IMG/VR virus record: IMGVR_UViG_3300027708_000030
Coordinates: 1-64,000 of that record
Origin: a virus
Strand: one strand, 5' to 3'
DNA: 64,000 bases
The position numbers were made by a program, and so were the translations under genes. How positions within the stretch are numbered: the first letter of the stretch is position 1; each line of letters starts with the position of its first letter. The notes beneath the pieces are model-generated. The model saw only the letters and a list, made by a program, of their open reading frames with translations. It was not told the origin of the DNA and searched no databases. Shown here in pieces: positions 1-64,000 of the stretch.

Positions 1-140
1 TTGAAGGTGTATCTGGAACTAAGTTAAGAGAACTAGCATCATCTGGTAAGAAAGAAGAATTCCACAAACATCTATCTTCACAGATGAAACCAGAACACAA
101 AGATGAATTATACAACGATCTTAGAAGGGCTATGAAATGA
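1..140 (+). CDS. 3' end of cytidyltransferase-like protein (partial)
   Basis: Frame from base 3 reads EGVSGTKLRELASSGKKEEFHKHL...RRAMK*. The GxSxTKxR motif is typical of the C-terminus of T4-like phage cytidyltransferases. Confidence 0.6.
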   Translation, partial: EGVSGTKLRELASSGKKEEFHKHLSSQMKPEHKDELYNDLRRAMK

Positions 141-484
141 AGAAACTAATTTTAGTTTTAGCAGTAGCATTATCTGGTTGTGCAGTAATCTTTCCTAAGC
201 CACATGATCCAGTTATGTTTGGTCAGGCAATCGATGTTAAGGTAGGACTAAGTAAAATTAGTTGTGAAGACAAATCTAACTGGCAACCAGTATTAGATAA
301 AGTAGAAACTCTTAAGGTTTACTCTACAGAACGTGGTGATCCACAATCCGATTCATTTGGAAAAATGGAAGAAGCATTAAAGAAAGCAAAAGATAGTAAG
401 AGCAATACATTCTGCGAAAGCATTGTTAAACTTAATAGAACAAGAGTCGATGTTACCATCGATGCTTGGAAAGGTAGAAAATGA
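137..484 (+). CDS. hypothetical lipoprotein
   Basis: Signal peptide with lipobox LSGC; ATGA overlap with the upstream gene. Confidence 0.65.
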   Translation: MKKLILVLAVALSGCAVIFPKPHDPVMFGQAIDVKVGLSKISCEDKSNWQPVLDKVETLKVYSTERGDPQSDSFGKMEEALKKAKDSKSNTFCESIVKLNRTRVDVTIDAWKGRK

Positions 485-717
485 GTATCCTCAATGAATT
501 AAGAGAACAGGCTGGACTTGGTGGTCCAGCAGCAGCATTGGCAAACGAACTTCTAGTAATCCATGAAAACTACTCTAATGGAGAACTAACCTCCGAAGAA
601 TACGGATTCCTACTACAAGAAATCGCTGATATTCGTGCTCAGCAGGAACTAGCCTCAGACGAAATCGCCTGTCGTTGGATCGTTGCTGCAGCACAGGCTC
701 TAATATCCACTATGTAA
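481..717 (+). CDS. hypothetical protein
   Basis: 78-aa ORF coupled to the upstream gene by an ATGA overlap. Confidence 0.65.
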   Translation: MSILNELREQAGLGGPAAALANELLVIHENYSNGELTSEEYGFLLQEIADIRAQQELASDEIACRWIVAAAQALISTM

Positions 718-755
718 GGATACAAACTCCTAAATAAGTATGTACTACTTTATAG

Positions 756-2687
756 ATGGATCGTATGAAAGATTATAGACAACTAATAAAAGAATTACCC
801 TCAACTACATTGGTATGTGCACTTGGAGATTTTGATCCTCCAACTACCGCACATGAGTTGTTGGTTAAAACTGTCAATAGACTGGCGGAACAGAAGAATA
901 CCGACCACGTCATCTACGCATCCACTAAAGATAGTCTTATTCAAGAAGACAAAAAGGAACACTACTTAAAGTTAATGTTCCCAAAGACTAAGTTCAAGTC
1001 CGTGAACGAGTCCAAGATTAGCAATCTCCTTGAAGAACTATCAAAGAAATACAAAAAGATTGTAATTGTTGCTGGAAGCGAACAAGTTGCTGGACTCAAG
1101 AAACTTGTTAAAGAAAACACCGAAATTATTGCAATCAACGAGAAGAATCCTGACGCTAATTATGCTAAAATGAAGCAGTTGGCAGTTAAAGGATTGTACG
1201 AAGAATTTAAGAAGAAGTTGCCAAGCACTATTCGTGAACTTGATGGTCGTCGTTTAATGAACGATGTGCGCATGGGTTTAGGTTTAGATCCAGTTAAAGA
1301 GCAACTTGTTCTAGTTAAAGATAAACTACGTGAACAATATTTTCGTGGAGAGATTTTTAACGAAGGTGATATTGTAGAATCAAATGGCGAGCAATTTACT
1401 ATTGTAAAACGTGGTTCAAATCATTTGTTGTTAAAAGAAGAATCTGGCAAACTTGTATCAAAATGGATTCAAGATGTCCAACCAATGGAAGACAAAGTAA
1501 TGAACGAAGGTGTTATCCAACCAAATGGTACTGATAAACTTGATGTAAGTACATCAGATACTGGTGCTAAAAAAGATGACAAAGAACCAAAGGGTAAAAC
1601 TAAAGGGTTCATGACATTCTATAATTACAATACAAAAGATACTGTTAAAGAAGAAATTCAAATTGATGAATTGTCTACTGATCTATTGGCAAGATATAAA
1701 ACAGCATCACATGCATCTGCAAAAGCAGCGGATGCTTCTGGTAACTATGCTAAAGGTGACAAGCGTTTCAAAGGTATCAACAAAGCAACTACCAAACAAT
1801 TCGATAATGATCTAAAGAAACATGGTCAATACAAAGAAGAATTAGAAGAGAATCATATCGTTCATGTGGATGATGGTAGCAAGTATGGCGAACAACCTCA
1901 TGATAAAGATGTTGAGCATGTAATGTCTGGTGTTAACACACATGGCGGTGAATTCGATGGACATTCAGATAAAGGTGCTTTCTTCAAATTCAAATCGCAC
2001 AGTGATGCTAAGAACTTTGTAGATCATGTTAAAAGATCCCCGCATAAAACTGTTGGTGCAGATCTACATGAAGAAACTAAAAAGAAAGAAGTTTGTCCAG
2101 AGTGTGGTGAACCTAAATGCGAATGTGATGTTGGTACAGATAAAACTTCTTACAATCAACCATTCGATCCATTCTTCAAAGAAGATTTTACTGAACAAGA
2201 AATTGATGAGATGGTAAACTCTGTTACTGACGAAGACATTGAAGATCTCTATGAAGAAGACGAAATTGTTTTAGTCTATGATGATACTGGTGAAGAGATT
2301 CCACCACTACAAGAAGAATCAAAGTATGATTTGATGGAAGTTCTTTCTCGTACAGAACGTATGAGAGGTAAGATTCGTCTACGCAAGACTTCTGCAAAAC
2401 GTGGTCGCTCCACTAGGATTGCATTACAGCGTTTCTCAAATCCAACAACTATTAATAAACGTGCACGTCGTCTTGCCATTAAATTAATGAAGAAACGTAT
2501 GCTACGTGGTCGTGATTACTCTAAGATTTCCGTTGGTGAAAAAGAACGTATGGAAAAAGTAATGTCAAAACGCAAAGATGTTATTGGGCGCATTGCTCAA
2601 AAATTAGTTTCTCGTGTTCGTAAAGTAGAGAAGTCGAGAATGTCTCATGGTAAAGTTACTAAAGGGAGTATACCAAGTGTATTTTAA
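756..2687 (+). CDS. multidomain protein with N-terminal degenerate cytidyltransferase-like domain; probable virion/internal head protein
   Basis: LGDFDPPTTAHELL resembles FGRFNPPTxGH. Also LREQYFRGEIFNEGD, acidic linkers with I/L-D/E-E motifs, and a basic C-terminus. Late promoter CTAAATA near 730. Confidence 0.6.
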   Translation: MDRMKDYRQLIKELPSTTLVCALGDFDPPTTAHELLVKTVNRLAEQKNTDHVIYASTKDSLIQEDKKEHYLKLMFPKTKFKSVNESKISNLLEELSKKYKKIVIVAGSEQVAGLKKLVKENTEIIAINEKNPDANYAKMKQLAVKGLYEEFKKKLPSTIRELDGRRLMNDVRMGLGLDPVKEQLVLVKDKLREQYFRGEIFNEGDIVESNGEQFTIVKRGSNHLLLKEESGKLVSKWIQDVQPMEDKVMNEGVIQPNGTDKLDVSTSDTGAKKDDKEPKGKTKGFMTFYNYNTKDTVKEEIQIDELSTDLLARYKTASHASAKAADASGNYAKGDKRFKGINKATTKQFDNDLKKHGQYKEELEENHIVHVDDGSKYGEQPHDKDVEHVMSGVNTHGGEFDGHSDKGAFFKFKSHSDAKNFVDHVKRSPHKTVGADLHEETKKKEVCPECGEPKCECDVGTDKTSYNQPFDPFFKEDFTEQEIDEMVNSVTDEDIEDLYEEDEIVLVYDDTGEEIPPLQEESKYDLMEVLSRTERMRGKIRLRKTSAKRGRSTRIALQRFSNPTTINKRARRLAIKLMKKRMLRGRDYSKISVGEKERMEKVMSKRKDVIGRIAQKLVSRVRKVEKSRMSHGKVTKGSIPSVF

Positions 2688-3372
2688 ATCTTTCTCAGAC
2701 CATTTGTCTGAAACTTGTAACTGTTGGAAAGGTTACAAGCGCAAACCTGGAACTACACCATGTGCTGAAGGTTCATGCATTAAAGAAGGTAAGCGTGGGT
2801 TGTGGGATAATATCCATGCCAAACAAAAACGAATCAAAGCTGGTTCTGGTGAAAAGATGCGCACACCTGGAAGCGAAGGTGCTCCAACTGATGCAGCATT
2901 GAAGGCATCTCAAACAAATGAGGCTGCTAACATGGCTCAACAAGCAGCAATTGCCATTGCCATGAAAAAAGCTGGTAAGAAACCAAAGAATGAAGAAGTT
3001 GAAGCACAGTTTGATCTAATTGAATCTGTTGTTGAAGAATTAGCATTGTTACACAATATTGATCCAGAAGTTCTTTGGGAAAAGTTTGAAGAGTTTACTG
3101 ACGAACAATTATTAGAGTATGCAGTTGATGCTAAAGGACATAAGTCATCTACTGGTGGACTAACCCAAAAGGGTCGTGATGCATACAATGCTAAGGGTGC
3201 ACATTTACAAGCACCAGTGACAACTCCTCCATCTAAATTAAAAGCTGGAAGTAAAGCATCAAATCGTCGTAAGTCTTTCTGTGCACGAATGGGTGGTATG
3301 GAAGGTCCAATGAAGAAACCAAATGGCGAGCCAAGTCGTAAGGCACTCGCACTTAGAAAGTGGAACTGTTAA
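2677..3372 (+). CDS. conserved phage hypothetical protein (CWKGY / RRKSFCARM...LRKWNC modules)
   Basis: Modules recurrent in T4-like phages; GTG start chosen at 2677. Confidence 0.65.
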   Translation: MYFKSFSDHLSETCNCWKGYKRKPGTTPCAEGSCIKEGKRGLWDNIHAKQKRIKAGSGEKMRTPGSEGAPTDAALKASQTNEAANMAQQAAIAIAMKKAGKKPKNEEVEAQFDLIESVVEELALLHNIDPEVLWEKFEEFTDEQLLEYAVDAKGHKSSTGGLTQKGRDAYNAKGAHLQAPVTTPPSKLKAGSKASNRRKSFCARMGGMEGPMKKPNGEPSRKALALRKWNC

Positions 3373-3373
3373 A

Positions 3374-3820
3374 ATGGAAGAATTAATAATAGCATTAAAA
3401 GTCTTGATGGCAAATCAAACCTTCATGTACTTTAAAACCCATACTTATCACTGGAATATTGAGGGTATTGAATTCTCTCAGTATCATGATTTTTTTGGGG
3501 ATCTTTATATCGACATTTATAATTCAGTAGATCCAACTGCAGAACAAATTCGTGCGTTAGATCATTATACTCCAATCAGTCTTGGTGAATTATATCGTTA
3601 TAAAACTATTGACGAAAACGAAACTCGTGTAGAGTTAATTAGCGATATGCTCTCAACACTAATTACAGATAACGATAAAGTAATTGCAAGCCTAAATAGA
3701 GTATTCGCTCTTGGTACAAGAGAAAACAAACAAGGTTTATGTAACTTTATTGCAGATCGACTAGATACACATGCAAAACACGGTTGGATGTTACGTGCTA
3801 GTATGAAGAAAATAGGATAA
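3374..3820 (+). CDS. dps: Dps/ferritin-like DNA protection protein
   Basis: KTHTYHWNIEGIEFSQYHDFF...DPTAEQIRAL...HAKHGWMLRA Dps signature. Confidence 0.9.
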   Translation: MEELIIALKVLMANQTFMYFKTHTYHWNIEGIEFSQYHDFFGDLYIDIYNSVDPTAEQIRALDHYTPISLGELYRYKTIDENETRVELISDMLSTLITDNDKVIASLNRVFALGTRENKQGLCNFIADRLDTHAKHGWMLRASMKKIG

Positions 3821-3824
3821 TAAA

Positions 3825-5783
3825 ATGGAATACAATCAATTCATGGAAGCGTTGAAGGGTAAACAAAAGAAATTGGACAAGAACCACAATGGTGAACTTG
3901 ACTCTCAAGATTTTAAGATTCTTCGTAAAGAAGAAACTGAAGAGTTAGACGAAATTCATCGTATGAAGACTAAACTTAATAAGTTAGATCCGTTCAGCAA
4001 TCGTTCAGTTGCTCGCCAAAAATTGAGCAATCTAATGAAGTCTGGTAAAGCCAGAGGTGCTTTGATTGCCAATAAGATGAGAACTCTAAACATGGGTGAC
4101 GATTTAGATCAAGAAGATCTAGATGCACTCCACGAAGTTTTATCAAAAGATGCTAAGGCTGGTGATTACATCTCTGATTTTGTTCATAGCGATAATCCAA
4201 AGTTTGATGGTAAGTCTAAAAAAGAACGTATCAAAATGGCTCTTGGTGCCTACTACGATACTAACAAGAAGAAAGATGGTGTCTCTGAAGGATACCAAAG
4301 TTACTCTGGTAGAAGCCATGGTAATCCATATGGCGGTGGTGGTTTTGGTAAAAGAGAACGAGAAGATGACGAGTATCATGTTCCAGATCCAACTCCAATA
4401 GCACCAGTACCTGATCGTAAGTATATCAGAGGTACTCCTGAGAACAAAGCGCACAAAGCTGCAAACAAACCAATCAATGGTCATCCGACAAATGAAGAAG
4501 TTGAGGGTTGGAAACTTGATTCTAGTCACAAGCATCCTGATGGTAGTCGTACTGTAAAAGTTAAGCACGAAAATGGTGCAGTGCAAGTTCATACTAACAA
4601 AAATGTAAAGGCATTGCAAACATTGTTGCAACAACGATACAAAGTCAACTTTGCTGAAGAATTTGAACAGGTTGAAGAAGATAAAATGACAACAACAAAA
4701 GATAAATCAGGTAAACTGGTCTCTTTCAAATACGAAGGTGATTGGAAAAAATCTACTGAGAAAAAACAAGGTTCTGGTAAAGCAGCAAACCTCGCTGGTC
4801 AAGCAATGCAGAAAATGTCAGGGGTACAGAATCTTGCAAGAGCACGTGCCAACAACATGAATTCAGAAGAAGTAGAACAAATTGATGAACTTAATGACAA
4901 TTTACATCCAGCAGGTGCTGCTTTATTAAAGCATATTAAACCACAACATCACAATCTCTATAAACCGCATTTAGCAAAAGGTACTTTCAATGGTTCATAT
5001 AAAGATCGTACTGATGTTTTGGCTGCAGCCAAAAAAGCTGGTCACTTAGAAGAAGCAAAAGACGAACAAGAGTATGGTTACGAAGGTGACATGGCTCTAA
5101 ATCAATTGGCAACTCTAACACGATGTGCTGAAATGATCAAAGATATGCTCAAACCAGATACTGATATGCCAGAATGGGTTCAATCTAAGATTACTCTTGC
5201 CACTGACTATATTCAAACTGCAGCTGACTATATGTACTCTGAGATGAATGAGGGTGCACAATATGCTGGTTTAGAAAAAGAAGATAAACCTGGAAAAATT
5301 AAAACTGCAGTTGTTAAACTACATCCAAAGGGTGTTGGCTCTGAAACTGTTGAAGGCTGGAAAGATGCAAAGAAACCAGTAGCAGAAGCAGTTCAAAAGG
5401 TAGACATTCCTGCTTACCTACGCAAAGCAAAAGGTGATACACCATTAAAGATGTCTGACCTAAAGCGTAAAGATACTATTTCTGATCCAGAAAATCTAAA
5501 GAAAAATCGTTTGACAGATTCTTTCGATAACGAAGGTAACTTAATCTCTAATAAGATTTCATACAAAGATTTTATTACGGAAATTAAATTGGCTGATCTA
5601 CCAGTTCGTAGAATTCAGGGGCATTCTTATGGAGCAAATTACTCTGATCCAGAAGGAGCAGATGATGCTGATGATAATAAACCAATGAAGCCAGCAGCTG
5701 AAAAGCGTGGTCGTGGTCGCCCAGCTGGGGCAAAATCTGGTGCTCGTAAGATTACAGGCACTTCAAAACTAATGAATAAATAA
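3825..5783 (+). CDS. large mosaic protein, probable internal head protein
   Basis: EF-hand-like LDKNHNGELDSQDF, repeated EExEQIDE linkers, PEWVQSKITLATDY module, AT-hook-like KRGRGRP. Confidence 0.6.
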   Translation: MEYNQFMEALKGKQKKLDKNHNGELDSQDFKILRKEETEELDEIHRMKTKLNKLDPFSNRSVARQKLSNLMKSGKARGALIANKMRTLNMGDDLDQEDLDALHEVLSKDAKAGDYISDFVHSDNPKFDGKSKKERIKMALGAYYDTNKKKDGVSEGYQSYSGRSHGNPYGGGGFGKREREDDEYHVPDPTPIAPVPDRKYIRGTPENKAHKAANKPINGHPTNEEVEGWKLDSSHKHPDGSRTVKVKHENGAVQVHTNKNVKALQTLLQQRYKVNFAEEFEQVEEDKMTTTKDKSGKLVSFKYEGDWKKSTEKKQGSGKAANLAGQAMQKMSGVQNLARARANNMNSEEVEQIDELNDNLHPAGAALLKHIKPQHHNLYKPHLAKGTFNGSYKDRTDVLAAAKKAGHLEEAKDEQEYGYEGDMALNQLATLTRCAEMIKDMLKPDTDMPEWVQSKITLATDYIQTAADYMYSEMNEGAQYAGLEKEDKPGKIKTAVVKLHPKGVGSETVEGWKDAKKPVAEAVQKVDIPAYLRKAKGDTPLKMSDLKRKDTISDPENLKKNRLTDSFDNEGNLISNKISYKDFITEIKLADLPVRRIQGHSYGANYSDPEGADDADDNKPMKPAAEKRGRGRPAGAKSGARKITGTSKLMNK

Positions 5784-5812
5784 AGTAAAGTCCAAATCTA
5801 AGGAGACACAAA

Positions 5813-7087
5813 ATGGCACTATGGGGCAACAAAGACTCTAAAACAGCAAGTGGAACTATCGCTATCGCATCAACAGGTGTGGTAACTGGTACTTCTACTG
5901 CTTTCACTACACAAGCAAAAACTGGTAATACTATCCGTGCAAGCGGTGTAGATTTCCAAATCGTTTCAATCACATCTGATACTGTGGCTAAAGTAATCAT
6001 GGGAGCAAACAATGGTAACGGCACAGTTACTACTGTTTCTGGTGGTACTTCTTACACATTATCTGAGAAGCCAGTATTCGTTTCACACGGATCTACAGAT
6101 AGCGTTCCTAATCTAGGCGACTCTAACAAAGTATTCGGTGTTGACACTACTGAAGTTAAAGCAGGTGGCGACAACGTAACTAACGTGGCAGTTGTTTCTG
6201 GTAAAACTCGTTACATTGGTACTGCTCCAGCAGTAACATTCTCTGGCGGTGGTGGTTCTTCTGCTGCAGCTACTGCAACTATCGCTGGTGGTGTAGTTAC
6301 AGCAATCACTGTCACTAACGTAGGTTCTTCTTATACTTCTGTACCGACAGTTGCCATTGCTAAACCTGCTCGTATTATTCCTACTTCTGGAATTACTATT
6401 GCTACTGATACTGTTGCTTATACTGCACATGGCTTAGTTGCCAATGAAGAAGTTAAGTATAACAATGGTGGTGGTGCTTCTGCCACTGGTTTAACTTCTA
6501 CTACATCTTATTATGTTGCTACTGCTGGTCGTACTGCCAATGCGTTCGAAGTTAAGGCAGCAGCAACTACTGGTACTCTTGCAGCAACTGTTGCTACTTC
6601 TGGTACTGGTGGTCAATTCACTTGCGGTGCTTCTACTCTTGCTGCTAATGATCGTGTTACTATCACTGGTACAAATACTGGTACTGGCACTATTACTGGC
6701 TACGCAACTGGCACAACTTATAAAGTTTCTGCCGTTACTGGTACTTCTCCAAGCGTAACTGGTTTCACACTAACTACTGAAGCTGGTGTTGCTATTGTTA
6801 CTACTGCTGGTACTTTGGTTGGTTTGACTTATACAACTGAAACAGTTATCGATATTTCTGGTACTGGTAATAATGCTCAGTACTTTGAAATCCAAAACGC
6901 TGCAGATCAAGCAACAGCTACTGCTTCACTAGGTGAAGGTACATCTGGTGGTGCTGCACATGCTGGTTGGACTCGTCGTATTGTTGGTACTGGCGGTCGT
7001 GCTGGTCGTGTTCAAACTGAAGTTTTAGTTGCCATGGGTTCAATCACTGGTGACCAAGCTGACGATATCCAATATCCAGACGCATAA
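5813..7087 (+). CDS. virion structural protein (T/G-rich, fibre/decoration-like)
   Basis: MALWG N-terminus, AHAGW...GRVQTEVLVAM C-terminus, Thr/Gly-rich beta repeats. Strong SD AAGGAG and ATAAATA late promoter upstream. Confidence 0.75.
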   Translation: MALWGNKDSKTASGTIAIASTGVVTGTSTAFTTQAKTGNTIRASGVDFQIVSITSDTVAKVIMGANNGNGTVTTVSGGTSYTLSEKPVFVSHGSTDSVPNLGDSNKVFGVDTTEVKAGGDNVTNVAVVSGKTRYIGTAPAVTFSGGGGSSAAATATIAGGVVTAITVTNVGSSYTSVPTVAIAKPARIIPTSGITIATDTVAYTAHGLVANEEVKYNNGGGASATGLTSTTSYYVATAGRTANAFEVKAAATTGTLAATVATSGTGGQFTCGASTLAANDRVTITGTNTGTGTITGYATGTTYKVSAVTGTSPSVTGFTLTTEAGVAIVTTAGTLVGLTYTTETVIDISGTGNNAQYFEIQNAADQATATASLGEGTSGGAAHAGWTRRIVGTGGRAGRVQTEVLVAMGSITGDQADDIQYPDA

Positions 7088-7159
7088 TAAATAATAATAC
7101 CTAGAACGAGATGGGGTTGTAACAAACCCCATCAATCTACATTTTAATAGGAGTGCCAA

Positions 7160-7756
7160 ATGGCAGATCAAAAGATATCAGAATTAACCGCAGCAACCTC
7201 TGCTGCATCAGCAGACTTACTGAACATCGTACAAGGTGGTTCAAACAAGAAACTGACAGTTGCTAATTTCTTAGCAAACTTAAACTCCCCAGTTGTAATC
7301 AATGCGAATGGTGCTGACCAAGATACTCGTATCGCTGGTGACAATGATGCCAATTTATTGTATACTGATGCAGGTACAGATAAAGTTGGTGTAGGTACTT
7401 CAACTCCAACAGAAAAATTAGATGTTTATGGTAATCTAGCAATTACTAATGGTTATCTACGTTTATCATCTACTCCACAAGCATTAACTGGTTCTGGTTC
7501 GTTGGTTGTGAATACAACTGCAGCCGTTACGTATGTAACAACTACTGGTTCTGCAACTCTATCATTAGGTGATGGTGTTCAAGGACAAGAGAAAACAATA
7601 GCAATGATTGGCTATGCTGGAAGTGCTGTTTTAACACCATCTTCACCTGTTGGTTTTACAACTATTACTTTTACTGGTGTTAGTAATACTGTTCGTTTGA
7701 TTTTCTTGAATACTAAGTGGCGCATCTTAAGCAATTACGGAGCAACAGTCGCTTAA
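7160..7756 (+). CDS. virion structural protein
   Basis: MADQKISELT N-terminus and VGVGTSTPTEKLDV fibre-type repeat. Confidence 0.7.
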   Translation: MADQKISELTAATSAASADLLNIVQGGSNKKLTVANFLANLNSPVVINANGADQDTRIAGDNDANLLYTDAGTDKVGVGTSTPTEKLDVYGNLAITNGYLRLSSTPQALTGSGSLVVNTTAAVTYVTTTGSATLSLGDGVQGQEKTIAMIGYAGSAVLTPSSPVGFTTITFTGVSNTVRLIFLNTKWRILSNYGATVA

Positions 7757-7795
7757 CATTTCGTTTTGAATTATTATTAGAAAGTGAAAAGTTAG

Positions 7796-8173
7796 GTGAA
7801 AGAAAAGTTAAATGAATCAAACTTCTTAGTTTTTGCAATGCATCATTATGATAATCCTCAGTGTCATAGCCTGCAAGAATTTGAAGAGGATTTGAAGAAG
7901 TTCTTATATCTTAAGAAATTACTCTCAAGGTATAAAAACAATAGAGAGTTAAGAGAGCGATTGATACTAAATCATATTATAGTTTTGTATAATATTTTCG
8001 GTGAAAACGCAACTCAAATGTTGTTTTATAAGATAGACGAGTCCTGTTGGGATTCACTAATTACATTTTTAGTGTATCTCGATAGGATGCCAGAAACGAT
8101 ACCAGAATTGAATATTGTTTTATCTGATATAGTTTTAGATGAAAACATTATATCAACACTTAGGAAAATTTAA
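7796..8173 (+). CDS. conserved T4-like hypothetical protein
   Basis: FAMHHYDNPQC...EFEEDL...LRERLILNHIIVLYNIFG motif; GTG start. Confidence 0.75.
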   Translation: MKEKLNESNFLVFAMHHYDNPQCHSLQEFEEDLKKFLYLKKLLSRYKNNRELRERLILNHIIVLYNIFGENATQMLFYKIDESCWDSLITFLVYLDRMPETIPELNIVLSDIVLDENIISTLRKI

Positions 8174-8712
8174 TGAGTCGCATAGTAGACAACTTAATTG
8201 CATATCGAATTCTCAAAATGTTAGTCACTAACTTTGAGAACACAGACGCATTCAAACTAGGTATTATTGATGCTAAGGGTAAGAACATCCGTAAAGCAAA
8301 TACTTTACAGACATCAAAAGAACGTGACGCTTATACTTACCTCAATCGTTTAGTCTTCAATGTTAAGAAGATTATCAATAGACTTCCAGGTGGTGAAAGT
8401 AAAATGAAATCATTGGTTGCAGCACTATGGTTAGTAAAAGAACAATACCAATCAGGCAGTCGTTCAACTGCAATGCTCCAAGAAAAGTTTGACAATATCA
8501 TGAAACTGTTGGATAATAGAGTGTCTCTTGTTGAAGAAGAGATTCTTGTTAAAAAGTTTCTTGATGAAGATGGCGCAGTAGCGAATGTTACTGGTGCTGC
8601 AGTTTCTACCAATGAACCAAAGATTGGTCCAAAGGAAATTAAGAAATACAAAGCTGGTCAAGCATCCACCATTGCAGGAATGATTCGTCGTCCGAAACCT
8701 GTAGGAGTTTAA
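8173..8712 (+). CDS. conserved T4-like hypothetical protein
   Basis: YRILKMLVT.F...DAFKLGIIDAKG motif; coupled start. Confidence 0.7.
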   Translation: MSRIVDNLIAYRILKMLVTNFENTDAFKLGIIDAKGKNIRKANTLQTSKERDAYTYLNRLVFNVKKIINRLPGGESKMKSLVAALWLVKEQYQSGSRSTAMLQEKFDNIMKLLDNRVSLVEEEILVKKFLDEDGAVANVTGAAVSTNEPKIGPKEIKKYKAGQASTIAGMIRRPKPVGV

Positions 8713-8713
8713 G

Positions 8714-9154
8714 ATGTGGATGTTGTCATTTGTACCTGATGCGTTACTTCATATTGTAGTCATTGGTATTATGATTGCTGGTATAGCAATCTATGCTCTT
8801 AGTTTTCTTACAAGATTTGTCCCACCACTAATTCCTTATTCTGGAATCGCCAGAATATTTGGAACTATCCTTACTGTTGTAGGGATTTATTTTTTTGGTA
8901 GTTACTCCACTGAGATGTTATGGAGAGCAAAAGTAACAGAATTAGAAAAACAAATTAAAATTTCTGAAGCAAAATCTAAAGAAATAAATATCCAAATACA
9001 AAAAGTATATGTTGATAGAGTTAAAGTAGTAAAACAAACTCAAATAGTGATACAAGAAAAGATTAAAGAAGTAGAAATTAAAATTGATTCTGAGTGTAAA
9101 GTTGCACCTGAAGCGGTCGATATACTAAATGAAGCAGCAGGAGTGAAAAAATGA
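8714..9154 (+). CDS. putative inner-membrane spanin (Rz-like)
   Basis: N-terminal TM segments, coiled coil, C-terminal Cys; overlaps the downstream lipoprotein. Confidence 0.65.
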   Translation: MWMLSFVPDALLHIVVIGIMIAGIAIYALSFLTRFVPPLIPYSGIARIFGTILTVVGIYFFGSYSTEMLWRAKVTELEKQIKISEAKSKEINIQIQKVYVDRVKVVKQTQIVIQEKIKEVEIKIDSECKVAPEAVDILNEAAGVKK

Positions 9155-9411
9155 AAACCCTTCTAGTTGCTCTAACAATATTAATATTAACTGGATGTAG
9201 CACACCAGTTAAAAGAAATTTTCCATCTGTTCCAACTGAACTAATGGAAGCGTGTCCTGACTTGAAGAAAACTAAACCTACTGAGAAGTTGAGTGAAGTA
9301 TTGAAAGTCGTAGTGGACAATTATGGACAATATCATGAATGTAAAATTAAAGTTGATACTTGGATTGAATGGTACAAAACACAACGAGACATTTTTGAGA
9401 GTGTAAAATAA
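9151..9411 (+). CDS. putative outer-membrane spanin lipoprotein (Rz1-like)
   Basis: Lipobox LTGC; Pro-rich PSVPTELMEACP; NYGQYHEC. Confidence 0.75.
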   Translation: MKTLLVALTILILTGCSTPVKRNFPSVPTELMEACPDLKKTKPTEKLSEVLKVVVDNYGQYHECKIKVDTWIEWYKTQRDIFESVK

Positions 9412-9765
9412 ATGGATACAGAAAGACTAGCTAAATTGGAAGCACAAGTAGAAACTATAAAAGAGGATGTCAAAGAGTTGAAATCTGATCTTAAAGAAGT
9501 GCACTCTCGTATTACTACATCCAATAGAGAAATCGTTGATAAGATTGACGATATGCAAACTCGCATTGAACATAAGATGCAAGCTAATGCTCAAATCTCT
9601 CAAGACCAACATGCTGAAATTAAAAAGGATGTTGTGCAAGATTTAGAAAAGATGAACACTAGAGTTGCAGCACTTGAGCAGTGGAAGTGGTATGTAATCG
9701 GTGGTGCTGCAGTTGCAGGTTTTATTCTCGGACATATCAACGAGATTGTAAAGTATATAAAATAA
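9412..9765 (+). CDS. coiled-coil protein with C-terminal TM (holin/XhlA-like)
   Basis: Heptad coiled coil followed by WYVIGGAAVAGFIL TM; adjacent to the spanins. Confidence 0.5.
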   Translation: MDTERLAKLEAQVETIKEDVKELKSDLKEVHSRITTSNREIVDKIDDMQTRIEHKMQANAQISQDQHAEIKKDVVQDLEKMNTRVAALEQWKWYVIGGAAVAGFILGHINEIVKYIK

Positions 9766-9822
9766 AACTTGTTTTGTAATGATAAGTAGGGTATAATTGT
9801 ACTCTACTAGTGGAGATTTGTA

Positions 9823-10854
9823 ATGTTATACATTGATGCAAAGTATGCCCAAATACTTGGGTCTCGCTTGCGAAACTTCAAACAAAAGAAAGATTATCTC
9901 TGGAACTATTCATGTCCAGTTTGTGGGGATAGCACATCCAATAAATTAAAAGCACGTGGTTACATCTATCGTGCAAAGGCAGATCTATTTGTGAAGTGTC
10001 ACAACTGTGGTTACGGCACGAACATCGGTAATCTAATTAAGTATGTTGATACAAAGTTGTATGATGAGTATGTGCTTGAACGATATAAGTCTGGTGCAAC
10101 AAGATACAATGACCACAAAGATATCTCTGAAACTCAAGTAGTTCTTGAGACAGAACCAGAAAATTTACTTGAAGATGATATTCTCTCATCTCTCTCAAGA
10201 CTAGATAAACTACCACTGACACATCCTGCTGTTCAGTATGTAGTTAAAAGAAAGATTCCGAAGGACAAATGGAGTCTCCTGTACTTTGCTCCAAAGTTTA
10301 AGGCATACACTAACTCAGTGACTGCCAAATTCCAAGAGCCAATACAAGACGAACATCCAAGGATGATTATTCCATTTTTTACTAATGCTGGTAAGTGTTT
10401 TGCTTATCAGGCTAGAGCGTATGGAAATGAAGAGCCTAAGTATTATACCATCAAGGTGGATGAGACTCAGGAAAAGATTTATGGACTTGAAAGGATTGAT
10501 TATGCTAAAAGAATACTTGTGGTCGAAGGACCAATTGACTCGCTTTTTCTACCAAATGCAGTGGCTGTTTCAGGAGCAAGTTTTGATACCCCTACTATTA
10601 GGAGTATTCTTGCTAATGCAACGATTGTAATGGACAATGAACCAAGAAATAAAGACATTGTCAAACAGTTAGAGAAGTATATCAATCTAGGTTATTCTGT
10701 CTGTATGTTTCCAGAACACATAGAACAGAAAGATGTGAATGAAATGATTTTACATGGCGGAATGACTGCCGATGAAATTACCGATGTCATAAATACAAAC
10801 ACCTACTTTGGTATGGAAGCAAAATTGAAATTTGGTACATGGAAGAAAATATGA
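9823..10854 (+). CDS. gp61: DNA primase (T4 gp61-like)
   Basis: Zn finger CPVCGDS...CHNCG; TOPRIM VVEGPIDSLF and MDNEPRN. Confidence 0.95.
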   Translation: MLYIDAKYAQILGSRLRNFKQKKDYLWNYSCPVCGDSTSNKLKARGYIYRAKADLFVKCHNCGYGTNIGNLIKYVDTKLYDEYVLERYKSGATRYNDHKDISETQVVLETEPENLLEDDILSSLSRLDKLPLTHPAVQYVVKRKIPKDKWSLLYFAPKFKAYTNSVTAKFQEPIQDEHPRMIIPFFTNAGKCFAYQARAYGNEEPKYYTIKVDETQEKIYGLERIDYAKRILVVEGPIDSLFLPNAVAVSGASFDTPTIRSILANATIVMDNEPRNKDIVKQLEKYINLGYSVCMFPEHIEQKDVNEMILHGGMTADEITDVINTNTYFGMEAKLKFGTWKKI

Positions 10855-11519
10855 ATGTCAGGATGATTAGTTATAGCAAACCCGATGAGAAAATGTTCCA
10901 AGAAGGTTTAGTAGATGTACAGGAGTTAGTTGCATTCTGTGCAAGAGTGAGTAATCCCAACAACCAACTCAACACAGAGACATCAGAGAAGTTAATTAAG
11001 TATCTCATCAAACATCAGCATTGGTCACCACTAGAAATGGTCAGTGCTTGTTTAGAAATTGAAACTACTCGTGATATAGCAAGACAAATCTTGCGTCACC
11101 GCTCTTTCTCGTTCCAAGAATTTAGCCAGCGATATGCTGATCCAACAAAAGACTTATCTTTCGTTCTAAGGGAAGCCCGACTCCAAGATACGAAGAATCG
11201 TCAAAATAGTGTTGAGAATACAAATCTAGCATTGGCAACATGGTGGGAAGAAAGACAAAAGCGAGTGATAAGAGAAGCTGAAGAAGCGTATGCTTGGGCA
11301 ATCGAAAATGGTATTGCCAAAGAGCAAGCAAGAGCAGTACTCCCAGAAGGACTAACTGTTTCTCGTTTATACATGAATGGTACACTAAGATCGTGGATCC
11401 ACTTCATTGAATTACGATCGGCAAATGGTACACAAAAGGAACACCAAGAAGTCGCACGACAATGCGCAAAGGTTATTGCTGAGGTATTCCCTCTAGCAAA
11501 TGAATTAGTAAAACTATAA
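10851..11519 (+). CDS. thyX: flavin-dependent thymidylate synthase
   Basis: RHRSFSFQEFSQRY ThyX motif; HWSPLE; KEQARAVLP. Confidence 0.97.
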   Translation: MNVRMISYSKPDEKMFQEGLVDVQELVAFCARVSNPNNQLNTETSEKLIKYLIKHQHWSPLEMVSACLEIETTRDIARQILRHRSFSFQEFSQRYADPTKDLSFVLREARLQDTKNRQNSVENTNLALATWWEERQKRVIREAEEAYAWAIENGIAKEQARAVLPEGLTVSRLYMNGTLRSWIHFIELRSANGTQKEHQEVARQCAKVIAEVFPLANELVKL

Positions 11520-11536
11520 TAATATTGGGGCAATAA

Positions 11537-13330
11537 ATGGAAATTGTGCATGGCATAAAGGTTGACTACAACCGAGATAGTTTGTTTGACGAATTAGGTA
11601 GAATTAGATTAAAAGAAAGTTATATGAAGGATGACGAGGTAAGCCCACAAGAGAGGTTTGCTTTTGTCTCAAATAAATTTGGGAGCAATCCAGAACATGC
11701 GCAAAGGTTATACGAATACAGCAGCAAACATTGGTTGTCTTATTCTACTCCCATTTTATCTTTTGGTCGTAGTAAGCGTGGTTTGCCTATATCATGTTTC
11801 CTTAATTATATCGAAGATACTGCGGAGGGTTTAGTTGATAATCTATCAGAAACTAATTGGTTGTCTATGCTTGGCGGTGGTGTTGGCATCGGTTTTGGTA
11901 TTCGTTCAGCAGACGATAAATCTACAGGTGTCATGCCTCACCTCAAAATGTATGACGCAAGTTCTTTGGCATACAGGCAAGGTCGTACTCGCAGGGGCAG
12001 TTATGCTGCTTATCTGTCTATTGATCATCCAGATATCATCAACTTTCTAGAGATGCGCAAGCCGACAGGCGATCAAAACATGCGTACTCTAAACATGCAT
12101 CATGGGATTAACATTCCAGATGCATTTATGGAAATCATTGAACAGAGTATGATTGATCCAGACTTCGATGACTCTTGGAAATTAGTGGATCCTGCTTCCA
12201 ATGAAGTTCGTGAAACTGTATCAGCAAAAGAATTATGGCAACGCATTCTTGAGATGCGTATGATGACAGGTGAACCATATCTACATTTTATTGACGAATC
12301 AAATCGACAAATGCCACAATGGTTAAAAGATCTTGGGTTAAAGATTAATCAATCTAATCTTTGCTCTGAGATTATTCTACCAACAAATGAGAAACGCACA
12401 GCAGTATGTTGTTTGTCATCTTTGAACTTGGAGTATTATGATGATTGGAAAGATGAACCGCAGTTCCTACGTGATGTTGCTGAAATGCTTGACAATGTTC
12501 TGCAGTATTTTATTGATCATGCTCCTTCCTCAATTAAGCGTGCAAAGTACTCAGCAACTCGTGAAAGAAGTATCGGCATTGGTGCGTTAGGTTGGCATGC
12601 ATATCTACAGAAGAATAATCTTCCATGGGAATCATCATTGGCAGTTGGTAGAAATAAAAACATCTTTAAAACTATAAGAGAGAAATTAGATGTCGCTAAT
12701 AAAGAACTGGGATTGGAACGTGGTGAAGCACCTGACGCAGTGGGTACTGGGAATAGGTTTAGTCATCTTATGGCTATTGCTCCCAATGCTTCTTCTTCCA
12801 TTCTCATGGGCAATACTAGTCCTTCTATTGAACCTTTGCGTGCCAATGCTTATCGCCAAGATACTTTATCGGGTTCTCACTTAAATAAAAATAAGTATCT
12901 TGATAAGGTCGTTACTGATTATGTTAATTCAAACCCTAAGGCAGATGCCCAAGAAATATGGAGTTCGATTATTGCGAATGATGGTTCAGTTCAGCACTTG
13001 GATTGGTTGGGAGACTGGGAGAAAGACGTCTTCAAGACTTCTATGGAAATTGACCAGCGTTGGGTCATTCAACACGCTTCCGACAGGCAACAATATATTG
13101 ATCAAGCACAATCGTTAAATGTATTCTTTAGACCAGACAGTCACATCAAGTATATTCATGCTGTGCATTTCCAAGCATGGAAGTCTGGATTGAAGACTAT
13201 GTACTACTGCCGTAGTGATAAGATCGCAAAAGCAGATAAGGTGTCAAAGAGAATTGAACGAGATATTATTAAAGAAATTAACTTACACGATCTAGCCGAA
13301 GGTAACGAATGTTTGGCTTGCGAGGGATAA
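11537..13330 (+). CDS. nrdA: ribonucleotide reductase class Ia alpha subunit
   Basis: ISCFL, SNLCSEI, APNASSS, C-terminal CLACEG; no ATP cone or intein visible. Confidence 0.97.
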   Translation: MEIVHGIKVDYNRDSLFDELGRIRLKESYMKDDEVSPQERFAFVSNKFGSNPEHAQRLYEYSSKHWLSYSTPILSFGRSKRGLPISCFLNYIEDTAEGLVDNLSETNWLSMLGGGVGIGFGIRSADDKSTGVMPHLKMYDASSLAYRQGRTRRGSYAAYLSIDHPDIINFLEMRKPTGDQNMRTLNMHHGINIPDAFMEIIEQSMIDPDFDDSWKLVDPASNEVRETVSAKELWQRILEMRMMTGEPYLHFIDESNRQMPQWLKDLGLKINQSNLCSEIILPTNEKRTAVCCLSSLNLEYYDDWKDEPQFLRDVAEMLDNVLQYFIDHAPSSIKRAKYSATRERSIGIGALGWHAYLQKNNLPWESSLAVGRNKNIFKTIREKLDVANKELGLERGEAPDAVGTGNRFSHLMAIAPNASSSILMGNTSPSIEPLRANAYRQDTLSGSHLNKNKYLDKVVTDYVNSNPKADAQEIWSSIIANDGSVQHLDWLGDWEKDVFKTSMEIDQRWVIQHASDRQQYIDQAQSLNVFFRPDSHIKYIHAVHFQAWKSGLKTMYYCRSDKIAKADKVSKRIERDIIKEINLHDLAEGNECLACEG

Positions 13331-13331
13331 A

Positions 13332-14324
13332 ATGATTACAAAAACAAAAACAAGATTAACGGATACAAGAGATTCATTTAAACCTTTTAACTATCCATGG
13401 GCATATGATGCTTGGTTGAAACATGAACAAGCACACTGGCTGCACTCAGAAGTACCAATGGCTGAGGATGTTAAAGACTGGAAAAAGAAATTAACAAATG
13501 AAGAAAAAACCTTTCTTACGAACATCTTCCGATTCTTCACTCAAGGAGACATTGATGTTGCTGGTGGTTATGTTAATAATTATCTGCCTCATTTCCCTCA
13601 ACCTGAAGTAAGAATGATGTTAATGGGTTTTGCTGCTCGTGAAGCATTACACATTGCTGCATACTCTCACCTAATCGAAACACTGGGATTACCAGAATCT
13701 ACTTACAACCAATTCCTTGAATATCAAGAGATGAAAGATAAGCATGACTATGTACTTGAACTTTCTAGTCGCAATGGTACTATCGCTAGTACTGCTGAGC
13801 ACATTGCTGTTTTCAGTGCCTTTACTGAAGGCATGCAGTTGTTTAGTTCTTTTATCATGTTGCTTAATTTTCCTCGCCAAGGCATGATGAAGGGTATGGG
13901 TCAAATTGTTACTTGGTCTATTGCCGATGAAACAATCCATGCTGAGTCTATGATTAAGTTGTTCCGTGAGTATATCAAAGAAAATCCTGAGATCTGGAAT
14001 GACGAATTAAAGGGTAAGATATATACAATCGCTGAGAAAATGGTAGAGTTAGAAGACAAGTTTATTGATCTTTGCTATCAAGGTGCAGACATGCGTGAAC
14101 TATCTGCAGAAGATGTTAAGAAATATATTCGTTACATTGCAGATCGTCGTCTAATCTCTCTTGGCATGAAAGGTATCTTTAAAGTTAAAAAGAATCCACT
14201 TCCATGGGTCGAAGAAATGATCAATGCACCAGTACACGGAAACTTCTTTGAGAATCGTGTTACTGATTATGCTAAAGGTGCATTGTCTGGCACATGGGGT
14301 GATGTATGGGGTAAAGCAGCGTGA
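13332..14324 (+). CDS. nrdB: ribonucleotide reductase class Ia beta subunit
   Basis: FFTQGD, EALHIAAYS, EGMQLFSSF, DETIH, NFFENRVTDY. Confidence 0.97.
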   Translation: MITKTKTRLTDTRDSFKPFNYPWAYDAWLKHEQAHWLHSEVPMAEDVKDWKKKLTNEEKTFLTNIFRFFTQGDIDVAGGYVNNYLPHFPQPEVRMMLMGFAAREALHIAAYSHLIETLGLPESTYNQFLEYQEMKDKHDYVLELSSRNGTIASTAEHIAVFSAFTEGMQLFSSFIMLLNFPRQGMMKGMGQIVTWSIADETIHAESMIKLFREYIKENPEIWNDELKGKIYTIAEKMVELEDKFIDLCYQGADMRELSAEDVKKYIRYIADRRLISLGMKGIFKVKKNPLPWVEEMINAPVHGNFFENRVTDYAKGALSGTWGDVWGKAA

Positions 14325-15025
14325 TAGAGTTAATCTATCTGTTGGCTATGACTCACATTACCATTGTGTGCGTCACTTTATATCTTCATAGAGGACAGAC
14401 ACACAGAGGAATAACTTTTCATCCAGTTGTTGCACACTTCATGCGTTTCTGGTTATGGCTTACTACTGGTATGGTAACTAAACAGTGGGTAGCTATTCAT
14501 CGTAAACACCATCAGAATTCTGATAAAGAAGGTGATCCGCACACACCTCATGTGTATGGTATTTGGAGAGTGGTCTTCGGTGGTGCTTTACTTTACCATG
14601 ATGCCAGTAAAAATAAAGAGATGATTGCTCAATACGGAGTTGGAACTCCAGATGATTGGATGGAAAATAACATTTACTCTAAACATAGCAGAGCAGGTAT
14701 TATGCTAATGTTAGCCATCAATATTATTTTGTTTGGTTGGATTGGTCTGCTTCTATGGGGTATTCAGATGATTTGGATTCCATTCTGGGCAGCAGGTATT
14801 GTCAATGGTGTTGGTCATTGGTTTGGTTATCGTAACACGGACACCAAAGATCGTTCAAAGAACATATCAATGTTCGGAATCATTATTGGTGGTGAAGAAC
14901 TACACAATAATCACCACGCTGAACCAGCAAACCCTAAATTAAGTAGAAAATGGTTTGAATTTGATATTGGATGGATGTGGTTTAAGATACTACAAAAACT
15001 AAAACTAGCCGAGACTAAACAATGA
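14321..15025 (+). CDS. membrane fatty-acid desaturase (delta-9/DesA-like)
   Basis: Three His boxes: HRGQTH, HRKHH, HNNHH (GGEELHNNHH). Confidence 0.9.
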   Translation: MIELIYLLAMTHITIVCVTLYLHRGQTHRGITFHPVVAHFMRFWLWLTTGMVTKQWVAIHRKHHQNSDKEGDPHTPHVYGIWRVVFGGALLYHDASKNKEMIAQYGVGTPDDWMENNIYSKHSRAGIMLMLAINIILFGWIGLLLWGIQMIWIPFWAAGIVNGVGHWFGYRNTDTKDRSKNISMFGIIIGGEELHNNHHAEPANPKLSRKWFEFDIGWMWFKILQKLKLAETKQ

Positions 15026-15168
15026 CAACTAAGATTTTTGAATGTAATGAATGTCAGGCAAGAGGTAAGATTATACTCAAGTCAGAAGAACGATTGGAAG
15101 ACATCGTTTACTGCCCTATTTGCTCTGCTGACATTTACGAAGAAGACGACTACGAAGAGGAAGAATAA
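15022..15168 (+). CDS. small zinc-ribbon protein (not in ORF track)
   Basis: MTTKIFECNECQARGK...YCPICSADIYEEDDYEEEE*; two CxxC; ATGA overlap. Confidence 0.75.
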   Translation: MTTKIFECNECQARGKIILKSEERLEDIVYCPICSADIYEEDDYEEEE

Positions 15169-15196
15169 ATAGTAGTTTATACTACTGATTATTCTA

Positions 15197-15622
15197 ATGT
15201 GGCTTTATAATAACGAAATTATTGAGGAACTACCTGATGATTGTGTTGGCTTTGTTTATTTAATTACGAACAAAGCCAGTAGTCGTATGTATGTGGGTAA
15301 GAAGTTATCCAAATTTGCCAAAACTACATACAAAATAGTAAAGCAGAAAAACGGAATTAAAAAACGAAAGAAGATTCGTAGCAAAATAGACTCTGATTGG
15401 ATGGAGTACTATGGTTCGAGTATAGAACTAAATAAAGATGTAGAGTCTCTCGGAAAGGACAACTTCCTTCGTGAGATTCTTTTCTTTTGTAAATCCAAAG
15501 CTGAATGTTCTTACATAGAAGCACGAGAACAGTTTGCACGAAAGGTGTTAGAGTCAGACGACTACTACAATGGACAGATTTCTGTCCGAGTCCATGGCTC
15601 TCATATTAAAAACAAACTATGA
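15197..15622 (+). CDS. GIY-YIG family endonuclease
   Basis: GFVYLITNKASSRMYVGKK...YYGSS...FLREIL. Confidence 0.85.
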   Translation: MWLYNNEIIEELPDDCVGFVYLITNKASSRMYVGKKLSKFAKTTYKIVKQKNGIKKRKKIRSKIDSDWMEYYGSSIELNKDVESLGKDNFLREILFFCKSKAECSYIEAREQFARKVLESDDYYNGQISVRVHGSHIKNKL

Positions 15623-16863
15623 CATACTTACTCTTTACAGTTGCACTATCGTTGTCGGCTCTCGCTGCATATTACGCAGTGATGGGGCTCATCGCAATTT
15701 TTGCTGCAGCTGTTGTACCGATTGCTCTTATGGGTTCTTTGCTTGAAGCATCGAAACTTGTAGTTGCATCTTGGCTCTATCGAAATTGGAAAGAAATTCC
15801 AAAATTGATGAAGTCATACTTTGTAGTTGCCTTGATTGTGTTAATGATGTTAACATCTATGGGCATTTTCGGATTCTTATCAAAGGCACATTTAGATCAA
15901 GCAATACCTTCGGGAGATGTTCAATCTAAGTTGTCATTACTTGATGAGAAGATTAAAACAGAAAAGGAAAATATCAATGCAAGTCGTAAAGAACTTACTC
16001 AACTCGATGCTCAAGTGGATCAAACCATCGCAAGAACAGACGATGCCAAAGGAACAGACAGAGCCATCTCCATCCGTAGAGGTCAGCAAAAAGATAGAAC
16101 CAGAATCCTCAACGAAATCGGTACAGCGCAAGCCAAGATCGCCAAGTACAACGAAGAGCGTGCGCCAATCGCCAGCGAAGTCCGTAAAGTCGAAGCAGAA
16201 GTAGGACCAATCAAGTACATTGCTGCATTGATATATGGTGACGAAAGTTCAAATGATACGAATATGCTTGAGAAAGCAGTTCGTATCGTCACCATACTCA
16301 TTGTTATTGTATTTGATCCATTGGCAGTACTATTACTAATTGCCGCAAACTGGAATCTTAAACATACTGGTACAAGAAGATGGAATGAATTCTTTGAGAA
16401 ACCACCTACAGTAGACTTTCCAGAAAAGACTAAAGAAGTTGAAGCCGATATGCCTATCGAAGAAGCAACTACAACTCCTGTTTTTGATCATATGACACAA
16501 CATTTGTCAAAAGAAACACCTGACAAATGGGATGAGTCAGAAATTATTGAAGAACACGAAACAACTGTTGTTCCAGAAGAAATCAAAAAAGAAGTAAACG
16601 AGTTATTAGAATCTGAGATTCCAGAAATCGAAATTGATGAGCCAACAAAAGATTGGGAACCAGAATTATATAAAAGAGTTGAGAAGAAAATTGAGTATGA
16701 TTCAGCTGGTAGAAGAATCACACCATCAGTAGAAGAAGAATTAAACCCTCCAACGAAAACACAATCATTCTTGAATAAAGTCCAGAGTGTGTTTTCTTCA
16801 CCTAGTACAAAGTCAGCCATTGAAAAAGATGTTGAGAAGTTGCAAGACAAAAATCCTAAATAG
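15619..16863 (+). CDS. multi-TM coiled-coil membrane protein
   Basis: Three N-terminal TMs, coiled coil, IVIVFDPLAVLLL TM, acidic tail. Confidence 0.75.
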   Translation: MTYLLFTVALSLSALAAYYAVMGLIAIFAAAVVPIALMGSLLEASKLVVASWLYRNWKEIPKLMKSYFVVALIVLMMLTSMGIFGFLSKAHLDQAIPSGDVQSKLSLLDEKIKTEKENINASRKELTQLDAQVDQTIARTDDAKGTDRAISIRRGQQKDRTRILNEIGTAQAKIAKYNEERAPIASEVRKVEAEVGPIKYIAALIYGDESSNDTNMLEKAVRIVTILIVIVFDPLAVLLLIAANWNLKHTGTRRWNEFFEKPPTVDFPEKTKEVEADMPIEEATTTPVFDHMTQHLSKETPDKWDESEIIEEHETTVVPEEIKKEVNELLESEIPEIEIDEPTKDWEPELYKRVEKKIEYDSAGRRITPSVEEELNPPTKTQSFLNKVQSVFSSPSTKSAIEKDVEKLQDKNPK

Positions 16864-16913
16864 TAGATAATACTAATAAGGAACTACAAGTTCCATGGTT
16901 TTAGGAGAATATA

Positions 16914-17684
16914 GTGGATCCCCTAACTCTCTTTGCATTAGCCAATGGAGCAGTTTCTGCGATCAAAGCTGGATGTAAATTATACAAAGATATCAAAGGT
17001 GCAGCTGGAGATGTAAGGGATGTGCTCAAAGATTTGGATGCACAGTTCCATGGTATGTATGAAGAAAAGGGAAAGACACCACCACCTGCAGCAGTCAAAC
17101 AACTTAATGAAGAAAAAGCCAGAATAAAAGAATTAAACAAGAAAGACTCAGGCGATGTTTATTTTGAGTTAGGTCAACATCTTGGTGCTTTCTTTGATAA
17201 TCAAGCAAAATGTATAGCAGTATTTGAAGCAGAAGAACGTAGGTCTTATCAAGTATACAGTGGTGAATCTTCTGTAGGTGCTCGTGCCCTGCAAAGAATA
17301 TTGATGAAAAAGAAACTTGAGCAGATGGAAGTTGAACTGCGTGAAGTAATGGTATATCAAAGTCCACCTGAGTTGGGTGCACTTTGGACAGAAGTATTAG
17401 AAACTTCTAAAATATTAAATGCAAGACAATCAGTTGCGCTAAAGAAACAGATTGAACTACAACATAAACATGATATTGAGCATGCTAAATTTATAAACAA
17501 AGTTCATGTTGCGTTAAGATGGTTTGGTAGTTTTATAGCAATTATTGGTGTTACATTTATTATTTTATGGTTCGTAGTGCAAGATAGAATAGAAAAATAT
17601 CCACAACTAGGAACTGATTGGGTTCCTAAAACGGACAAACAAAGAAGACAAGAAGCCATGCCCAAACACTACGTAGGAAGATAG
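16914..17684 (+). CDS. hypothetical membrane-anchored protein
   Basis: SD AGGAG, GTG start, C-terminal TM; late promoter CTAAATA near 16856. Confidence 0.7.
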   Translation: MDPLTLFALANGAVSAIKAGCKLYKDIKGAAGDVRDVLKDLDAQFHGMYEEKGKTPPPAAVKQLNEEKARIKELNKKDSGDVYFELGQHLGAFFDNQAKCIAVFEAEERRSYQVYSGESSVGARALQRILMKKKLEQMEVELREVMVYQSPPELGALWTEVLETSKILNARQSVALKKQIELQHKHDIEHAKFINKVHVALRWFGSFIAIIGVTFIILWFVVQDRIEKYPQLGTDWVPKTDKQRRQEAMPKHYVGR

Positions 17685-17726
17685 CAGAGCAGTAAGTCTA
17701 ATAATAAAAATAAAAGGAAGACTGAA

Positions 17727-18104
17727 ATGGAATTAGAACAAATCAAAGACAAGTTAAGTGCTGGCGAAGCCAAAGGTGCGCTGATTGAAAAGGTAACATT
17801 TGCAGTATTGCCCATCATGTTTGCCTGTGTGGTGTACTTGATGAATGCGCTGAGTCATGTTAATACACAGTTGACCATTCTTGAAAGCAAGATGCAGTTG
17901 GTGGTGACATCGGACAACAAACAAGCACCAAACATGGGTGCTGAACTGGCTCGTGAAAAACTGCGCCAAGACTTTATGCAAGCCAACACAGAAGCACTAT
18001 CAAGAAGCGGTGCCAACAAAGCAGTACTGGACACATTAGTATGGCGTGTGCAAGAGTTGGAAAAGTACAAAGAGAAACAAAGTAACAATGGTGGGAAGAA
18101 GTAA
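17727..18104 (+). CDS. hypothetical membrane protein
   Basis: One TM plus coiled coil; SD AAGGA. Confidence 0.65.
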   Translation: MELEQIKDKLSAGEAKGALIEKVTFAVLPIMFACVVYLMNALSHVNTQLTILESKMQLVVTSDNKQAPNMGAELAREKLRQDFMQANTEALSRSGANKAVLDTLVWRVQELEKYKEKQSNNGGKK

Positions 18105-18108
18105 GTAA

Positions 18109-18540
18109 ATGCTCGATGGAGTTAAGACTGCTTCAACTACGCTAAAAGAAGCGCAGAAAATAGGTAAAGAACTTGGTTCTGTTGTTTCCGATCAACAAGC
18201 TGATATGGAAGCAACAATACAGAAAGAGCACAAGGCTCGTGTTACAGCAAAGTTATCTGAAGCTGCTCGCAAAGCATCACTAGAAGTTAAAGCAGTTGAG
18301 AAATTTGAATCTAAGTATAAACATGAACAAGAACTTGCTAAATTAAAAGCTGACACGATTCGTAAGTACGGGAAAGATGCTTGGGTTAAAGTTGAAGCAG
18401 AAAAGGCTCTTATTGAAAAAGAGCGACAAGCAGAATTAACTGCTATGGATATTGATCGACATAAACAACTTGATGTTCTTTGTTGGTGTATGACTGTAGC
18501 AGCATTAATAACCTATTTTTTAAAATTGTATAAAATATGA
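18109..18540 (+). CDS. hypothetical protein with C-terminal TM
   Basis: Helical ORF with a C-terminal hydrophobic segment. Confidence 0.65.
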   Translation: MLDGVKTASTTLKEAQKIGKELGSVVSDQQADMEATIQKEHKARVTAKLSEAARKASLEVKAVEKFESKYKHEQELAKLKADTIRKYGKDAWVKVEAEKALIEKERQAELTAMDIDRHKQLDVLCWCMTVAALITYFLKLYKI

Positions 18541-18634
18541 GACTAGCGCAATTCGTTTTAATTATAACTCTTGTAGTTACTACATTTTTAATATGGTTAG
18601 AACACCAAGTTAAGATGATACACTAAAGAATAAT

Positions 18635-18910
18635 ATGAAAACAATAGGATTATTACTGCTTAGTTTTTCAATGTACGCAAATGCTCAAGCATTTAAATAT
18701 AACTATGAAATCACATGTGGTCCAGTCATGCCAATAATACAATTTCTTTCTGAGACTCAACAAGAAAAATTAACATGGACAGGTTTAGATATATCAGATG
18801 GTTCAGTATATTCTTTGTGGGAAGACAAAGAAGGTAATTGGACACTACTTAAGAAAAATTCACAAATTGCTTGTATCATAGGTTCTGGCACAAAAACAAA
18901 GGTTATATGA
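18635..18910 (+). CDS. hypothetical secreted protein
   Basis: Signal peptide (ANA/QA) and paired Cys. Confidence 0.6.
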   Translation: MKTIGLLLLSFSMYANAQAFKYNYEITCGPVMPIIQFLSETQQEKLTWTGLDISDGSVYSLWEDKEGNWTLLKKNSQIACIIGSGTKTKVI

Positions 18911-19668
18911 AAAAACTCTTACTATTACTACTATGTTCTTTAAATTTTAGTTTATTAGCGAATCCGATTGATGCATCTTGCCCTCAACACGTAGTTTGGG
19001 GTGCTCCACAGGTAGCAGTTGAGGGTAATAACCAGTACCTATGTCGTACTGGTTATGCCGTTAATTACAACTACCAGACCAAAGTTGCGTATTTCGTAGC
19101 TGAAGTTATCAAACCAGAATTGCTAGTGACTAAGGCAGTTTCTCGTAAAGATGACTTCCGTGAAGATCAAGAGATACCAGCACAATTCCGTGTAACATTA
19201 AAAGAGTATGTAGGTTCAGGACTGGATCGTGGTCACATGGCACCTGCAGCAAACTTTACTTATGATGCAAATGTTATGAGTGAGAGTTTTTTGCTCTCAA
19301 ACATGATGCCACAAAGTCCAGGAAACAATCGTGGGATTTGGAAGTATCTAGAAGAGAATACTCGCTATTGGGCATCCAAGTATGGTCACTTAAATGTAAT
19401 TACAGGTACGATTTTTGATGTCAATTCTCAAACAATGGGTAATGGTACAAAAGTTCCATCATTCATTTATAAGATTGTTATTGATCCAAGACGCAATGCA
19501 GCAATTGCGTTTGTGTTTCCGAATGCTAAGTTAGATCCAAAAGAAATAGAAAACTATGTTGTACCTATTTCAGACATAGAAAAATATACTGGAATAAACT
19601 TCTCTCCTATGATTCCAGCAAACTTAAAATCATTAGAAACAACTAAAGGTAACTATAAGGATTGGTAA
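18907..19668 (+). CDS. secreted DNA/RNA non-specific endonuclease (NucA/Serratia type)
   Basis: DRGHMAPAA active site, SNMMPQ, NRGIWKYLE; N-terminal signal peptide. Confidence 0.92.
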   Translation: MKKLLLLLLCSLNFSLLANPIDASCPQHVVWGAPQVAVEGNNQYLCRTGYAVNYNYQTKVAYFVAEVIKPELLVTKAVSRKDDFREDQEIPAQFRVTLKEYVGSGLDRGHMAPAANFTYDANVMSESFLLSNMMPQSPGNNRGIWKYLEENTRYWASKYGHLNVITGTIFDVNSQTMGNGTKVPSFIYKIVIDPRRNAAIAFVFPNAKLDPKEIENYVVPISDIEKYTGINFSPMIPANLKSLETTKGNYKDW

Positions 19669-19669
19669 G

Positions 19670-20254
19670 ATGGCACTCATAGATTCAGTATTAAACATGG
19701 TCAGCAGGACACCAAAAGATCCTGACGCACCAAAGCCACCAGCTGGTTCTCGTTCAGAGCGTGAAGCAAAGATCAAAGACAAAGCAGGTATGGTCATCAA
19801 TGTGTTTGCATTGCTATTGGCAGTGAATGCATATTTCGGTGGAACATACTCAAGCACTATTCTTGGTAACACTATCAAGGCAGGTAGCGAGTGGAGTTTC
19901 TATCAAGCGAAGAGCATCAAGAAAACTGCAGCAGAGTATGCATTACATGATGCAGTTAAATCTGGTGATACAAAGTATGCAGAAGAATTGAAAAAGAAAA
20001 TTGATCGTTATGAAAACGAACCAAAAGACGGCATGAAGGATATTCGTGCTCGTGCTGAGAAGTTAGAAGCAGACAGAGACGCTGCAAAACTTCGTAGTCC
20101 ATGGATGAGTTATGCTTCAACTGCATACCAGTTAGCAATCGTATTACTATCAGCATCTATCCTTGCTGTTAGCATGCCGTTGTTTTGGGGTAGTTTTGGT
20201 GTATGCGCCATTGGTATTGTATTAATGTCACAGGGCTTATTGCTCTGGTTCTAG
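19670..20254 (+). CDS. DUF4337-like membrane protein
   Basis: WSFYQAKSIK motif flanked by TMs; QLAIVLLSASIL. Confidence 0.7.
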   Translation: MALIDSVLNMVSRTPKDPDAPKPPAGSRSEREAKIKDKAGMVINVFALLLAVNAYFGGTYSSTILGNTIKAGSEWSFYQAKSIKKTAAEYALHDAVKSGDTKYAEELKKKIDRYENEPKDGMKDIRARAEKLEADRDAAKLRSPWMSYASTAYQLAIVLLSASILAVSMPLFWGSFGVCAIGIVLMSQGLLLWF

Positions 20255-20263
20255 GAGAAAAAG

Positions 20264-20689
20264 ATGGCAGAAGTTAAAAAAGACGAAGACTGGATGCAAA
20301 AGAAATGGCGTCCAGCCATGGGTTGGATGTACATGTTAGTCTGTATGATGGACATGGTTGTGTTCCCAGTTTTGTGGTCTATACTACAAGCAGTTACTCA
20401 TACTCCAATCACTCAGTGGAATCCATTAACACTGCAAGGTGCTGGTTTATTTCACTTAGCAATGGGTGCAGTATTAGGTATCGCAGCATTTGGTAGAACT
20501 CAAGAGAAAATTGCAGGAAGCGCAACAAATGCACCAACACCAGCCTTACCAGCAAGCGTGCCAACAGCACCTAGCATGCCTGCACCAGTACCAATGGCTC
20601 CAAGACCAGTACCAATGGCACCACCTCCAGCACCATCAATGGACTTATTGCCAGACGATCCACCGACACGCAACACTCGTAACGACTGA
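20264..20689 (+). CDS. putative holin (GTA-type 3TM family)
   Basis: KWRPAMGWMY...MGAVLGIAAFGRTQEKI motif; Pro-rich tail. Confidence 0.7.
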   Translation: MAEVKKDEDWMQKKWRPAMGWMYMLVCMMDMVVFPVLWSILQAVTHTPITQWNPLTLQGAGLFHLAMGAVLGIAAFGRTQEKIAGSATNAPTPALPASVPTAPSMPAPVPMAPRPVPMAPPPAPSMDLLPDDPPTRNTRND

Positions 20690-21468
20690 TGAACTATCGC
20701 ACGATATTCATAAGTGATGTTCACTTAGGTACTCGTGATTGTCAAGCAGATAAGTTAAATAACTTTTTGAAACATAACACCTGCGAGACTTTATATCTCG
20801 TGGGTGATATAATTGATGCTTGGAAGATCCAACAGAACAAGTGGCGATGGAAACAAAGCCACACTAATGTTGTCCGCAGAATACTTGGTCATGCCAAGAG
20901 AGGAACGAGAGTTGTTTATGTTGCAGGTAATCATGATGAATTCTTAAGACCGATGATCCCATATGGATTCTCTTTCGGTCTGATTGAAATAAAAAATCAA
21001 ACAGAACATATCGGTGTAGATGGTAAACACTATCTTATAACTCATGGTGATTTATTTGATGGTATTACAAGACTGGCTCCATGGCTTGCATTTCTTGGTG
21101 ATAAACTCTATGACTTAGTTCTTGATTGGAACTCTCGTTTCAACTGGATTCGTCACAAACTAGGGTTTGGATACTGGTCACTGTCTAAATACCTAAAGCA
21201 TAAAGTAAAGAAAGCATCTGACTTTATGTTTCAATTTGAACGTAATCTTGCAGGCTATTGCAAGAAACGAGGTTACGATGGAGTCATCTGTGGGCATATT
21301 CATCACGCTGAAATAAAAGATATTGATGGTATAATCTACATGAATGATGGAGATTGGGTTGAATCCTGCACTGCTTTGGTCGAGCATCATAACGGTAAGT
21401 GGGAAATTATTACATGGACTAAAGAGAATGACAAAGAAGATACTGATAGTAACAGACAACCTACCTGA
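20689..21468 (+). CDS. metallophosphoesterase, PlcP/LpxH2-like phospholipase C
   Basis: SDVHLG, LVGDIID, GNHD, HGDLFD, CGHIH, NDGDWVES. Confidence 0.85.
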   Translation: MNYRTIFISDVHLGTRDCQADKLNNFLKHNTCETLYLVGDIIDAWKIQQNKWRWKQSHTNVVRRILGHAKRGTRVVYVAGNHDEFLRPMIPYGFSFGLIEIKNQTEHIGVDGKHYLITHGDLFDGITRLAPWLAFLGDKLYDLVLDWNSRFNWIRHKLGFGYWSLSKYLKHKVKKASDFMFQFERNLAGYCKKRGYDGVICGHIHHAEIKDIDGIIYMNDGDWVESCTALVEHHNGKWEIITWTKENDKEDTDSNRQPT

Positions 21469-22420
21469 TCAAATCAATGGTGTCGTTACCACTTACAAAA
21501 ATATTGAAGCATGTGCGATTCGGGATGGTTATACTGTTGATTATCTTGATCCCAGCAGGTTCCGCTATTTTGATTGCCCTCCCTACAACGAAGTCAAGAT
21601 TACCATTCCGTGGCAGGTGGGCAAGAAGATTGAGGAGATCAATCCAGATTATATCCACATCGCCACCGAAGGTACTTTGGGTTTGTGGGCTAGAGCATAT
21701 CTTTCAAAATGTGGTATTAGCCACAATACTGCTTATCATACTAAGTTTCCTGAGGGACTTAAAACCCTATTTGGCATTCCTGAGTGGATAACATGGAGAT
21801 TTGTTCGCTGGTTTCATAAACATAGTGGTAAGGTATTAACAACCACTGAGACAATGGTGAAAGATCTTAAAGCACATGGGTTTGGTGGAGAAGTTATTCC
21901 ATGGACTCGTGGTGTTGATAGAGAAATATTTAATCCATCGCACAGAAACGACAATATCAATGGTAAATATTTGCTCTGTGTTTCTCGTGTTAGCAAAGAA
22001 AAGAATCTTGAAGAATTTTTTAAATTAGATTATCCTGGATACTACAAAGTTATGGTTGGTGATGGACCAATGCTTGAAACATACAAGAAACAGTATCCTG
22101 AGGTAATCTTTACTGGATTTAAGACTGGTGTTGATTTAGCCAAATGGTATGCAAATGCTGAAGTGTTTGTATTTCCTAGTCAATGGGAAACATTTGGTAT
22201 TGTAATGATCGAAGCGATGGCTTGTGGTACTCCAGTTGCAGCATTCCCATGCGATGGACCATTAGATGTTATTGATCAAGCAGAAACTGGATTCATGAAT
22301 GACAATCTTAGCGATGCAATTGATGGTTGTTTACAGTTAAATAGGGATAGAGTGTTAAGGGGTAGCCAGCGATGGAGTTGGGAAAATGCTTGGAAAATCT
22401 TCAAAAATAACCTAACTTAG
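21428..22420 (+). CDS. GT4 glycosyltransferase, Agt-like (glycolipid synthase)
   Basis: IVTD..PDQINGVVTT, HIATEG.LG, TAYHTKFPE, ETFGIVMIEAMACGTPVAA. Confidence 0.85.
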   Translation: MTKKILIVTDNLPDQINGVVTTYKNIEACAIRDGYTVDYLDPSRFRYFDCPPYNEVKITIPWQVGKKIEEINPDYIHIATEGTLGLWARAYLSKCGISHNTAYHTKFPEGLKTLFGIPEWITWRFVRWFHKHSGKVLTTTETMVKDLKAHGFGGEVIPWTRGVDREIFNPSHRNDNINGKYLLCVSRVSKEKNLEEFFKLDYPGYYKVMVGDGPMLETYKKQYPEVIFTGFKTGVDLAKWYANAEVFVFPSQWETFGIVMIEAMACGTPVAAFPCDGPLDVIDQAETGFMNDNLSDAIDGCLQLNRDRVLRGSQRWSWENAWKIFKNNLT

Positions 22421-22457
22421 GGATAACCCCACGATCTGTAGGGTTATTAACCCCCCT

Positions 22458-22484
22458 AAACCCCTGTAGATACAGGGGTTTTTT
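22458..22484 (+). terminator. intrinsic terminator
   Basis: CCCCTGTA-GA-TACAGGGG followed by T6. Confidence 0.85.
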
Positions 22485-22499
22485 ATTGCCAAAAAGTGC

Positions 22500-22528
22500 T
22501 TGTCTTTAATTGCATATTGCTGTATAAT
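22500..22528 (+). promoter_or_regulatory. sigma70-type early promoter (class A, TTGNCN-TTAATT)
   Basis: TTGTCT-17-TATAAT. Confidence 0.8.
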
Positions 22529-22534
22529 AGTTGT

Positions 22535-22816
22535 ATGAAAATTGAAAAGGAACTGAAAATGAAGCAATTAAATGCCTACATCGCTAAGAAAAACCAATGG
22601 AATGCTATCTTCAAAAGCACTCGATATTGTTTAGACACTCATGCTGATCGTCAGCGTGTTGCAGATTGTATTGACTCTGATTTGAGTCCTGAGAATTTGA
22701 CTTGCGATGGTGAACTTCCACGAAGTGTGGTTAACGCAAAATACAAAGAGTTGGTCTATGCTGCAAGTCAACTCAAGAAGTTGGATCCAGCAGTAAAATT
22801 TTATGAATTTGAGTAA
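22535..22816 (+). CDS. conserved phage hypothetical protein
   Basis: DLSPENLTCDGEL motif; ATG 7 nt after the -10 (alternative start 22559). Confidence 0.7.
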   Translation: MKIEKELKMKQLNAYIAKKNQWNAIFKSTRYCLDTHADRQRVADCIDSDLSPENLTCDGELPRSVVNAKYKELVYAASQLKKLDPAVKFYEFE

Positions 22817-22825
22817 GGATAGATT

Positions 22826-23035
22826 ATGAAATATCGTGTAATTGTGAATGGTGTATCTTTTTATACATCAGGTGCAGCTATCAAGCGTGGTGTTGGTGAT
22901 TCAGTTGGTGTGAATACAGTTGTTCGTCAGTTGTTTGAAAATATGTTTAATGCAATCGGTATTGCATCAACGATGACAGTGTATGACCACAAGATGAATC
23001 GTGTTTCTTATGATGTTCAAATTTCAAAGGTATAA
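22826..23035 (+). CDS. hypothetical protein
   Basis: SD AAGGA; lies in an operon. Confidence 0.6.
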   Translation: MKYRVIVNGVSFYTSGAAIKRGVGDSVGVNTVVRQLFENMFNAIGIASTMTVYDHKMNRVSYDVQISKV

Positions 23036-23037
23036 TT

Positions 23038-23253
23038 ATGAGTAAAATGGCAGAATTAGCAATGGAAATTGATGACTTAATTGAACAAGGTATGTCTGCT
23101 AAGTTTATCGCAATTAAACTTAACATTCCAATTCAAATGGTACAAGACGCATTTGAACAGCGTGAGAATTTAGAAATTGAAAAACAGTACGAGTTCTTGT
23201 CTTATGCAGATGAAATGGCAAACGATGATGCTCAATATTATGGAGAAGCATAA
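23038..23253 (+). CDS. hypothetical protein
   Basis: SD AAGG; coupled to the next gene. Confidence 0.6.
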   Translation: MSKMAELAMEIDDLIEQGMSAKFIAIKLNIPIQMVQDAFEQRENLEIEKQYEFLSYADEMANDDAQYYGEA

Positions 23254-23507
23254 TGAATATGATTATTGAAGAAAAGAATACAGTTGAGTATAAAGGCGAG
23301 ATATTTGATCGCACTCATGGTAGTCCTTTTGATCGTGGTGCTGCTGATAGTTACTATCATCGTCCACCAAATCCTCATTGGTATCCAGAAGGCACTTACA
23401 ATGGTGATCGTGTAGAAGCAAAAGATATGCATGGGATTCAATTGCGTGCATATGCTATGGGTTATGAATTCAACGAACGATTCGGTGATAAAAAGAATTG
23501 GGATTAA
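23253..23507 (+). CDS. conserved phage hypothetical protein
   Basis: HGSPFDRGAADSYYHRP.PH motif. Confidence 0.7.
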   Translation: MNMIIEEKNTVEYKGEIFDRTHGSPFDRGAADSYYHRPPNPHWYPEGTYNGDRVEAKDMHGIQLRAYAMGYEFNERFGDKKNWD

Positions 23508-23628
23508 AAACCCCATCGGTCTTACTGGAGGGATATCCGTGGCAGACCTTAAACAGCCAAAACAGCAGTCTATTTTTGCTGGTTACAGACTATAAAGAAA
23601 AACCAGCACTAATTTTTGAAAGGTGATT

Positions 23629-23928
23629 ATGAATAAATTTGCAGTGAATAGAATGAAAACAGCACGACAGGAAGAAATCATGCTTATCTGTCAAGAAGAG
23701 TGTGCTGAAGTTGCGCAAGCAATAAGTAAGGTGTTCCGATTCGGAGTTGATGGTGAGCACTTGGGTGCTACGAATCGTGAACGACTCGAAGAAGAAATTG
23801 GTGATTTGCTTTGCATGATCGAGATGCTGACTGAAGAAGAAATCATCGATGCCAGTGCAGTTGCAAGAGCAGCACAAGCCAAGCGAGCAAAGTTAGCCAA
23901 GTGGTCGAACATTAAGGAAGTTGCATGA
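23629..23928 (+). CDS. MazG-like nucleotide pyrophosphohydrolase
   Basis: QEECAEVAQAISK..RFG...LEEEIGDLL. Confidence 0.75.
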   Translation: MNKFAVNRMKTARQEEIMLICQEECAEVAQAISKVFRFGVDGEHLGATNRERLEEEIGDLLCMIEMLTEEEIIDASAVARAAQAKRAKLAKWSNIKEVA

Positions 23929-24146
23929 TTCAGATTAATAACCTAACCGAGTATCAAGTTGAGATGTTAGACCATATGTGGTCTTTGGACTCAGTGGAAG
24001 AATACGAGGAATGGTATAATCTATTAGATGACGAAGACCAGCAACTTGCAGATAGTCTGCAACAAATGATTATTCTCGCAGAGATGGATAATCTGATGGA
24101 CGACTGCAAAGATGCGAAAGAACTATTAAAGAAATTTGCCTTGTAA
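23925..24146 (+). CDS. hypothetical protein
   Basis: Acidic 73-aa ORF with ATGA coupling. Confidence 0.6.
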   Translation: MIQINNLTEYQVEMLDHMWSLDSVEEYEEWYNLLDDEDQQLADSLQQMIILAEMDNLMDDCKDAKELLKKFAL

Positions 24147-24170
24147 GAGAAAGACATGTATAATAAACGA

Positions 24171-24293
24171 ATGAAACCTAGAAATCCTATTGCAAAGGAT
24201 GTTCGTACTCCCAAATACCGCATGCGTGTAGTTGAGAGTAAGGTTCAGTACATTCGTCAACCTAAGCACAAGAAGGACATATATGAGTCTTAA
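24171..24293 (+). CDS. small basic ArfA-like peptide (not in ORF track)
   Basis: MKPRNPIAKDVRTPKYRMRVVESKVQYIRQPKHKKDIYES*; ATG 7 nt after TATAAT (24159-24164). Confidence 0.6.
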   Translation: MKPRNPIAKDVRTPKYRMRVVESKVQYIRQPKHKKDIYES

Positions 24294-24531
24294 TTACGAA
24301 GCAGAATTTTATCGTGCAGGTCTACTAAAGACTGTAAAGATAAAAGAGCACAAGTACGATCTGGTAGAATTTACAATCACCAGTAAACTTACCGATGAAG
24401 AAACAGGTAAAGTTATCCTTGATAGTGGACATACAGCCTTCTTCAGCAACAAAGAGTTCAAGGAATTCTTTGGTCCAATTTTTAATGAGATGAAAGTGAG
24501 ATTAGATAATGCAGACAGTATTCAGCAATGA
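24283..24531 (+). CDS. hypothetical protein
   Basis: SD AAGGA before the ATG at 24283. Confidence 0.6.
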   Translation: MSLNYEAEFYRAGLLKTVKIKEHKYDLVEFTITSKLTDEETGKVILDSGHTAFFSNKEFKEFFGPIFNEMKVRLDNADSIQQ

Positions 24532-24814
24532 AAAAGAGTTTGAAGATTTTAAAAACTGGACTTTAGGACTATTACACGATGAAAATCTCAAGTCAGGTGT
24601 GTGTGTTACTTTTACCAAGAAAGATGGAAGTGAACGCAAAATGCAGTGTACCCTCATCGAAAGCAAAATCCCAACAGACAAGCGTCCAAAGGGTACAAGC
24701 GAAAGTGAGAATACCAGCATTGTTGGATCCGCAGTTCGTGTCTTCGATACAGAAGTCGGAGAGTGGAGAAGTTTCCGTTGGGACTCAGTAACTAAAGTGG
24801 AGTTTGATTTATGA
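24509..24814 (+). CDS. WYL_2/SH3-like (Sm-fold) phage protein
   Basis: VTFTKKDGSERKMQCTL...VFDTEVGEWRSFRWDSV. Confidence 0.8.
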   Translation: MQTVFSNEKEFEDFKNWTLGLLHDENLKSGVCVTFTKKDGSERKMQCTLIESKIPTDKRPKGTSESENTSIVGSAVRVFDTEVGEWRSFRWDSVTKVEFDL

Positions 24815-25002
24815 AAATTTTAATTTTATTGGCAATCGTTATTGCAGTGGCAATTATTATGCCAATTGCAACAATCTGGTCACTCAATGCATTATTCCCT
24901 GCATTGGCAATCCCATTGACATTTGATACATGGATGGCTACATTGATTCTAAGTGGAATCGTTAGTGGCAGTTCTGGATTTACATATAGAGGTAACAAAT
25001 GA
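24811..25002 (+). CDS. small membrane protein
   Basis: PIATIWSLNALFP hydrophobic segments. Confidence 0.65.
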   Translation: MKILILLAIVIAVAIIMPIATIWSLNALFPALAIPLTFDTWMATLILSGIVSGSSGFTYRGNK

Positions 25003-25253
25003 ACTACGCATTGACACCCGAACAGAAGAAAGATTTACAAGGGGCTATTCAAGAGATTAGCAACTCAATGATTCGTACTGAAGCAGAACGAGATCTCATT
25101 CGAGAAATAGTTAAGGAACAATCTGATACATTGCAAATTCCTAAGAAAGTTATTTCAAAGATTGCAAAGACGTATCATAAACAGAATCTCGCACAGGAAG
25201 TTGCAGACCATGAGGACTTCGTGGAACTATACGAGAAAATCACTGCAAAATAG
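24999..25253 (+). CDS. dsbA: dsDNA-binding protein (T4 DsbA-like)
   Basis: IQEISNSMIRTEAERDLIREI...KIAKTYHKQN. Confidence 0.75.
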   Translation: MNYALTPEQKKDLQGAIQEISNSMIRTEAERDLIREIVKEQSDTLQIPKKVISKIAKTYHKQNLAQEVADHEDFVELYEKITAK

Positions 25254-25314
25254 TGCTTGACATTAATTGCGAATTGCGGTATAATAGATATTATATTATG
25301 GAGGTTACAAACCT

Positions 25315-26430
25315 ATGGCTGTGAATACTGCAAAACGACGTGCAAAGAATAATGCTATTCTGTTGTCACAAAAGAAGTTCGAACCAACAATCGACCAGAT
25401 TGATTTTACAATCAGTCTGAGTCGTGCGTTGGGTTACTACTCAGTGCACACTGGGTCAAAAGAACAGAAAATGTTTACGATTGAGTTCTTCTCAAAGAAA
25501 GAACCCAAGATCGCTAAACAACTCAAGAAACTCCCCGATTTTCATTTCCAAACATTTGGATCACTATGTCGTCTCATGACTAATGAACAGACAGACTTAA
25601 AACAATTGTCTTCATACAGCCCATTCTTTACGAACAAGTTGAAACAATTGCTGGCTGATGCAACCAAATATGTCGAAGAAGTTGAGATTGTCAAAGCACC
25701 AACTAATGTGATCTCCATTCAAGAACGAATGGAAGACAAAGCCAGAGAACATGCTGGTGAGTTCGAGGGTGCGATTGATGAGTGGATCATTACACGTGGT
25801 AAGAGTAATTTCTCTGCCAAGAACTATCTGCTTGCCAATGAAGTTGGTGCACCCATCGCTAAACGAATCGGTGAATTGTTTGTAGGCACTGCACAAGAAT
25901 TGCGTGAAGCACTTGATGGTGATGATGAACAACTCACAGAGGGTTACTCATACCTAACACGTAGAGAACTAAAGAAGTTTGTCGAGTTCGTAGAGACTAT
26001 CATTGCAGACTGCCAACAACAAGTGCAGACTGCTAAAGCGAATCGTGCACCACGTAAACGCAAACCACAACCACCAAGTAAAGTGGTTGCCAAGATGAAG
26101 TACATGAAAGACTTTGCAGAGTTTAATCTCAAGTCAATCAAGCCAGAGACGATTGTTGGATCGTCTGAGGTATGGGTATACAATACCAAATATCGTAAGG
26201 TAACTGTTTACAAAGCCATCAACGATGTGCTGACAGTTAAGGGTACTACAATTATCGGATTCGATGTGAAAGAATCCAAGACGCTGATGTTGCGCAAACC
26301 AGATGTATTCTTTAAGGGACTAACACTTGGTAAGCGACCATTGAATAACGCAATGAAGACATTGACCACGAAGCCAACTGTGCCAAATGGTCGTGTCAAT
26401 GAAGAATGTATTTTGCTGGGAGCATTTTAA
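25315..26430 (+). CDS. conserved T4-like hypothetical protein upstream of rnh
   Basis: VWVYNTKYRK...VKGTTIIGFD...LRKP...PNGRVNEECILL; promoter TTGACA-17-TATAAT at 25257-25285. Confidence 0.8.
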   Translation: MAVNTAKRRAKNNAILLSQKKFEPTIDQIDFTISLSRALGYYSVHTGSKEQKMFTIEFFSKKEPKIAKQLKKLPDFHFQTFGSLCRLMTNEQTDLKQLSSYSPFFTNKLKQLLADATKYVEEVEIVKAPTNVISIQERMEDKAREHAGEFEGAIDEWIITRGKSNFSAKNYLLANEVGAPIAKRIGELFVGTAQELREALDGDDEQLTEGYSYLTRRELKKFVEFVETIIADCQQQVQTAKANRAPRKRKPQPPSKVVAKMKYMKDFAEFNLKSIKPETIVGSSEVWVYNTKYRKVTVYKAINDVLTVKGTTIIGFDVKESKTLMLRKPDVFFKGLTLGKRPLNNAMKTLTTKPTVPNGRVNEECILLGAF

Positions 26431-26431
26431 T

Positions 26432-27325
26432 ATGATATTAGTTGATTATAGTCAGGTGGCACTTGCAGCCATCCTTACCTTCCAGCGTGAGTTGAAAGGA
26501 ACTGAATCAGAAGTTAAGAATCTGATTCGTCACGTAACTTTGTCTACACTCAAATCATACAAGAAAAAGTATGGTAAAGAATATGGAGAGATGGTAATCT
26601 GTTGCGATGGTCGTAAATACTGGCGCAAGGAATTCTTCGAATATTACAAGGGTATGCGTAAAAGCAATCGTGAAAAGTCAGATCTCGATTGGAAGTTAAT
26701 CTTTGATACACTATCAGAAATGCGCACTGATCTTGCCACATACTTTCCATATCGTGTTATTCACGTGGATCGTGCAGAAGCAGACGATATCATTGCTGTA
26801 TTGACAGAGTGGGCGCAAGATAATCAGATGGTTCAACAAGGATTAGTTGAAGAACCACAAAAGATTCTTATCCTTTCTTCTGATAAAGACTTTAAACAAC
26901 TACAATTGTATCCTAATGTGAAACAATGGTCTCCGATGCAGAAGAAATATATTACTGCTTCTCATAAAGAAATTATTGAACATAAGATTGAACATATCGT
27001 TAAGGGTGATACTGGTGATGGAGTTCCAAACATCCTAAGCAAAGACGATGTATTCATGAAAGGCGAGAGACAGAAACCAATGAGTGCCAAACGACTTCAA
27101 GAATTTTTCGAGAATGGATTCATTGCTTGTAAGAATGATGAGGAACGACGCAACTGGCAACGCAATGCGACTTTGGTCGACTTCCAATTTATTCCAGATG
27201 GAGTCAAGTCAGATGTTATCGGCACATACCTAAATATTATTCCGAACACTGATAAGATGAAAATCATGAACTATCTTATGGAAAATCGTTGCCGATTATT
27301 GCTTGACGAAATAGAGGACTTTTAA
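26432..27325 (+). CDS. rnh: RNase H / 5'-3' exonuclease (T4 rnh)
   Basis: MILVDYSQ, YWRKEFF.YYKG.R, EADDII, SSDKDFKQL, KGDTGDGVPN. Confidence 0.95.
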   Translation: MILVDYSQVALAAILTFQRELKGTESEVKNLIRHVTLSTLKSYKKKYGKEYGEMVICCDGRKYWRKEFFEYYKGMRKSNREKSDLDWKLIFDTLSEMRTDLATYFPYRVIHVDRAEADDIIAVLTEWAQDNQMVQQGLVEEPQKILILSSDKDFKQLQLYPNVKQWSPMQKKYITASHKEIIEHKIEHIVKGDTGDGVPNILSKDDVFMKGERQKPMSAKRLQEFFENGFIACKNDEERRNWQRNATLVDFQFIPDGVKSDVIGTYLNIIPNTDKMKIMNYLMENRCRLLLDEIEDF

Positions 27326-27763
27326 ATGAAACAATACATAACAGAAATGCTCAAGGAGATCAATGACGATCCCAAGACAATTGAGAAACACAAAAATGAA
27401 TTCTTGTTGAAGGTTTTATTTGCCCACGCATTTTTACCTACTCACAAGATGTTATTACCTGAAGGTGAACCACCATTCAAACCTGCTGATCAACCAATTG
27501 GAATGACTGATACAAATTTGTTCACTGAATGTAAGAAGATGTATGTATTCATGCGTGCAGATCTTAAACCACTTAAACGAGAAGCATTGTTTATTGGCTT
27601 ACTGGAAGGAATTCATCCTACAGAAGCTGCAATTCTTATCGCTGTTAAAGATCAAAAGTTACATAAAATGTATCCAAAGATTACACATAAACTAGTGAGT
27701 GATGCAGGAATTATTCCACCACCTGTTAAAAAAGAGAAATCCAATGAAAATAGTAAAAGTTAA
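27326..27763 (+). CDS. conserved T4-like hypothetical protein
   Basis: LLPEGEPPFK...KREALFIGLLEGIHP.EA..L.AVKD. Confidence 0.75.
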   Translation: MKQYITEMLKEINDDPKTIEKHKNEFLLKVLFAHAFLPTHKMLLPEGEPPFKPADQPIGMTDTNLFTECKKMYVFMRADLKPLKREALFIGLLEGIHPTEAAILIAVKDQKLHKMYPKITHKLVSDAGIIPPPVKKEKSNENSKS

Positions 27764-28007
27764 AAACACTGATACCAATTTAGAACTACCAGCAGAGGTT
27801 AGAGTTTATACACCCAATCAAGTTGTAGTTCTAATTAAAGAGTTTGAAACAGCAAAACTGTTTAGACAAGAGATGACATCAGAAGATGGTGTTAATTGGA
27901 CTACAGATGATGGTGTATATACTTGCGAAATTGCAAAGGATATGTTTGAATACGATAAAGGAACTATTTTAGTAAGAGTTCCAAAGACGAAAGTTGTTGA
28001 CTTGTAA
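27744..28007 (+). CDS. hypothetical protein
   Basis: ORF overlapping the upstream gene. Confidence 0.55.
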   Translation: MKIVKVKNTDTNLELPAEVRVYTPNQVVVLIKEFETAKLFRQEMTSEDGVNWTTDDGVYTCEIAKDMFEYDKGTILVRVPKTKVVDL

Positions 28008-28031
28008 TAACTTCTGTAGTATAATTATATT

Positions 28032-28556
28032 ATGAACGATTCAGTGAAAACAGTAGTAGATCATTTTGCAAAAAGAGTATTCGATATTCAATTTGCAGAC
28101 ATCCATGTCAATGCTAAAAAGAAAGCAGTTGATATCGATTGTAGGATCGTATCAGATTTTATTTCTTGCGAGAATGAGTTTTGCTCTCATGCCACTCCAC
28201 ATATACTTAGAAACTGTAAATGGTGGAGCGAGGGAGCAATCAAGAAGTTTGAATCACTTCAAGGTACTAAACGACAACGAAGAGAGTCATACGAAGATGG
28301 TAAACGAATGTTTAACATCGAACATCAATACCCACTCGGTATTATAAAAGACAAGGTAGTTAAAAAAACATTTAAGTCAGTGGAACAAGTTAAAGATTAT
28401 TTTATTAGGTATAATAAAGTAGTCATTGTTACTGCTGAGGAAAATGCTAAGTTAAACGCAACCCACAAGACTGCAGCTACAATCCAAGAAGCACGTACCA
28501 GATACCAGCAGAATGGAATAGTTGTTCGTAGATTTGATATGAATGATATAAAATAG
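28032..28556 (+). CDS. hypothetical protein, possible HNH-like nuclease
   Basis: IEHQYP...VIVTAEENAKLN pattern; own promoter at 27997-28025 with leaderless start. Confidence 0.55.
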   Translation: MNDSVKTVVDHFAKRVFDIQFADIHVNAKKKAVDIDCRIVSDFISCENEFCSHATPHILRNCKWWSEGAIKKFESLQGTKRQRRESYEDGKRMFNIEHQYPLGIIKDKVVKKTFKSVEQVKDYFIRYNKVVIVTAEENAKLNATHKTAATIQEARTRYQQNGIVVRRFDMNDIK

Positions 28557-28566
28557 GAGATATATT

Positions 28567-29280
28567 ATGCCAAATTGGTGTTATAACAGTGCAACATTGC
28601 ACCACGATAATAAAGAAGTGATTGATGGTTTTGAAACAGAACTTCAAAAAGAGAAGGCTGAACCATTTAACTATTTGCGACCAAACCCTGCAGGTGAGTG
28701 GGATTATGCTTGGTCATGCGAGAACTGGGGATGTAAGTGGGATGTTTCCATCATGGATTGGGAACGAGAAGATGACAATACAATAGTCTTACACTTTGAT
28801 TCACCATGGTCTCCTCCAGTCATTATGTATGAATTCTTAGAGACAGAGGGTTGGACTGTTCGTGCAATGTATCACGAACCTGGAATGGGATTTGCTGGTC
28901 GTTTCGAAGATGGCTTTGACGAATACTATGAGATGGATTGGACAGATCGTAATTCAATTGAGAATCTACCTGAAGACATTCTTGACTTCACCAATGCTCT
29001 TGATGATTTGGAACGCTATGAAGAAGAACAGTTCGAAGAAGAACTAACTGATTTAGAACGCACTGATTGGTTTGATGCCAGTGTCAATCCTGCATATATT
29101 GGTCGATACGAAGTAACTACTGTTGCATGGGATTTTCCTCAGTATTGTACTTGGGATGGTAAGTCATGGGCTCGCTGGGAAGGTGACGAATTAGAAGTCA
29201 CTAAATGGAGAGGACTTGCAGAAGAATATTGGGATGCAGTCGCTGCATTAGATAAGATTATCGAGGACTCGAGAGTATAA
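28567..29280 (+). CDS. DUF1281/Api92-like protein
   Basis: MPNWCYN...WSCENWGCKWD...FDSPWSPP...YHEPGMGFAG. Confidence 0.75.
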   Translation: MPNWCYNSATLHHDNKEVIDGFETELQKEKAEPFNYLRPNPAGEWDYAWSCENWGCKWDVSIMDWEREDDNTIVLHFDSPWSPPVIMYEFLETEGWTVRAMYHEPGMGFAGRFEDGFDEYYEMDWTDRNSIENLPEDILDFTNALDDLERYEEEQFEEELTDLERTDWFDASVNPAYIGRYEVTTVAWDFPQYCTWDGKSWARWEGDELEVTKWRGLAEEYWDAVAALDKIIEDSRV

Positions 29281-29281
29281 A

Positions 29282-29989
29282 GTGAAGAAGTTTGCTATAT
29301 TATGGTTGTTGATTTGTGCCAATGCTTACGCAGATGTTTCATTTGGAACTGGCGAATCAGAAGACTGTAACATAGCAAAAGCACTTGCTGTCAATGATGC
29401 TATTGAACGCTACGCTGAGAAAGAGTTTGAAGTAAAGAAACAACATATTTGCAGAGAACGAAACGCAGAAGGCATTGAATGCGAATATGTTAAGAAGACT
29501 GAGATTGAATCTGCTGGTACTTTAAAGAAAGTATTAAGCGAGAAGGTAAAACAGAAGAAAGATATTTGTGTTGTTGAGGTTAAGATTGAACTTGACCCGA
29601 GCAGACCACTGGCAGGAGACATTGAGAATGCCAGTAACTTTGCATATAATGGACAGAAATATCCATTTGATGTAATAACTAGAGAGCCAATGTATGTTTA
29701 CTTGTTTAGTGTATACGATGACAAGATGCATATGATGTATCCCTATGATGGAATTAAGAGTAATCTCTTACATGGTAAGTTGACTTTACCGAATGGTATC
29801 TGGTGGCAAGCAGACATAATGTCCAATGCTATCGAAAGTAAAGATACACTGATGGCAGTCTTCACCAAAGTTAAGATTACTTTTGGTAGTAGTATGACGA
29901 GGGATGAGATCTATCGTCAGATTGCGTCAGTGCCTATTAATGCTAGGCGAGTGGTTTACCACAATTTTGTTATTAAACGGAGAACTTGA
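29282..29989 (+). CDS. secreted hypothetical protein
   Basis: Signal peptide (AYA/D); GTG start. Confidence 0.6.
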   Translation: MKKFAILWLLICANAYADVSFGTGESEDCNIAKALAVNDAIERYAEKEFEVKKQHICRERNAEGIECEYVKKTEIESAGTLKKVLSEKVKQKKDICVVEVKIELDPSRPLAGDIENASNFAYNGQKYPFDVITREPMYVYLFSVYDDKMHMMYPYDGIKSNLLHGKLTLPNGIWWQADIMSNAIESKDTLMAVFTKVKITFGSSMTRDEIYRQIASVPINARRVVYHNFVIKRRT

Positions 29990-29990
29990 A

Positions 29991-30644
29991 ATGAAATATA
30001 TTATGACTTGTGTAGTGGCATCTATGGTAGCCTTATCTGGATGTTCAACTTTTAAGGGAGATCCCAACAAAACAGTTGAGATCCCTGCCAATAAACTCGA
30101 TAATATTCCTCAATGGTATCTTGCAAAAGATCCAGATGACACGAAGTTTATCGTAGTTACTGCGACTGATGTATCGAAAGATATGCAGTTTGCCATCGAC
30201 AAAGCAACATTGAATGCTAAGATTCAACTTGCCGCACGATTGAAAACAGATGTTGATTCTGTTACTCGTGAGTCTACACTTGAGACTGCTGGATCTGGTT
30301 CTGCTGTTGAACGAGAGATTGATCGTGTATCCAAGGTTCGTGTGAAGCAAGCCATTGGTATGTTCAAACGAGAGAACATTGCTGTATTCAAAGAGGGTGA
30401 TGTATATCGTGCATACGTGCAGTTTAAGATTGCAACAGAAGATGCGCAACGATTGACTATGCCAGCAGGTAAGAACAAGAATCGTGAAGACAAATTCAAA
30501 GAGTTGGAAGATGAACCAAAGGTATCTGCAGTTCAACCAAATACATTCCAACTCCTACCTGTAGAGAACGAAGAATACAAGAAGCGTCGTGAAGAAGCGA
30601 TGAAGAAACCTGGAGCAGTAATTGGTCAGGCAGTTGTTCGATGA
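29991..30644 (+). CDS. lipoprotein (LPP20-like)
   Basis: Lipobox LSGC; IPQWY...DMQFAIDKATLNAKIQLA. Confidence 0.7.
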   Translation: MKYIMTCVVASMVALSGCSTFKGDPNKTVEIPANKLDNIPQWYLAKDPDDTKFIVVTATDVSKDMQFAIDKATLNAKIQLAARLKTDVDSVTRESTLETAGSGSAVEREIDRVSKVRVKQAIGMFKRENIAVFKEGDVYRAYVQFKIATEDAQRLTMPAGKNKNREDKFKELEDEPKVSAVQPNTFQLLPVENEEYKKRREEAMKKPGAVIGQAVVR

Positions 30645-31090
30645 AACAGAAGTGGGTAGAAGCATTCATGGATACAGCCGAGCGTTTTGCTCAGCTGTCC
30701 AGTGCAGTTAGATTGCAGGTCGGTGCGGTTGTCGTAAAAGATAATCGTATCATCTCAATTGGATATAATGGAATGCCATCTGGGTGGACAAACGAATGTG
30801 AGAACATCGTGCAGCATTCAGATGACACGATAACAACAGTAACAAAAGATGAGGTAATACATGCTGAAGCAAATGCAATACTCAAATTGGCTCGTGATGG
30901 TGAATCAGGCAATGGCTCCAGTTTATTCTGTACTCATGCTCCTTGCATTCATTGCGCTAAGTTAATACATGGTGCAGGAATAGAACATGTTTACTTTCGG
31001 GAATCATATCGAGATGAACTTGGTATTGATTTTTTAGAGAAATGTAAAATAAGAGTTGAAAAAGTTGACTTTAATTCAATAATGAACTAA
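30641..31090 (+). CDS. cd: dCMP deaminase
   Basis: VGAVVV...IGYNG; HAEANAI; PCIHC. Confidence 0.93.
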   Translation: MKQKWVEAFMDTAERFAQLSSAVRLQVGAVVVKDNRIISIGYNGMPSGWTNECENIVQHSDDTITTVTKDEVIHAEANAILKLARDGESGNGSSLFCTHAPCIHCAKLIHGAGIEHVYFRESYRDELGIDFLEKCKIRVEKVDFNSIMN

Positions 31091-31154
31091 GATAGTGACT
31101 AAATAGATTACTGTCTGAAAAACCTTACAAGTTGTAGGGTTATCCAGATAGTGC

Positions 31155-31183
31155 TTGACAAATAACCAAAGGTGTAGTAGAAT
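31155..31183 (+). promoter_or_regulatory. sigma70 promoter for leader/tRNA operon
   Basis: TTGACA-17-TAGAAT; predicted +1 coincides with the ATG at 31190. Further promoters upstream: TTGACT-17-TAAGAT at 31065-31093 and late-type CTAAATA near 31099. Confidence 0.85.
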
Positions 31184-31189
31184 TCAATC

Positions 31190-31309
31190 ATGAACTTAAG
31201 AAATATATCCTCGCAGAAACATCTCCCGCTATTAAGTGGCTGGACATGCTCACGCACATCATTTGGATATAATGCGATTGAGGATTCTGGGGGTTTGGCA
31301 AGTACATAA
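31190..31309 (+). CDS. putative attenuator leader peptide (39 aa; not in ORF track)
   Basis: MNLRNISSQKHLPLLSGWTCSRTSFGYNAIEDSGGLAST*; the last codons form the 5' arm of an antiterminator. Confidence 0.7.
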   Translation: MNLRNISSQKHLPLLSGWTCSRTSFGYNAIEDSGGLAST

Positions 31310-31370
31310 CTGACACACGCAGTTTACTTACCAAACCCTCTGAGATGAAAATCCAGAGGGTTTTTTGTTT
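31289..31370 (+). terminator. attenuator: mutually exclusive antiterminator (31289-31304/31325-31340) and intrinsic terminator (31336-31366)
   Basis: GGGGGTTTGGCAAGTA pairs with TACTTACCAAACCCTC at 15 of 16 positions. Terminator CCCTCTG-A-GAT-GAAA-ATC-CAGAGGG-TTTTTT shares 31333-31340. Confidence 0.85.
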
Positions 31371-31415
31371 TATAGCCATCGTGCTAAAATGTTCTTTTAC
31401 AATTCAGGATTCTGT

Positions 31416-31489
31416 TGGGGGTTGGTGTAGTGGTAGCACACTTGACTTTGACTCAAGTAGTACAAGTTCGATTCTTGTACCCCCTGCCA
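31416..31489 (+). tRNA. tRNA-Gln(UUG)
   Basis: Cloverleaf, loop CTTTGAC, TTCGA, encoded CCA. Confidence 0.9.
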
Positions 31490-31581
31490 AACAGAAACAC
31501 ATTGATCATCTAATTGGTCAGGATGGTGTTCATAAGGCACTAAATGTAGGTTCGACTCCTACTCAGTGTGTTTTTGTTTGG
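31487..31581 (+). ncRNA. tRNA-like element with ~19-bp closing stem and no CCA
   Basis: CCAAACAGAAACACATTGA pairs with TCAGTGTGTTTTTGTTTGG; D-arm-like segment, non-canonical anticodon loop, T arm GTAGG-TTCGACT-CCTAC. Confidence 0.55.
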
Positions 31582-31590
31582 TAAAAATAT

Positions 31591-31664
31591 GGGAGTGAAA
31601 CTTTAAGGTGAAGTAACTGGCTTTTAACCAGTAAAATTCGGATCGTTCCCGAACACTCCTACCA
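31591..31664 (+). tRNA. tRNA-Lys(UUU), atypical T loop
   Basis: ACTGG-CTTTTAA-CCAGT; T loop ATCGTTC; CCA. Confidence 0.85.
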
Positions 31665-31669
31665 ATTAT

Positions 31670-31745
31670 GGTGTTTATAGTGTAGTGGTCTGCACATCTC
31701 GCTGTGACCGAGATAGTATGAGTTCGATCCTCATTAAACACCCCA
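31670..31745 (+). tRNA. tRNA-His(GUG)
   Basis: G-1, C73, loop CTGTGAC, CCA. Confidence 0.9.
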
Positions 31746-31746
31746 T

Positions 31747-31822
31747 GCTGCTTTAGCTGATGTGGTCATAGCGGTGGTTTGAAGAACCATTGAAAGTAGT
31801 TCGATTCTACTAGGCAGCACCA
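31747..31822 (+). tRNA. tRNA-Phe(GAA)
   Basis: Loop TTGAAGA, CCA. Confidence 0.9.
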
Positions 31823-31831
31823 AAAAATTAG

Positions 31832-31906
31832 TCCCGATTAGCTCAGAGGTAGAGCAATCGCTTGATAAGCGATAGGCGAGTGGATCGTTACCACTATCGG
31901 GAACCA
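31832..31906 (+). tRNA. tRNA-Ile(GAU), atypical T loop
   Basis: ATCGC-TTGATAA-GCGAT; T loop ATCGTTA; CCA. Confidence 0.88.
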
Positions 31907-31912
31907 AGTTAT

Positions 31913-32002
31913 GGAGAGTTGGTCGAGTCTGGTTTATGGCAACAGTCTTGAAAACTGTCGAACAGAAATGTTCCGTGAGTTCGAATCTCACACTCTCCGC
32001 CA
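31913..32002 (+). tRNA. tRNA-Ser(UGA)
   Basis: Loop CTTGAAA, long variable arm, G73 CCA. Confidence 0.92.
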
Positions 32003-32006
32003 ATAT

Positions 32007-32081
32007 GCCTCGTTATTTCAGTGGTAGAATGTCTCTTTTACACGGAGAAGGTCGGCAGTTCGAATCTGTCACGAGGTACCA
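32007..32081 (+). tRNA. tRNA-Val(UAC)
   Basis: Loop TTTACAC, CCA. Confidence 0.9.
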
Positions 32082-32083
32082 AT

Positions 32084-32158
32084 ACCCGATTGGTGAAATG
32101 AATATCACGCTGTGCTACGAACGCAGAAGTGGAGGTTTGATTCCTTCATTGGGTGCCA
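32084..32158 (+). tRNA. tRNA-Arg(ACG)
   Basis: Loop CTACGAA, CCA. Confidence 0.88.
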
Positions 32159-32164
32159 AAGTTT

Positions 32165-32253
32165 GGAAGATGGGCAGGACGGTAATGCAGCAGATTGCTA
32201 ATCTGTCATCGTAGTGATACGGTGAGTGAGTTCGACTCTCACATCTTCCGCCA
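32165..32253 (+). tRNA. tRNA-Ser(GCU)
   Basis: Loop TTGCTAA, long variable arm, CCA. Confidence 0.92.
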
Positions 32254-32259
32254 AATGTT

Positions 32260-32334
32260 GGGCTGATAGCTTAATGGTAAAGCAATCGACTCATAATCGA
32301 TTGAGTCTGAGTTCAATTCTCAGTCAGCCCACCA
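32260..32334 (+). tRNA. tRNA with CAU anticodon (Ile2 or Met)
   Basis: ATCGA-CTCATAA-TCGAT, CCA; identity not resolvable by eye. Confidence 0.85.
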
Positions 32335-32336
32335 AT

Positions 32337-32414
32337 GCCTCGATGGACAAATTGGAAAAGTCGTCTCTCTCAAAAGGAGAAATTCTGTGAGTTCGAATCT
32401 CACTCGAGGTACCA
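32337..32414 (+). tRNA. tRNA-Leu(CAA), short variable region
   Basis: Loop CTCAAAA, CCA. Confidence 0.85.
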
Positions 32415-32418
32415 ACTG

Positions 32419-32447
32419 TTGACTTGCAAGATTGTTTGATGTATAAT
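32419..32447 (+). promoter_or_regulatory. internal promoter in tRNA array (class B); near-duplicate at 32706-32734
   Basis: TTGACTTGCAAGATT...TATAAT with a 17-nt spacer at both sites. Confidence 0.8.
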
Positions 32448-32456
32448 AGAGTAACT

Positions 32457-32539
32457 GCGAGTATGATGAAATTGGTAAACATAGAAGACTTAAAATCTTC
32501 CGCTTCGGCTTCCCAGTTCGAGTCTGGGTACTCGCACCA
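32457..32539 (+). tRNA. tRNA-Leu(UAA)
   Basis: Loop CTTAAAA, variable arm GC-TTCG-GC, CCA. Confidence 0.92.
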
Positions 32540-32541
32540 AT

Positions 32542-32616
32542 ACGGCTATAGTATAATGGAGAATACAGTAGGCTTCTACCCTACGAATGTGGGTTCGATT
32601 CCTGCTAGCCGTGCCA
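32542..32616 (+). tRNA. tRNA-Arg(UCU)
   Basis: GTAGG-CTTCTAC-CCTAC, CCA. Confidence 0.9.
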
Positions 32617-32623
32617 GAATTAT

Positions 32624-32697
32624 GTGAGTGGAGCCAGTTGGACAGGCACTGGATTGCAAACCCATGGAAGTAGGTTCGATTCCTATCACTCACTCCA
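32624..32697 (+). tRNA. tRNA-Cys(GCA)
   Basis: Loop TTGCAAA, U73 CCA. Confidence 0.88.
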
Positions 32698-32868
32698 GAT
32701 AGTTGTTGACTTGCAAGATTATTTGAGGTATAATAGTTGTTCTTCGAAAGTCCACTCTAAGTCTGCGGTAAATACGTAGCATGTGGCAGGGATGGCTTGA
32801 TTGTTGCAACTCGCCTACAATCTCCCATGCAAGCAAGTTTGGTAGTTCTTGTAAAAAACTACCACTGT

Positions 32869-32944
32869 GCTCGATTCGTCTATCGGTTAGGACACTGCCC
32901 TTTCACGGCAGGAAGGAGGGGTTCGATTCCCCCATCGAGTACCA
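32869..32944 (+). tRNA. tRNA-Glu(UUC)
   Basis: CTGCC-CTTTCAC-GGCAG, CCA. Confidence 0.92.
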
Positions 32945-32945
32945 G

Positions 32946-33177
32946 ATTTAATTACATTGGTTATCAACCCAGTAGGTGACTTATGCAGAGATATATTCCT
33001 AGTGACGGCTAGGCTCTGGTAAGTTACACGAAAGATGGAAACGAAGTCGAAAGATGGATACGGTGGTCACGCTGGAACAAGTTGGGCACGTAATGTGGTT
33101 GACAGACAAGTCCATGGACGGCATGGTAGGGCAGGTTCAAAACTGTTTATTCTGTCAAACACCCAGTGTAATTAAAT
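32946..33177 (+). ncRNA. unnamed ~230-nt structured RNA
   Basis: 15-bp closing stem ATTTAATTACATTGG/CCAGTGTAATTAAAT with several internal hairpins. Confidence 0.6.
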
Positions 33178-33181
33178 GTGG

Positions 33182-33330
33182 TATTAGTTTAGTGTTATCA
33201 AGGTATCGTCATAGGACGCTATGACTACTCGACAGTTAGGGTGCGACTGAAACTGTCTGATATAACTGCCACTCGCTTGTCAGTGTTAGCTACATTGTTG
33301 ACAAATCGGCACGATAACACTAAACTAATA
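33182..33330 (+). ncRNA. unnamed ~150-nt structured RNA
   Basis: Perfect 18-bp closing stem TATTAGTTTAGTGTTATC/GATAACACTAAACTAATA with internal hairpins. Confidence 0.65.
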
Positions 33331-33335
33331 TCATT

Positions 33336-33428
33336 GGAGCAATTGATGCTATGGCGTGTGCATCCTCAGACTGTAAATCTGATCCCTCTGGGTAAACAAT
33401 CTTGGTTCGACTCCAAGTTGCTCCACCA
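33336..33428 (+). tRNA. tRNA-Tyr(GUA)
   Basis: TCAGA-CTGTAAA-TCTGA, long variable arm, CCA. Confidence 0.9.
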
Positions 33429-33435
33429 GTTTTTA

Positions 33436-33510
33436 GGCTCGTTAGTATAATGGTCATTACAGCGGATTGTCTATCCGCTTATGGGAGTTCGATTCTCCCA
33501 CGAGTCGCCA
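33436..33510 (+). tRNA. tRNA-Asp(GUC)
   Basis: GCGGA-TTGTCTA-TCCGC (U37), CCA. Confidence 0.9.
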
Positions 33511-33514
33511 AGTT

Positions 33515-33592
33515 TGCGGAGTATGGAAGTGGTCTATCCGTCTGGTCTCATAAGCCATGAAATCGTTGGTTCGAATCCAACCTCCGCTACCA
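33515..33592 (+). tRNA. tRNA-Met(CAU), initiator-like
   Basis: 1:72 mismatch, GCGG acceptor, loop CTCATAA, CCA. Confidence 0.85.
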
Positions 33593-33863
33593 AGCCATGC
33601 AGCGTCACAACTGCTACTCTGACCCAGAGGAAATGAAACTGAGTTGTCCTCAGTAGGGTGGTTCTTTTCTATTAAATTAGAAGGCATCGAAACTGTTATA
33701 GAAGACAGATAAGATGGGGTCGACCAAACCAGCGTTAGCAACACGAGAGTTCTGTCCGTGGCGAGTGGGTGGAGGGCATGCTTGATGGAGAAACTGGTGC
33801 GATGTACACAAACCAGAAATAAACTGATGTGCTATAATTACCACGACGGATAGAAAGCATTTT

Positions 33864-33940
33864 GCCCCGATGACGGAATTGGTATACGTGTTGGTCTTAG
33901 AAGCCAAATTTTGCGAGTTCGAGTCTCGCTTGGGGCACCA
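33864..33940 (+). tRNA. tRNA-Leu(UAG), short variable region
   Basis: Loop CTTAGAA, CCA. Confidence 0.88.
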
Positions 33941-33946
33941 AATTTC

Positions 33947-34021
33947 GGTGATGTAGCACAACGGTAGTGCAACTCCTTCATACGGAGTAGGTTAGTGGCT
34001 CGATTCCACTCATCACCACCA
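33947..34021 (+). tRNA. tRNA with CAU anticodon (elongator Met likely)
   Basis: ACTCC-TTCATAC-GGAGT, CCA. Confidence 0.85.
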
Positions 34022-34028
34022 AATATAG

Positions 34029-34105
<77 letters not shown>

Positions 34106-34119
34106 AGATAAGTAGAAGT

Positions 34120-34773
34120 ATGAAGCACATGGCATTATATTTGCACCATCCCGAATGTTCGAAGGACTGTGCGTATGCCATGGTTAATGCTCTTTCTTCA
34201 GATTACCAAATACGGATATTTGAAGAAAGCGAGTTAGACGATGATAGTTTCTTTGACAATATTGACATTATTGCTTTTCCTGGTGGTATTGGCGATAGCG
34301 ACAGTTATCCTAATTTCTTCACTAGAACAAGAGCGAATCGAATCGCCAGATTCTTGGATGGTGGTGGTCACTATCTTGGCATCTGCATGGGTGCTTATTG
34401 GGCTGGAAGTCGTTATTTCGATATACTTACTGATGTTGGTCCAGTTCAGTACATAAAGAGACCGAATGCCACTGTTCGCAGAAGTTATGGAACAGTTGCT
34501 GATGTAGAGTGGAATGGTACAAAAGAGCAGATGTATTTTTATGATGGTTGTGCGCTGATTGGAGACGAGACAAAGTTTAAAACAATCGCACGATATGCCA
34601 ATGGTGATCCAATGGCAATCATACAAGGAAGAATAGGATTAATAGGTTGCCACCCAGAAGCACCACTGTATTGGTATGAGAAACCATGGCAATACATAAA
34701 CAAACACTGGAACGATGGAAGACATCACACACTGTTGTTAGATTTTGTAAATAAATTATGCCCTATTAGTTAA
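34120..34773 (+). CDS. class I glutamine-amidotransferase-like protein (BPL_N family)
   Basis: FPGG, YLGICMGAY nucleophile elbow, GCHPE. Confidence 0.8.
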   Translation: MKHMALYLHHPECSKDCAYAMVNALSSDYQIRIFEESELDDDSFFDNIDIIAFPGGIGDSDSYPNFFTRTRANRIARFLDGGGHYLGICMGAYWAGSRYFDILTDVGPVQYIKRPNATVRRSYGTVADVEWNGTKEQMYFYDGCALIGDETKFKTIARYANGDPMAIIQGRIGLIGCHPEAPLYWYEKPWQYINKHWNDGRHHTLLLDFVNKLCPIS

Positions 34774-34833
34774 ATGGTAGAACACCTGTTTTGTAATCAG
34801 GTAATGGCAGTTCGATTCTGTCATGGGGCACCA
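34760..34833 (+). tRNA. tRNA-Thr(UGU)
   Basis: Loop TTTGTAA, CCA; overlaps the last 14 nt of the upstream CDS. Confidence 0.88.
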
Positions 34834-34840
34834 AACAATA

Positions 34841-34990
34841 ATGGAGAATGTCGTGTCATCAAGAGAAACAATAGAGAAAGCATATGGAAGCATTCCCAAA
34901 GAAGTAGGAATGTATCATGATTGGGGTATCCCAACATGGAGAGGTTTTAAGTATTACTGGTATAAAATTACCAGAAAAGTAACAAGATAA
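34841..34990 (+). CDS. small hypothetical protein (not in ORF track)
   Basis: MENVVSSRETIEKAYGSIPKEVG...KVTR* fills the gap between tRNAs; start could be the internal GTG. Confidence 0.5.
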   Translation: MENVVSSRETIEKAYGSIPKEVGMYHDWGIPTWRGFKYYWYKITRKVTR

Positions 34991-34996
34991 GTTTAT

Positions 34997-35072
34997 TCCG
35001 CAGTAGCTCAGTTGGTAGAGTAGATGACTGTTAATCATTTGGTCGATGGTTCGAGCCCATCCTGTGGAGCCA
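34997..35072 (+). tRNA. tRNA-Asn(GUU)
   Basis: Loop CTGTTAA, CCA. Confidence 0.92.
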
Positions 35073-35078
35073 AGTATC

Positions 35079-35152
35079 GGGGGATTAGTATAATGGGATT
35101 ACGGCAGCTTTGCAAGCTGTTTATGGGAGTTCGATCCTCCCATCCTCCACCA
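35079..35152 (+). tRNA. tRNA-Ala(UGC)
   Basis: G3:U70, loop TTTGCAA, CCA. Confidence 0.92.
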
Positions 35153-35202
35153 AGAATCGCTCTCACATATGGCGTATAATAAGATAAGTAATATGTGACC
35201 TT

Positions 35203-35276
35203 GCTCTGTTAGTTAAATGGTATAACAGTTGATTAGTAATCATCAATTGGGAGTTCGATTCTCTCACGGAGCACCA
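35203..35276 (+). tRNA. tRNA-Thr(AGU)
   Basis: GTTGA-TTAGTAA-TCATC, TTCGA, CCA. Confidence 0.8.
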
Positions 35277-35278
35277 AT

Positions 35279-35352
35279 ATCTCTCTAGTGTAATGGCAGC
35301 ACGAAAATCTCCAAAATTTTTAGTCGGGGTTCAAGTCCCTGGAGGGATGCCA
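35279..35352 (+). tRNA. tRNA-Trp(CCA)
   Basis: AAAAT-CTCCAAA-ATTTT, CCA. Confidence 0.88.
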
Positions 35353-35354
35353 AT

Positions 35355-35428
35355 GCGGGATTAGTTTAATGGTAAAACTACAGATTTCCAATCTGTTGTT
35401 ATCAGTTCGATTCTGATATTCCGCTCCA
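35355..35428 (+). tRNA. tRNA-Gly(UCC)
   Basis: Loop TTTCCAA, U73 CCA. Confidence 0.9.
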
Positions 35429-35446
35429 TTTAAGATAGAGGTAGTT

Positions 35447-35923
35447 ATGCGTAAAGATATCAACATCGATGAAGTGAAACAATTCATCGAGGCACAGAGT
35501 CCTGAATCTAAGATTTATATCGGTGGCGACTCTGAACGATTTAATATCGGTGATGATTTCTACGCTGATTATATCTTAGTGATTGTTGTTCATATCAATG
35601 GTAATAATGGTTGTAAAATCTTCGGTGAAGTATCTCGTGAAAGAGACTATGACCAGAAGAAAAGCAAACCACGTATGCGATTGATGAATGAAGTATATAA
35701 AATTGCAGAGTTGTATCTAAAGTTGCATGAAGTTCTGGAAGACAGAGATGTGGAAGTTCACCTTGACATTAATCCAGACGAAATGCATGGATCATCTTGC
35801 GTAATCAACGAAGCAGTTGGTTACATTAAGGGTATGTGCAATATTGTACCATTTGTAAAACCAAATGCATTTGCAGCATCATACGCTGCAGACAGATACA
35901 AGTCTTACATGCGTGCAGCATAA
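35447..35923 (+). CDS. RNase H-like YkuK (DUF458) family protein
   Basis: IYIGGDS...RLMNEV...EVHLDIN...KPNAFAASYAAD. Confidence 0.8.
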   Translation: MRKDINIDEVKQFIEAQSPESKIYIGGDSERFNIGDDFYADYILVIVVHINGNNGCKIFGEVSRERDYDQKKSKPRMRLMNEVYKIAELYLKLHEVLEDRDVEVHLDINPDEMHGSSCVINEAVGYIKGMCNIVPFVKPNAFAASYAADRYKSYMRAA

Positions 35924-35966
35924 TTTGACATGCAGGGAATATTATTGTATAATAAGTAGTAAGAGT

Positions 35967-36041
35967 GCGGGATTAATTCAGTGGTAGAATGTTTCGTTGC
36001 CAACGAAAATGTCATCGGTTCAAATCCGATATCCCGCTCCA
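35967..36041 (+). tRNA. tRNA-Gly(GCC)
   Basis: TTTCG-TTGCCAA-CGAAA, CCA; own promoter TTGACA-17-TATAAT at 35925-35953. Confidence 0.9.
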
Positions 36042-36057
36042 ACAACATGGAGATATT

Positions 36058-36264
36058 ATGACAGAAGAAACTACACCAGTACCACTAACCTTTAAAGAGC
36101 AGTGGGAACAAAAGAAACTACTGAAGCGAGCCAAGAAAAAAGCAAAGCATAATTTGCAAAGCCAAGGATTGGGTCGCAAAGAAGCAAGTAAAGCAGTCAA
36201 CAAAGCAGTCAATCGAATCGCTTCCAATAAGCCCATGCAACGTGCTGCTGGACGTGGCGGATAA
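36058..36264 (+). CDS. small basic hypothetical protein
   Basis: SD GGAG; Lys/Ala-rich; followed by a terminator-like hairpin at 36270-36291. Confidence 0.6.
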   Translation: MTEETTPVPLTFKEQWEQKKLLKRAKKKAKHNLQSQGLGRKEASKAVNKAVNRIASNKPMQRAAGRGG

Positions 36265-36308
36265 AATACAATCCCACATAGTGGGATTTTTCACATTAGG
36301 AATTTATT

Positions 36309-36710
36309 ATGTTTGAATGTATCATAGCAGGAGATTCAATTGGAGTAGGAATTGCCAATGTACGTAAAGAGTGCGTGGCATATGTACAAGGTGGAATTAA
36401 CTCGCACCAGTGGTTGAATAAAAATATTCAAAACACACCACTAATTGCTAATCATGTAATCATCTCACTTGGTTCAAACGACCACAAATACGTTAAGACT
36501 GAGGAAGAACTCAGAGTCATTCGTAAACTAACCAAAGCCGACAGAGTGTATTGGATTATGCCAAGCGATAAGTTTCCAGCAGCACAATCAGCAGTGTGGC
36601 ATGTGGCAAACGAGAATAACGATATGATTCTTGGAACGAAACGAATGCAAACCGATGGTGTCCACCCATCGTGGGCAGGATATAAAGAACTAGCGGAGAA
36701 GGCAAGATGA
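36309..36710 (+). CDS. SGNH/GDSL hydrolase-like protein
   Basis: GDSI, SLGSND, DGVHP..GY. Confidence 0.8.
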   Translation: MFECIIAGDSIGVGIANVRKECVAYVQGGINSHQWLNKNIQNTPLIANHVIISLGSNDHKYVKTEEELRVIRKLTKADRVYWIMPSDKFPAAQSAVWHVANENNDMILGTKRMQTDGVHPSWAGYKELAEKAR

Positions 36711-36916
36711 ACATTAAAGACTATCAGATGGAGCCAAAGAAGCCACTATCATTCGAGGAGTGGAAGGGTAATATTGCTCCACAATATCAAGGAGAGAAAC
36801 TCAAGGCATATGATAGACTGCATAATGTAGACTACGAGAAAGAATTCAATGCCATGCTTAAATCAGAGTATGCAGAATACCTATCAAATCTAAATGGAGA
36901 CTGGTTGCTAAAATGA
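36707..36916 (+). CDS. hypothetical protein
   Basis: ATGA coupling. Confidence 0.55.
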   Translation: MNIKDYQMEPKKPLSFEEWKGNIAPQYQGEKLKAYDRLHNVDYEKEFNAMLKSEYAEYLSNLNGDWLLK

Positions 36917-37033
36917 TACTGGTAGCCACATGGATCACTGTTGGATTCTTTTCAGCCATCGGATGGTATGGAGCGAATCATCTCGTCATTGAACCATACC
37001 TGCCACCACCGAGACAGATAGAGAAAAAGAAAG

Positions 37034-37219
37034 ATGATTGAAATAATTATAGCACTGGCAATAGGAATTGCACTGGGTTTCGCATTAAACAATAAGAAAC
37101 CACCAGAGCAGGAACAACCACCAGACTATGCCTATTACAAAAACCTATCCGAATCACTAATGCAAGATGTGAGACGACTAAGAGAAGAACTAAGGAAGAA
37201 AGATGACAACCTTCACTAG
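37034..37219 (+). CDS. small membrane protein
   Basis: N-terminal TM and coiled coil. Confidence 0.55.
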   Translation: MIEIIIALAIGIALGFALNNKKPPEQEQPPDYAYYKNLSESLMQDVRRLREELRKKDDNLH

Positions 37220-37430
37220 CGAGGACAGAGAAAACTCTGAGCCAATACTGAATAGCTGTAGGGATACAGGAATGTCCACGTATACCTATTTCTGGACTGT
37301 CAATAAGAAAGTCATTAGTCCATACTTTAATACTGACTCCGAAGCCAATAGCTGGATGGAGATCGAGAAATACAAGATTGAAGCACAATCGCTTTGGTCT
37401 GATTCATGCACAACCCAAAGGAAACTATGA
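37203..37430 (+). CDS. hypothetical protein
   Basis: MTTFTSEDRE start; overlaps the upstream gene. Confidence 0.5.
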   Translation: MTTFTSEDRENSEPILNSCRDTGMSTYTYFWTVNKKVISPYFNTDSEANSWMEIEKYKIEAQSLWSDSCTTQRKL

Positions 37431-37706
37431 AAACTGTACAACAAATGGAAACTGAAGCCATCCTATCAATGATGGAATCGATGAAGACTCTGGAACAACA
37501 ACTAGCCGATGCCAAGAAAAGAATCGATGATCTAGAAAAGATAATCTCCAATCAGAGAGCAATGATAAAGGAACTGCAATGAAGGTAAATAAACTAATTC
37601 GTAAGATGTATAAAGCAATCATACTATCCAAGAAGAAACAAGAGAAGAAACTATACCTAAAGATCCTCAAGAAATCCCTAAAACATAAGCATACGGAAGC
37701 CGTGCA

Positions 37707-37910
37707 GTGACACAAGAAGTAATCCTACATAAAGACGACCTCAATGCAATCATCGAGTTCGCCTCAAAGTACCCCGAATCCGACTATATTACAGTCTCCT
37801 GCGATTCTTCCTCGGGGATCGGAATTTTAGTCTCAGCATCACTACGAGCAATAATCAACGAAGATGCAGTAATCATAACAAAGCAAATCGTGGACGAATC
37901 ATCATGGTAG
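37707..37910 (+). CDS. hypothetical protein
   Basis: DSSSGIG...IVDESSW motif; GTG start. Confidence 0.55.
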   Translation: MTQEVILHKDDLNAIIEFASKYPESDYITVSCDSSSGIGILVSASLRAIINEDAVIITKQIVDESSW

Positions 37911-38082
37911 AAAACGAAGATAAACTATGCACTCTGGAAGAAGCTGAAGAATTCGATAAGAAACGAAACTACAGCTATACCGTGCCTTGGAATGGAGTTG
38001 CTCCATCAGTAAATGCTCAGTGGAAAGTAGAGATAAAAGATCCATGGGATGAATGGAAAGCCAATAAGGATATCGTGTGAAT

Positions 38083-38649
38083 ATGGTAGACGATAGTTCT
38101 GTCTGGTCCACTATTGATGGTGTAGATCTGTGGATATACGATAAACTAATACTTGCAAAACGATTAGGCTATGATTGTGGACCAGCTGGAATAGCACCAA
38201 CAAAGACTAACGAGTACATTGTAAGACCAATCTCTAACTATCGTATGATGGGTCGTGGTAGTAGTATACTGACAATTCCTGCCAATGCCGATATTATTCC
38301 AGATGGTTACTTTTGGTGTGAGGTATTTAACGGTAGACACATAACAATAGACTATAATTACGGAGTACAAACTCTTGCTGTGGAAGGATTTAAAGACAGT
38401 ACCAGAACAGATCGATTTAGCTCTTGGAAGCGAATCGAATATTCTTACGAACTACCACCATTATTACAACCCATAGCCCTAAAGTACGAGTGGCTTAATA
38501 TAGAGATAATTGACGATAAAATCATTGAAGTACACCTAAGATACAACGATGACTTTGCTAATCATACATCACAAGAGATAATACCCATATGGCGAGAGAA
38601 CTACTATCATAGTCCATGTGGAGATAGAATAGGATTTTTACTAAAATGA
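38083..38649 (+). CDS. conserved phage protein, possible ATP-grasp-like fold
   Basis: WIYDKLILAKRLGY.CGPAG...YIVRP...GMG-like...FWCE.F.GRH...IIEVHLR. Confidence 0.65.
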   Translation: MVDDSSVWSTIDGVDLWIYDKLILAKRLGYDCGPAGIAPTKTNEYIVRPISNYRMMGRGSSILTIPANADIIPDGYFWCEVFNGRHITIDYNYGVQTLAVEGFKDSTRTDRFSSWKRIEYSYELPPLLQPIALKYEWLNIEIIDDKIIEVHLRYNDDFANHTSQEIIPIWRENYYHSPCGDRIGFLLK

Positions 38650-38825
38650 ACCAAGAAGAATACATTAAGTTTCTGGAAGAGAGACTAAAGCACTCCGATG
38701 AACAACTAACGAAAGCCATGGAGATGCTGGCTAAACTAATGAGTAAGATGAAGGATGCTATTTAGTCGTGTGTGGTGGACGTATATTCGGAAAATACAGG
38801 GTTTGCATGAATACAAAGGCGAGTG

Positions 38826-39119
38826 ATGGCATACAAAGAAAAAGTTTGTCCTAAGTGTAACACCGTGCACAACAAGCGTGGTGAGTTCTGCTCTCGTAGC
38901 TGTGGTAACTCTCGTCCACTAACAAAGGAACAGAAGCAGAAGATTGGTGCTGCTAAGTCTGCATGGCTTACTGGTGGTAGTGAAGAAGCAGAAGTGGCTG
39001 TGCATAACTTTGTCTCTGGTGGAAACAATAAGACTGCTGAACCCATTGCTCCTATTGTTTCGAGAGATGCTGGCTATAGACGTTTCGTAGAAGATGGCGA
39101 TCTATGGGAGGAAGTTTAG
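38826..39119 (+). CDS. zinc-finger hypothetical protein
   Basis: CPKC...FCSRSC and a NUMOD3-like TKEQKQKIG. Confidence 0.6.
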   Translation: MAYKEKVCPKCNTVHNKRGEFCSRSCGNSRPLTKEQKQKIGAAKSAWLTGGSEEAEVAVHNFVSGGNNKTAEPIAPIVSRDAGYRRFVEDGDLWEEV

Positions 39120-39404
39120 TTACAGGGAATATTGCCAGTTATTACCACGCTATGTGAGTGTATGTGGGAGGGCTATGTGGAGACGTATGTGACACTCTTG
39201 TGCGCAACGAGTGTAAGACGAGTGCGTGTGCTCTCGAGTGCGTGTGATGCAATATTGCAATTCTTATTTGATTTTAATTTGACTTTGGGGTATACTTACG
39301 GTGTTAGGGTTGATAAAGAGTAGGTAATGCATTAGTCGTGTAACTCCTATGTAGCGTGTATATGGGCTCGGTGACCGACCAGTAATATAGTTTGGAGTGA
39401 TTTG

Positions 39405-39441
39405 AAAAGACCAGCAATCGTTTTTGATTCTGGTCTTTTTT
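39405..39441. terminator. bidirectional intrinsic terminator
   Basis: AAAAGACCAG-C-AATC...GATT-CTGGTCTTTTTT. Confidence 0.75.
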
Positions 39442-39463
39442 GCATTTCTAGTTCTGAAATTGT

Positions 39464-39542
39464 AGTAAGTAAGTGCTAACTTACTTTTTGGTTAGTAAGC
39501 ACTTACTTCGATCGAGAGAATTTGGTAAGTAAGTGCTTACTT
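39464..39542. repeat. three copies of palindrome AGTAAGTGCTTACT (iteron/operator-like)
   Basis: Copies at 39464-39485, 39491-39508 (inverted) and 39525-39542; related copy at 54323-54341. Confidence 0.75.
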
Positions 39543-39754
39543 CGCCAGCATGCGTCCGTCTCGTCGGCTATAAACCAGACGAGCAGGGTCCACGTCCACC
39601 CCAGTAACTTTCGAATAACTCAATTATTCCTCAAGAGAGAATTAACGACAACCACTAATTAATAACCCTCAACTTTGGTAGGGATCAAATTAGTTGTTGC
39701 CTTTAATTGCAAATTCAGTAATAATAAGCCATAAATTTGAAAAAAGGACTTAAA

Positions 39755-39970
39755 ATGATTTCTCGTGATTTTCTCTCTTCTTTGAACTTCCGTGTTATGG
39801 ACGAAACCGATAAAATGGGTTTCGCTGGGGTTCAATCGCCTGTTCCACTGATTGTTGAAATCAATGATCTTTTGATTATCATTGATGGTGATCGTTGTGA
39901 AGTTTACGGTGAAAATTCGGATTTTGGACCAGCAGAAATTTGCGAATCCATCAGCGAATTACCCTACTAA
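39755..39970 (+). CDS. hypothetical early protein
   Basis: SD AAGGA; class A promoter upstream. Confidence 0.6.
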   Translation: MISRDFLSSLNFRVMDETDKMGFAGVQSPVPLIVEINDLLIIIDGDRCEVYGENSDFGPAEICESISELPY

Positions 39971-40040
39971 GAGTGGGGTTATTGCTTGCCGTTAATTCGG
40001 TTTGGATGTAAGATTACAGTATTGAAATTAAGGAAACAAA

Positions 40041-40310
40041 ATGAGTAAAACCGATAAAATTAAAGACTACGCATCCAAAGCCCAGTATTACTTGGAACTG
40101 GCTGACAAGTATCAGCAAATGGCTTTCGGCGAATTCGCTGACGCACAGTGCTACGACCTGCATAACGGGATTGAAGAAATGATGGACGAAATTGACGATC
40201 TGCTTATGGAAGTCTGTATCCCTCTTGAAATGAATACGATTGATATCGGCTCGGGTTTGTACGACGCACGAGAAGGAAACGAGGATTCTTTCTCAAATCT
40301 GGATAAGTAA
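40041..40310 (+). CDS. hypothetical early protein
   Basis: SD AAGGA; promoter TTGCCG-17-TAAGAT. Confidence 0.6.
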   Translation: MSKTDKIKDYASKAQYYLELADKYQQMAFGEFADAQCYDLHNGIEEMMDEIDDLLMEVCIPLEMNTIDIGSGLYDAREGNEDSFSNLDK

Positions 40311-40404
40311 CCCTACGGATTGTAGGGTTATCCAGAAAGTTGTTGTCGTTAATTCGTAGTTGCTGTAAGATTATGGTATTGAAATTGATTATGAAAGGTT
40401 TTTT

Positions 40405-41301
40405 ATGAATGTATCCGCTGTTTCCTTCGACGCCAAATCTGGCAACTACATGGCTAAAGTCGGTTCTAAGACTATCAAGTCTTACTCCAAAGCATACGTG
40501 GAGCGCAAACTCCGCAACATGGTTGGTGATGTAGAAGTTGCCATGGCTGCAGCTGTTGAGAAGTCTAACAAGTATGACATCAATACACGATTCGGTTTCG
40601 TGGAAAAGCTGGTTACCATGGTTGCCACTGGTGTTCAACCCTCTGCCGTGATTACTGGTGAAGGTGGACTCGGCAAAACATTCACTGTAACCAAAACCTT
40701 GGCTGCACATGGCTACAAAGATATTTCAGAATTAGCTGAATTCCAAGTGGGCTCTGTCATCAATACTGCAAAGTGTTTTATGATGGTCAAGGGTTATTCC
40801 ACTGCAAAGGGTTTGTATCGCACTCTGTTCGAGAATCAAAAATCCGTGATTGTGTTTGATGATTGCGACGCTGTTCTGAAAGATCCAGTTGCATTAAACT
40901 TGCTTAAGGGAGCATTGGACTCTTACGGCAAACGCATTATTTCTTGGAATGCAGACATGAAGGATGATGATCTGCCACGCAGTTTTAATTTCGAAGGACG
41001 TGTTATTTTCATTAGCAACATGGATCAAGATCGTATCGACCAAGCCATTCGTTCACGTAGTATGATGATTGACCTGAGCATGACTTTCGACCAGAAGATC
41101 GACCGCATGGAATACATTGCAAAGAGTGATGAGTTTCTCCCAGAGTACGATGCAAAGATCAAGTCTGATGCACTGGCTCTTATCCGTGAAGTCGGTAAAG
41201 AAGCCAAAGAGATTAGTCTCCGTACTCTTATTGCTGTGTCCAAGGTACGTGCTTCCAACAAAGAGTGGAAAGACCTTGCTACATACATGTTGACTGCTTA
41301 A
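40405..41301 (+). CDS. P-loop AAA+-type ATPase
   Basis: Walker A GEGGLGKT, Walker B IVFDDCD, IFISN, AIRSR arginine finger. Confidence 0.85.
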   Translation: MNVSAVSFDAKSGNYMAKVGSKTIKSYSKAYVERKLRNMVGDVEVAMAAAVEKSNKYDINTRFGFVEKLVTMVATGVQPSAVITGEGGLGKTFTVTKTLAAHGYKDISELAEFQVGSVINTAKCFMMVKGYSTAKGLYRTLFENQKSVIVFDDCDAVLKDPVALNLLKGALDSYGKRIISWNADMKDDDLPRSFNFEGRVIFISNMDQDRIDQAIRSRSMMIDLSMTFDQKIDRMEYIAKSDEFLPEYDAKIKSDALALIREVGKEAKEISLRTLIAVSKVRASNKEWKDLATYMLTA

Positions 41302-41881
41302 GGAGAGCATATGTTGAAATGGATATTGTTGATAGTAATAGTAGTAGCATTCCCTATAGAGGTAGAACATCTATTGGCAGATGTTGCAACAATCGCCAAG
41401 GATACAATAACATTAGTAATACAAGGATTTAAGCAATGAAGAAGAAAACACTAAACGAACTGTTACGTAAGAGATTAGGTATCAAGCCCACATTAGGGTA
41501 TTTACTAAGAAAGAGATTATCTAAATGATTAGATTCATAGTAGGACTATTCGTAGTATTCGGAGCAGCAGGTGGGATGGACAATGCAACCGATGGTGAAC
41601 TATTGCCATTATTGGGATTAGCCATAGTAGGACTAGTACTGATGTACTTCGGCTCTGAGAAACTGAAACAGATGTAAATCTGTATTCGGCTTAGGGGACA
41701 TATCTGTATTTGAAGGGACTCCTCCTCAGCCACACAATCGGGGGTTTAGCCACCATCATAATTACATCCTTGTCTTGCAATCATTCTTAGGGTATAATCA
41801 TATCTGTAGAGGGTTGCATCGATCGAGTTCAGATTGTCTGCAAAAATTCCCCGAGAAAATTTTCACTGTAAAAGGTTGCAT

Positions 41882-42109
41882 ATGAATGAAGTTTATATTC
41901 TTGAGATGTATAATCCAGACGAGGAATATCCAGGATCACAGTCACCGATTCTTGGTGTTTTCATTAGTAAAGAAAATGCAGAGATATATCGTAATGAATA
42001 CATTCGAGATCGTTATAGCATCGATGAAGAGGATTGTTCGGATCAAGATCTGATTAACGACATCTATCCTGTTGAGTTTTTCATTAACAGATTTAGAGTG
42101 ATGTCATGA
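41882..42109 (+). CDS. hypothetical protein
   Basis: SD AAGG; ILGVF.SKENA motif. Confidence 0.55.
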   Translation: MNEVYILEMYNPDEEYPGSQSPILGVFISKENAEIYRNEYIRDRYSIDEEDCSDQDLINDIYPVEFFINRFRVMS

Positions 42110-42442
42110 CCACTGTAATCGCAATGGCTATAATTATTATTATGGAGTTAGCAAGAAAATGATTGTATATGATAATGATGGTAAGAACATAGTCATCTCC
42201 ACGACTCCTAGAGTTGAGTTTGATGATAATGTTCCAATATGGTTTATTAATGAGTTTCTTCGTAGAATGGCCAAGGGACAGATTAAGGTTAAGGATTCTA
42301 CTGGTAAAGAATTAAAGGTGTATTATGGTGAATGTTAAACAAGGAAATATTGCACGTCCTCCTCAGTGGTGGAAACACCTAAGAGACTGGAAACGAGTGT
42401 TTTGGAAGTCTGAACGACAAGCACAAAAGCGAGGTATTAAAA

Positions 42443-42784
42443 ATGAGTCTTGATGTTGATTTAATGGTTATAAAACCCACGAGTATCTTCTCTATGAATA
42501 TCACTCATAATCTTGGCAAGATGGCTACACAAGTTTTCTTGTCTAATGGTGATACTCTTTATGATGTTTTATGGCGACCAGAAGAAGTTGGTTATTACAC
42601 AGCTGAGGATATCTCTGCACTTTTACATGAAGGTATGGTTAAGTTAATTTCTTCTCCCGAAGAGTATAAGAGATATAATCCAGACAACGGATGGGGTGAC
42701 TACGATGGTCTTGTTGAATTTGTCAAACAATACTATCATGCTTGCCTAACGAATCCAGAAGCAGAGTTAAGAGTAAGTAGATGA
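42443..42784 (+). CDS. conserved phage hypothetical protein
   Basis: MSLDVDL...NITHNLGKMA...YNPDNGWGDY. Confidence 0.7.
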   Translation: MSLDVDLMVIKPTSIFSMNITHNLGKMATQVFLSNGDTLYDVLWRPEEVGYYTAEDISALLHEGMVKLISSPEEYKRYNPDNGWGDYDGLVEFVKQYYHACLTNPEAELRVSR

Positions 42785-43005
42785 AACTGGCTGATCAATT
42801 TTCTAAGTCCGTACCCCAGAAGTGGAACTATGGAGACAGAGTATTCGCAAAGTGGGAAGGTGTTCCTCTCGTGGGTATGGTCATTCGTCAGAATGAGTTT
42901 GGAGTGCTAATTCATGCAGACCTTCCCCTCGGAGAAAGTGAAGGAAGACAGGTAGTATATTGCAATCCCAAGACAGTTAAAAAATTGGTTGTCTTTAATG
43001 AATAA
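42781..43005 (+). CDS. hypothetical protein
   Basis: ATGA coupling; SH3-like pattern. Confidence 0.55.
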   Translation: MKLADQFSKSVPQKWNYGDRVFAKWEGVPLVGMVIRQNEFGVLIHADLPLGESEGRQVVYCNPKTVKKLVVFNE

Positions 43006-43023
43006 TTGGAGTATAATAGTACT

Positions 43024-43221
43024 ATGATAAAATTAGAAATCCCCTTTGAAGTTGCAGACGGCATTGTACTGGCATCGTTGAAGAATCACATTGGTTATCT
43101 TAGAGAAGAGATTCGTGCCCATGTTGAGGATGGTGCTTATCTTCATCCAGAGGATTACCATAACAGTATGGTGAATTTAATTCCAGCCATGCAACTGATT
43201 ATTGATTACTATGGTGGCTAG
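43024..43221 (+). CDS. hypothetical protein
   Basis: ATG 7 nt after TATAAT; LHPED motif. Confidence 0.55.
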   Translation: MIKLEIPFEVADGIVLASLKNHIGYLREEIRAHVEDGAYLHPEDYHNSMVNLIPAMQLIIDYYGG

Positions 43222-43420
43222 AGTCTTATTGGTATTATTGTTATCAGGATGTTCCATGACAAAGATGGAAAACATCTATGTTGATAATTCTGCCACGAAT
43301 AACTTTGTTGGTAATCCTTGCAAGTTTTATGTTAGACTTGCAGGTGAAGCCAAGTGCATGATCATGAAACATGATGCAAGGAATCCAGAAAATCCATATA
43401 ACAATGAAAGAACAAAATGA
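43211..43420 (+). CDS. small lipoprotein
   Basis: Lipobox LSGC. Confidence 0.55.
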   Translation: MVARVLLVLLLSGCSMTKMENIYVDNSATNNFVGNPCKFYVRLAGEAKCMIMKHDARNPENPYNNERTK

Positions 43421-43635
43421 CAGAACAAAAATTGAATAAACTTGTATTAGAAATAGATAATGTTTTAAGTAAGATGATTGTGGAATATGAATATGATCCA
43501 CTACATCTATCATCTATTATCCTTGCACGTCTTGTGAGGATGAATCAAGAGTTTGAAAGTCATGATGATTTTAATAAAATTATGAACTCAGCAATTTTGA
43601 AAAGACCTGCTGATAATGAAAGGACACTACAATGA
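43417..43635 (+). CDS. hypothetical protein
   Basis: ATGA coupling at both ends. Confidence 0.55.
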   Translation: MTEQKLNKLVLEIDNVLSKMIVEYEYDPLHLSSIILARLVRMNQEFESHDDFNKIMNSAILKRPADNERTLQ

Positions 43636-44540
43636 AAATTGCAATATGTTCAGACGTCCATCTAGAATTCGGACAACTGGAATTAGAGAACACACAGAAT
43701 GCTGAAGTCCTTATTTTATCTGGTGATATTTGTACTGCTGTTGACCTTAGGGTTACCGATAGTATTTTATCTTCTGCTAAAACTGATAGGTATCTTGAGT
43801 TTTTTACTGCTTGCTCTCGTAACTTTCCTCATGTGGTTTATGTTATGGGTAATCACGAACATTACCATGGTGACTATGCTACTTCTGCAAGCATTCTAAA
43901 AGATGCACTAAAGCATCTACCAAATATTCATGTTCTTGACAAAGAAGTATTCACTCTTGGAGATTATGTCTTTCTGGGTGGCACTCTTTGGACTGACATG
44001 AATGCCGAAGATGAAATGACTATGAATCATGTTTCTCGTCGTATGAATGATTTTCAGATCTGTAAAAATAGTCTTAGGACTGTAAACTTCAGAACACAGG
44101 AACCAACTCTTGACGAGAATGGTGATCACAAGAAAGATGCTGAAGGTAAGCCAATGTATCATGCAGTCTTCAAGACTCGTGAAGCATACCTGTCTCCGCA
44201 GGATGCTGTGGAAGACCACAAAGCAATGTTGAAGTTTATTGAGACTAATTACAATATGACTCCTCCATGGATGACTACCATTGTAGTTGGGCATCATGCT
44301 CCAAGCAAACTTTCTGAGCATCCACGTTATAAAAAAGATCAACTCATGAATGGTGCTTACAATTCCAAGTTAGATCAATTTATCATGGATCGTCCAGGAA
44401 TTAAGTTGTGGACTCATGGTCATACTCATGAAGACTTTGACTACATGATTAAGGGTTGTCGTGTTGTTTGTAATCCTCGTGGTTATATCAACTACGAAGA
44501 TCGTGCAGATCGTTTTGAATTGAAATTCGTAGAGGTTTAA
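43632..44540 (+). CDS. calcineurin-like metallophosphoesterase
   Basis: SDVHLE, LSGDI, MGNHEHY, GHHAP, HGHTH, CNPRGY. Confidence 0.9.
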   Translation: MKIAICSDVHLEFGQLELENTQNAEVLILSGDICTAVDLRVTDSILSSAKTDRYLEFFTACSRNFPHVVYVMGNHEHYHGDYATSASILKDALKHLPNIHVLDKEVFTLGDYVFLGGTLWTDMNAEDEMTMNHVSRRMNDFQICKNSLRTVNFRTQEPTLDENGDHKKDAEGKPMYHAVFKTREAYLSPQDAVEDHKAMLKFIETNYNMTPPWMTTIVVGHHAPSKLSEHPRYKKDQLMNGAYNSKLDQFIMDRPGIKLWTHGHTHEDFDYMIKGCRVVCNPRGYINYEDRADRFELKFVEV

Positions 44541-44541
44541 T

Positions 44542-44877
44542 ATGAGTGATTACACTCCAGACAGATGGATGATTGTTAAAATTACTGGACCAGTTGCATA
44601 TCCAGTCCATAAAGTTTTTGCTTGTTGGTATGGTGGTTATCTTGGTTCAGATTCTTGGAAACTAAACAGTGGTATCACAAGAGCATATGAAGATGGTCAT
44701 TGCTTCATGTTTGACGGAAACAGTGGTTCTACCTATGTTTGTCATAAGGCACATTATGGTGCTAGCAGTTATGGTTTTGGTGTTCTTGAGAATATGGTAA
44801 CCAAAGCACTTGATAATGGTGTTACAATTGAAGTATTACCTGAAGAAACTAACTGGTTGGAGATTAACTATGAATAA
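44542..44877 (+). CDS. conserved phage hypothetical protein
   Basis: YTPDRW...WYGGYLGSDSWKLNSGI...GSTYVC. Confidence 0.75.
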   Translation: MSDYTPDRWMIVKITGPVAYPVHKVFACWYGGYLGSDSWKLNSGITRAYEDGHCFMFDGNSGSTYVCHKAHYGASSYGFGVLENMVTKALDNGVTIEVLPEETNWLEINYE

Positions 44878-45070
44878 ACCTACGACATGGACAATTACAG
44901 TTGAGGAAGCAGACGATGGTAGTGGAGATTTAGTTCTTCCACTCACCGATGAGATTATGGAATCTGCTGGTTGGCAGATTGGTGATACACTCGAGTGGAT
45001 AGATAATAAGAATGGCACTTGGTCAATAAAGAAAATAGAAAATGAACCATCAACTAATACCACTGAATGA
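44870..45070 (+). CDS. AbrB/MazE-like swapped-hairpin protein
   Basis: GDLVLPLTDEIMESAGWQIGDTLEW. Confidence 0.65.
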   Translation: MNKPTTWTITVEEADDGSGDLVLPLTDEIMESAGWQIGDTLEWIDNKNGTWSIKKIENEPSTNTTE

Positions 45071-45184
45071 TAAAGAAGAAGCAATTCTTACTTTAATGCA
45101 ACGTGTCAACGAACTTGAGTACGAAAACTCAAATTTGAAAGATGAAATTAAACGACTACAATGGTCACTTATGGAGCAAGACTA

Positions 45185-45475
45185 ATGAAATATACTTTAA
45201 TAGCTGAAGATGAGTTTGGTGGTTCAACAACCACTCGTGAGTTTACTGCAGATTATTTACCAGAAGTTCTGTCAGAAATTGAATTGTTTCTAAAAGGAGC
45301 AGGTTTTGTATTTGATGGTAATCTCGACTTTGTCAATGATTTCGAAACTGAGCCAGAATGGGAACCCGAAGAAGAGTGGAATACTGAAGAATGGTCTACA
45401 CCAGAGTTATATGACGAACAAGATTTACCAATGGGTAAGTCAAAATACTATTTCGACACCGAAAGGAACAAATAA
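45185..45475 (+). CDS. hypothetical protein
   Basis: EF.ADYLPEVL..IELFLKGAGF motif. Confidence 0.6.
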   Translation: MKYTLIAEDEFGGSTTTREFTADYLPEVLSEIELFLKGAGFVFDGNLDFVNDFETEPEWEPEEEWNTEEWSTPELYDEQDLPMGKSKYYFDTERNK

Positions 45476-45840
45476 TGGGAATGCCACTTGATGTACTAAT
45501 GTTTCAACAAGCATGTGATCAAAAACCATCACCTGAAAACGCTGCATTATACAGATCTCTCATGGAAGAAGAGTTCAAAGAGTTCGTTGATGCTCATTGG
45601 AATCATGATGATGTTGAAATGCTTGATGGTTGCATGGATTTAATCTGGGTAACACTTGGATTTTGTCACATGAAGGGTTACGATGTTCAAAAAGCATGGG
45701 ATGCAGTGCTTCGAAGCAACATGGCAAAGGTTGATCCCACTACTCGCAAGGTTATTCGTCGTGAAGATGGTAAGATTTTGAAGCCAGAGGGCTGGACTCC
45801 ACCTGATTTGAGCAAATTTACAAAAAAACACTTGCCTTAA
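45475..45840 (+). CDS. MazG-like/PRA-PH family NTP pyrophosphohydrolase
   Basis: EEEFKEF...LDGCMDLIWV...SNMAK...REDGKILKPEGW.PPDL. Confidence 0.85.
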   Translation: MGMPLDVLMFQQACDQKPSPENAALYRSLMEEEFKEFVDAHWNHDDVEMLDGCMDLIWVTLGFCHMKGYDVQKAWDAVLRSNMAKVDPTTRKVIRREDGKILKPEGWTPPDLSKFTKKHLP

Positions 45841-45866
45841 ATTGATTTTTGAGGTATAATTACATT

Positions 45867-46391
45867 ATGATTACATTATACTTAGACATGGATGGTGTGC
45901 TTTGCAACTTTGACAAGGCATATCGTGCTATTGACCCTGATAAAGCAGACCGAAAGAAGTTTCGTGAGGCAGTTTTCATGCATAAAATCTTTGAAGACTT
46001 AGAATTTATGCATGATGCTCATGTTTTGCTTGATTATGTTGCTAAACTCAAGGATATCAACATTGAAATTCTTACTTCAATGGGCACTTATGACGAATTA
46101 CAAGGTCATGAAGCAAAAACACAGAAGTTATACTGGTTACACAAGCATAACATTCCTTACAAAGCCAATTTTGTTCGAGCAAAACAAGAAAAAGCCAATT
46201 TTGCGCATGATAGATCAATTTTAGTTGATGATTCTACTGGTTGTATTAATCCGTTTAATGTTAAAGGTGGTCATGGTATTCTCCACACAAAATCTTCTGA
46301 TTCTATTCAACAAATTCATGATGTGATTCGTGGAATCAACGGATTACATGCATTAAAATTTGGTTTTGACTCAATGGGATCTTATGCTTGA
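45867..46391 (+). CDS. HAD-family 5'(3')-deoxyribonucleotidase-like
   Basis: YLDMDGVLCNF, ILTS, ILVDD. Confidence 0.85.
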   Translation: MITLYLDMDGVLCNFDKAYRAIDPDKADRKKFREAVFMHKIFEDLEFMHDAHVLLDYVAKLKDINIEILTSMGTYDELQGHEAKTQKLYWLHKHNIPYKANFVRAKQEKANFAHDRSILVDDSTGCINPFNVKGGHGILHTKSSDSIQQIHDVIRGINGLHALKFGFDSMGSYA

Positions 46392-46674
46392 TATTTTTGG
46401 ACCAACTTTACAATGGATACGTGATGACTACTCTTCTAATCGACTTCGCTTTTTTGTTGAGCTCTGCGCTTGGGCTGTTAGTATTGGCTGTAGTATCACA
46501 ATGGCAGTCACAGTCCCTAATCCTCCTCTTATTCTATTATACCCTGTCTGGATTAGTGGTTGTGCTATGTATGCTTGGGCTAGTTGGACTAGGAAATCAT
46601 TTGGCATGCTTGCTAACTACATCTTGCTTACTTCCATAGATACATTTGGTTTAATAAGGATGCTTACTCAGTGA
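46384..46674 (+). CDS. small multi-TM membrane protein
   Basis: Three hydrophobic segments. Confidence 0.65.
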   Translation: MLDIFGPTLQWIRDDYSSNRLRFFVELCAWAVSIGCSITMAVTVPNPPLILLYPVWISGCAMYAWASWTRKSFGMLANYILLTSIDTFGLIRMLTQ

Positions 46675-47282
46675 ATATATTTTATCTTCACGAAGATACT
46701 AAAGAATGCGCAAAACAACATCTTGACAAACATGTCGTTAAGATGATTCTAGAATACGCACAACTTTTGTCTACTGCTCATCGTCTTCTTGACGGATATG
46801 AGTATGAAGGTAAGTCTATTTCTGGTCGCAAAGCAATGCGATGGAAATTAGATGATGAACGTGAAGATAATTTATATCTTGCGTCACATATGAAACATCC
46901 ATCAGGCATCTGGTGTCGTGAAACTTCTCGCAACTATATGTGGTTGTACTCTTTGTGGCGAGATCTCATGAAAGAATATACTTTCCGCTATGGCAAACAC
47001 CATGTTGCTGAAAGATTAATTCCTTTTCTTGATACTTTACCAACAAACATAAAATTTGATGGTATGACTCCAATGCCACAGTGTATGCCTGAAGATTATA
47101 AAGTTCCGACTGATTCTATACAAGCATATCACAATTATTACATTAATGACAAACAACCATTTGCTGTTTGGACAAATAGACCAATCCCAGAGTGGTATGT
47201 TTGTGAGTGGAAAGATAGAAATCACAAAGCAGTGTATCAAAAACAAAACGATAAAATAAAATTTAGAATGGTTCCCGCATAA
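46671..47282 (+). CDS. pyrimidine-dimer DNA glycosylase family protein (DenV-related)
   Basis: MNIFYL...DKHVVKMILEYAQLLSTAH...HP...W...EYTFRYGK.H. Confidence 0.8.
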   Translation: MNIFYLHEDTKECAKQHLDKHVVKMILEYAQLLSTAHRLLDGYEYEGKSISGRKAMRWKLDDEREDNLYLASHMKHPSGIWCRETSRNYMWLYSLWRDLMKEYTFRYGKHHVAERLIPFLDTLPTNIKFDGMTPMPQCMPEDYKVPTDSIQAYHNYYINDKQPFAVWTNRPIPEWYVCEWKDRNHKAVYQKQNDKIKFRMVPA

Positions 47283-47929
47283 TGAGTTTAAATACATTTA
47301 ATAATTACGGATTTATTGAACATATCTTTACTGATAAAGAATTACAACCAATTCGTGATGAAATTGATGAAATTCAAGCAGACTTTGACATGCATCAACC
47401 ACAGCAATGGAATACTCGTCTCAGTGGCAACCTAAAAAGAGAATTTGCACTGCCAAAATCAATGAAACATGCAGAAACACTAATTTTACCACAAGTTGAA
47501 GAGTATGTTGAGTTTTTCAACTTTCTTAAAGACTCATTTCTCACAAGAGACGAAGTAGAGTTTAGTTTGAACTCACTTTGGGTGAATTTTCAAGCAAAAA
47601 ATGAGTTTAACCCACTTCATAATCATGATGGGTTCATGTCTTTCGTTATCTACACGAAAGTTCCATTTAAAATGAGAGATGAGTTGGCTGCATCTCCAGG
47701 AATTAACTCAAATAACAATGTTCCAGGTCATTTCCAGTTTTCTTACACTGGAATTCTTGGTGGCATCAGTAATCACTATGTTCCTGTTGATGAAAGTTAC
47801 GAAAACACCATGATGTTGTTCCCTTCCAAGTTAATGCACTGTGTTTATCCATTTTTTACCTCTGACGAATACAGAATTTCCGTTGCTGGCAATGTTTACT
47901 GTAATAGAAAGAATTCCGCCACTAAATAG
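47282..47929 (+). CDS. 2OG-Fe(II) oxygenase
   Basis: WVNFQ...NPLHNHDG...FPS.L.H.VYPF...RISVAGN. Confidence 0.85.
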   Translation: MSLNTFNNYGFIEHIFTDKELQPIRDEIDEIQADFDMHQPQQWNTRLSGNLKREFALPKSMKHAETLILPQVEEYVEFFNFLKDSFLTRDEVEFSLNSLWVNFQAKNEFNPLHNHDGFMSFVIYTKVPFKMRDELAASPGINSNNNVPGHFQFSYTGILGGISNHYVPVDESYENTMMLFPSKLMHCVYPFFTSDEYRISVAGNVYCNRKNSATK

Positions 47930-47946
47930 AGTTGTGAGGAGACATT

Positions 47947-48189
47947 ATGCCAACATATAGTTTTAGAAATAGAGAAACAGGCGAAATTCATGATGAGATC
48001 ATGCGCATTGCTGCTCGTGATCAATATCTACTAGACAATCCCCATTTGGAATCTATTATTACAAGTGCACCTGCATTTGCTGGGGATCATATCACCATTA
48101 AAAAAGATACAGGTTTTAAGGAGGTGCTACAAAGAATCCATTCTCTAACTCCAGGAAGTCAATTAGATAAAACATCATCCCAAATTTAA
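47947..48189 (+). CDS. FmdB-like small protein (Cys-less variant)
   Basis: MPTYSFRNRETGE...GFKEVL.RI; late promoter CTAAATA near 47922. Confidence 0.65.
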   Translation: MPTYSFRNRETGEIHDEIMRIAARDQYLLDNPHLESIITSAPAFAGDHITIKKDTGFKEVLQRIHSLTPGSQLDKTSSQI

Positions 48190-48198
48190 GGAATTTCA

Positions 48199-48966
48199 AT
48201 GGCTCGTGCATCAGCTGCTAAAAAAGTAATAGACATCAATAATAATGAAGAGCGTGAAACGAAACCAATTGCCAGTAATCAATTAAGAATCCGATTAGAC
48301 AACTTAAAGACATTCCAACCATTAACAGACAATCAGAAGAAATTCTTTGACGCATACAAGCGTGGTGATTATTTTGTGGCACTTCATGGTGTCGCTGGAA
48401 CAGGTAAAACATTCATTGCTCTTTATAAAGCAATCGAAGAAGTCCTTGATAAAGCAAATCCATTCAATAAGATTATTGTAGTTCGTTCTGCAGTTCAATC
48501 TCGTGAGATTGGTCATCTTCCAGGAGATGTAAATGAGAAAATGGAAATCTATCAACAACCATATCGTCAAATCTGCGAGACACTATTCGGTCGCAAAGAC
48601 GCATGGGATAGATTAGAAGAACAGCACCACATTGAGTTTATCTCTACCTCATTTATTCGTGGTATGTCTTTTGATAATGCAATCATTATCGTGGACGAGA
48701 TGCAAAACTTGACCTTTGAAGAAATCGACACAGTTATGACTCGTGTTGGTCATATGTCAAAGATTATCTGGTGTGGAGATTACCGTCAGACTGACCTAAA
48801 TAAGAAAAAGAACGATATGTCTGGTATTCTAAAATTCTTTGATATTGCCATGCATATGGGTGCTTTCACTAAGATTGAATTCACTCCTGATGACATCGTT
48901 CGATCGTCTTTGGTTAAAGATTATATCCTTGCCAAACTAAAAATAGAAGACATGGAGAACAAATGA
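48199..48966 (+). CDS. phoH: PhoH family ATPase
   Basis: GVAGTGKT, IGHLPG, FIRGMSF, VDEMQN, GDYRQTDL, DIVRS. Confidence 0.93.
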   Translation: MARASAAKKVIDINNNEERETKPIASNQLRIRLDNLKTFQPLTDNQKKFFDAYKRGDYFVALHGVAGTGKTFIALYKAIEEVLDKANPFNKIIVVRSAVQSREIGHLPGDVNEKMEIYQQPYRQICETLFGRKDAWDRLEEQHHIEFISTSFIRGMSFDNAIIIVDEMQNLTFEEIDTVMTRVGHMSKIIWCGDYRQTDLNKKKNDMSGILKFFDIAMHMGAFTKIEFTPDDIVRSSLVKDYILAKLKIEDMENK

Positions 48967-49583
48967 TTACAGCAGAACAATTTGCACACTTATTTCCAAG
49001 AGCACAAGACCCAGCGTCTTGGGCAGAGTCAATGAACAACGTATTTCCTACATATGAGATTGATACACCACATCGTGTTGCAGCATTCCTTGCACAGTGT
49101 GGTCATGAGTCAGGTGGTTGGACAGTATTCGAAGAAAACCTAAACTATTCCGCACAAGGATTGAATGGTATCTTTAAGAAGTATTTTCCTACAATCGAAT
49201 CAGCTACTCCGTATGCTCGCAAGCCAGAGTTGATTGCCAACAAGATTTATGCAAATCGTATGGGTAATGGTACACCAGAAAGTGGTGATGGATATAAGTA
49301 TCGTGGTCGTGGACCAATTCAGCTGACTGGAAAAGATAACTACAGAGCATTTGCCAAGGATATGTTTGACGACTGGGAAAATCTATTTGAGAATCCAGAC
49401 TGGGTTACATCGGATCGTGACTTTGCTCTTATGTCAGCAATTTGGTTCTGGAATAAAAACAAGTTGAATGTTCAGGCAGATGCTGGTGACATTAAACTAA
49501 TGACTAAAAAGATTAATGGTGGTTACATCGGCTTGGAAGATCGTATCAAACACTACAATGAAGCAATACACTTACTTGTATAA
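48963..49583 (+). CDS. glycoside hydrolase family 19 endolysin
   Basis: FLAQCGHESGG, ENLNYS, YRGRGPIQLTGKDNY, INGG..GL.DR. Confidence 0.92.
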   Translation: MITAEQFAHLFPRAQDPASWAESMNNVFPTYEIDTPHRVAAFLAQCGHESGGWTVFEENLNYSAQGLNGIFKKYFPTIESATPYARKPELIANKIYANRMGNGTPESGDGYKYRGRGPIQLTGKDNYRAFAKDMFDDWENLFENPDWVTSDRDFALMSAIWFWNKNKLNVQADAGDIKLMTKKINGGYIGLEDRIKHYNEAIHLLV

Positions 49584-49597
49584 CTAGGAGAAATAAA

Positions 49598-49714
49598 ATG
49601 TTAGACACTCTATTTTGGATAGCACTTGGTGCATTTGTTGGTTGGAATTTTCCACAACCTTTCTGGGCAAAAATTATTCAAGAAAAAATTCAATCGATGA
49701 TTGCTAAAAAGTAA
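49598..49714 (+). CDS. small membrane peptide (not in ORF track)
   Basis: MLDTLFWIALGAFVGWNFPQPFWAK...; SD AGGAG. Confidence 0.6.
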   Translation: MLDTLFWIALGAFVGWNFPQPFWAKIIQEKIQSMIAKK

Positions 49715-50097
49715 TGGCTTATTCCGATAAAGTTATCGACCACTATGAGAATCCACGTAATGTGGGTTCTTTGGATAAAAACGATCCATCGGTTGGTACT
49801 GGAATGGTTGGTGCACCTGCGTGTGGTGACGTGATGAAGTTGCAGATTAAAGTTGAAGATGGAATTATTACCGATGCAAAATTCAAAACATATGGATGTG
49901 GATCTGCTATTGCAAGTTCCTCTCTTGTTACCGAATGGGTTAAAGGCAAGACATTGGAGCAAGCAGCAGTTATTAAAAATTCAGACATTGCTCAAGAACT
50001 CGCATTGCCCCCAGTCAAAATCCATTGTAGCATCCTTGCTGAAGATGCCATCAAAGCAGCAATAAACGACTATCAACTAAAGTGTGCGTGCGTATGA
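49714..50097 (+). CDS. iscU: Fe-S cluster scaffold IscU
   Basis: [47 protein letters not shown]. Confidence 0.97.
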
Positions 50098-50405
50098 TTA
50101 CCGTAACAGAATCCGCAAAGAAACAACTCGATGAGATCCTAATGGATGATGTATCGATGAAATATGTAAGAGCATTCATCACTGGTGGTGGTTGCTCTGG
50201 TTTTAATTATGGGTTTACACTTGAAGCAGATAAAGAAGAAGATGACTTCGTTATTGACAATCTTGTAGTTGATGCCATGAGTATGCAGTATTTTGACAAC
50301 GCTACTATAGATTTTACTAGTGATAAATTAAAAGGATCTCAATTTGTTATATCAAACCCAAACGCAAAATCAACCTGTGGATGTGGAAGCAGTTTCTCAG
50401 TCTAA
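50094..50405 (+). CDS. A-type Fe-S carrier (ErpA/IscA)
   Basis: GGGCSGFNY...[15 protein letters not shown]. Confidence 0.93.
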
Positions 50406-50406
50406 A

Positions 50407-51060
50407 GTGAAAACATTTATACATCATGATTTCGGCAAACTTGAACGTGACACAAAACCCGATGGTACAAGGTTATATAAAACCCCATCGGGTAAATCCT
50501 ATCCCTCCGTTACGACAGTTACAGGATTGCACTCAGCAAAGGGAATCCTGGAGTGGCGAAAAAGAGTCGGAGAAGCAGAAGCAAACCGAGTCTCCGCAAA
50601 AGCCAGTTCCAGAGGTACAAGAATCCATCAACACTGTGAAGACTTTCTCCTTGGAGAGCATGTTGAGCCAGATATGTTTGATGCAGAGATGTTCAACTCA
50701 ATCCGACCACTCCTCGACCAAATCGACAACATCCACTGCTTGGAGACTCCACTATGGTCTGACCATTTACAAGTCGCAGGAACAGTTGACTGTATCGCAG
50801 AGTTCCAAGGTAAACTTTCGGTTATAGATTTTAAGACATCTAGTAAACCAAAAGATAGAGATGATATCCATAACTACTTTATGCAGACTGCAGCATATGC
50901 AGTAGCATTTGAAGAACGAACTGGTATTCCTATTGGAAGACTTGTAATTATTATGGCAGTTGATAGTGACGATCCAAGATGGTTTATCGAGAAACGAGAC
51001 AATTGGATTGGTGGTTTTAAAAAACTGCGATTAGACTATAAGAATTTAAAAAACATTTGA
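50407..51060 (+). CDS. PD-(D/E)XK exonuclease (T4-like exonuclease A/Cas4-like)
   Basis: YPSVTTV, RGTRIH, AGTVDCIAE, IDFKTS, YFMQ.AAY. Confidence 0.88.
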   Translation: MKTFIHHDFGKLERDTKPDGTRLYKTPSGKSYPSVTTVTGLHSAKGILEWRKRVGEAEANRVSAKASSRGTRIHQHCEDFLLGEHVEPDMFDAEMFNSIRPLLDQIDNIHCLETPLWSDHLQVAGTVDCIAEFQGKLSVIDFKTSSKPKDRDDIHNYFMQTAAYAVAFEERTGIPIGRLVIIMAVDSDDPRWFIEKRDNWIGGFKKLRLDYKNLKNI

Positions 51061-51090
51061 CTTGTAACTAAATACAAGGTATAATGTAGG

Positions 51091-51382
51091 TTATTGCTGT
51101 ATGAAGCAAAGAGAAAAGTGTTCTGGACGGGAGTTCGATTCTCCCCACCTCCACCAGAAGTGCATGTGTTAGATGAAAGAAACCATTTTATGGGCTCTAA
51201 TGGGTGTACTTCTGATGGGGGTGACTAGGTTTCGACAGGGCAACAAGTACACAAGTGGACAGCACGACACAGAGAGTCGTAAAAAGTAAAAAACCGTAAA
51301 CGCAAACGACGCACAGTTCGCATTAGCAGCCTAAACACTGCTTAGGGTTTCGATAGGTTTCCTCGTAACAGAATAACCTATC
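51091..51382 (+). ncRNA. ssrA: circularly permuted two-piece tmRNA
   Basis: Acceptor piece ending GGGAG-TTCGATT-CTCCC-CACCTCC-A-CCA (51156) precedes the coding piece starting GGGGGTG (51217), giving G3:U70. Tag ORF 51302-51334 = ANDAQFALAA*. Promoter at 51057-51085. Confidence 0.92.
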
Positions 51383-51406
51383 ACATTATTTTAAAAAGGG
51401 AATTAC

Positions 51407-51850
51407 ATGAAAAAAGTTATTTTAGTAACAGCATTAATGGCATCGATGGGTGCACAAGCAGTTGAACTAGGTATTAATGCAAGTCGTGATACTGCCAATA
51501 CAGATCGTACTGGTTATGGTATTACAATTGGACAGAAGTATGACAAAGTAGGCATTACAGCTGGCTTTGATCAATACAAATCTGGAATTGATATGAACAA
51601 GTATAGTTTAGTTGCTTCTTATGATGTTACCAAAGTTGGTGCAGCAACCATTGCAGTTAAGGGTGGAGTTGCCTACTTAGATCAAAAGAATACAACTGAT
51701 GGCTATGCAGCATTAGTTGGTGCAGGTGTTTCTTATCCACTAAGCAAACAAGTTGCTCTTACTGCTGATTATCGTTATCAAGCAGGACAATCTAAAGTTA
51801 GTTCTTTAGATGGTAGCACTATCATTGCTGGTTTGAAATATTCATTCTAA
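51407..51850 (+). CDS. outer-membrane beta-barrel protein (8-stranded OmpA-TM/OmpX-like)
   Basis: Signal peptide AQA/V, alternating strands, C-terminal AGLKYSF BAM signal. Confidence 0.85.
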   Translation: MKKVILVTALMASMGAQAVELGINASRDTANTDRTGYGITIGQKYDKVGITAGFDQYKSGIDMNKYSLVASYDVTKVGAATIAVKGGVAYLDQKNTTDGYAALVGAGVSYPLSKQVALTADYRYQAGQSKVSSLDGSTIIAGLKYSF

Positions 51851-52113
51851 TGAACATTTTGCCATTAAAGACGCAAGTATTGGTCGCTGAGAATAAAAAA
51901 GATGACACAACTGAGTCTGGCATTATTATTGAGGGTACTCGTGGTACTGGCATGACAGCCAAAGCCACAGTACTCGCAATTGGTCCAGATGTGACTGATG
52001 TTAAAATCGATGATGTTGTTTTGTTGGATTGGTCAAAGGCATCTCCAGTAAAAATTGGTGATGTGCAGAGAGCGATGATTAAAGAAGAATTTATCATCGC
52101 AGTGTTTGAATAA
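51850..52113 (+). CDS. GroES-like co-chaperonin
   Basis: ILPL...TTESGIII...VLAIGPDV...IKEEFIIAV. Confidence 0.88.
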   Translation: MNILPLKTQVLVAENKKDDTTESGIIIEGTRGTGMTAKATVLAIGPDVTDVKIDDVVLLDWSKASPVKIGDVQRAMIKEEFIIAVFE

Positions 52114-52205
52114 GTCGAAGCTGGATGCAAGACCCTCTATACCTATTGTATAGATCTGGATTGCTTAAGGATGACGAAGTGGTAGTTTAATTTAAGGAGA
52201 TTTCT

Positions 52206-52415
52206 ATGAAATCATTGATCGCAGTAGTATTGTTAGCATTTACAGCGTCTATCTTTGCAGCAGAGCCAGCAAAGAAAGAAGAAAAGAAAGTAGAAGCAAA
52301 TTGCGTAACTAAAGATAAAAAAGGAAATTGTCCTCCTCCACCAAAAGGTGAAAAACCTACTCCTAAAAAAGTAGAGAAGAAGGATGACAAAAAAGCTGAA
52401 CCAGCAAAGAAATAA
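52206..52415 (+). CDS. small secreted Lys-rich protein
   Basis: Signal peptide; C-x9-C; SD AAGGAG. Confidence 0.65.
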   Translation: MKSLIAVVLLAFTASIFAAEPAKKEEKKVEANCVTKDKKGNCPPPPKGEKPTPKKVEKKDDKKAEPAKK

Positions 52416-52493
52416 TTCCTAAATAATTATACAGTGGGTTGATGGAACCCAATAAAACCATCATTACACAAACACAACACAAAGGAGTATTTT

Positions 52494-52769
52494 ATGTCAA
52501 ATATGACACCATTCGAAATCCGTCTTGAACTACTAAAAATGGCAAAAGACATGTTAAACGATGATTATTATGGTAAGCGTGAGGTTATTAGCAATAGTTG
52601 GCATGCCAAACTAGAAATTGCTAAAATCAATGGTGGAGAGTTACCTGAACATCCAGGATTCCCAACTTATCCATCAGAAGCGGAAATCATTGCAAAGGCT
52701 CAGACCCTAAATGGTTTTGTTTCAAACATCCCACTAGATACAAAGACTATTAGCAAAAAGTCCACCTGA
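52494..52769 (+). CDS. conserved phage hypothetical protein
   Basis: TPFEIRLELLKMAKDML...YPSEAEII.KA..LNGFVS. Confidence 0.75.
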   Translation: MSNMTPFEIRLELLKMAKDMLNDDYYGKREVISNSWHAKLEIAKINGGELPEHPGFPTYPSEAEIIAKAQTLNGFVSNIPLDTKTISKKST

Positions 52770-52831
52770 TAGGGAATTGGATTGTAGGGTTCACACACTC
52801 TGCAATCCTTAACTGTTTTAAGGAGATCAAT

Positions 52832-53341
52832 ATGCATAAACGATTATACAGTTTAGCAGCAATATTTTTAATAAGCATAACATTATTACTATGCACAGGT
52901 TTTTCAAAAGAAAAGATTATCGGTGTAACATATACACAACTGACACCAGAAGCCAGAACGCAAGTTGACTGTTTGGCAGAAAACATTTATTATGAAGCAG
53001 GATTTGAACCACGAGACGGAAAGATCGCTGTTGCAATGGTAACATTGAACAGAGTGCAAGATCCACAATTTCCAAAAGATATTTGCTCTGTAGTGAAACA
53101 AAAGGTAAAATCAACCTGTCAGTTCACTTGGTTCTGTGAGCACAAAACAATACAGAACAATTCAGTATACATGCAAGCAAGAGATATTGCATTGCTGGTG
53201 TATGCTAACTATGAAAAGATGCACGACATGACAGAAGGTGCATTATTTTATCATGCGGATTATGTTAATCCACGATGGAAACTTGAACGAACTGCAGTAA
53301 TCGGCAGACATATTTTTTATAAACAGAGAGATGGTATTTAA
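52832..53341 (+). CDS. cell wall hydrolase (SleB/Hydrolase_2)
   Basis: CLAENIYYEA...AVA.VTLNRV...CQFTW...GALFYHADYV.P.W...IGRHIFY. Confidence 0.92.
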   Translation: MHKRLYSLAAIFLISITLLLCTGFSKEKIIGVTYTQLTPEARTQVDCLAENIYYEAGFEPRDGKIAVAMVTLNRVQDPQFPKDICSVVKQKVKSTCQFTWFCEHKTIQNNSVYMQARDIALLVYANYEKMHDMTEGALFYHADYVNPRWKLERTAVIGRHIFYKQRDGI

Positions 53342-53342
53342 T

Positions 53343-53906
53343 ATGATGAACAAACTGAACATTCAACTTAAAGATAGCGGAGACGATTCAGCACACTCGT
53401 TTTATCTCCTTATGGAAGAAATATCATTACAGTCTGCAAAGACTTTAGTTGAATGGATCTTTGAAGCAAACTTTACTGAAGAACGACCAGATTTACTCAA
53501 TCTGATTATCTGTTCTCCAGGTGGTGACTTGAACGCTGCATTTGCAGTTATCGATACTATGAGAGGTTCAGCAATCCCTATTCGCACAATTGGTTTAGGA
53601 CAAATTGCTTCGGCAGGATTAATGATCTTTCTTGCTGGTGACAAAGGGCATCGTATTCTCACACCGAATACTTCTATACTCTCCCATCAATACACTTGGG
53701 GTGCTTTTGGTAAAGAACACGAATTATTCGCAACGGTAAAAGAGTTTGACTTAACGACTAAAAAAATGATCACTCATTATAAAAAGTCTACTGGTCTTGC
53801 TGAATCAAAAATCAGAGAGGTATTATTACCACCTCAAGATATTTGGCTCAGTCCTCTTGAAGCCAAAAAATTAGGACTATGCGATGAAGTTAAAGAACTT
53901 TCTTGA
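53343..53906 (+). CDS. clpP: ClpP-like serine protease
   Basis: ICSPGG, IASAG (catalytic Ser), ILSHQ, D.WLSP.EAKKLGLCD. Confidence 0.88.
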   Translation: MMNKLNIQLKDSGDDSAHSFYLLMEEISLQSAKTLVEWIFEANFTEERPDLLNLIICSPGGDLNAAFAVIDTMRGSAIPIRTIGLGQIASAGLMIFLAGDKGHRILTPNTSILSHQYTWGAFGKEHELFATVKEFDLTTKKMITHYKKSTGLAESKIREVLLPPQDIWLSPLEAKKLGLCDEVKELS

Positions 53907-54075
53907 TTATGTAAAATTTTCTGGAATCTGGATAGGGTTTGTTTTGAATCCTTACCACTGGGAATTTCGAGTAGAAAAAACTGGACCAACTGATACAGAT
54001 CCAAACGGATATCTGGCATCTGTTTATTTTGGACCATTTTGGATTAGGGCTGTCTTAGATGATGGATCTTGGTAA
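53884..54075 (+). CDS. hypothetical protein
   Basis: LNPYHW...LDDGSW. Confidence 0.55.
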   Translation: MKLKNFLDYVKFSGIWIGFVLNPYHWEFRVEKTGPTDTDPNGYLASVYFGPFWIRAVLDDGSW

Positions 54076-54091
54076 ATTAAAGGGGATAATT

Positions 54092-54328
54092 ATGAATGAT
54101 AATGTTTTTGTTAGTTGTGTTACTCTTGCAATTGTAACACTTATTTGCTCTATTACTTTCTATCAGTATAGTGAGTTGAAATCAGTTGAGAGAAATGTAG
54201 AATCAGCGATTGTAAAAGGAATTGATCCTGTTGCAGTTCGCTGTGCCTATGCAACCCAATCAGATATGGTTTGTGTAGCATACGGATCGTCTCATCAAGG
54301 GTTTTCTACCCCAAAATCCTCTAAGTAA
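54092..54328 (+). CDS. small membrane protein
   Basis: TM followed by KGIDPVAVRCAY. Confidence 0.6.
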   Translation: MNDNVFVSCVTLAIVTLICSITFYQYSELKSVERNVESAIVKGIDPVAVRCAYATQSDMVCVAYGSSHQGFSTPKSSK

Positions 54329-54436
54329 GTAGTTACTTACTAAACCGATCCTCTAGGATACACGTGTTCTAGGGGGTTGTCTTTAATTCCGAATTAGCGT
54401 ATAATATCTCTATTATCGTTGAAAAGGAAGTTAAAA

Positions 54437-55132
54437 ATGGGTTTACTTACAGTTGGCAATCCAAAGTTGTTAAAGGGTCTGAAGAAGGGTTACTTATCTT
54501 CAGTGTTACACTTTGCACCTGCTGATTTATCAGGTAAAGAAGTGTGTCCTAAGCGAACAGCTGGATGTACACTTGCATGTTTGAACACTGCTGGTCGTGG
54601 TGGCATCTTCAAAAAAGGTGAATCCACTAATGTGATTCAGCAAGCACGAATTCGTAAGACCAAAGCATTCTTCGAAAATCGTCAAGCATTCCTCAATGAG
54701 TTGACTGTTGAGATTATCAAAACAAAAACCAAAGCAGAAAAACAAGGACTCATTCCAGTCTTTCGTTTGAATGGTACTTCAGATCTCGCATGGGAGAAAT
54801 ATGAAGTTGCAAATGGCAAGAACATTTTCCAAATGTTCCCAGAAGTGCAATTTTACGACTATACCAAAATCAACAATCGCAAAGTTGCACATATCCCTAA
54901 CTATCACCTGACTTTCTCCAAAGCAGATGGCAACGATATGGATGTTCGTATTGCATTGTCAAATGGTATGAATGTTGCAGCTGTATTTCACAAAGTGCCA
55001 GAAACATATCTCGGGCGACCAGTTATCAATGGCGACGAGACTGATCTTCGTTTCTTAGATCCAAAGGGTGTTATTGTTGGATTGAAAGCAAAGGGTAAAG
55101 CAAAGAAAGATACTACTGGTTTCGTGGTGTAA
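54437..55132 (+). CDS. GP88-like protein (Cys-rich, radical-SAM-related fold)
   Basis: CPKRTAGC..ACLNTAGRG, RLNGTSD, QFYDYTK, GDETDLRFLD; class A promoter at 54377-54405. Confidence 0.75.
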   Translation: MGLLTVGNPKLLKGLKKGYLSSVLHFAPADLSGKEVCPKRTAGCTLACLNTAGRGGIFKKGESTNVIQQARIRKTKAFFENRQAFLNELTVEIIKTKTKAEKQGLIPVFRLNGTSDLAWEKYEVANGKNIFQMFPEVQFYDYTKINNRKVAHIPNYHLTFSKADGNDMDVRIALSNGMNVAAVFHKVPETYLGRPVINGDETDLRFLDPKGVIVGLKAKGKAKKDTTGFVV

Positions 55133-55134
55133 TC

Positions 55135-55641
55135 ATGACATTAAATGAACTCGCTACGAAAGAAGTAATCTTTCGCACAAATAAAACAGTCGTTGCAACC
55201 AAAGCACTAATCTCGATGGTTGAACATAAACCAATCAGAGATTATCTTAAAAAATGCATGGGTATTCCTATTGATAAACTTGCAGAATATGTTGGTGCAT
55301 ATTTACTTGGTCATCAACTAGTAGATGCAGTTGGGTTTGATACTCGCAAAGGAAATAAAAAATTAGAAATAAAATGGTCATTTTTGAATCGTACTCCCAG
55401 TAAAAATGGTAATCCCACTGCAAGTGCGAATATGTCCAATCTAAAATCAAAGTCTTGTGATTTGATGGTTTTCGTTTGCGATGATGAATTGAAACCAACA
55501 GATCATAATTATATTCGTATATTTTTGTTTCCAGCAAAGATTTGGAAACCATGTTGGAAGAATGATAAACACAGCATGTCTTTCGGTAGTGATAGACATA
55601 AATGGTATGACAAATACCAGTTGACATTAAATGATATTTAA
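55135..55641 (+). CDS. hypothetical protein, possible PD-(D/E)XK nuclease
   Basis: AE...GFD...LEIK motif spacing. Confidence 0.5.
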   Translation: MTLNELATKEVIFRTNKTVVATKALISMVEHKPIRDYLKKCMGIPIDKLAEYVGAYLLGHQLVDAVGFDTRKGNKKLEIKWSFLNRTPSKNGNPTASANMSNLKSKSCDLMVFVCDDELKPTDHNYIRIFLFPAKIWKPCWKNDKHSMSFGSDRHKWYDKYQLTLNDI

Positions 55642-55655
55642 GGTATAATTATATT

Positions 55656-56000
55656 ATGCAATTTTTACATACATCACTTGGAAAGTCCAAGAAAAAGAAA
55701 CCGACTGCAAAACAACGAGAGTTGCAGTCGTCATGGGAAACCATGCTAAAGAAGTATGCCACAAAGACGATTACTCCTAAAAAGCAATCACTCAGTGATG
55801 TATACTCACTTGGTACACCTGCTTGTCGTGAGACACCTAAGATTCCAAGTCTTCCATTCACAGGTGCTCCTTGTGTTAAGAAACCAAACCCTGTTTATAC
55901 AGGTACTAAGGTTAAAGGTATTGGCACGATGCATAAAAGTAATGCAGTTCCAATTTTTAGTGATGAAGAAGCAGTTGCTATTGCAACAATGAGGAGATAA
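55656..56000 (+). CDS. conserved T4-like hypothetical protein
   Basis: YTGTKVKGIGTMHKSNAVPIF...IATMRR; leaderless start. Confidence 0.75.
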   Translation: MQFLHTSLGKSKKKKPTAKQRELQSSWETMLKKYATKTITPKKQSLSDVYSLGTPACRETPKIPSLPFTGAPCVKKPNPVYTGTKVKGIGTMHKSNAVPIFSDEEAVAIATMRR

Positions 56001-56002
56001 CA

Positions 56003-56191
56003 ATGGCTGAATTTTGTGTTAAGTGTTCTGAAAAAGAAGCAGAGATAGAAATTCTCCGCAATCAACACTATAAAGAAATGCAATGCATGAAAGAAAAGAT
56101 TGCTAAATTACAGGATGAAAACGATGCACTTATCATGGATGTTGCATTCTATGGTGGCAACATGATTAACTTGTCTTGCAATGACAAATAA
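56003..56191 (+). CDS. hypothetical protein
   Basis: SD AGGAG; CxxC and coiled coil. Confidence 0.55.
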   Translation: MAEFCVKCSEKEAEIEILRNQHYKEMQCMKEKIAKLQDENDALIMDVAFYGGNMINLSCNDK

Positions 56192-56204
56192 GGTATAATA
56201 TATT

Positions 56205-56423
56205 ATGACGCTGAACGAGAAGTATAGTGACTTACAAGTCCAAAAGATGAAATTAGATAAATTCTTCTCTATGTTCCTTGAGAAGTTTGAAAGACAGATG
56301 GATCCTGATAGAACGGATACACCTGTTTGGAAACTCTATAAAAATAAACTCAAAGAATATGAAAAGGTAGATCATGAACTTAAAGCAACTCAGTACTGGA
56401 TTAACAAGGAACGAAATGTTTAA
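56205..56423 (+). CDS. hypothetical protein
   Basis: Follows the promoter at 56171-56199. Confidence 0.6.
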   Translation: MTLNEKYSDLQVQKMKLDKFFSMFLEKFERQMDPDRTDTPVWKLYKNKLKEYEKVDHELKATQYWINKERNV

Positions 56424-56631
56424 AACTGCAAACGAATTCTCTCTTCACATAGAGCAGATGGTTCGTGATAGCAAAATGACATATATGGATGCTGTTCTTG
56501 AATATTGTAAAGAAAACTATCTAGAGCCAGAAGATGTATCGAAGTTGATTAACAAGTCTCTGAAAGATAAAATTGAAATGAATTTTCGTGATTTAAACTA
56601 CTTACCAAAGCAAGCACAACTGGATGTGTAA
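56416..56631 (+). CDS. gp33: late transcription coactivator (gp33)
   Basis: FSLHIEQMV...YMDAVLEYC...LINKSLKDKIE; gp33-gp59-gp32 synteny. Confidence 0.9.
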   Translation: MFKTANEFSLHIEQMVRDSKMTYMDAVLEYCKENYLEPEDVSKLINKSLKDKIEMNFRDLNYLPKQAQLDV

Positions 56632-57242
56632 TGGATGGATTTAAGGCATATCGTTATTACCTAGCAATTAAACTTCACTTTACCACAGACAGATTTAATG
56701 TTTTTGAGAACAGAGGTAGTGTTCGTGGTACTCGTGAGGCATTTAATGCTCGTAATGATAGATACATATTTGAGAAGTTAGCGAACAAACGACCAGATGA
56801 TAAAGATATCATACAGTTTTTTGTATCCAACTTTGCATATGGTAATGACCAAGCAATTTATGCTGGACAAGAAGCAGAAGACAATTATTTACAATGGCAG
56901 AAACGAAAACAATCGATGACTAAGATTTTCGTTGATGATTTGGCATCACTAATAACACACATTGAATTAAACAAGTTGAAACCCACTGCAATATTTCAAT
57001 TTACAGAAAACGAATATCCTGTAGCATTAAAATTATTCGTTGGTGGTAAAATTGCAATAGAAACATTAAATATTATAGACGATATGACTGGAATGCTTGA
57101 CGACTGGGTAACTCATCCATCTGTAAGATACATTTGGGAAGATGAGATGCGAAGAATTAAAAAGTTGACTGGATTCGTGAAATACGATAAAATAAAGATT
57201 GGCAAAATCTTCAGTCATTTTAAGGAAGAAATTGCAGAGTAA
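56631..57242 (+). CDS. gp59: helicase loader (gp59)
   Basis: YRYYLAIKLHFT...F..RND.Y.FEKL; synteny. Confidence 0.88.
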   Translation: MDGFKAYRYYLAIKLHFTTDRFNVFENRGSVRGTREAFNARNDRYIFEKLANKRPDDKDIIQFFVSNFAYGNDQAIYAGQEAEDNYLQWQKRKQSMTKIFVDDLASLITHIELNKLKPTAIFQFTENEYPVALKLFVGGKIAIETLNIIDDMTGMLDDWVTHPSVRYIWEDEMRRIKKLTGFVKYDKIKIGKIFSHFKEEIAE

Positions 57243-57243
57243 T

Positions 57244-57441
57244 ATGGGCAGGACATATCATAAGTCATCAAGAAGTTTTGATGACACAGAATTTGGTAAT
57301 CGTTTAGGGAAACCTGCCAAACATTCAAACGGTAAAAAAACTGGTGGAATGAGAACGATAAATAGTTATGTTGAAGAAGATTATGATGACTCAGATGATG
57401 AGTTTGACATAGATGAAACTACAGATACTAAAAATACTTAA
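57244..57441 (+). CDS. hypothetical protein
   Basis: Basic N-terminus and acidic tail. Confidence 0.5.
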   Translation: MGRTYHKSSRSFDDTEFGNRLGKPAKHSNGKKTGGMRTINSYVEEDYDDSDDEFDIDETTDTKNT

Positions 57442-57467
57442 CATACATTTAATACAAAGGAAATACG

Positions 57468-58373
57468 ATGGATATTCAATCACTACGCAAAATGCGCAAC
57501 TCAGACTTTGGTGCAATCTCTAATGCATTCGAAAAAGTCGCAAATCCCCAATCCGAAACAAAATCTTTTACCGATGATCGCTTTTGGCGATTAGAAGGTG
57601 ACAAAGCAGGTAATGGCACAGCCACTATCCGTTTCTTGCCACGTGTAGAAGGTGATGAACTCCCATGGGTTCGTATCTTTTCTCATGGCTTTCAAGGACC
57701 AACTGGTAAGTGGTATATCGAAAACTCACTAACAACTCTTGGTGAGAACGATCCAGTGGGTGAGTTAAATACCCAACTTTGGAACTCTGGTTCTGAAGCA
57801 AACAAAGAAATCGCACGTAAACAAAAGCGTCGTCTTTCTTTTACTGCCAACATTCTTATTGTGTCTGATCCAAAGCACCCAGAGAATGAAGGTAAAGTAT
57901 TCTTGTGGAAATTTGGCAAGAAAATCTTTGATAAGATCATGGACAAAGCACGTCCAACATTTGAAGATGAAAAACCAGTCAATGTGTTTGACTTCTGGGA
58001 AGGTGCAAACTTCAAACTCCGTATGCGTAAGAAAGATGGTTACGCAAACTATGATGAGTCTGCATTTATGGAGCCATCAGCAATTGGTTCTGATGATGAG
58101 ATCGTTAAGATCGCTTCTGCTCAAGTCAAGTTGGCTGAGTTTACAGATCGTAAGAACTTTAAGTCTTATGATGAGTTGAAGAAGAAACTCAATGAGGTTT
58201 TATCTGGTGATTCTTTTGCTAGCAAGTCTGCTGCACAGATCGCTGAAGATGAAGATCGTCCAGTAGCATCTGCACCAAAGATCGCTTCTAAACCTGCGCC
58301 AGCACCTAAGGCGATAGAAGAAGACGATGATGATGTTATGTCTTATTTTGAGAAGATTGCTAAAGAAGATTAA
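57468..58373 (+). CDS. gp32: single-stranded DNA-binding protein (gp32)
   Basis: DDRFWR, GNG.ATIRFLP, WYIENSLTTLG, GANFKL, acidic tail. Confidence 0.97.
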   Translation: MDIQSLRKMRNSDFGAISNAFEKVANPQSETKSFTDDRFWRLEGDKAGNGTATIRFLPRVEGDELPWVRIFSHGFQGPTGKWYIENSLTTLGENDPVGELNTQLWNSGSEANKEIARKQKRRLSFTANILIVSDPKHPENEGKVFLWKFGKKIFDKIMDKARPTFEDEKPVNVFDFWEGANFKLRMRKKDGYANYDESAFMEPSAIGSDDEIVKIASAQVKLAEFTDRKNFKSYDELKKKLNEVLSGDSFASKSAAQIAEDEDRPVASAPKIASKPAPAPKAIEEDDDDVMSYFEKIAKED

Positions 58374-58390
58374 TCTTTAGGTTAGAAATG

Positions 58391-58419
58391 AAAATGGGAT
58401 CTTTATGATCCCATTTTTT
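58391..58419. terminator. bidirectional terminator between convergent genes
   Basis: AAAATGGGATC-TTTAT-GATCCCATTTTTT. Confidence 0.85.
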
Positions 58420-60433
58420 ATGCGTATCTAGTTTGTATGTATCTAGATTGAGATGATTCTTGATTTCGAATCGGAGACTTAATAACTTGATTAGTACTAG
58501 AGTTATTAGTGACTGGAGCATTGACCACATTGGTCTTATTACCACCACCTCCGCCAGCAGTAGCACTGGCATCAGCATTTGCTCTAGATCCACCTTCAAC
58601 TGCACCAGCTGGACGTAACGCTGCACCCATTGCTGCAATTTTGTCAATCGGAAGTTCAGAGATTGCCTTAATTGTTTTAGTATCAATTGACGAGAATTTA
58701 CCCAGACCAGTTGCCAAAGCCATAACACCATCACCAGCTGCTTTGATATCTTGTCCACGTTCACCCATCATCATAATCTGTTCAACTGGAGATTTTCCAG
58801 GAGTGACTAGATTTAAGAATCCACCAACTAGATTACCGATACCAGCTGCAGCTGTTCCAGCACCGAACACTGCCATGCCTGCACCAATAGCTGCAAGACC
58901 AGCACCAACCATAAGAAGATTGTTACCATCTAGTTTGCCAAGTGTCTCTATTCCAGCAGTCATCTCGGCAAAACCTTTACCAACTGCCTGCATTGCTTCA
59001 CCAATAACCCAAAGTGCAGCACCCATTGCACCTAAAGCAAGAGCACCAGTAAAGATTAATGGTGCAGCAGTACCAGCAATAGCACCGATAACTCCAAGAC
59101 CAGCAACTGCAGCCATACCTTTAGCGATTGTTTCCCAGTCTAATTCAGCGAATGTTCCAAGCGCAGCACCGATACCCCATGTTGCCAAAGCAAGAATACC
59201 CAGTGCTGCAGCACCAGCAATAATGTTACCCTTAACTTTATCTAAAGCCAGTGCAGCAATGACTAATCCACCAAGAGCAACCATACCCTTACCGATAGAT
59301 TCCCATTCAATATTACCAAAGTTTTCGAATGCTTTAGAAGCAACCCAAAGAGCACCAGCAATGGCAATTAAACCAATACCGAATTTCTTCATTCCTTCAA
59401 GTGCCTTACCAAACTTACCACCTCCACCAGAATCACCACCACTTTCTTCAGCAGGTTTTGCCTTTTGCGCAGGAGAATCGCCACGAGTATTCTGTTCAAT
59501 CTTAATCAAAAGATCGTCCATCTTTTCTTCGTGTTTGGCTTGTTCTAGTTCTCGCTCTTCATTTGCACCTGAATCAGCAAATTGTTGAGTAGGAGATTCT
59601 TTCTTAACTACTGAATCTGTTAAACTAGAAGAATCTCGTTTAACCAATCCTGCTTTAAGATCACTCTTGGCATATTCATTGGATAAGTCGTCACGTTTAC
59701 TTAGAAGTCGTTTACCTTCTTTGGTCTTTGAAAGATCGGCTTCAGACATCCCAGTATCTTTCTTAAACTGAGATAACTCTGACTCATTTCGTTTAATTTC
59801 TTTTGCTGTTTTATTTGCAGATTCAAATTTAGTTCCAAGAGTTTTGCGATCGTCTTCAGAACCAAGTTTACGTTGAGTTTGGATGAACTTCTCTTTAGCG
59901 ATAGACTTATTGAAGATACCACCAACATTAAATGCCTTAAGAGCAGTAACTTTAAGAGCAGACATTGAACCAAAGTTATCCTTTAGTTTCTTACCCATAT
60001 CTCTAAATTTATCACCCATCGTTTCAAAAGTCTGCATACCTTTTGCGATATTGGCGATTGCTTTGACTTCTTCCTTACGAAGTTGTAGATTCTCTTTTAG
60101 AGCATCGTTGGCTTCTTTGATCTTTAACTTTTCTTGATCTTTCAGTTTAATGGCTTCTAATTTTGCTTCATTAAACTGTTTGTCTTGTAGTTGAGCAATC
60201 AATGCTTCTTTAATATCTTTCATCATAGCCGACTGAGCAATTTGTTCAGCCAACTGTTGCTGGTTTGCGCCAGCCTGAGCCATAGAAGACTCTAATTGTT
60301 TGATGGCAGTTTCATTAGCCTTTGCCTGTTCTGAAAGTAACTTTGAAAAGGCAGCACTGTCCCATGCATTAACATTAGTTGTTGTGCTAACATTAACTAC
60401 TGGTGGCTGATTTTTACTGTTTCGTTTTGCCAT
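58418..60433 (-). CDS. tape-measure/baseplate hub protein (gp29-like)
   Basis: Coiled coil followed by Gly/Ala-rich hydrophobic repeats; NVVNAPVTNN C-terminus; follows gp26-gp51. Confidence 0.7.
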   Translation of the reverse strand: MAKRNSKNQPPVVNVSTTTNVNAWDSAAFSKLLSEQAKANETAIKQLESSMAQAGANQQQLAEQIAQSAMMKDIKEALIAQLQDKQFNEAKLEAIKLKDQEKLKIKEANDALKENLQLRKEEVKAIANIAKGMQTFETMGDKFRDMGKKLKDNFGSMSALKVTALKAFNVGGIFNKSIAKEKFIQTQRKLGSEDDRKTLGTKFESANKTAKEIKRNESELSQFKKDTGMSEADLSKTKEGKRLLSKRDDLSNEYAKSDLKAGLVKRDSSSLTDSVVKKESPTQQFADSGANEERELEQAKHEEKMDDLLIKIEQNTRGDSPAQKAKPAEESGGDSGGGGKFGKALEGMKKFGIGLIAIAGALWVASKAFENFGNIEWESIGKGMVALGGLVIAALALDKVKGNIIAGAAALGILALATWGIGAALGTFAELDWETIAKGMAAVAGLGVIGAIAGTAAPLIFTGALALGAMGAALWVIGEAMQAVGKGFAEMTAGIETLGKLDGNNLLMVGAGLAAIGAGMAVFGAGTAAAGIGNLVGGFLNLVTPGKSPVEQIMMMGERGQDIKAAGDGVMALATGLGKFSSIDTKTIKAISELPIDKIAAMGAALRPAGAVEGGSRANADASATAGGGGGNKTNVVNAPVTNNSSTNQVIKSPIRNQESSQSRYIQTRYA

Positions 60434-60436
60434 CTA

Positions 60437-60619
60437 TTACATCCTCTTTTTGGATTCGATTCTTTTCTTTTCTTCTTCAAGATATTGGATTAACATGAAG
60501 ACATATACTTCTCGTTCGAAAGGTATCATTTCTTCTAACTCAGCCAAAGAGTATTTGTGGTACTGCATCATCGCAAAATTCATTTTATAATAGTTCTCGA
60601 GCGATTCATGACTGAGCAA
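60437..60619 (-). CDS. gp51: baseplate hub assembly protein (gp51-like)
   Basis: LENYYKMNFAMMQYHKYSL.ELE.MIPFEREVY. Confidence 0.85.
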   Translation of the reverse strand: MLSHESLENYYKMNFAMMQYHKYSLAELEEMIPFEREVYVFMLIQYLEEEKKRIESKKRM

Positions 60620-60621
60620 TA

Positions 60622-61344
60622 CTAAAAAAAACTTTGGAGTCCCTCCAATACCTTAATATGATGTCTGCTACATACAGGGCAATCATATTCAATGTGTTTT
60701 CTAACTTTCGGCATTGTCTCAAAGAATTGTTGAATTTTTAAGAACTGGTCTGAAGTTAAATTTTCAATAAACGCTAATAATTCTTGTTTAGTGCTTTCTT
60801 TAGCATAAAATAGTTCTTCACCATCATAAATGTAATCAATAGATAAAGCCATAATATCAAAGACTGTATCTAAGTCATTAGTATCAAAACCTTCTAACTT
60901 TTTAATAACATCAACTGTAGGATATTTCATCACTACACCAACATCATTAAATAACGCAATATTGTTTGTATGTCCCTCACCCTTTTCAACTGTTATTGTG
61001 GATAAATCAACACGAACAGTTGCTTTGGCTTTTTCATTCTGTTCACCATGATCTAAATCACAGGAGAATGTTAAATCAACATTTTCACCAACAGACTTAC
61101 CACGGATCTGAGTAAACATATACTCTAGATCAAATGTTGCTAATTTCTCAACATCAATTTTATCTTGCACGCAAGTCTTAACGATTCCCTTTAGGGTTTC
61201 AATCATTGTTACTACATCTTCGGATTGCTGAGCAATCAAAAGTGCTTTTTCCTCTTTAACGAGGAATGGACGATATCTTACTGTCGCTCCACTTGACGGC
61301 ACAACCATTGTATAGGTTGGCGTATTCATAATTGGCAAAGCCAT
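60622..61344 (-). CDS. gp26: baseplate hub subunit (gp26-like)
   Basis: MALP...YRPFLVKEEK.LL.A...FDLEY.F.QIR.KSVGE...LEGLQSFF. Confidence 0.9.
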   Translation of the reverse strand: MALPIMNTPTYTMVVPSSGATVRYRPFLVKEEKALLIAQQSEDVVTMIETLKGIVKTCVQDKIDVEKLATFDLEYMFTQIRGKSVGENVDLTFSCDLDHGEQNEKAKATVRVDLSTITVEKGEGHTNNIALFNDVGVVMKYPTVDVIKKLEGFDTNDLDTVFDIMALSIDYIYDGEELFYAKESTKQELLAFIENLTSDQFLKIQQFFETMPKVRKHIEYDCPVCSRHHIKVLEGLQSFF

Positions 61345-61346
61345 AA

Positions 61347-61760
61347 TTATTCTCCTTTAGACATATTCTTGATTAACTTATTCAATTCAGCAGTGCTACC
61401 TGTAAAGATAACATTGTTATTCGTCACTTCTTTTCTAGACCCTTCTTTCGGTGCATCTAGTTTTTGCTTCTGTTGATGTAGATCCAATAACTGTTGGTTT
61501 ATATCAGCCAACTGTTTCATTAGATTTCCAACAACTTCAAATGCTCTTGGATGCTCAGACTGCATAGCCACATCAAGTGACTTCTGTAGTGCTTCCTGTC
61601 CTTGCTGTAATAAAATACGAAGATTGTTTCGAGATATTTCAAAGTCATCTTCAATCTTATTATTCGATGGGATTATGACTTCCCCTTGTTTTGTAATCAC
61701 TTCATTTTTTGTCATTGGTTCTATATCAAACACCTCAGACAAACTATCATCAATTTTCAT
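61347..61760 (-). CDS. gp16: terminase small subunit (gp16-like)
   Basis: DDFEISRNNL...SEHPRAFEV...NNNVIFTGSTAEL. Confidence 0.88.
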   Translation of the reverse strand: MKIDDSLSEVFDIEPMTKNEVITKQGEVIIPSNNKIEDDFEISRNNLRILLQQGQEALQKSLDVAMQSEHPRAFEVVGNLMKQLADINQQLLDLHQQKQKLDAPKEGSRKEVTNNNVIFTGSTAELNKLIKNMSKGE

Positions 61761-61786
61761 TATACAATCCTAACTGTATTTATTTC

Positions 61787-62533
61787 TTAAAATTTCAATA
61801 GACTTGGTAATCTAGTCACACCATAACTCAACACAGCACCAGTAACAAAGTTACCTGCTCCACCCAAAGTCTTATTCAGACTCTCTTGAAATCCAGTAAA
61901 GTTACTTGTAAATTTATCAATCAAACTTGTTGATATAACTTGTTCATTTGGAAGTTCAGATACTGGAGTTGCAGTCCAATTTTTATATTGCATTTGAACT
62001 GTTAACTTCATGATATCTTTGGAAGCATAATCCAACTGAATTGTTCCTATATTTTTAGGATAACATTCAGATAATTTTAATTGATATCTCTTTTTGTCAT
62101 TAATATCTTGAACTTCAATATCAATTTGAGTTGTATAGTCGTTATAGTAACCATATGTTCTGGTGTTTGGATTAGAAATAACATTCATCCAGTCATCAAA
62201 CATTTCTTTAACTTTCATTTCTGTATCAACATAAAAAGAAAGAGATAAACTATCATATAGTTTCTCATATGGAACTTCACGGAATTCACCGAAGACTCTA
62301 TTCTGAACTGTTGAATAATTAGCACCTGGAAGTTGCGCTTGATCACAAAACAATAAAATATTTTGTGTTGAAGTATTACTCCATCCAGGAACTTTAGTAA
62401 TGTTTACTGCATATCTGTTTGTTCTAGCGATACCACCAGTTTTAACCTGAGCAACAAAGTTTTGTATAGGTTTAGCCTTTGGATTATTTTCTCGTTTAGT
62501 ATCTTTAGTGCCAAATGGTAAATTTAATGCCAT
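61787..62533 (-). CDS. baseplate tail-tube initiator (gp54/tail-tube fold)
   Basis: GGIARTNRY.V...LPG...F.DWM..I...YPKNIG.IQL. Confidence 0.8.
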   Translation of the reverse strand: MALNLPFGTKDTKRENNPKAKPIQNFVAQVKTGGIARTNRYAVNITKVPGWSNTSTQNILLFCDQAQLPGANYSTVQNRVFGEFREVPYEKLYDSLSLSFYVDTEMKVKEMFDDWMNVISNPNTRTYGYYNDYTTQIDIEVQDINDKKRYQLKLSECYPKNIGTIQLDYASKDIMKLTVQMQYKNWTATPVSELPNEQVISTSLIDKFTSNFTGFQESLNKTLGGAGNFVTGAVLSYGVTRLPSLLKF

Positions 62534-62534
62534 T

Positions 62535-63137
62535 CTATGCCTTTCTAATTATTTTGGTCGATTCAGACCAAATTTCTTGTTTGTTTGCACCAACAAATCG
62601 TTCAACTGGAAGTAACATAGCAGTTGCCCAGTCTCCTGAAGAGATCTGTCTAAACTGAGATCTAACATGCCCCATCAGATATTGTTTTACGCATGGTTGT
62701 GCTGCAGCAAATCTAGATACTCCATCTATAACTTGCCACGAGTATTTTAATCTAGTGGTTTCGTCTAGTCTATTGTTACTCTTGAATGTCATTAGTCTAT
62801 CAAGCAATACGATTCTTAATTTATACGGTAAGTAATGCATATTCAAACCAATAAAACCATCTTGTGTTGCAGAGAATGGAAATACTAAAGGAAACCTATC
62901 GTAGTAAGGTAATTCCTTTTTCATCTTTGGATCATATGCATACATATACAATCTTCCAGGCATTACTCTAGTGACCAATTGATCAGCATTTCCACTCAGA
63001 ATTTTTCCTGGAGTGAGTTGTTGCTTATTCAGTTTGGTGACTTCTTTCTCGAACCAGCCCTTAGACTTATTAGCCACAGTGGCTAAGTCATATTTGTTGT
63101 GTTCGAATACGTCTTTGAATGTTGGTTTTGTAGCCAT
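62535..63137 (-). CDS. gp2: DNA end protector (gp2-like)
   Basis: YDPKMKKELPYYDRFPLV...GLNMHYLP...A.LLP.ERF. Confidence 0.9.
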   Translation of the reverse strand: MATKPTFKDVFEHNKYDLATVANKSKGWFEKEVTKLNKQQLTPGKILSGNADQLVTRVMPGRLYMYAYDPKMKKELPYYDRFPLVFPFSATQDGFIGLNMHYLPYKLRIVLLDRLMTFKSNNRLDETTRLKYSWQVIDGVSRFAAAQPCVKQYLMGHVRSQFRQISSGDWATAMLLPVERFVGANKQEIWSESTKIIRKA

Positions 63138-63142
63138 AATTA

Positions 63143-63574
63143 CTATTTAGGTGATAATCCCAACTCGTGCTCGGTTATAATTTTGAACTCCCAATTCCTG
63201 TCTTTTGCGTATTCTGTTGCTGCAGACCACTTTGCTTGGTTCTTCATGAATGTTAGGGATTCCAATAAATATCTCTGGGTTCGTTTTCCAGGAAATATAG
63301 GTGGTTGACATTGCGCTGCAGGTTTGACTTCCACTAAGTAAGTCTTCCCTGTAGTTACCGTTATTTTGAAATCTACAAAGTAACGATGAATACGATTATC
63401 CGTGGGACACTTATAAGGTATAACTGTCTCTTCTGAATTCCACTTTAATACCCCAGGATTTTTATCACACCATCCAGCAAAACGAGTTTCCCAAGAGGAT
63501 CTCATTATGATGTTTGTTGGATCACCTGTGTATTTTTCAGGAAATATTGGAACGAATCTTCTTTTATGGAACAT
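63143..63574 (-). CDS. gp4: head completion nuclease (gp4-like)
   Basis: PEKYTGDPTNIIMRSSWE...HRYFVDF...VEVKP...NQAKW.AA...FKIITE. Confidence 0.92.
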   Translation of the reverse strand: MFHKRRFVPIFPEKYTGDPTNIIMRSSWETRFAGWCDKNPGVLKWNSEETVIPYKCPTDNRIHRYFVDFKITVTTGKTYLVEVKPAAQCQPPIFPGKRTQRYLLESLTFMKNQAKWSAATEYAKDRNWEFKIITEHELGLSPK

Positions 63575-63625
63575 AAATAACTAATAGGATAAATAACCAC
63601 CATTTATTTAGGTTAAAGGTACAAA

Positions 63626-64000
63626 ATGGCGATAGAATACGACCAACTGGGTAATGCGATTAGCGGATCATATGACGGGATTCCAACTCCTCCGTCGCCA
63701 TCCGCAGCAATTCCATCAATCCCAAAACCAGGAAAAGCACCATATACTCCAAATGAATTCAAAAAGGATACACCATATAGTGTAGGTAACTATATGTATC
63801 CATCTGATTTAATGGCAGACGATGGGCGTTATGGTGGTAATTATGTAATTTTTTATATTAATGTAGTTGAAGATTCTAAGTTATTCAATGATACAAGCAT
63901 AGAGACTGTTAATGATTTAACACCAAGAGATTCTGGTGACTTAGCTGCAATGAAACTAAATGATAAACAACTAATCACAGGAAACGCTGCAGTAAATACA
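63626..64000 (+). CDS. 5' part of probable baseplate tail-tube cap (gp48-like), partial
   Basis: Open frame from ATG to the window end with MYPSDL...NYVIFYIN; divergent from gp4. Confidence 0.6.
   Translation, partial: MAIEYDQLGNAISGSYDGIPTPPSPSAAIPSIPKPGKAPYTPNEFKKDTPYSVGNYMYPSDLMADDGRYGGNYVIFYINVVEDSKLFNDTSIETVNDLTPRDSGDLAAMKLNDKQLITGNAAVNT

Follow-up and report, generated by a model that had tools for sequence, protein, structure and literature searches.

The enterobacterial leader-peptide attenuators, which include trpL, hisL, leuL, and pheL as well as the multivalent thr and ilvGMEDA leaders, are among the closest described systems to the element reported here. T-box riboswitches also sense tRNA charging and control terminator read-through, binding the tRNA directly with no need of a ribosome. 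To our knowledge, leader-peptide attenuation has been described for amino-acid biosynthetic enzymes and not for tRNA genes, nor with a leader spanning the whole amino-acid alphabet, and literature searches returned no description of such an all-amino-acid leader before phage tRNA arrays. [quoted passage not shown] The long tRNA operon of Anabaena, located on a bacterial megaplasmid, is described as inducible, with no expression in standard culture and activation upon translational stress, and as controlled by the protein repressor TrcR (PMC8421152, PMC10272220).

In the viral DNA analysed here, a stretch of 64,000 nt referred to as the window, a candidate attenuator stands before a tRNA array, and its parts are the following.

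31155..31183, + strand: sigma-70-type promoter TTGACA-17-TAGAAT, with 11/12 consensus matches
31190..31309, + strand: putative leader ORF ('pangram' leader peptide) of 39 codons and 19/20 amino acids, with homologous ORFs in 76 unique relatives that preserve frame, start, and stop position
31226..31239, + strand: small hairpin inside the ORF, CCGCT/AGTGG, with covariation in relatives
31289..31340, + strand: antiterminator hairpin, 5' arm 31289-31304 (the last ORF codons) and 3' arm 31325-31340, -24.7 kcal/mol
31336..31371, + strand: intrinsic terminator, CCCTCTG/CAGAGGG stem followed by T6GT4, -14.2 kcal/mol
31391..31401, + strand: boxA-like element GTTCTTTTACA, 14 nt ahead of tRNA-Gln, with one mismatch to GYTCTTTAANA
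31416..36041, + strand: tRNA array of 29 ARAGORN calls for all 20 amino acids, the first 12 of which precede a promoter-like site at 32419

The element resembles the enterobacterial attenuators in having a short leader ORF (translated there, putative here), an antiterminator whose 5' arm could be covered at the end of that ORF, an intrinsic terminator overlapping the antiterminator, and regulatory codons matching the product of the controlled genes. It differs from them in several respects. The controlled genes are phage tRNA genes instead of genes for biosynthetic enzymes, and 19-20 amino acids are represented in the leader by about one codon apiece, in place of a run of codons for one to three of them. 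In addition, the mRNA would be leaderless, no clear region-1/region-2 pair was found, and the window element has no sequence or Rfam similarity to them. Against Rfam, only tRNAs and tmRNA were found at the gathering score; at E up to 10, positions 31050-31450 gave only chance-level, sub-threshold matches, the best being His_leader (18.7 bits on the minus and 14.9 on the plus strand, threshold 49). There was no T-box model among these matches, and unlike a T-box the phage switch as read here is ribosome-based. Relative to the whiB7 uORF as presented in the source cited above, the composition here is complete, the output consists of tRNA genes, and the two are not homologous. The Anabaena operon, in the cited accounts of it, is likewise an accessory tRNA array; here, however, the carrier is a phage, and control would be by a leader peptide and terminator instead of a protein repressor.

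The promoter, with TTGACA (31155-31160) separated by a 17-nt spacer from TAGAAT (31178-31183), and the 39-codon ORF lie exactly, to the base, where a preliminary description of this DNA had placed them. The end of the -10 hexamer is 6 nt 5' of the ATG at 31190, and a leaderless mRNA is therefore expected. The ORF ends in TAA (31307-31309) and is probably translated. Recounting gave the same figures as reported previously: 33 different codons, including four Gly, five Ser, and four Leu codons, with Val as the one amino acid absent. Thus 19/20 of the amino-acid types for which the array has tRNAs are covered; besides Val the leader is also without an internal Met, yet a tRNA-Val is encoded in the array. 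The codons TCG, CCG, GCG, and GGG, which had been described as uncommon in this genome, indeed occur at only 2.6-4.4 per 1000 in 32 long ORFs of the window. None of 701 39-codon segments of the long ORFs attains 33 distinct codons, the probability of which is 0.001 with genome codon usage and 0.044 with uniform use of 61 codons.

The proposed antiterminator likewise holds in all its coordinates. Its arms pair at 15/16 positions (14 Watson-Crick pairs and one G-U), the stem is extended by AACTG (31308-31312) with CAGTT (31320-31324), and the leader stop codon sits in the upper part of the hairpin. The terminator consists of CCCTCTG (31336-31342), CAGAGGG (31354-31360), and the T6GT4 tract (31361-31371), and the CCCTC with which it begins doubles as the final 5 nt of the antiterminator 3' arm. 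The fold of the leader RNA beats 200/200 shuffles (z = -3.95). The antiterminator captures only 5/7 terminator stem positions, and the two alternative folds are near-isoenergetic (-24.7 vs -24.9 kcal/mol in the window; median difference across the family, -1.0), so that the dynamic range of the switch may be modest. The small hairpin inside the ORF, in which alignment columns 124-127 pair with 140-143, shows compensatory changes (A-U 26, G-C 7, G-U 9; C-G 27, U-A 7) and a covariation score of 0.256 as compared with 0.170 in shuffles, 0/500 of which reach the observed value. There is no pairing between this hairpin and the antiterminator arm; it may serve in pausing or timing. A search for an upstream partner of that arm, as in the region 1:2 logic of trp, found none.

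Of 305 phage loci fetched, 118 (77 unique) contain the element. In an unbiased sample, in which loci were chosen by the neighbourhood of a dCMP deaminase gene, it occurs in 29/80 loci of relatives, and the 23 unique ORFs each combine 19-20 types of amino acid with 30-38 distinct codons. That gene and a conserved palindrome lie just upstream of the element. A wider sample, fetched by DNA patterns, brought the set to 68 unique peptides of 32-46 aa. The conserved short ORF and covarying stems that the preliminary description had proposed to look for are present: ORF, start, stop within the antiterminator, and overlap with the terminator are kept in 72 full-length unique relatives. Across these, the 16-bp antiterminator helix is 93.2% paired (33-65% when the partner columns are slid) and the terminator helix, which has 5 columns in common with it, is 97.8% paired, with 45 compensatory cells; most of the added loci were fetched with a pattern fixing parts of both hairpins, so that the conservation of the fixed letters is in part a consequence of how the loci were retrieved. 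For these counts the helices were defined by hand and pairs were tallied, RNAalifold on the gappy 3' alignment having given fragments only. The stop codon of the relatives lies 10-24 nt past the start of the antiterminator arm and 23-33 nt ahead of the terminator arm, and the loop and much of the 5' half of the leader RNA vary freely. Leaderless spacing, with the end of the -10 hexamer 6 nt (35) or 7 nt (20) before the ATG, is found in 55/74 unique elements examined; 8/74 have an AAGGA-type Shine-Dalgarno sequence instead.

Members too divergent for the nucleotide profile were recovered as well: 15 of 30 further pattern sites carry ORFs of 19-20 types ending in the hairpin (for example 32 aa with 20 types, and 26 aa with 19 types), and tRNAs follow in 15/15, in one case from 2 nt past the T-run. 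These peptides cannot be aligned. Searches of 50,697 GenBank phage records by megablast, blastn, and tblastn found nothing related, returning one tRNA-Ser match and ten chance integrase matches (E at least 0.8). Among GTDB representative genomes there are 86 pattern stretches, of which the nucleotide profile accepted 2 as full elements, both on MAG contigs (one of 2154 nt). Four leader peptides queried against Pfam and PHROGs gave no credible family, and one of the leader peptides (L016), compared with 5.8 billion proteins, had 4 matches, two named 'hypothetical protein' and two nameless. Metatranscriptome Logan contigs from four runs, which derive from relatives at low depth and may represent DNA, cover 31131-31356, with transcript ends and levels not readable from them; contig X4 (346 nt, from the same low-depth and possibly DNA-bearing runs) bridges the terminator into tRNA-Gln (31333-31439). 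Of 23 sequencing runs listed for the element, none held half of the query words.

High amino-acid diversity is common to the family. All 20 amino acids occur in 42 of the 68 unique peptides and 19 in the remaining 26, whereas among 40-aa segments of proteins from 1562 long phage ORFs the probability of at least 19 types is 3.6% and that of 20 is 0.36%. Shuffling within alignment columns gives 17.99 +/- 0.10 types as against 19.62 observed (0/5000 shuffles reach it), and seven representatives below 40% identity have 19.57 types as against 17.80 +/- 0.37 (0/5000), although these shuffles remove shared ancestry only in part. His occurs exactly once in 99% of the peptides, distributed over 8 alignment columns; Tyr once in 99% (7 columns); and Cys once in 93% (10 columns). 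The composition of the leader peptide is thus under selection, which appears to act on composition and not on sequence, diversity being apparently kept by compensation. The dN/dS ratio of the ORF is ~0.77, and this weak constraint on the peptide fits a gene whose translation outweighs its product. Amino-acid conservation had been expected to be poor and is in fact moderate, with near-invariant P13, W18, R22, and an A-I-E..D motif; much of it lies at RNA stems, with which the conserved residues largely coincide.

The earlier characterization of the leader as 'pan-codon' is to be amended, in that the property under selection is the range of amino acids more than that of codons. Given the peptides, the number of distinct codons is 32.2 as compared with 31.4 under uniform synonymous choice, only a slight excess, and selection for pan-codon use is not claimed. 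As a lead only, the leaders favour NNT and NNG codons (His CAT 94%, Tyr TAT 97%, Asp GAT 96%, Phe TTT 99%, Glu GAG 85%, Gln CAG 76%; pooled and uncorrected for ancestry). The proposal that lack of almost any tRNA would be sensed is limited by simple footprint geometry: assuming a 13-nt downstream footprint of the ribosome, a median of 17 amino-acid types lies inside the clean sensing zone, but Asp (63/66 peptides) and Glu (43/66) fall outside it, their codons being too near the antiterminator arm.

The link to tRNA genes is invariant wherever enough DNA is available. A same-strand tRNA array begins 5-374 nt behind 68/72 elements, and the other 4 have merely 51-242 nt of downstream DNA, too little to tell. 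In the window the first gene, tRNA-Gln, starts at 31416, 49 nt downstream of the switch and in agreement with the ~50 nt stated earlier. The internal promoters claimed at 32419, 32706, and 35925 were all found, and the count of 11 tRNAs ahead of the first of them is corrected by ARAGORN to 12 tRNA-like genes, one of which (31498-31571, anticodon ATA) is aberrant; no further attenuator-type terminator was found inside the array of the window. The suggestion that the switch gates the array agrees with the arrangement in 29/68 elements, the window included, in which no promoter-like site intervenes between terminator and array. In the remaining 39/68, one to three consensus promoters stand behind the terminator and ahead of the first tRNA, so that the array there cannot be under control of the switch alone.

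Between terminator and first tRNA, the published boxA consensus GYTCTTTAANA, as given in PMC5725501, is matched perfectly in 35/67 relatives and with one mismatch in 32/67, whereas only 12/1340 shuffled segments contain a site with at most one mismatch. This occurrence in 67/67 relatives tested recalls boxA/Nus antitermination of the rrn type as the cited source presents it. Unlike the rrn-type boxA, the phage site, a sequence match so far, lies downstream of the attenuator and would accordingly act on polymerases already past the switch.

Related switches before tRNA sub-arrays provide a separate comparison, for which 17 non-homologous representatives were used. Amino acids of the tRNAs that a switch precedes are overrepresented in its leader (mean z 1.53 vs -0.09 +/- 0.30 when blocks are swapped, 0/20000), and 100% of the downstream tRNA amino-acid types are found in the cognate leader as compared with 73 +/- 7% after swapping (0/5000). 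One such leader of 26 aa (L252), for example, contains 7 Ser and 3 Asp and is followed by tRNA-Asp and three tRNA-Ser genes. A leader composition matching the tRNAs behind it is a signature of classical attenuation.

The conserved anatomy in 72 relatives, the maintained diversity, the link to arrays, and the roster match of the sub-array leaders support the reading proposed in the preliminary description, and we assign a probability of roughly 0.75 to the element being a ribosome-mediated transcription attenuator of the phage tRNA array, with a leader stocked with (nearly) every amino acid and sensing aminoacyl-tRNA supply. Transcription would begin on the A of the ATG, and a ribosome would load on the leaderless mRNA and trail the polymerase. 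With smooth decoding, the ribosome at the stop codon would cover the last codons, which form the antiterminator 5' arm, the terminator would fold, and the transcript would end ~49 nt short of tRNA-Gln. A ribosome stalled at any of about the first 30 codons because a charged tRNA is lacking would leave this arm free, and the antiterminator would remove CCCTC from the terminator stem, allowing the polymerase to read on past the boxA-like site and into the tRNA genes. Slow decoding would in this manner yield more phage tRNA in a supply-and-demand loop. This direction of the switch, and the nature of its trigger, are inferred; anticodon nucleases as a trigger are purely conjectural. Counter to the attenuator reading, each amino acid occurs mostly once, in contrast to the runs of the regulatory codon in classical leaders, and the leader of the window lacks the Val for which its array has a tRNA.

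Several other explanations were considered. The geometry allows read-through for a stall almost anywhere and also with no ribosome loaded, and the whiB7 uORF is described as responding to many amino-acid, tRNA, and synthetase defects (PMC10274678); both observations favour a general sensor of translation stress, opened by any slowing of ribosomes (host shut-off, toxins, antibiotics, or ribosome shortage) as in whiB7/erm-type uORFs, with the composition as a by-product. A pure stall sensor needs no set composition, yet composition is actively maintained here and each leader before a sub-array fits the tRNA roster that it precedes. This explanation is unlikely as it stands, and it overlaps the attenuator reading, the two not being exclusive. 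Somewhat more doubtful is a stand-alone micro-gene, in which promoter, ORF, and terminator form a unit producing a ~40-aa peptide with a target in trans, such as the translation apparatus, and with the position before the array reflecting shared timing. The 39/68 relatives with promoters past the terminator still keep the ORF and its composition, and the near-invariant residues P13, W18, R22, and A-I-E..D would suit such a peptide, but those residues fall on RNA stems, dN/dS is ~0.77, and no Pfam or PHROGs family is recognized. A folded or binding peptide would not tolerate the shifting positions of His, Cys, and Tyr at one copy each, and the unalignable divergent members nevertheless keep 19-20 types. 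The 29/68 arrays with no other promoter-like site, the divergent member whose tRNA begins 2 nt past the T-run, and the match of sub-array leaders to tRNA rosters also speak against it.

It is very improbable that the element serves to make the terminated 180-nt leader transcript as a small RNA, possibly of dual function, that acts in trans. The transcript would have its own promoter and a strong terminator, is unusually structured (the z-score given above), and has a precedent in rnTrpL, the trp attenuator RNA of Sinorhizobium, as that source presents it (PMC6614838); against this, it matches no Rfam family at threshold, its loop and much of its 5' half are free to vary, and with a small RNA both the all-amino-acid rule and the roster match would go unexplained. 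Such a role could nevertheless coexist with attenuation. Mere insulation of the array from upstream early transcription, with an incidental ORF, is scarcely credible: the palindrome and dCMP deaminase gene just upstream would fit it, but a promoter stands between the upstream gene and the terminator, and frame, start spacing, stop position, and composition are kept in 68 unique peptides.

We think it rather probable that many uncultured large phages possess a homeostatic tRNA feedback, in which each array or sub-array is headed by a 'test' gene mirroring its tRNAs together with a terminator/antiterminator switch. The window element would be the limiting case, a minimal peptide kept by selection complete for all 20 amino acids, reporting any failure of charged-tRNA supply, including that caused by host anticodon nucleases, and answering with a burst of phage tRNA. 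If this is correct, it would explain how phages with large tRNA sets time their expression, would directly link decoding speed to tRNA supply during infection, and would bear on the contest of phage tRNAs with host defences that cleave tRNA. The element would also be a compact natural sensor of the state in which any amino acid or tRNA is limiting, usable as a reporter, and the rule relating leader composition to tRNA roster would offer a way of finding more such switches in sequence data.

The promoter, short ORF, long-range pairing and terminator claimed for this region in the preliminary description are accurate, and all coordinates are found in the window sequence. The features of the element and the first gene behind it are as follows.

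31155-31160, + strand: -35 box TTGACA, identified from the sequence
31178-31183, + strand: -10 box TAGAAT, separated from the -35 box by a 17-nt spacer, with the ATG 6 nt further on
31190-31309, + strand: leader ORF of 39 codons, ATG at 31190 and TAA at 31307-31309
31289-31304 with 31325-31340, + strand: antiterminator, its 5' arm being the final codons of the ORF, 15 of 16 positions paired
31336-31342 with 31354-31360, + strand: terminator stem, CCCTCTG with CAGAGGG, then T6GT4 at 31361-31371
31416 (start), + strand: tRNA-Gln, first gene of the array (ARAGORN)

Because the ATG lies so close to the -10 hexamer, the transcript should begin on the start codon. The letters CCCTC are both the final five of the antiterminator 3' arm and the first five of the terminator stem. 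The leader RNA folds better than 200 of 200 shuffles (z = -3.95), and the full antiterminator (-24.7 kcal/mol) is nearly isoenergetic with a truncated antiterminator (-10.7) plus the terminator (-14.2), a balance that, on these predicted energies, would be the requirement of a kinetic switch. A palindrome without a T-run, CCTTAC..GTAGGG at 31121-31143, lies just 5' of the -35 box; in relatives it takes the form CCCTAC..GTAGGG and recurs by extra promoters, 3' of the terminator in five fetched loci (L013, L023, L027, L031 and L080), and could be a candidate operator or processing site.

The source record is a 131-kb virus contig encoding a primase, a ribonucleotide reductase and a tape-measure protein, and the gene upstream of the element (30641-31090) is a dCMP deaminase. 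The array comprises 29 ARAGORN calls representing all 20 amino acids, and no second switch of the same kind was found within it. A tRNA-like gene at 31498-31571, called tRNA-Tyr with anticodon ATA by ARAGORN and directly followed by T5GT3, lies where, in close relatives, tRNA-Gln and tRNA-Lys are separated only by a spacer of 70-80 nt; this gene may be a tRNA that has decayed, a mimic or an additional stop signal. A tRNA-Thr with anticodon AGT (35203-35276) stands beside a tRNA-Thr(TGT) gene. The hairpin followed by T5 at 36270-36292, ∼230 nt past the final tRNA gene (tRNA-Gly, to 36041), is likely the end of the array's transcription unit. Elsewhere in the window, at 51043-51388, the phage encodes a permuted (two-piece) tmRNA of betaproteobacterial type (Rfam beta_tmRNA 136 bits, tmRNA_permuted 129 bits; ARAGORN tag peptide ANDAQFALAA).

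Relatives were sampled in two ways. Eighty loci fetched with dCMP deaminase as bait are unbiased toward the element, and a nucleotide profile derived from the window copy recognizes it in 29 of them. All 23 unique full copies in this sample carry a homologous ORF of 37-46 codons with 19-20 amino-acid types and 30-38 distinct codons, which bears out the expectation of a conserved, short, diverse ORF upstream of tRNA arrays in related phages; in some of these copies an AAGGA-type Shine-Dalgarno sequence replaces the leaderless start. Addition of two hairpin-derived DNA patterns brought the total to at least 305 loci, with the element in at least 118 and at least 77 unique cores. Exclusion of two weak profile matches (L036 and L008) from at least 70 unique peptides left 68. 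Parts of both hairpins are fixed by the pattern with which most of the added loci were chosen, so conservation there is to be read with caution; the 23 unbiased copies carry the same hairpin motifs.

The predicted switch is conserved. Among the matches listed, pairing in the 16-bp antiterminator reaches 93.2% across 72 unique copies of full length, vs 33-65% with slid partners. For the terminator helix the figure is 97.8%, and 45 cells are compensatory; the two helices have five columns in common. The small hairpin within the leader ORF also covaries, and the covarying stems anticipated for relatives are present. In the same 72 copies among the matches listed, the stop codon starts 10-24 nt (median 15) past the start of the antiterminator arm and lies 23-33 nt upstream of the terminator arm, a spacing at which a terminating ribosome would cover the antiterminator arm without reaching the terminator. 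A distant variant in L074, L077, L078 and L081, ∼100-260 nt upstream of tRNA-Gln, combines a hairpin, GGGGGTTGTGG..CACAAACCCC, with a terminator whose end is T6GTTG; by eye an open frame enters the hairpin, but a search for ATG-initiated ORFs of 28-60 codons gave none.

The window leader is spelled with 33 distinct codons, for 19 types of amino acid. In the comparison with 39-codon windows that was suggested earlier, none of 701 such windows from the window's 32 long ORFs reaches 33 (mean 24.2), and the probability of this value is 0.001 when genome codon usage is sampled and 0.044 with 61 codons used uniformly. Among the matches listed, 42 of the 68 peptides contain all 20 amino acids and 26 contain 19, lacking Val (19 peptides), Cys (3), Asp (2), Gln (1) or Trp (1), whereas 1562 long-ORF proteins encoded at these loci average 15.7 types per 40-residue window (P(≥19) = 3.6%; P(20) = 0.36%). 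Also among the matches listed, single copies are the rule for His (exactly one in 99% of peptides, spread over 8 alignment columns), Tyr (99%, 7 columns) and Cys (93%, 10 columns); counted from the invariant Trp, 35 peptides have Cys at position +2 and 27 have it between -10 and -16. Shuffling of residues within columns gives 17.99 ± 0.10 types vs 19.62 observed among the matches listed, and seven representatives below 40% identity have 19.57 vs 17.80 ± 0.37; in neither case did any of 5000 shuffles come up to the observed number.

Pairwise dN/dS for leader ORFs is ∼0.77, and variability at the third codon position (0.41) hardly exceeds that at the other two (0.36 and 0.34). Conserved leader residues fall on RNA stems. 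The codon before the conserved GGT-TTT is GGG, GAG or AAG, specifying the chemically unrelated residues Gly, Glu or Lys, and all three codons can still pair with CUC in the terminator arm. From these alignments, selection appears to act on the composition of the leader, not on its sequence. Given the peptide, there are 32.2 distinct codons vs 31.4 under uniform synonymous choice and 29.8 under genomic usage; as this is only slightly above uniform choice, "every amino acid" fits better than "every codon". The earlier notion of a pan-codon leader holds better for the near-complete amino-acid set kept across relatives than for codons as such.

Among the matches listed, a same-strand tRNA array follows 5-374 nt after the element in 68 of 72 copies, and in the remaining four the sequence ends 51-242 nt downstream. 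The array opens with tRNA-Gln in 62 copies, tRNA-Trp in 5 and tRNA-Glu in 1. In 29 of these 68, including the window, the terminator-tRNA gap is ≤49 nt without a promoter-like site, and in the other 39 it holds between one and three TTGACx-17-TAxxxT sites. The published boxA consensus GYTCTTTAANA (PMC5725501) occurs between terminator and first tRNA exactly in 35 and with one mismatch in 32 of 67 copies among the matches listed, vs 12 of 1340 shuffled segments at ≤1 mismatch. Copies without a downstream promoter have a 3-bp stem round CATCGT after the terminator (AGC..GCT, GGC..GCC or GGG..CCC; 31372-31390 in the window), and copies with one have it between AGGG(G) and CCCT at the same place, which suggests a cassette gained or lost within one hairpin.

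Judged from these sequence features, classical ribosome-mediated attenuation of the tRNA genes would be the simplest account. A stalled ribosome would lead to read-through of the terminator, a direction that the geometry suggests, as does the placement of the cognate codons 5' to the antiterminator arm. Attenuation has several weak points: the window leader lacks Val and internal Met, each amino acid has one codon instead of a run, the overlap is five nucleotides with both states equally stable, and 39 of 68 relatives among the matches listed have downstream promoters. With a modeled 13-nt footprint, Asp (63 of 66 peptides) and Glu (43 of 66), among the matches listed, would lie outside the clean sensing zone, a further weak point. 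A full-text literature search returned neither a description of tRNA genes under leader-peptide control nor one of all-amino-acid leaders. The nearest precedents among those checked are the whiB7 uORF, for which a response to many defects of amino acids, tRNAs and synthetases is reported (PMC10274678), and the stress-induced Anabaena tRNA operon, under a protein repressor (PMC8421152, PMC10272220).

At least 30 hairpin-pattern sites lie beyond recognition by the nucleotide profile; of those 30, an ORF that ends in the hairpin encodes 19-20 types in 15 and 13-17 types in 8, and is absent from 7. The 15 include a 32-aa peptide with 20 types and a 26-aa peptide with 19 (P(≥19 types) in protein windows of these lengths 0.004 and 0.0003), and tRNAs lie downstream in all 15; in L248 the tRNA starts 2 nt past the T-run. 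Most telling of the divergent sites are those with fewer types, which precede tRNA sub-arrays and whose leader amino acids mirror the tRNAs behind them (also L191, L218, L239 and others).

Leaders of sub-array switches in fetched relatives and the tRNAs that follow.
L252 (216-296): 26-residue leader with 7 Ser and 3 Asp; then Asp, Ser(gct), Ser(cga), Ser(tga)
L089: leader rich in Ile, Phe, Glu and Asp; then Asp, Glu, Ile, Phe, Ile
L160: leader with His, Cys, Ile, Arg and Trp; then Ile, Trp, Arg, Cys, His
L138: leader rich in Thr, Gln, Pro, Tyr and Gly; then Pro, Gln, Tyr, Thr, Gly, Gly

Leaders were compared with the amino acids of their downstream tRNAs (the roster) in 17 non-homologous representatives of at least 22 sub-array sites among at least 193 unique pattern sites. 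Mean enrichment for the leader's own roster is z = 1.53 vs -0.09 ± 0.30 with rosters swapped (0 of 20000 swaps reach it), and each leader contains every downstream tRNA type vs 73 ± 7% when swapped (0 of 5000). The minimum-energy folds of 13 of these representatives pair the terminator 5' arm with the ORF end or stop codon; among the other four, one is a marginal case and three lack this pairing. The sub-array leader switches are a wider system than the all-amino-acid element, and the window element, judged on its sequence, would be the all-amino-acid version heading a complete array.
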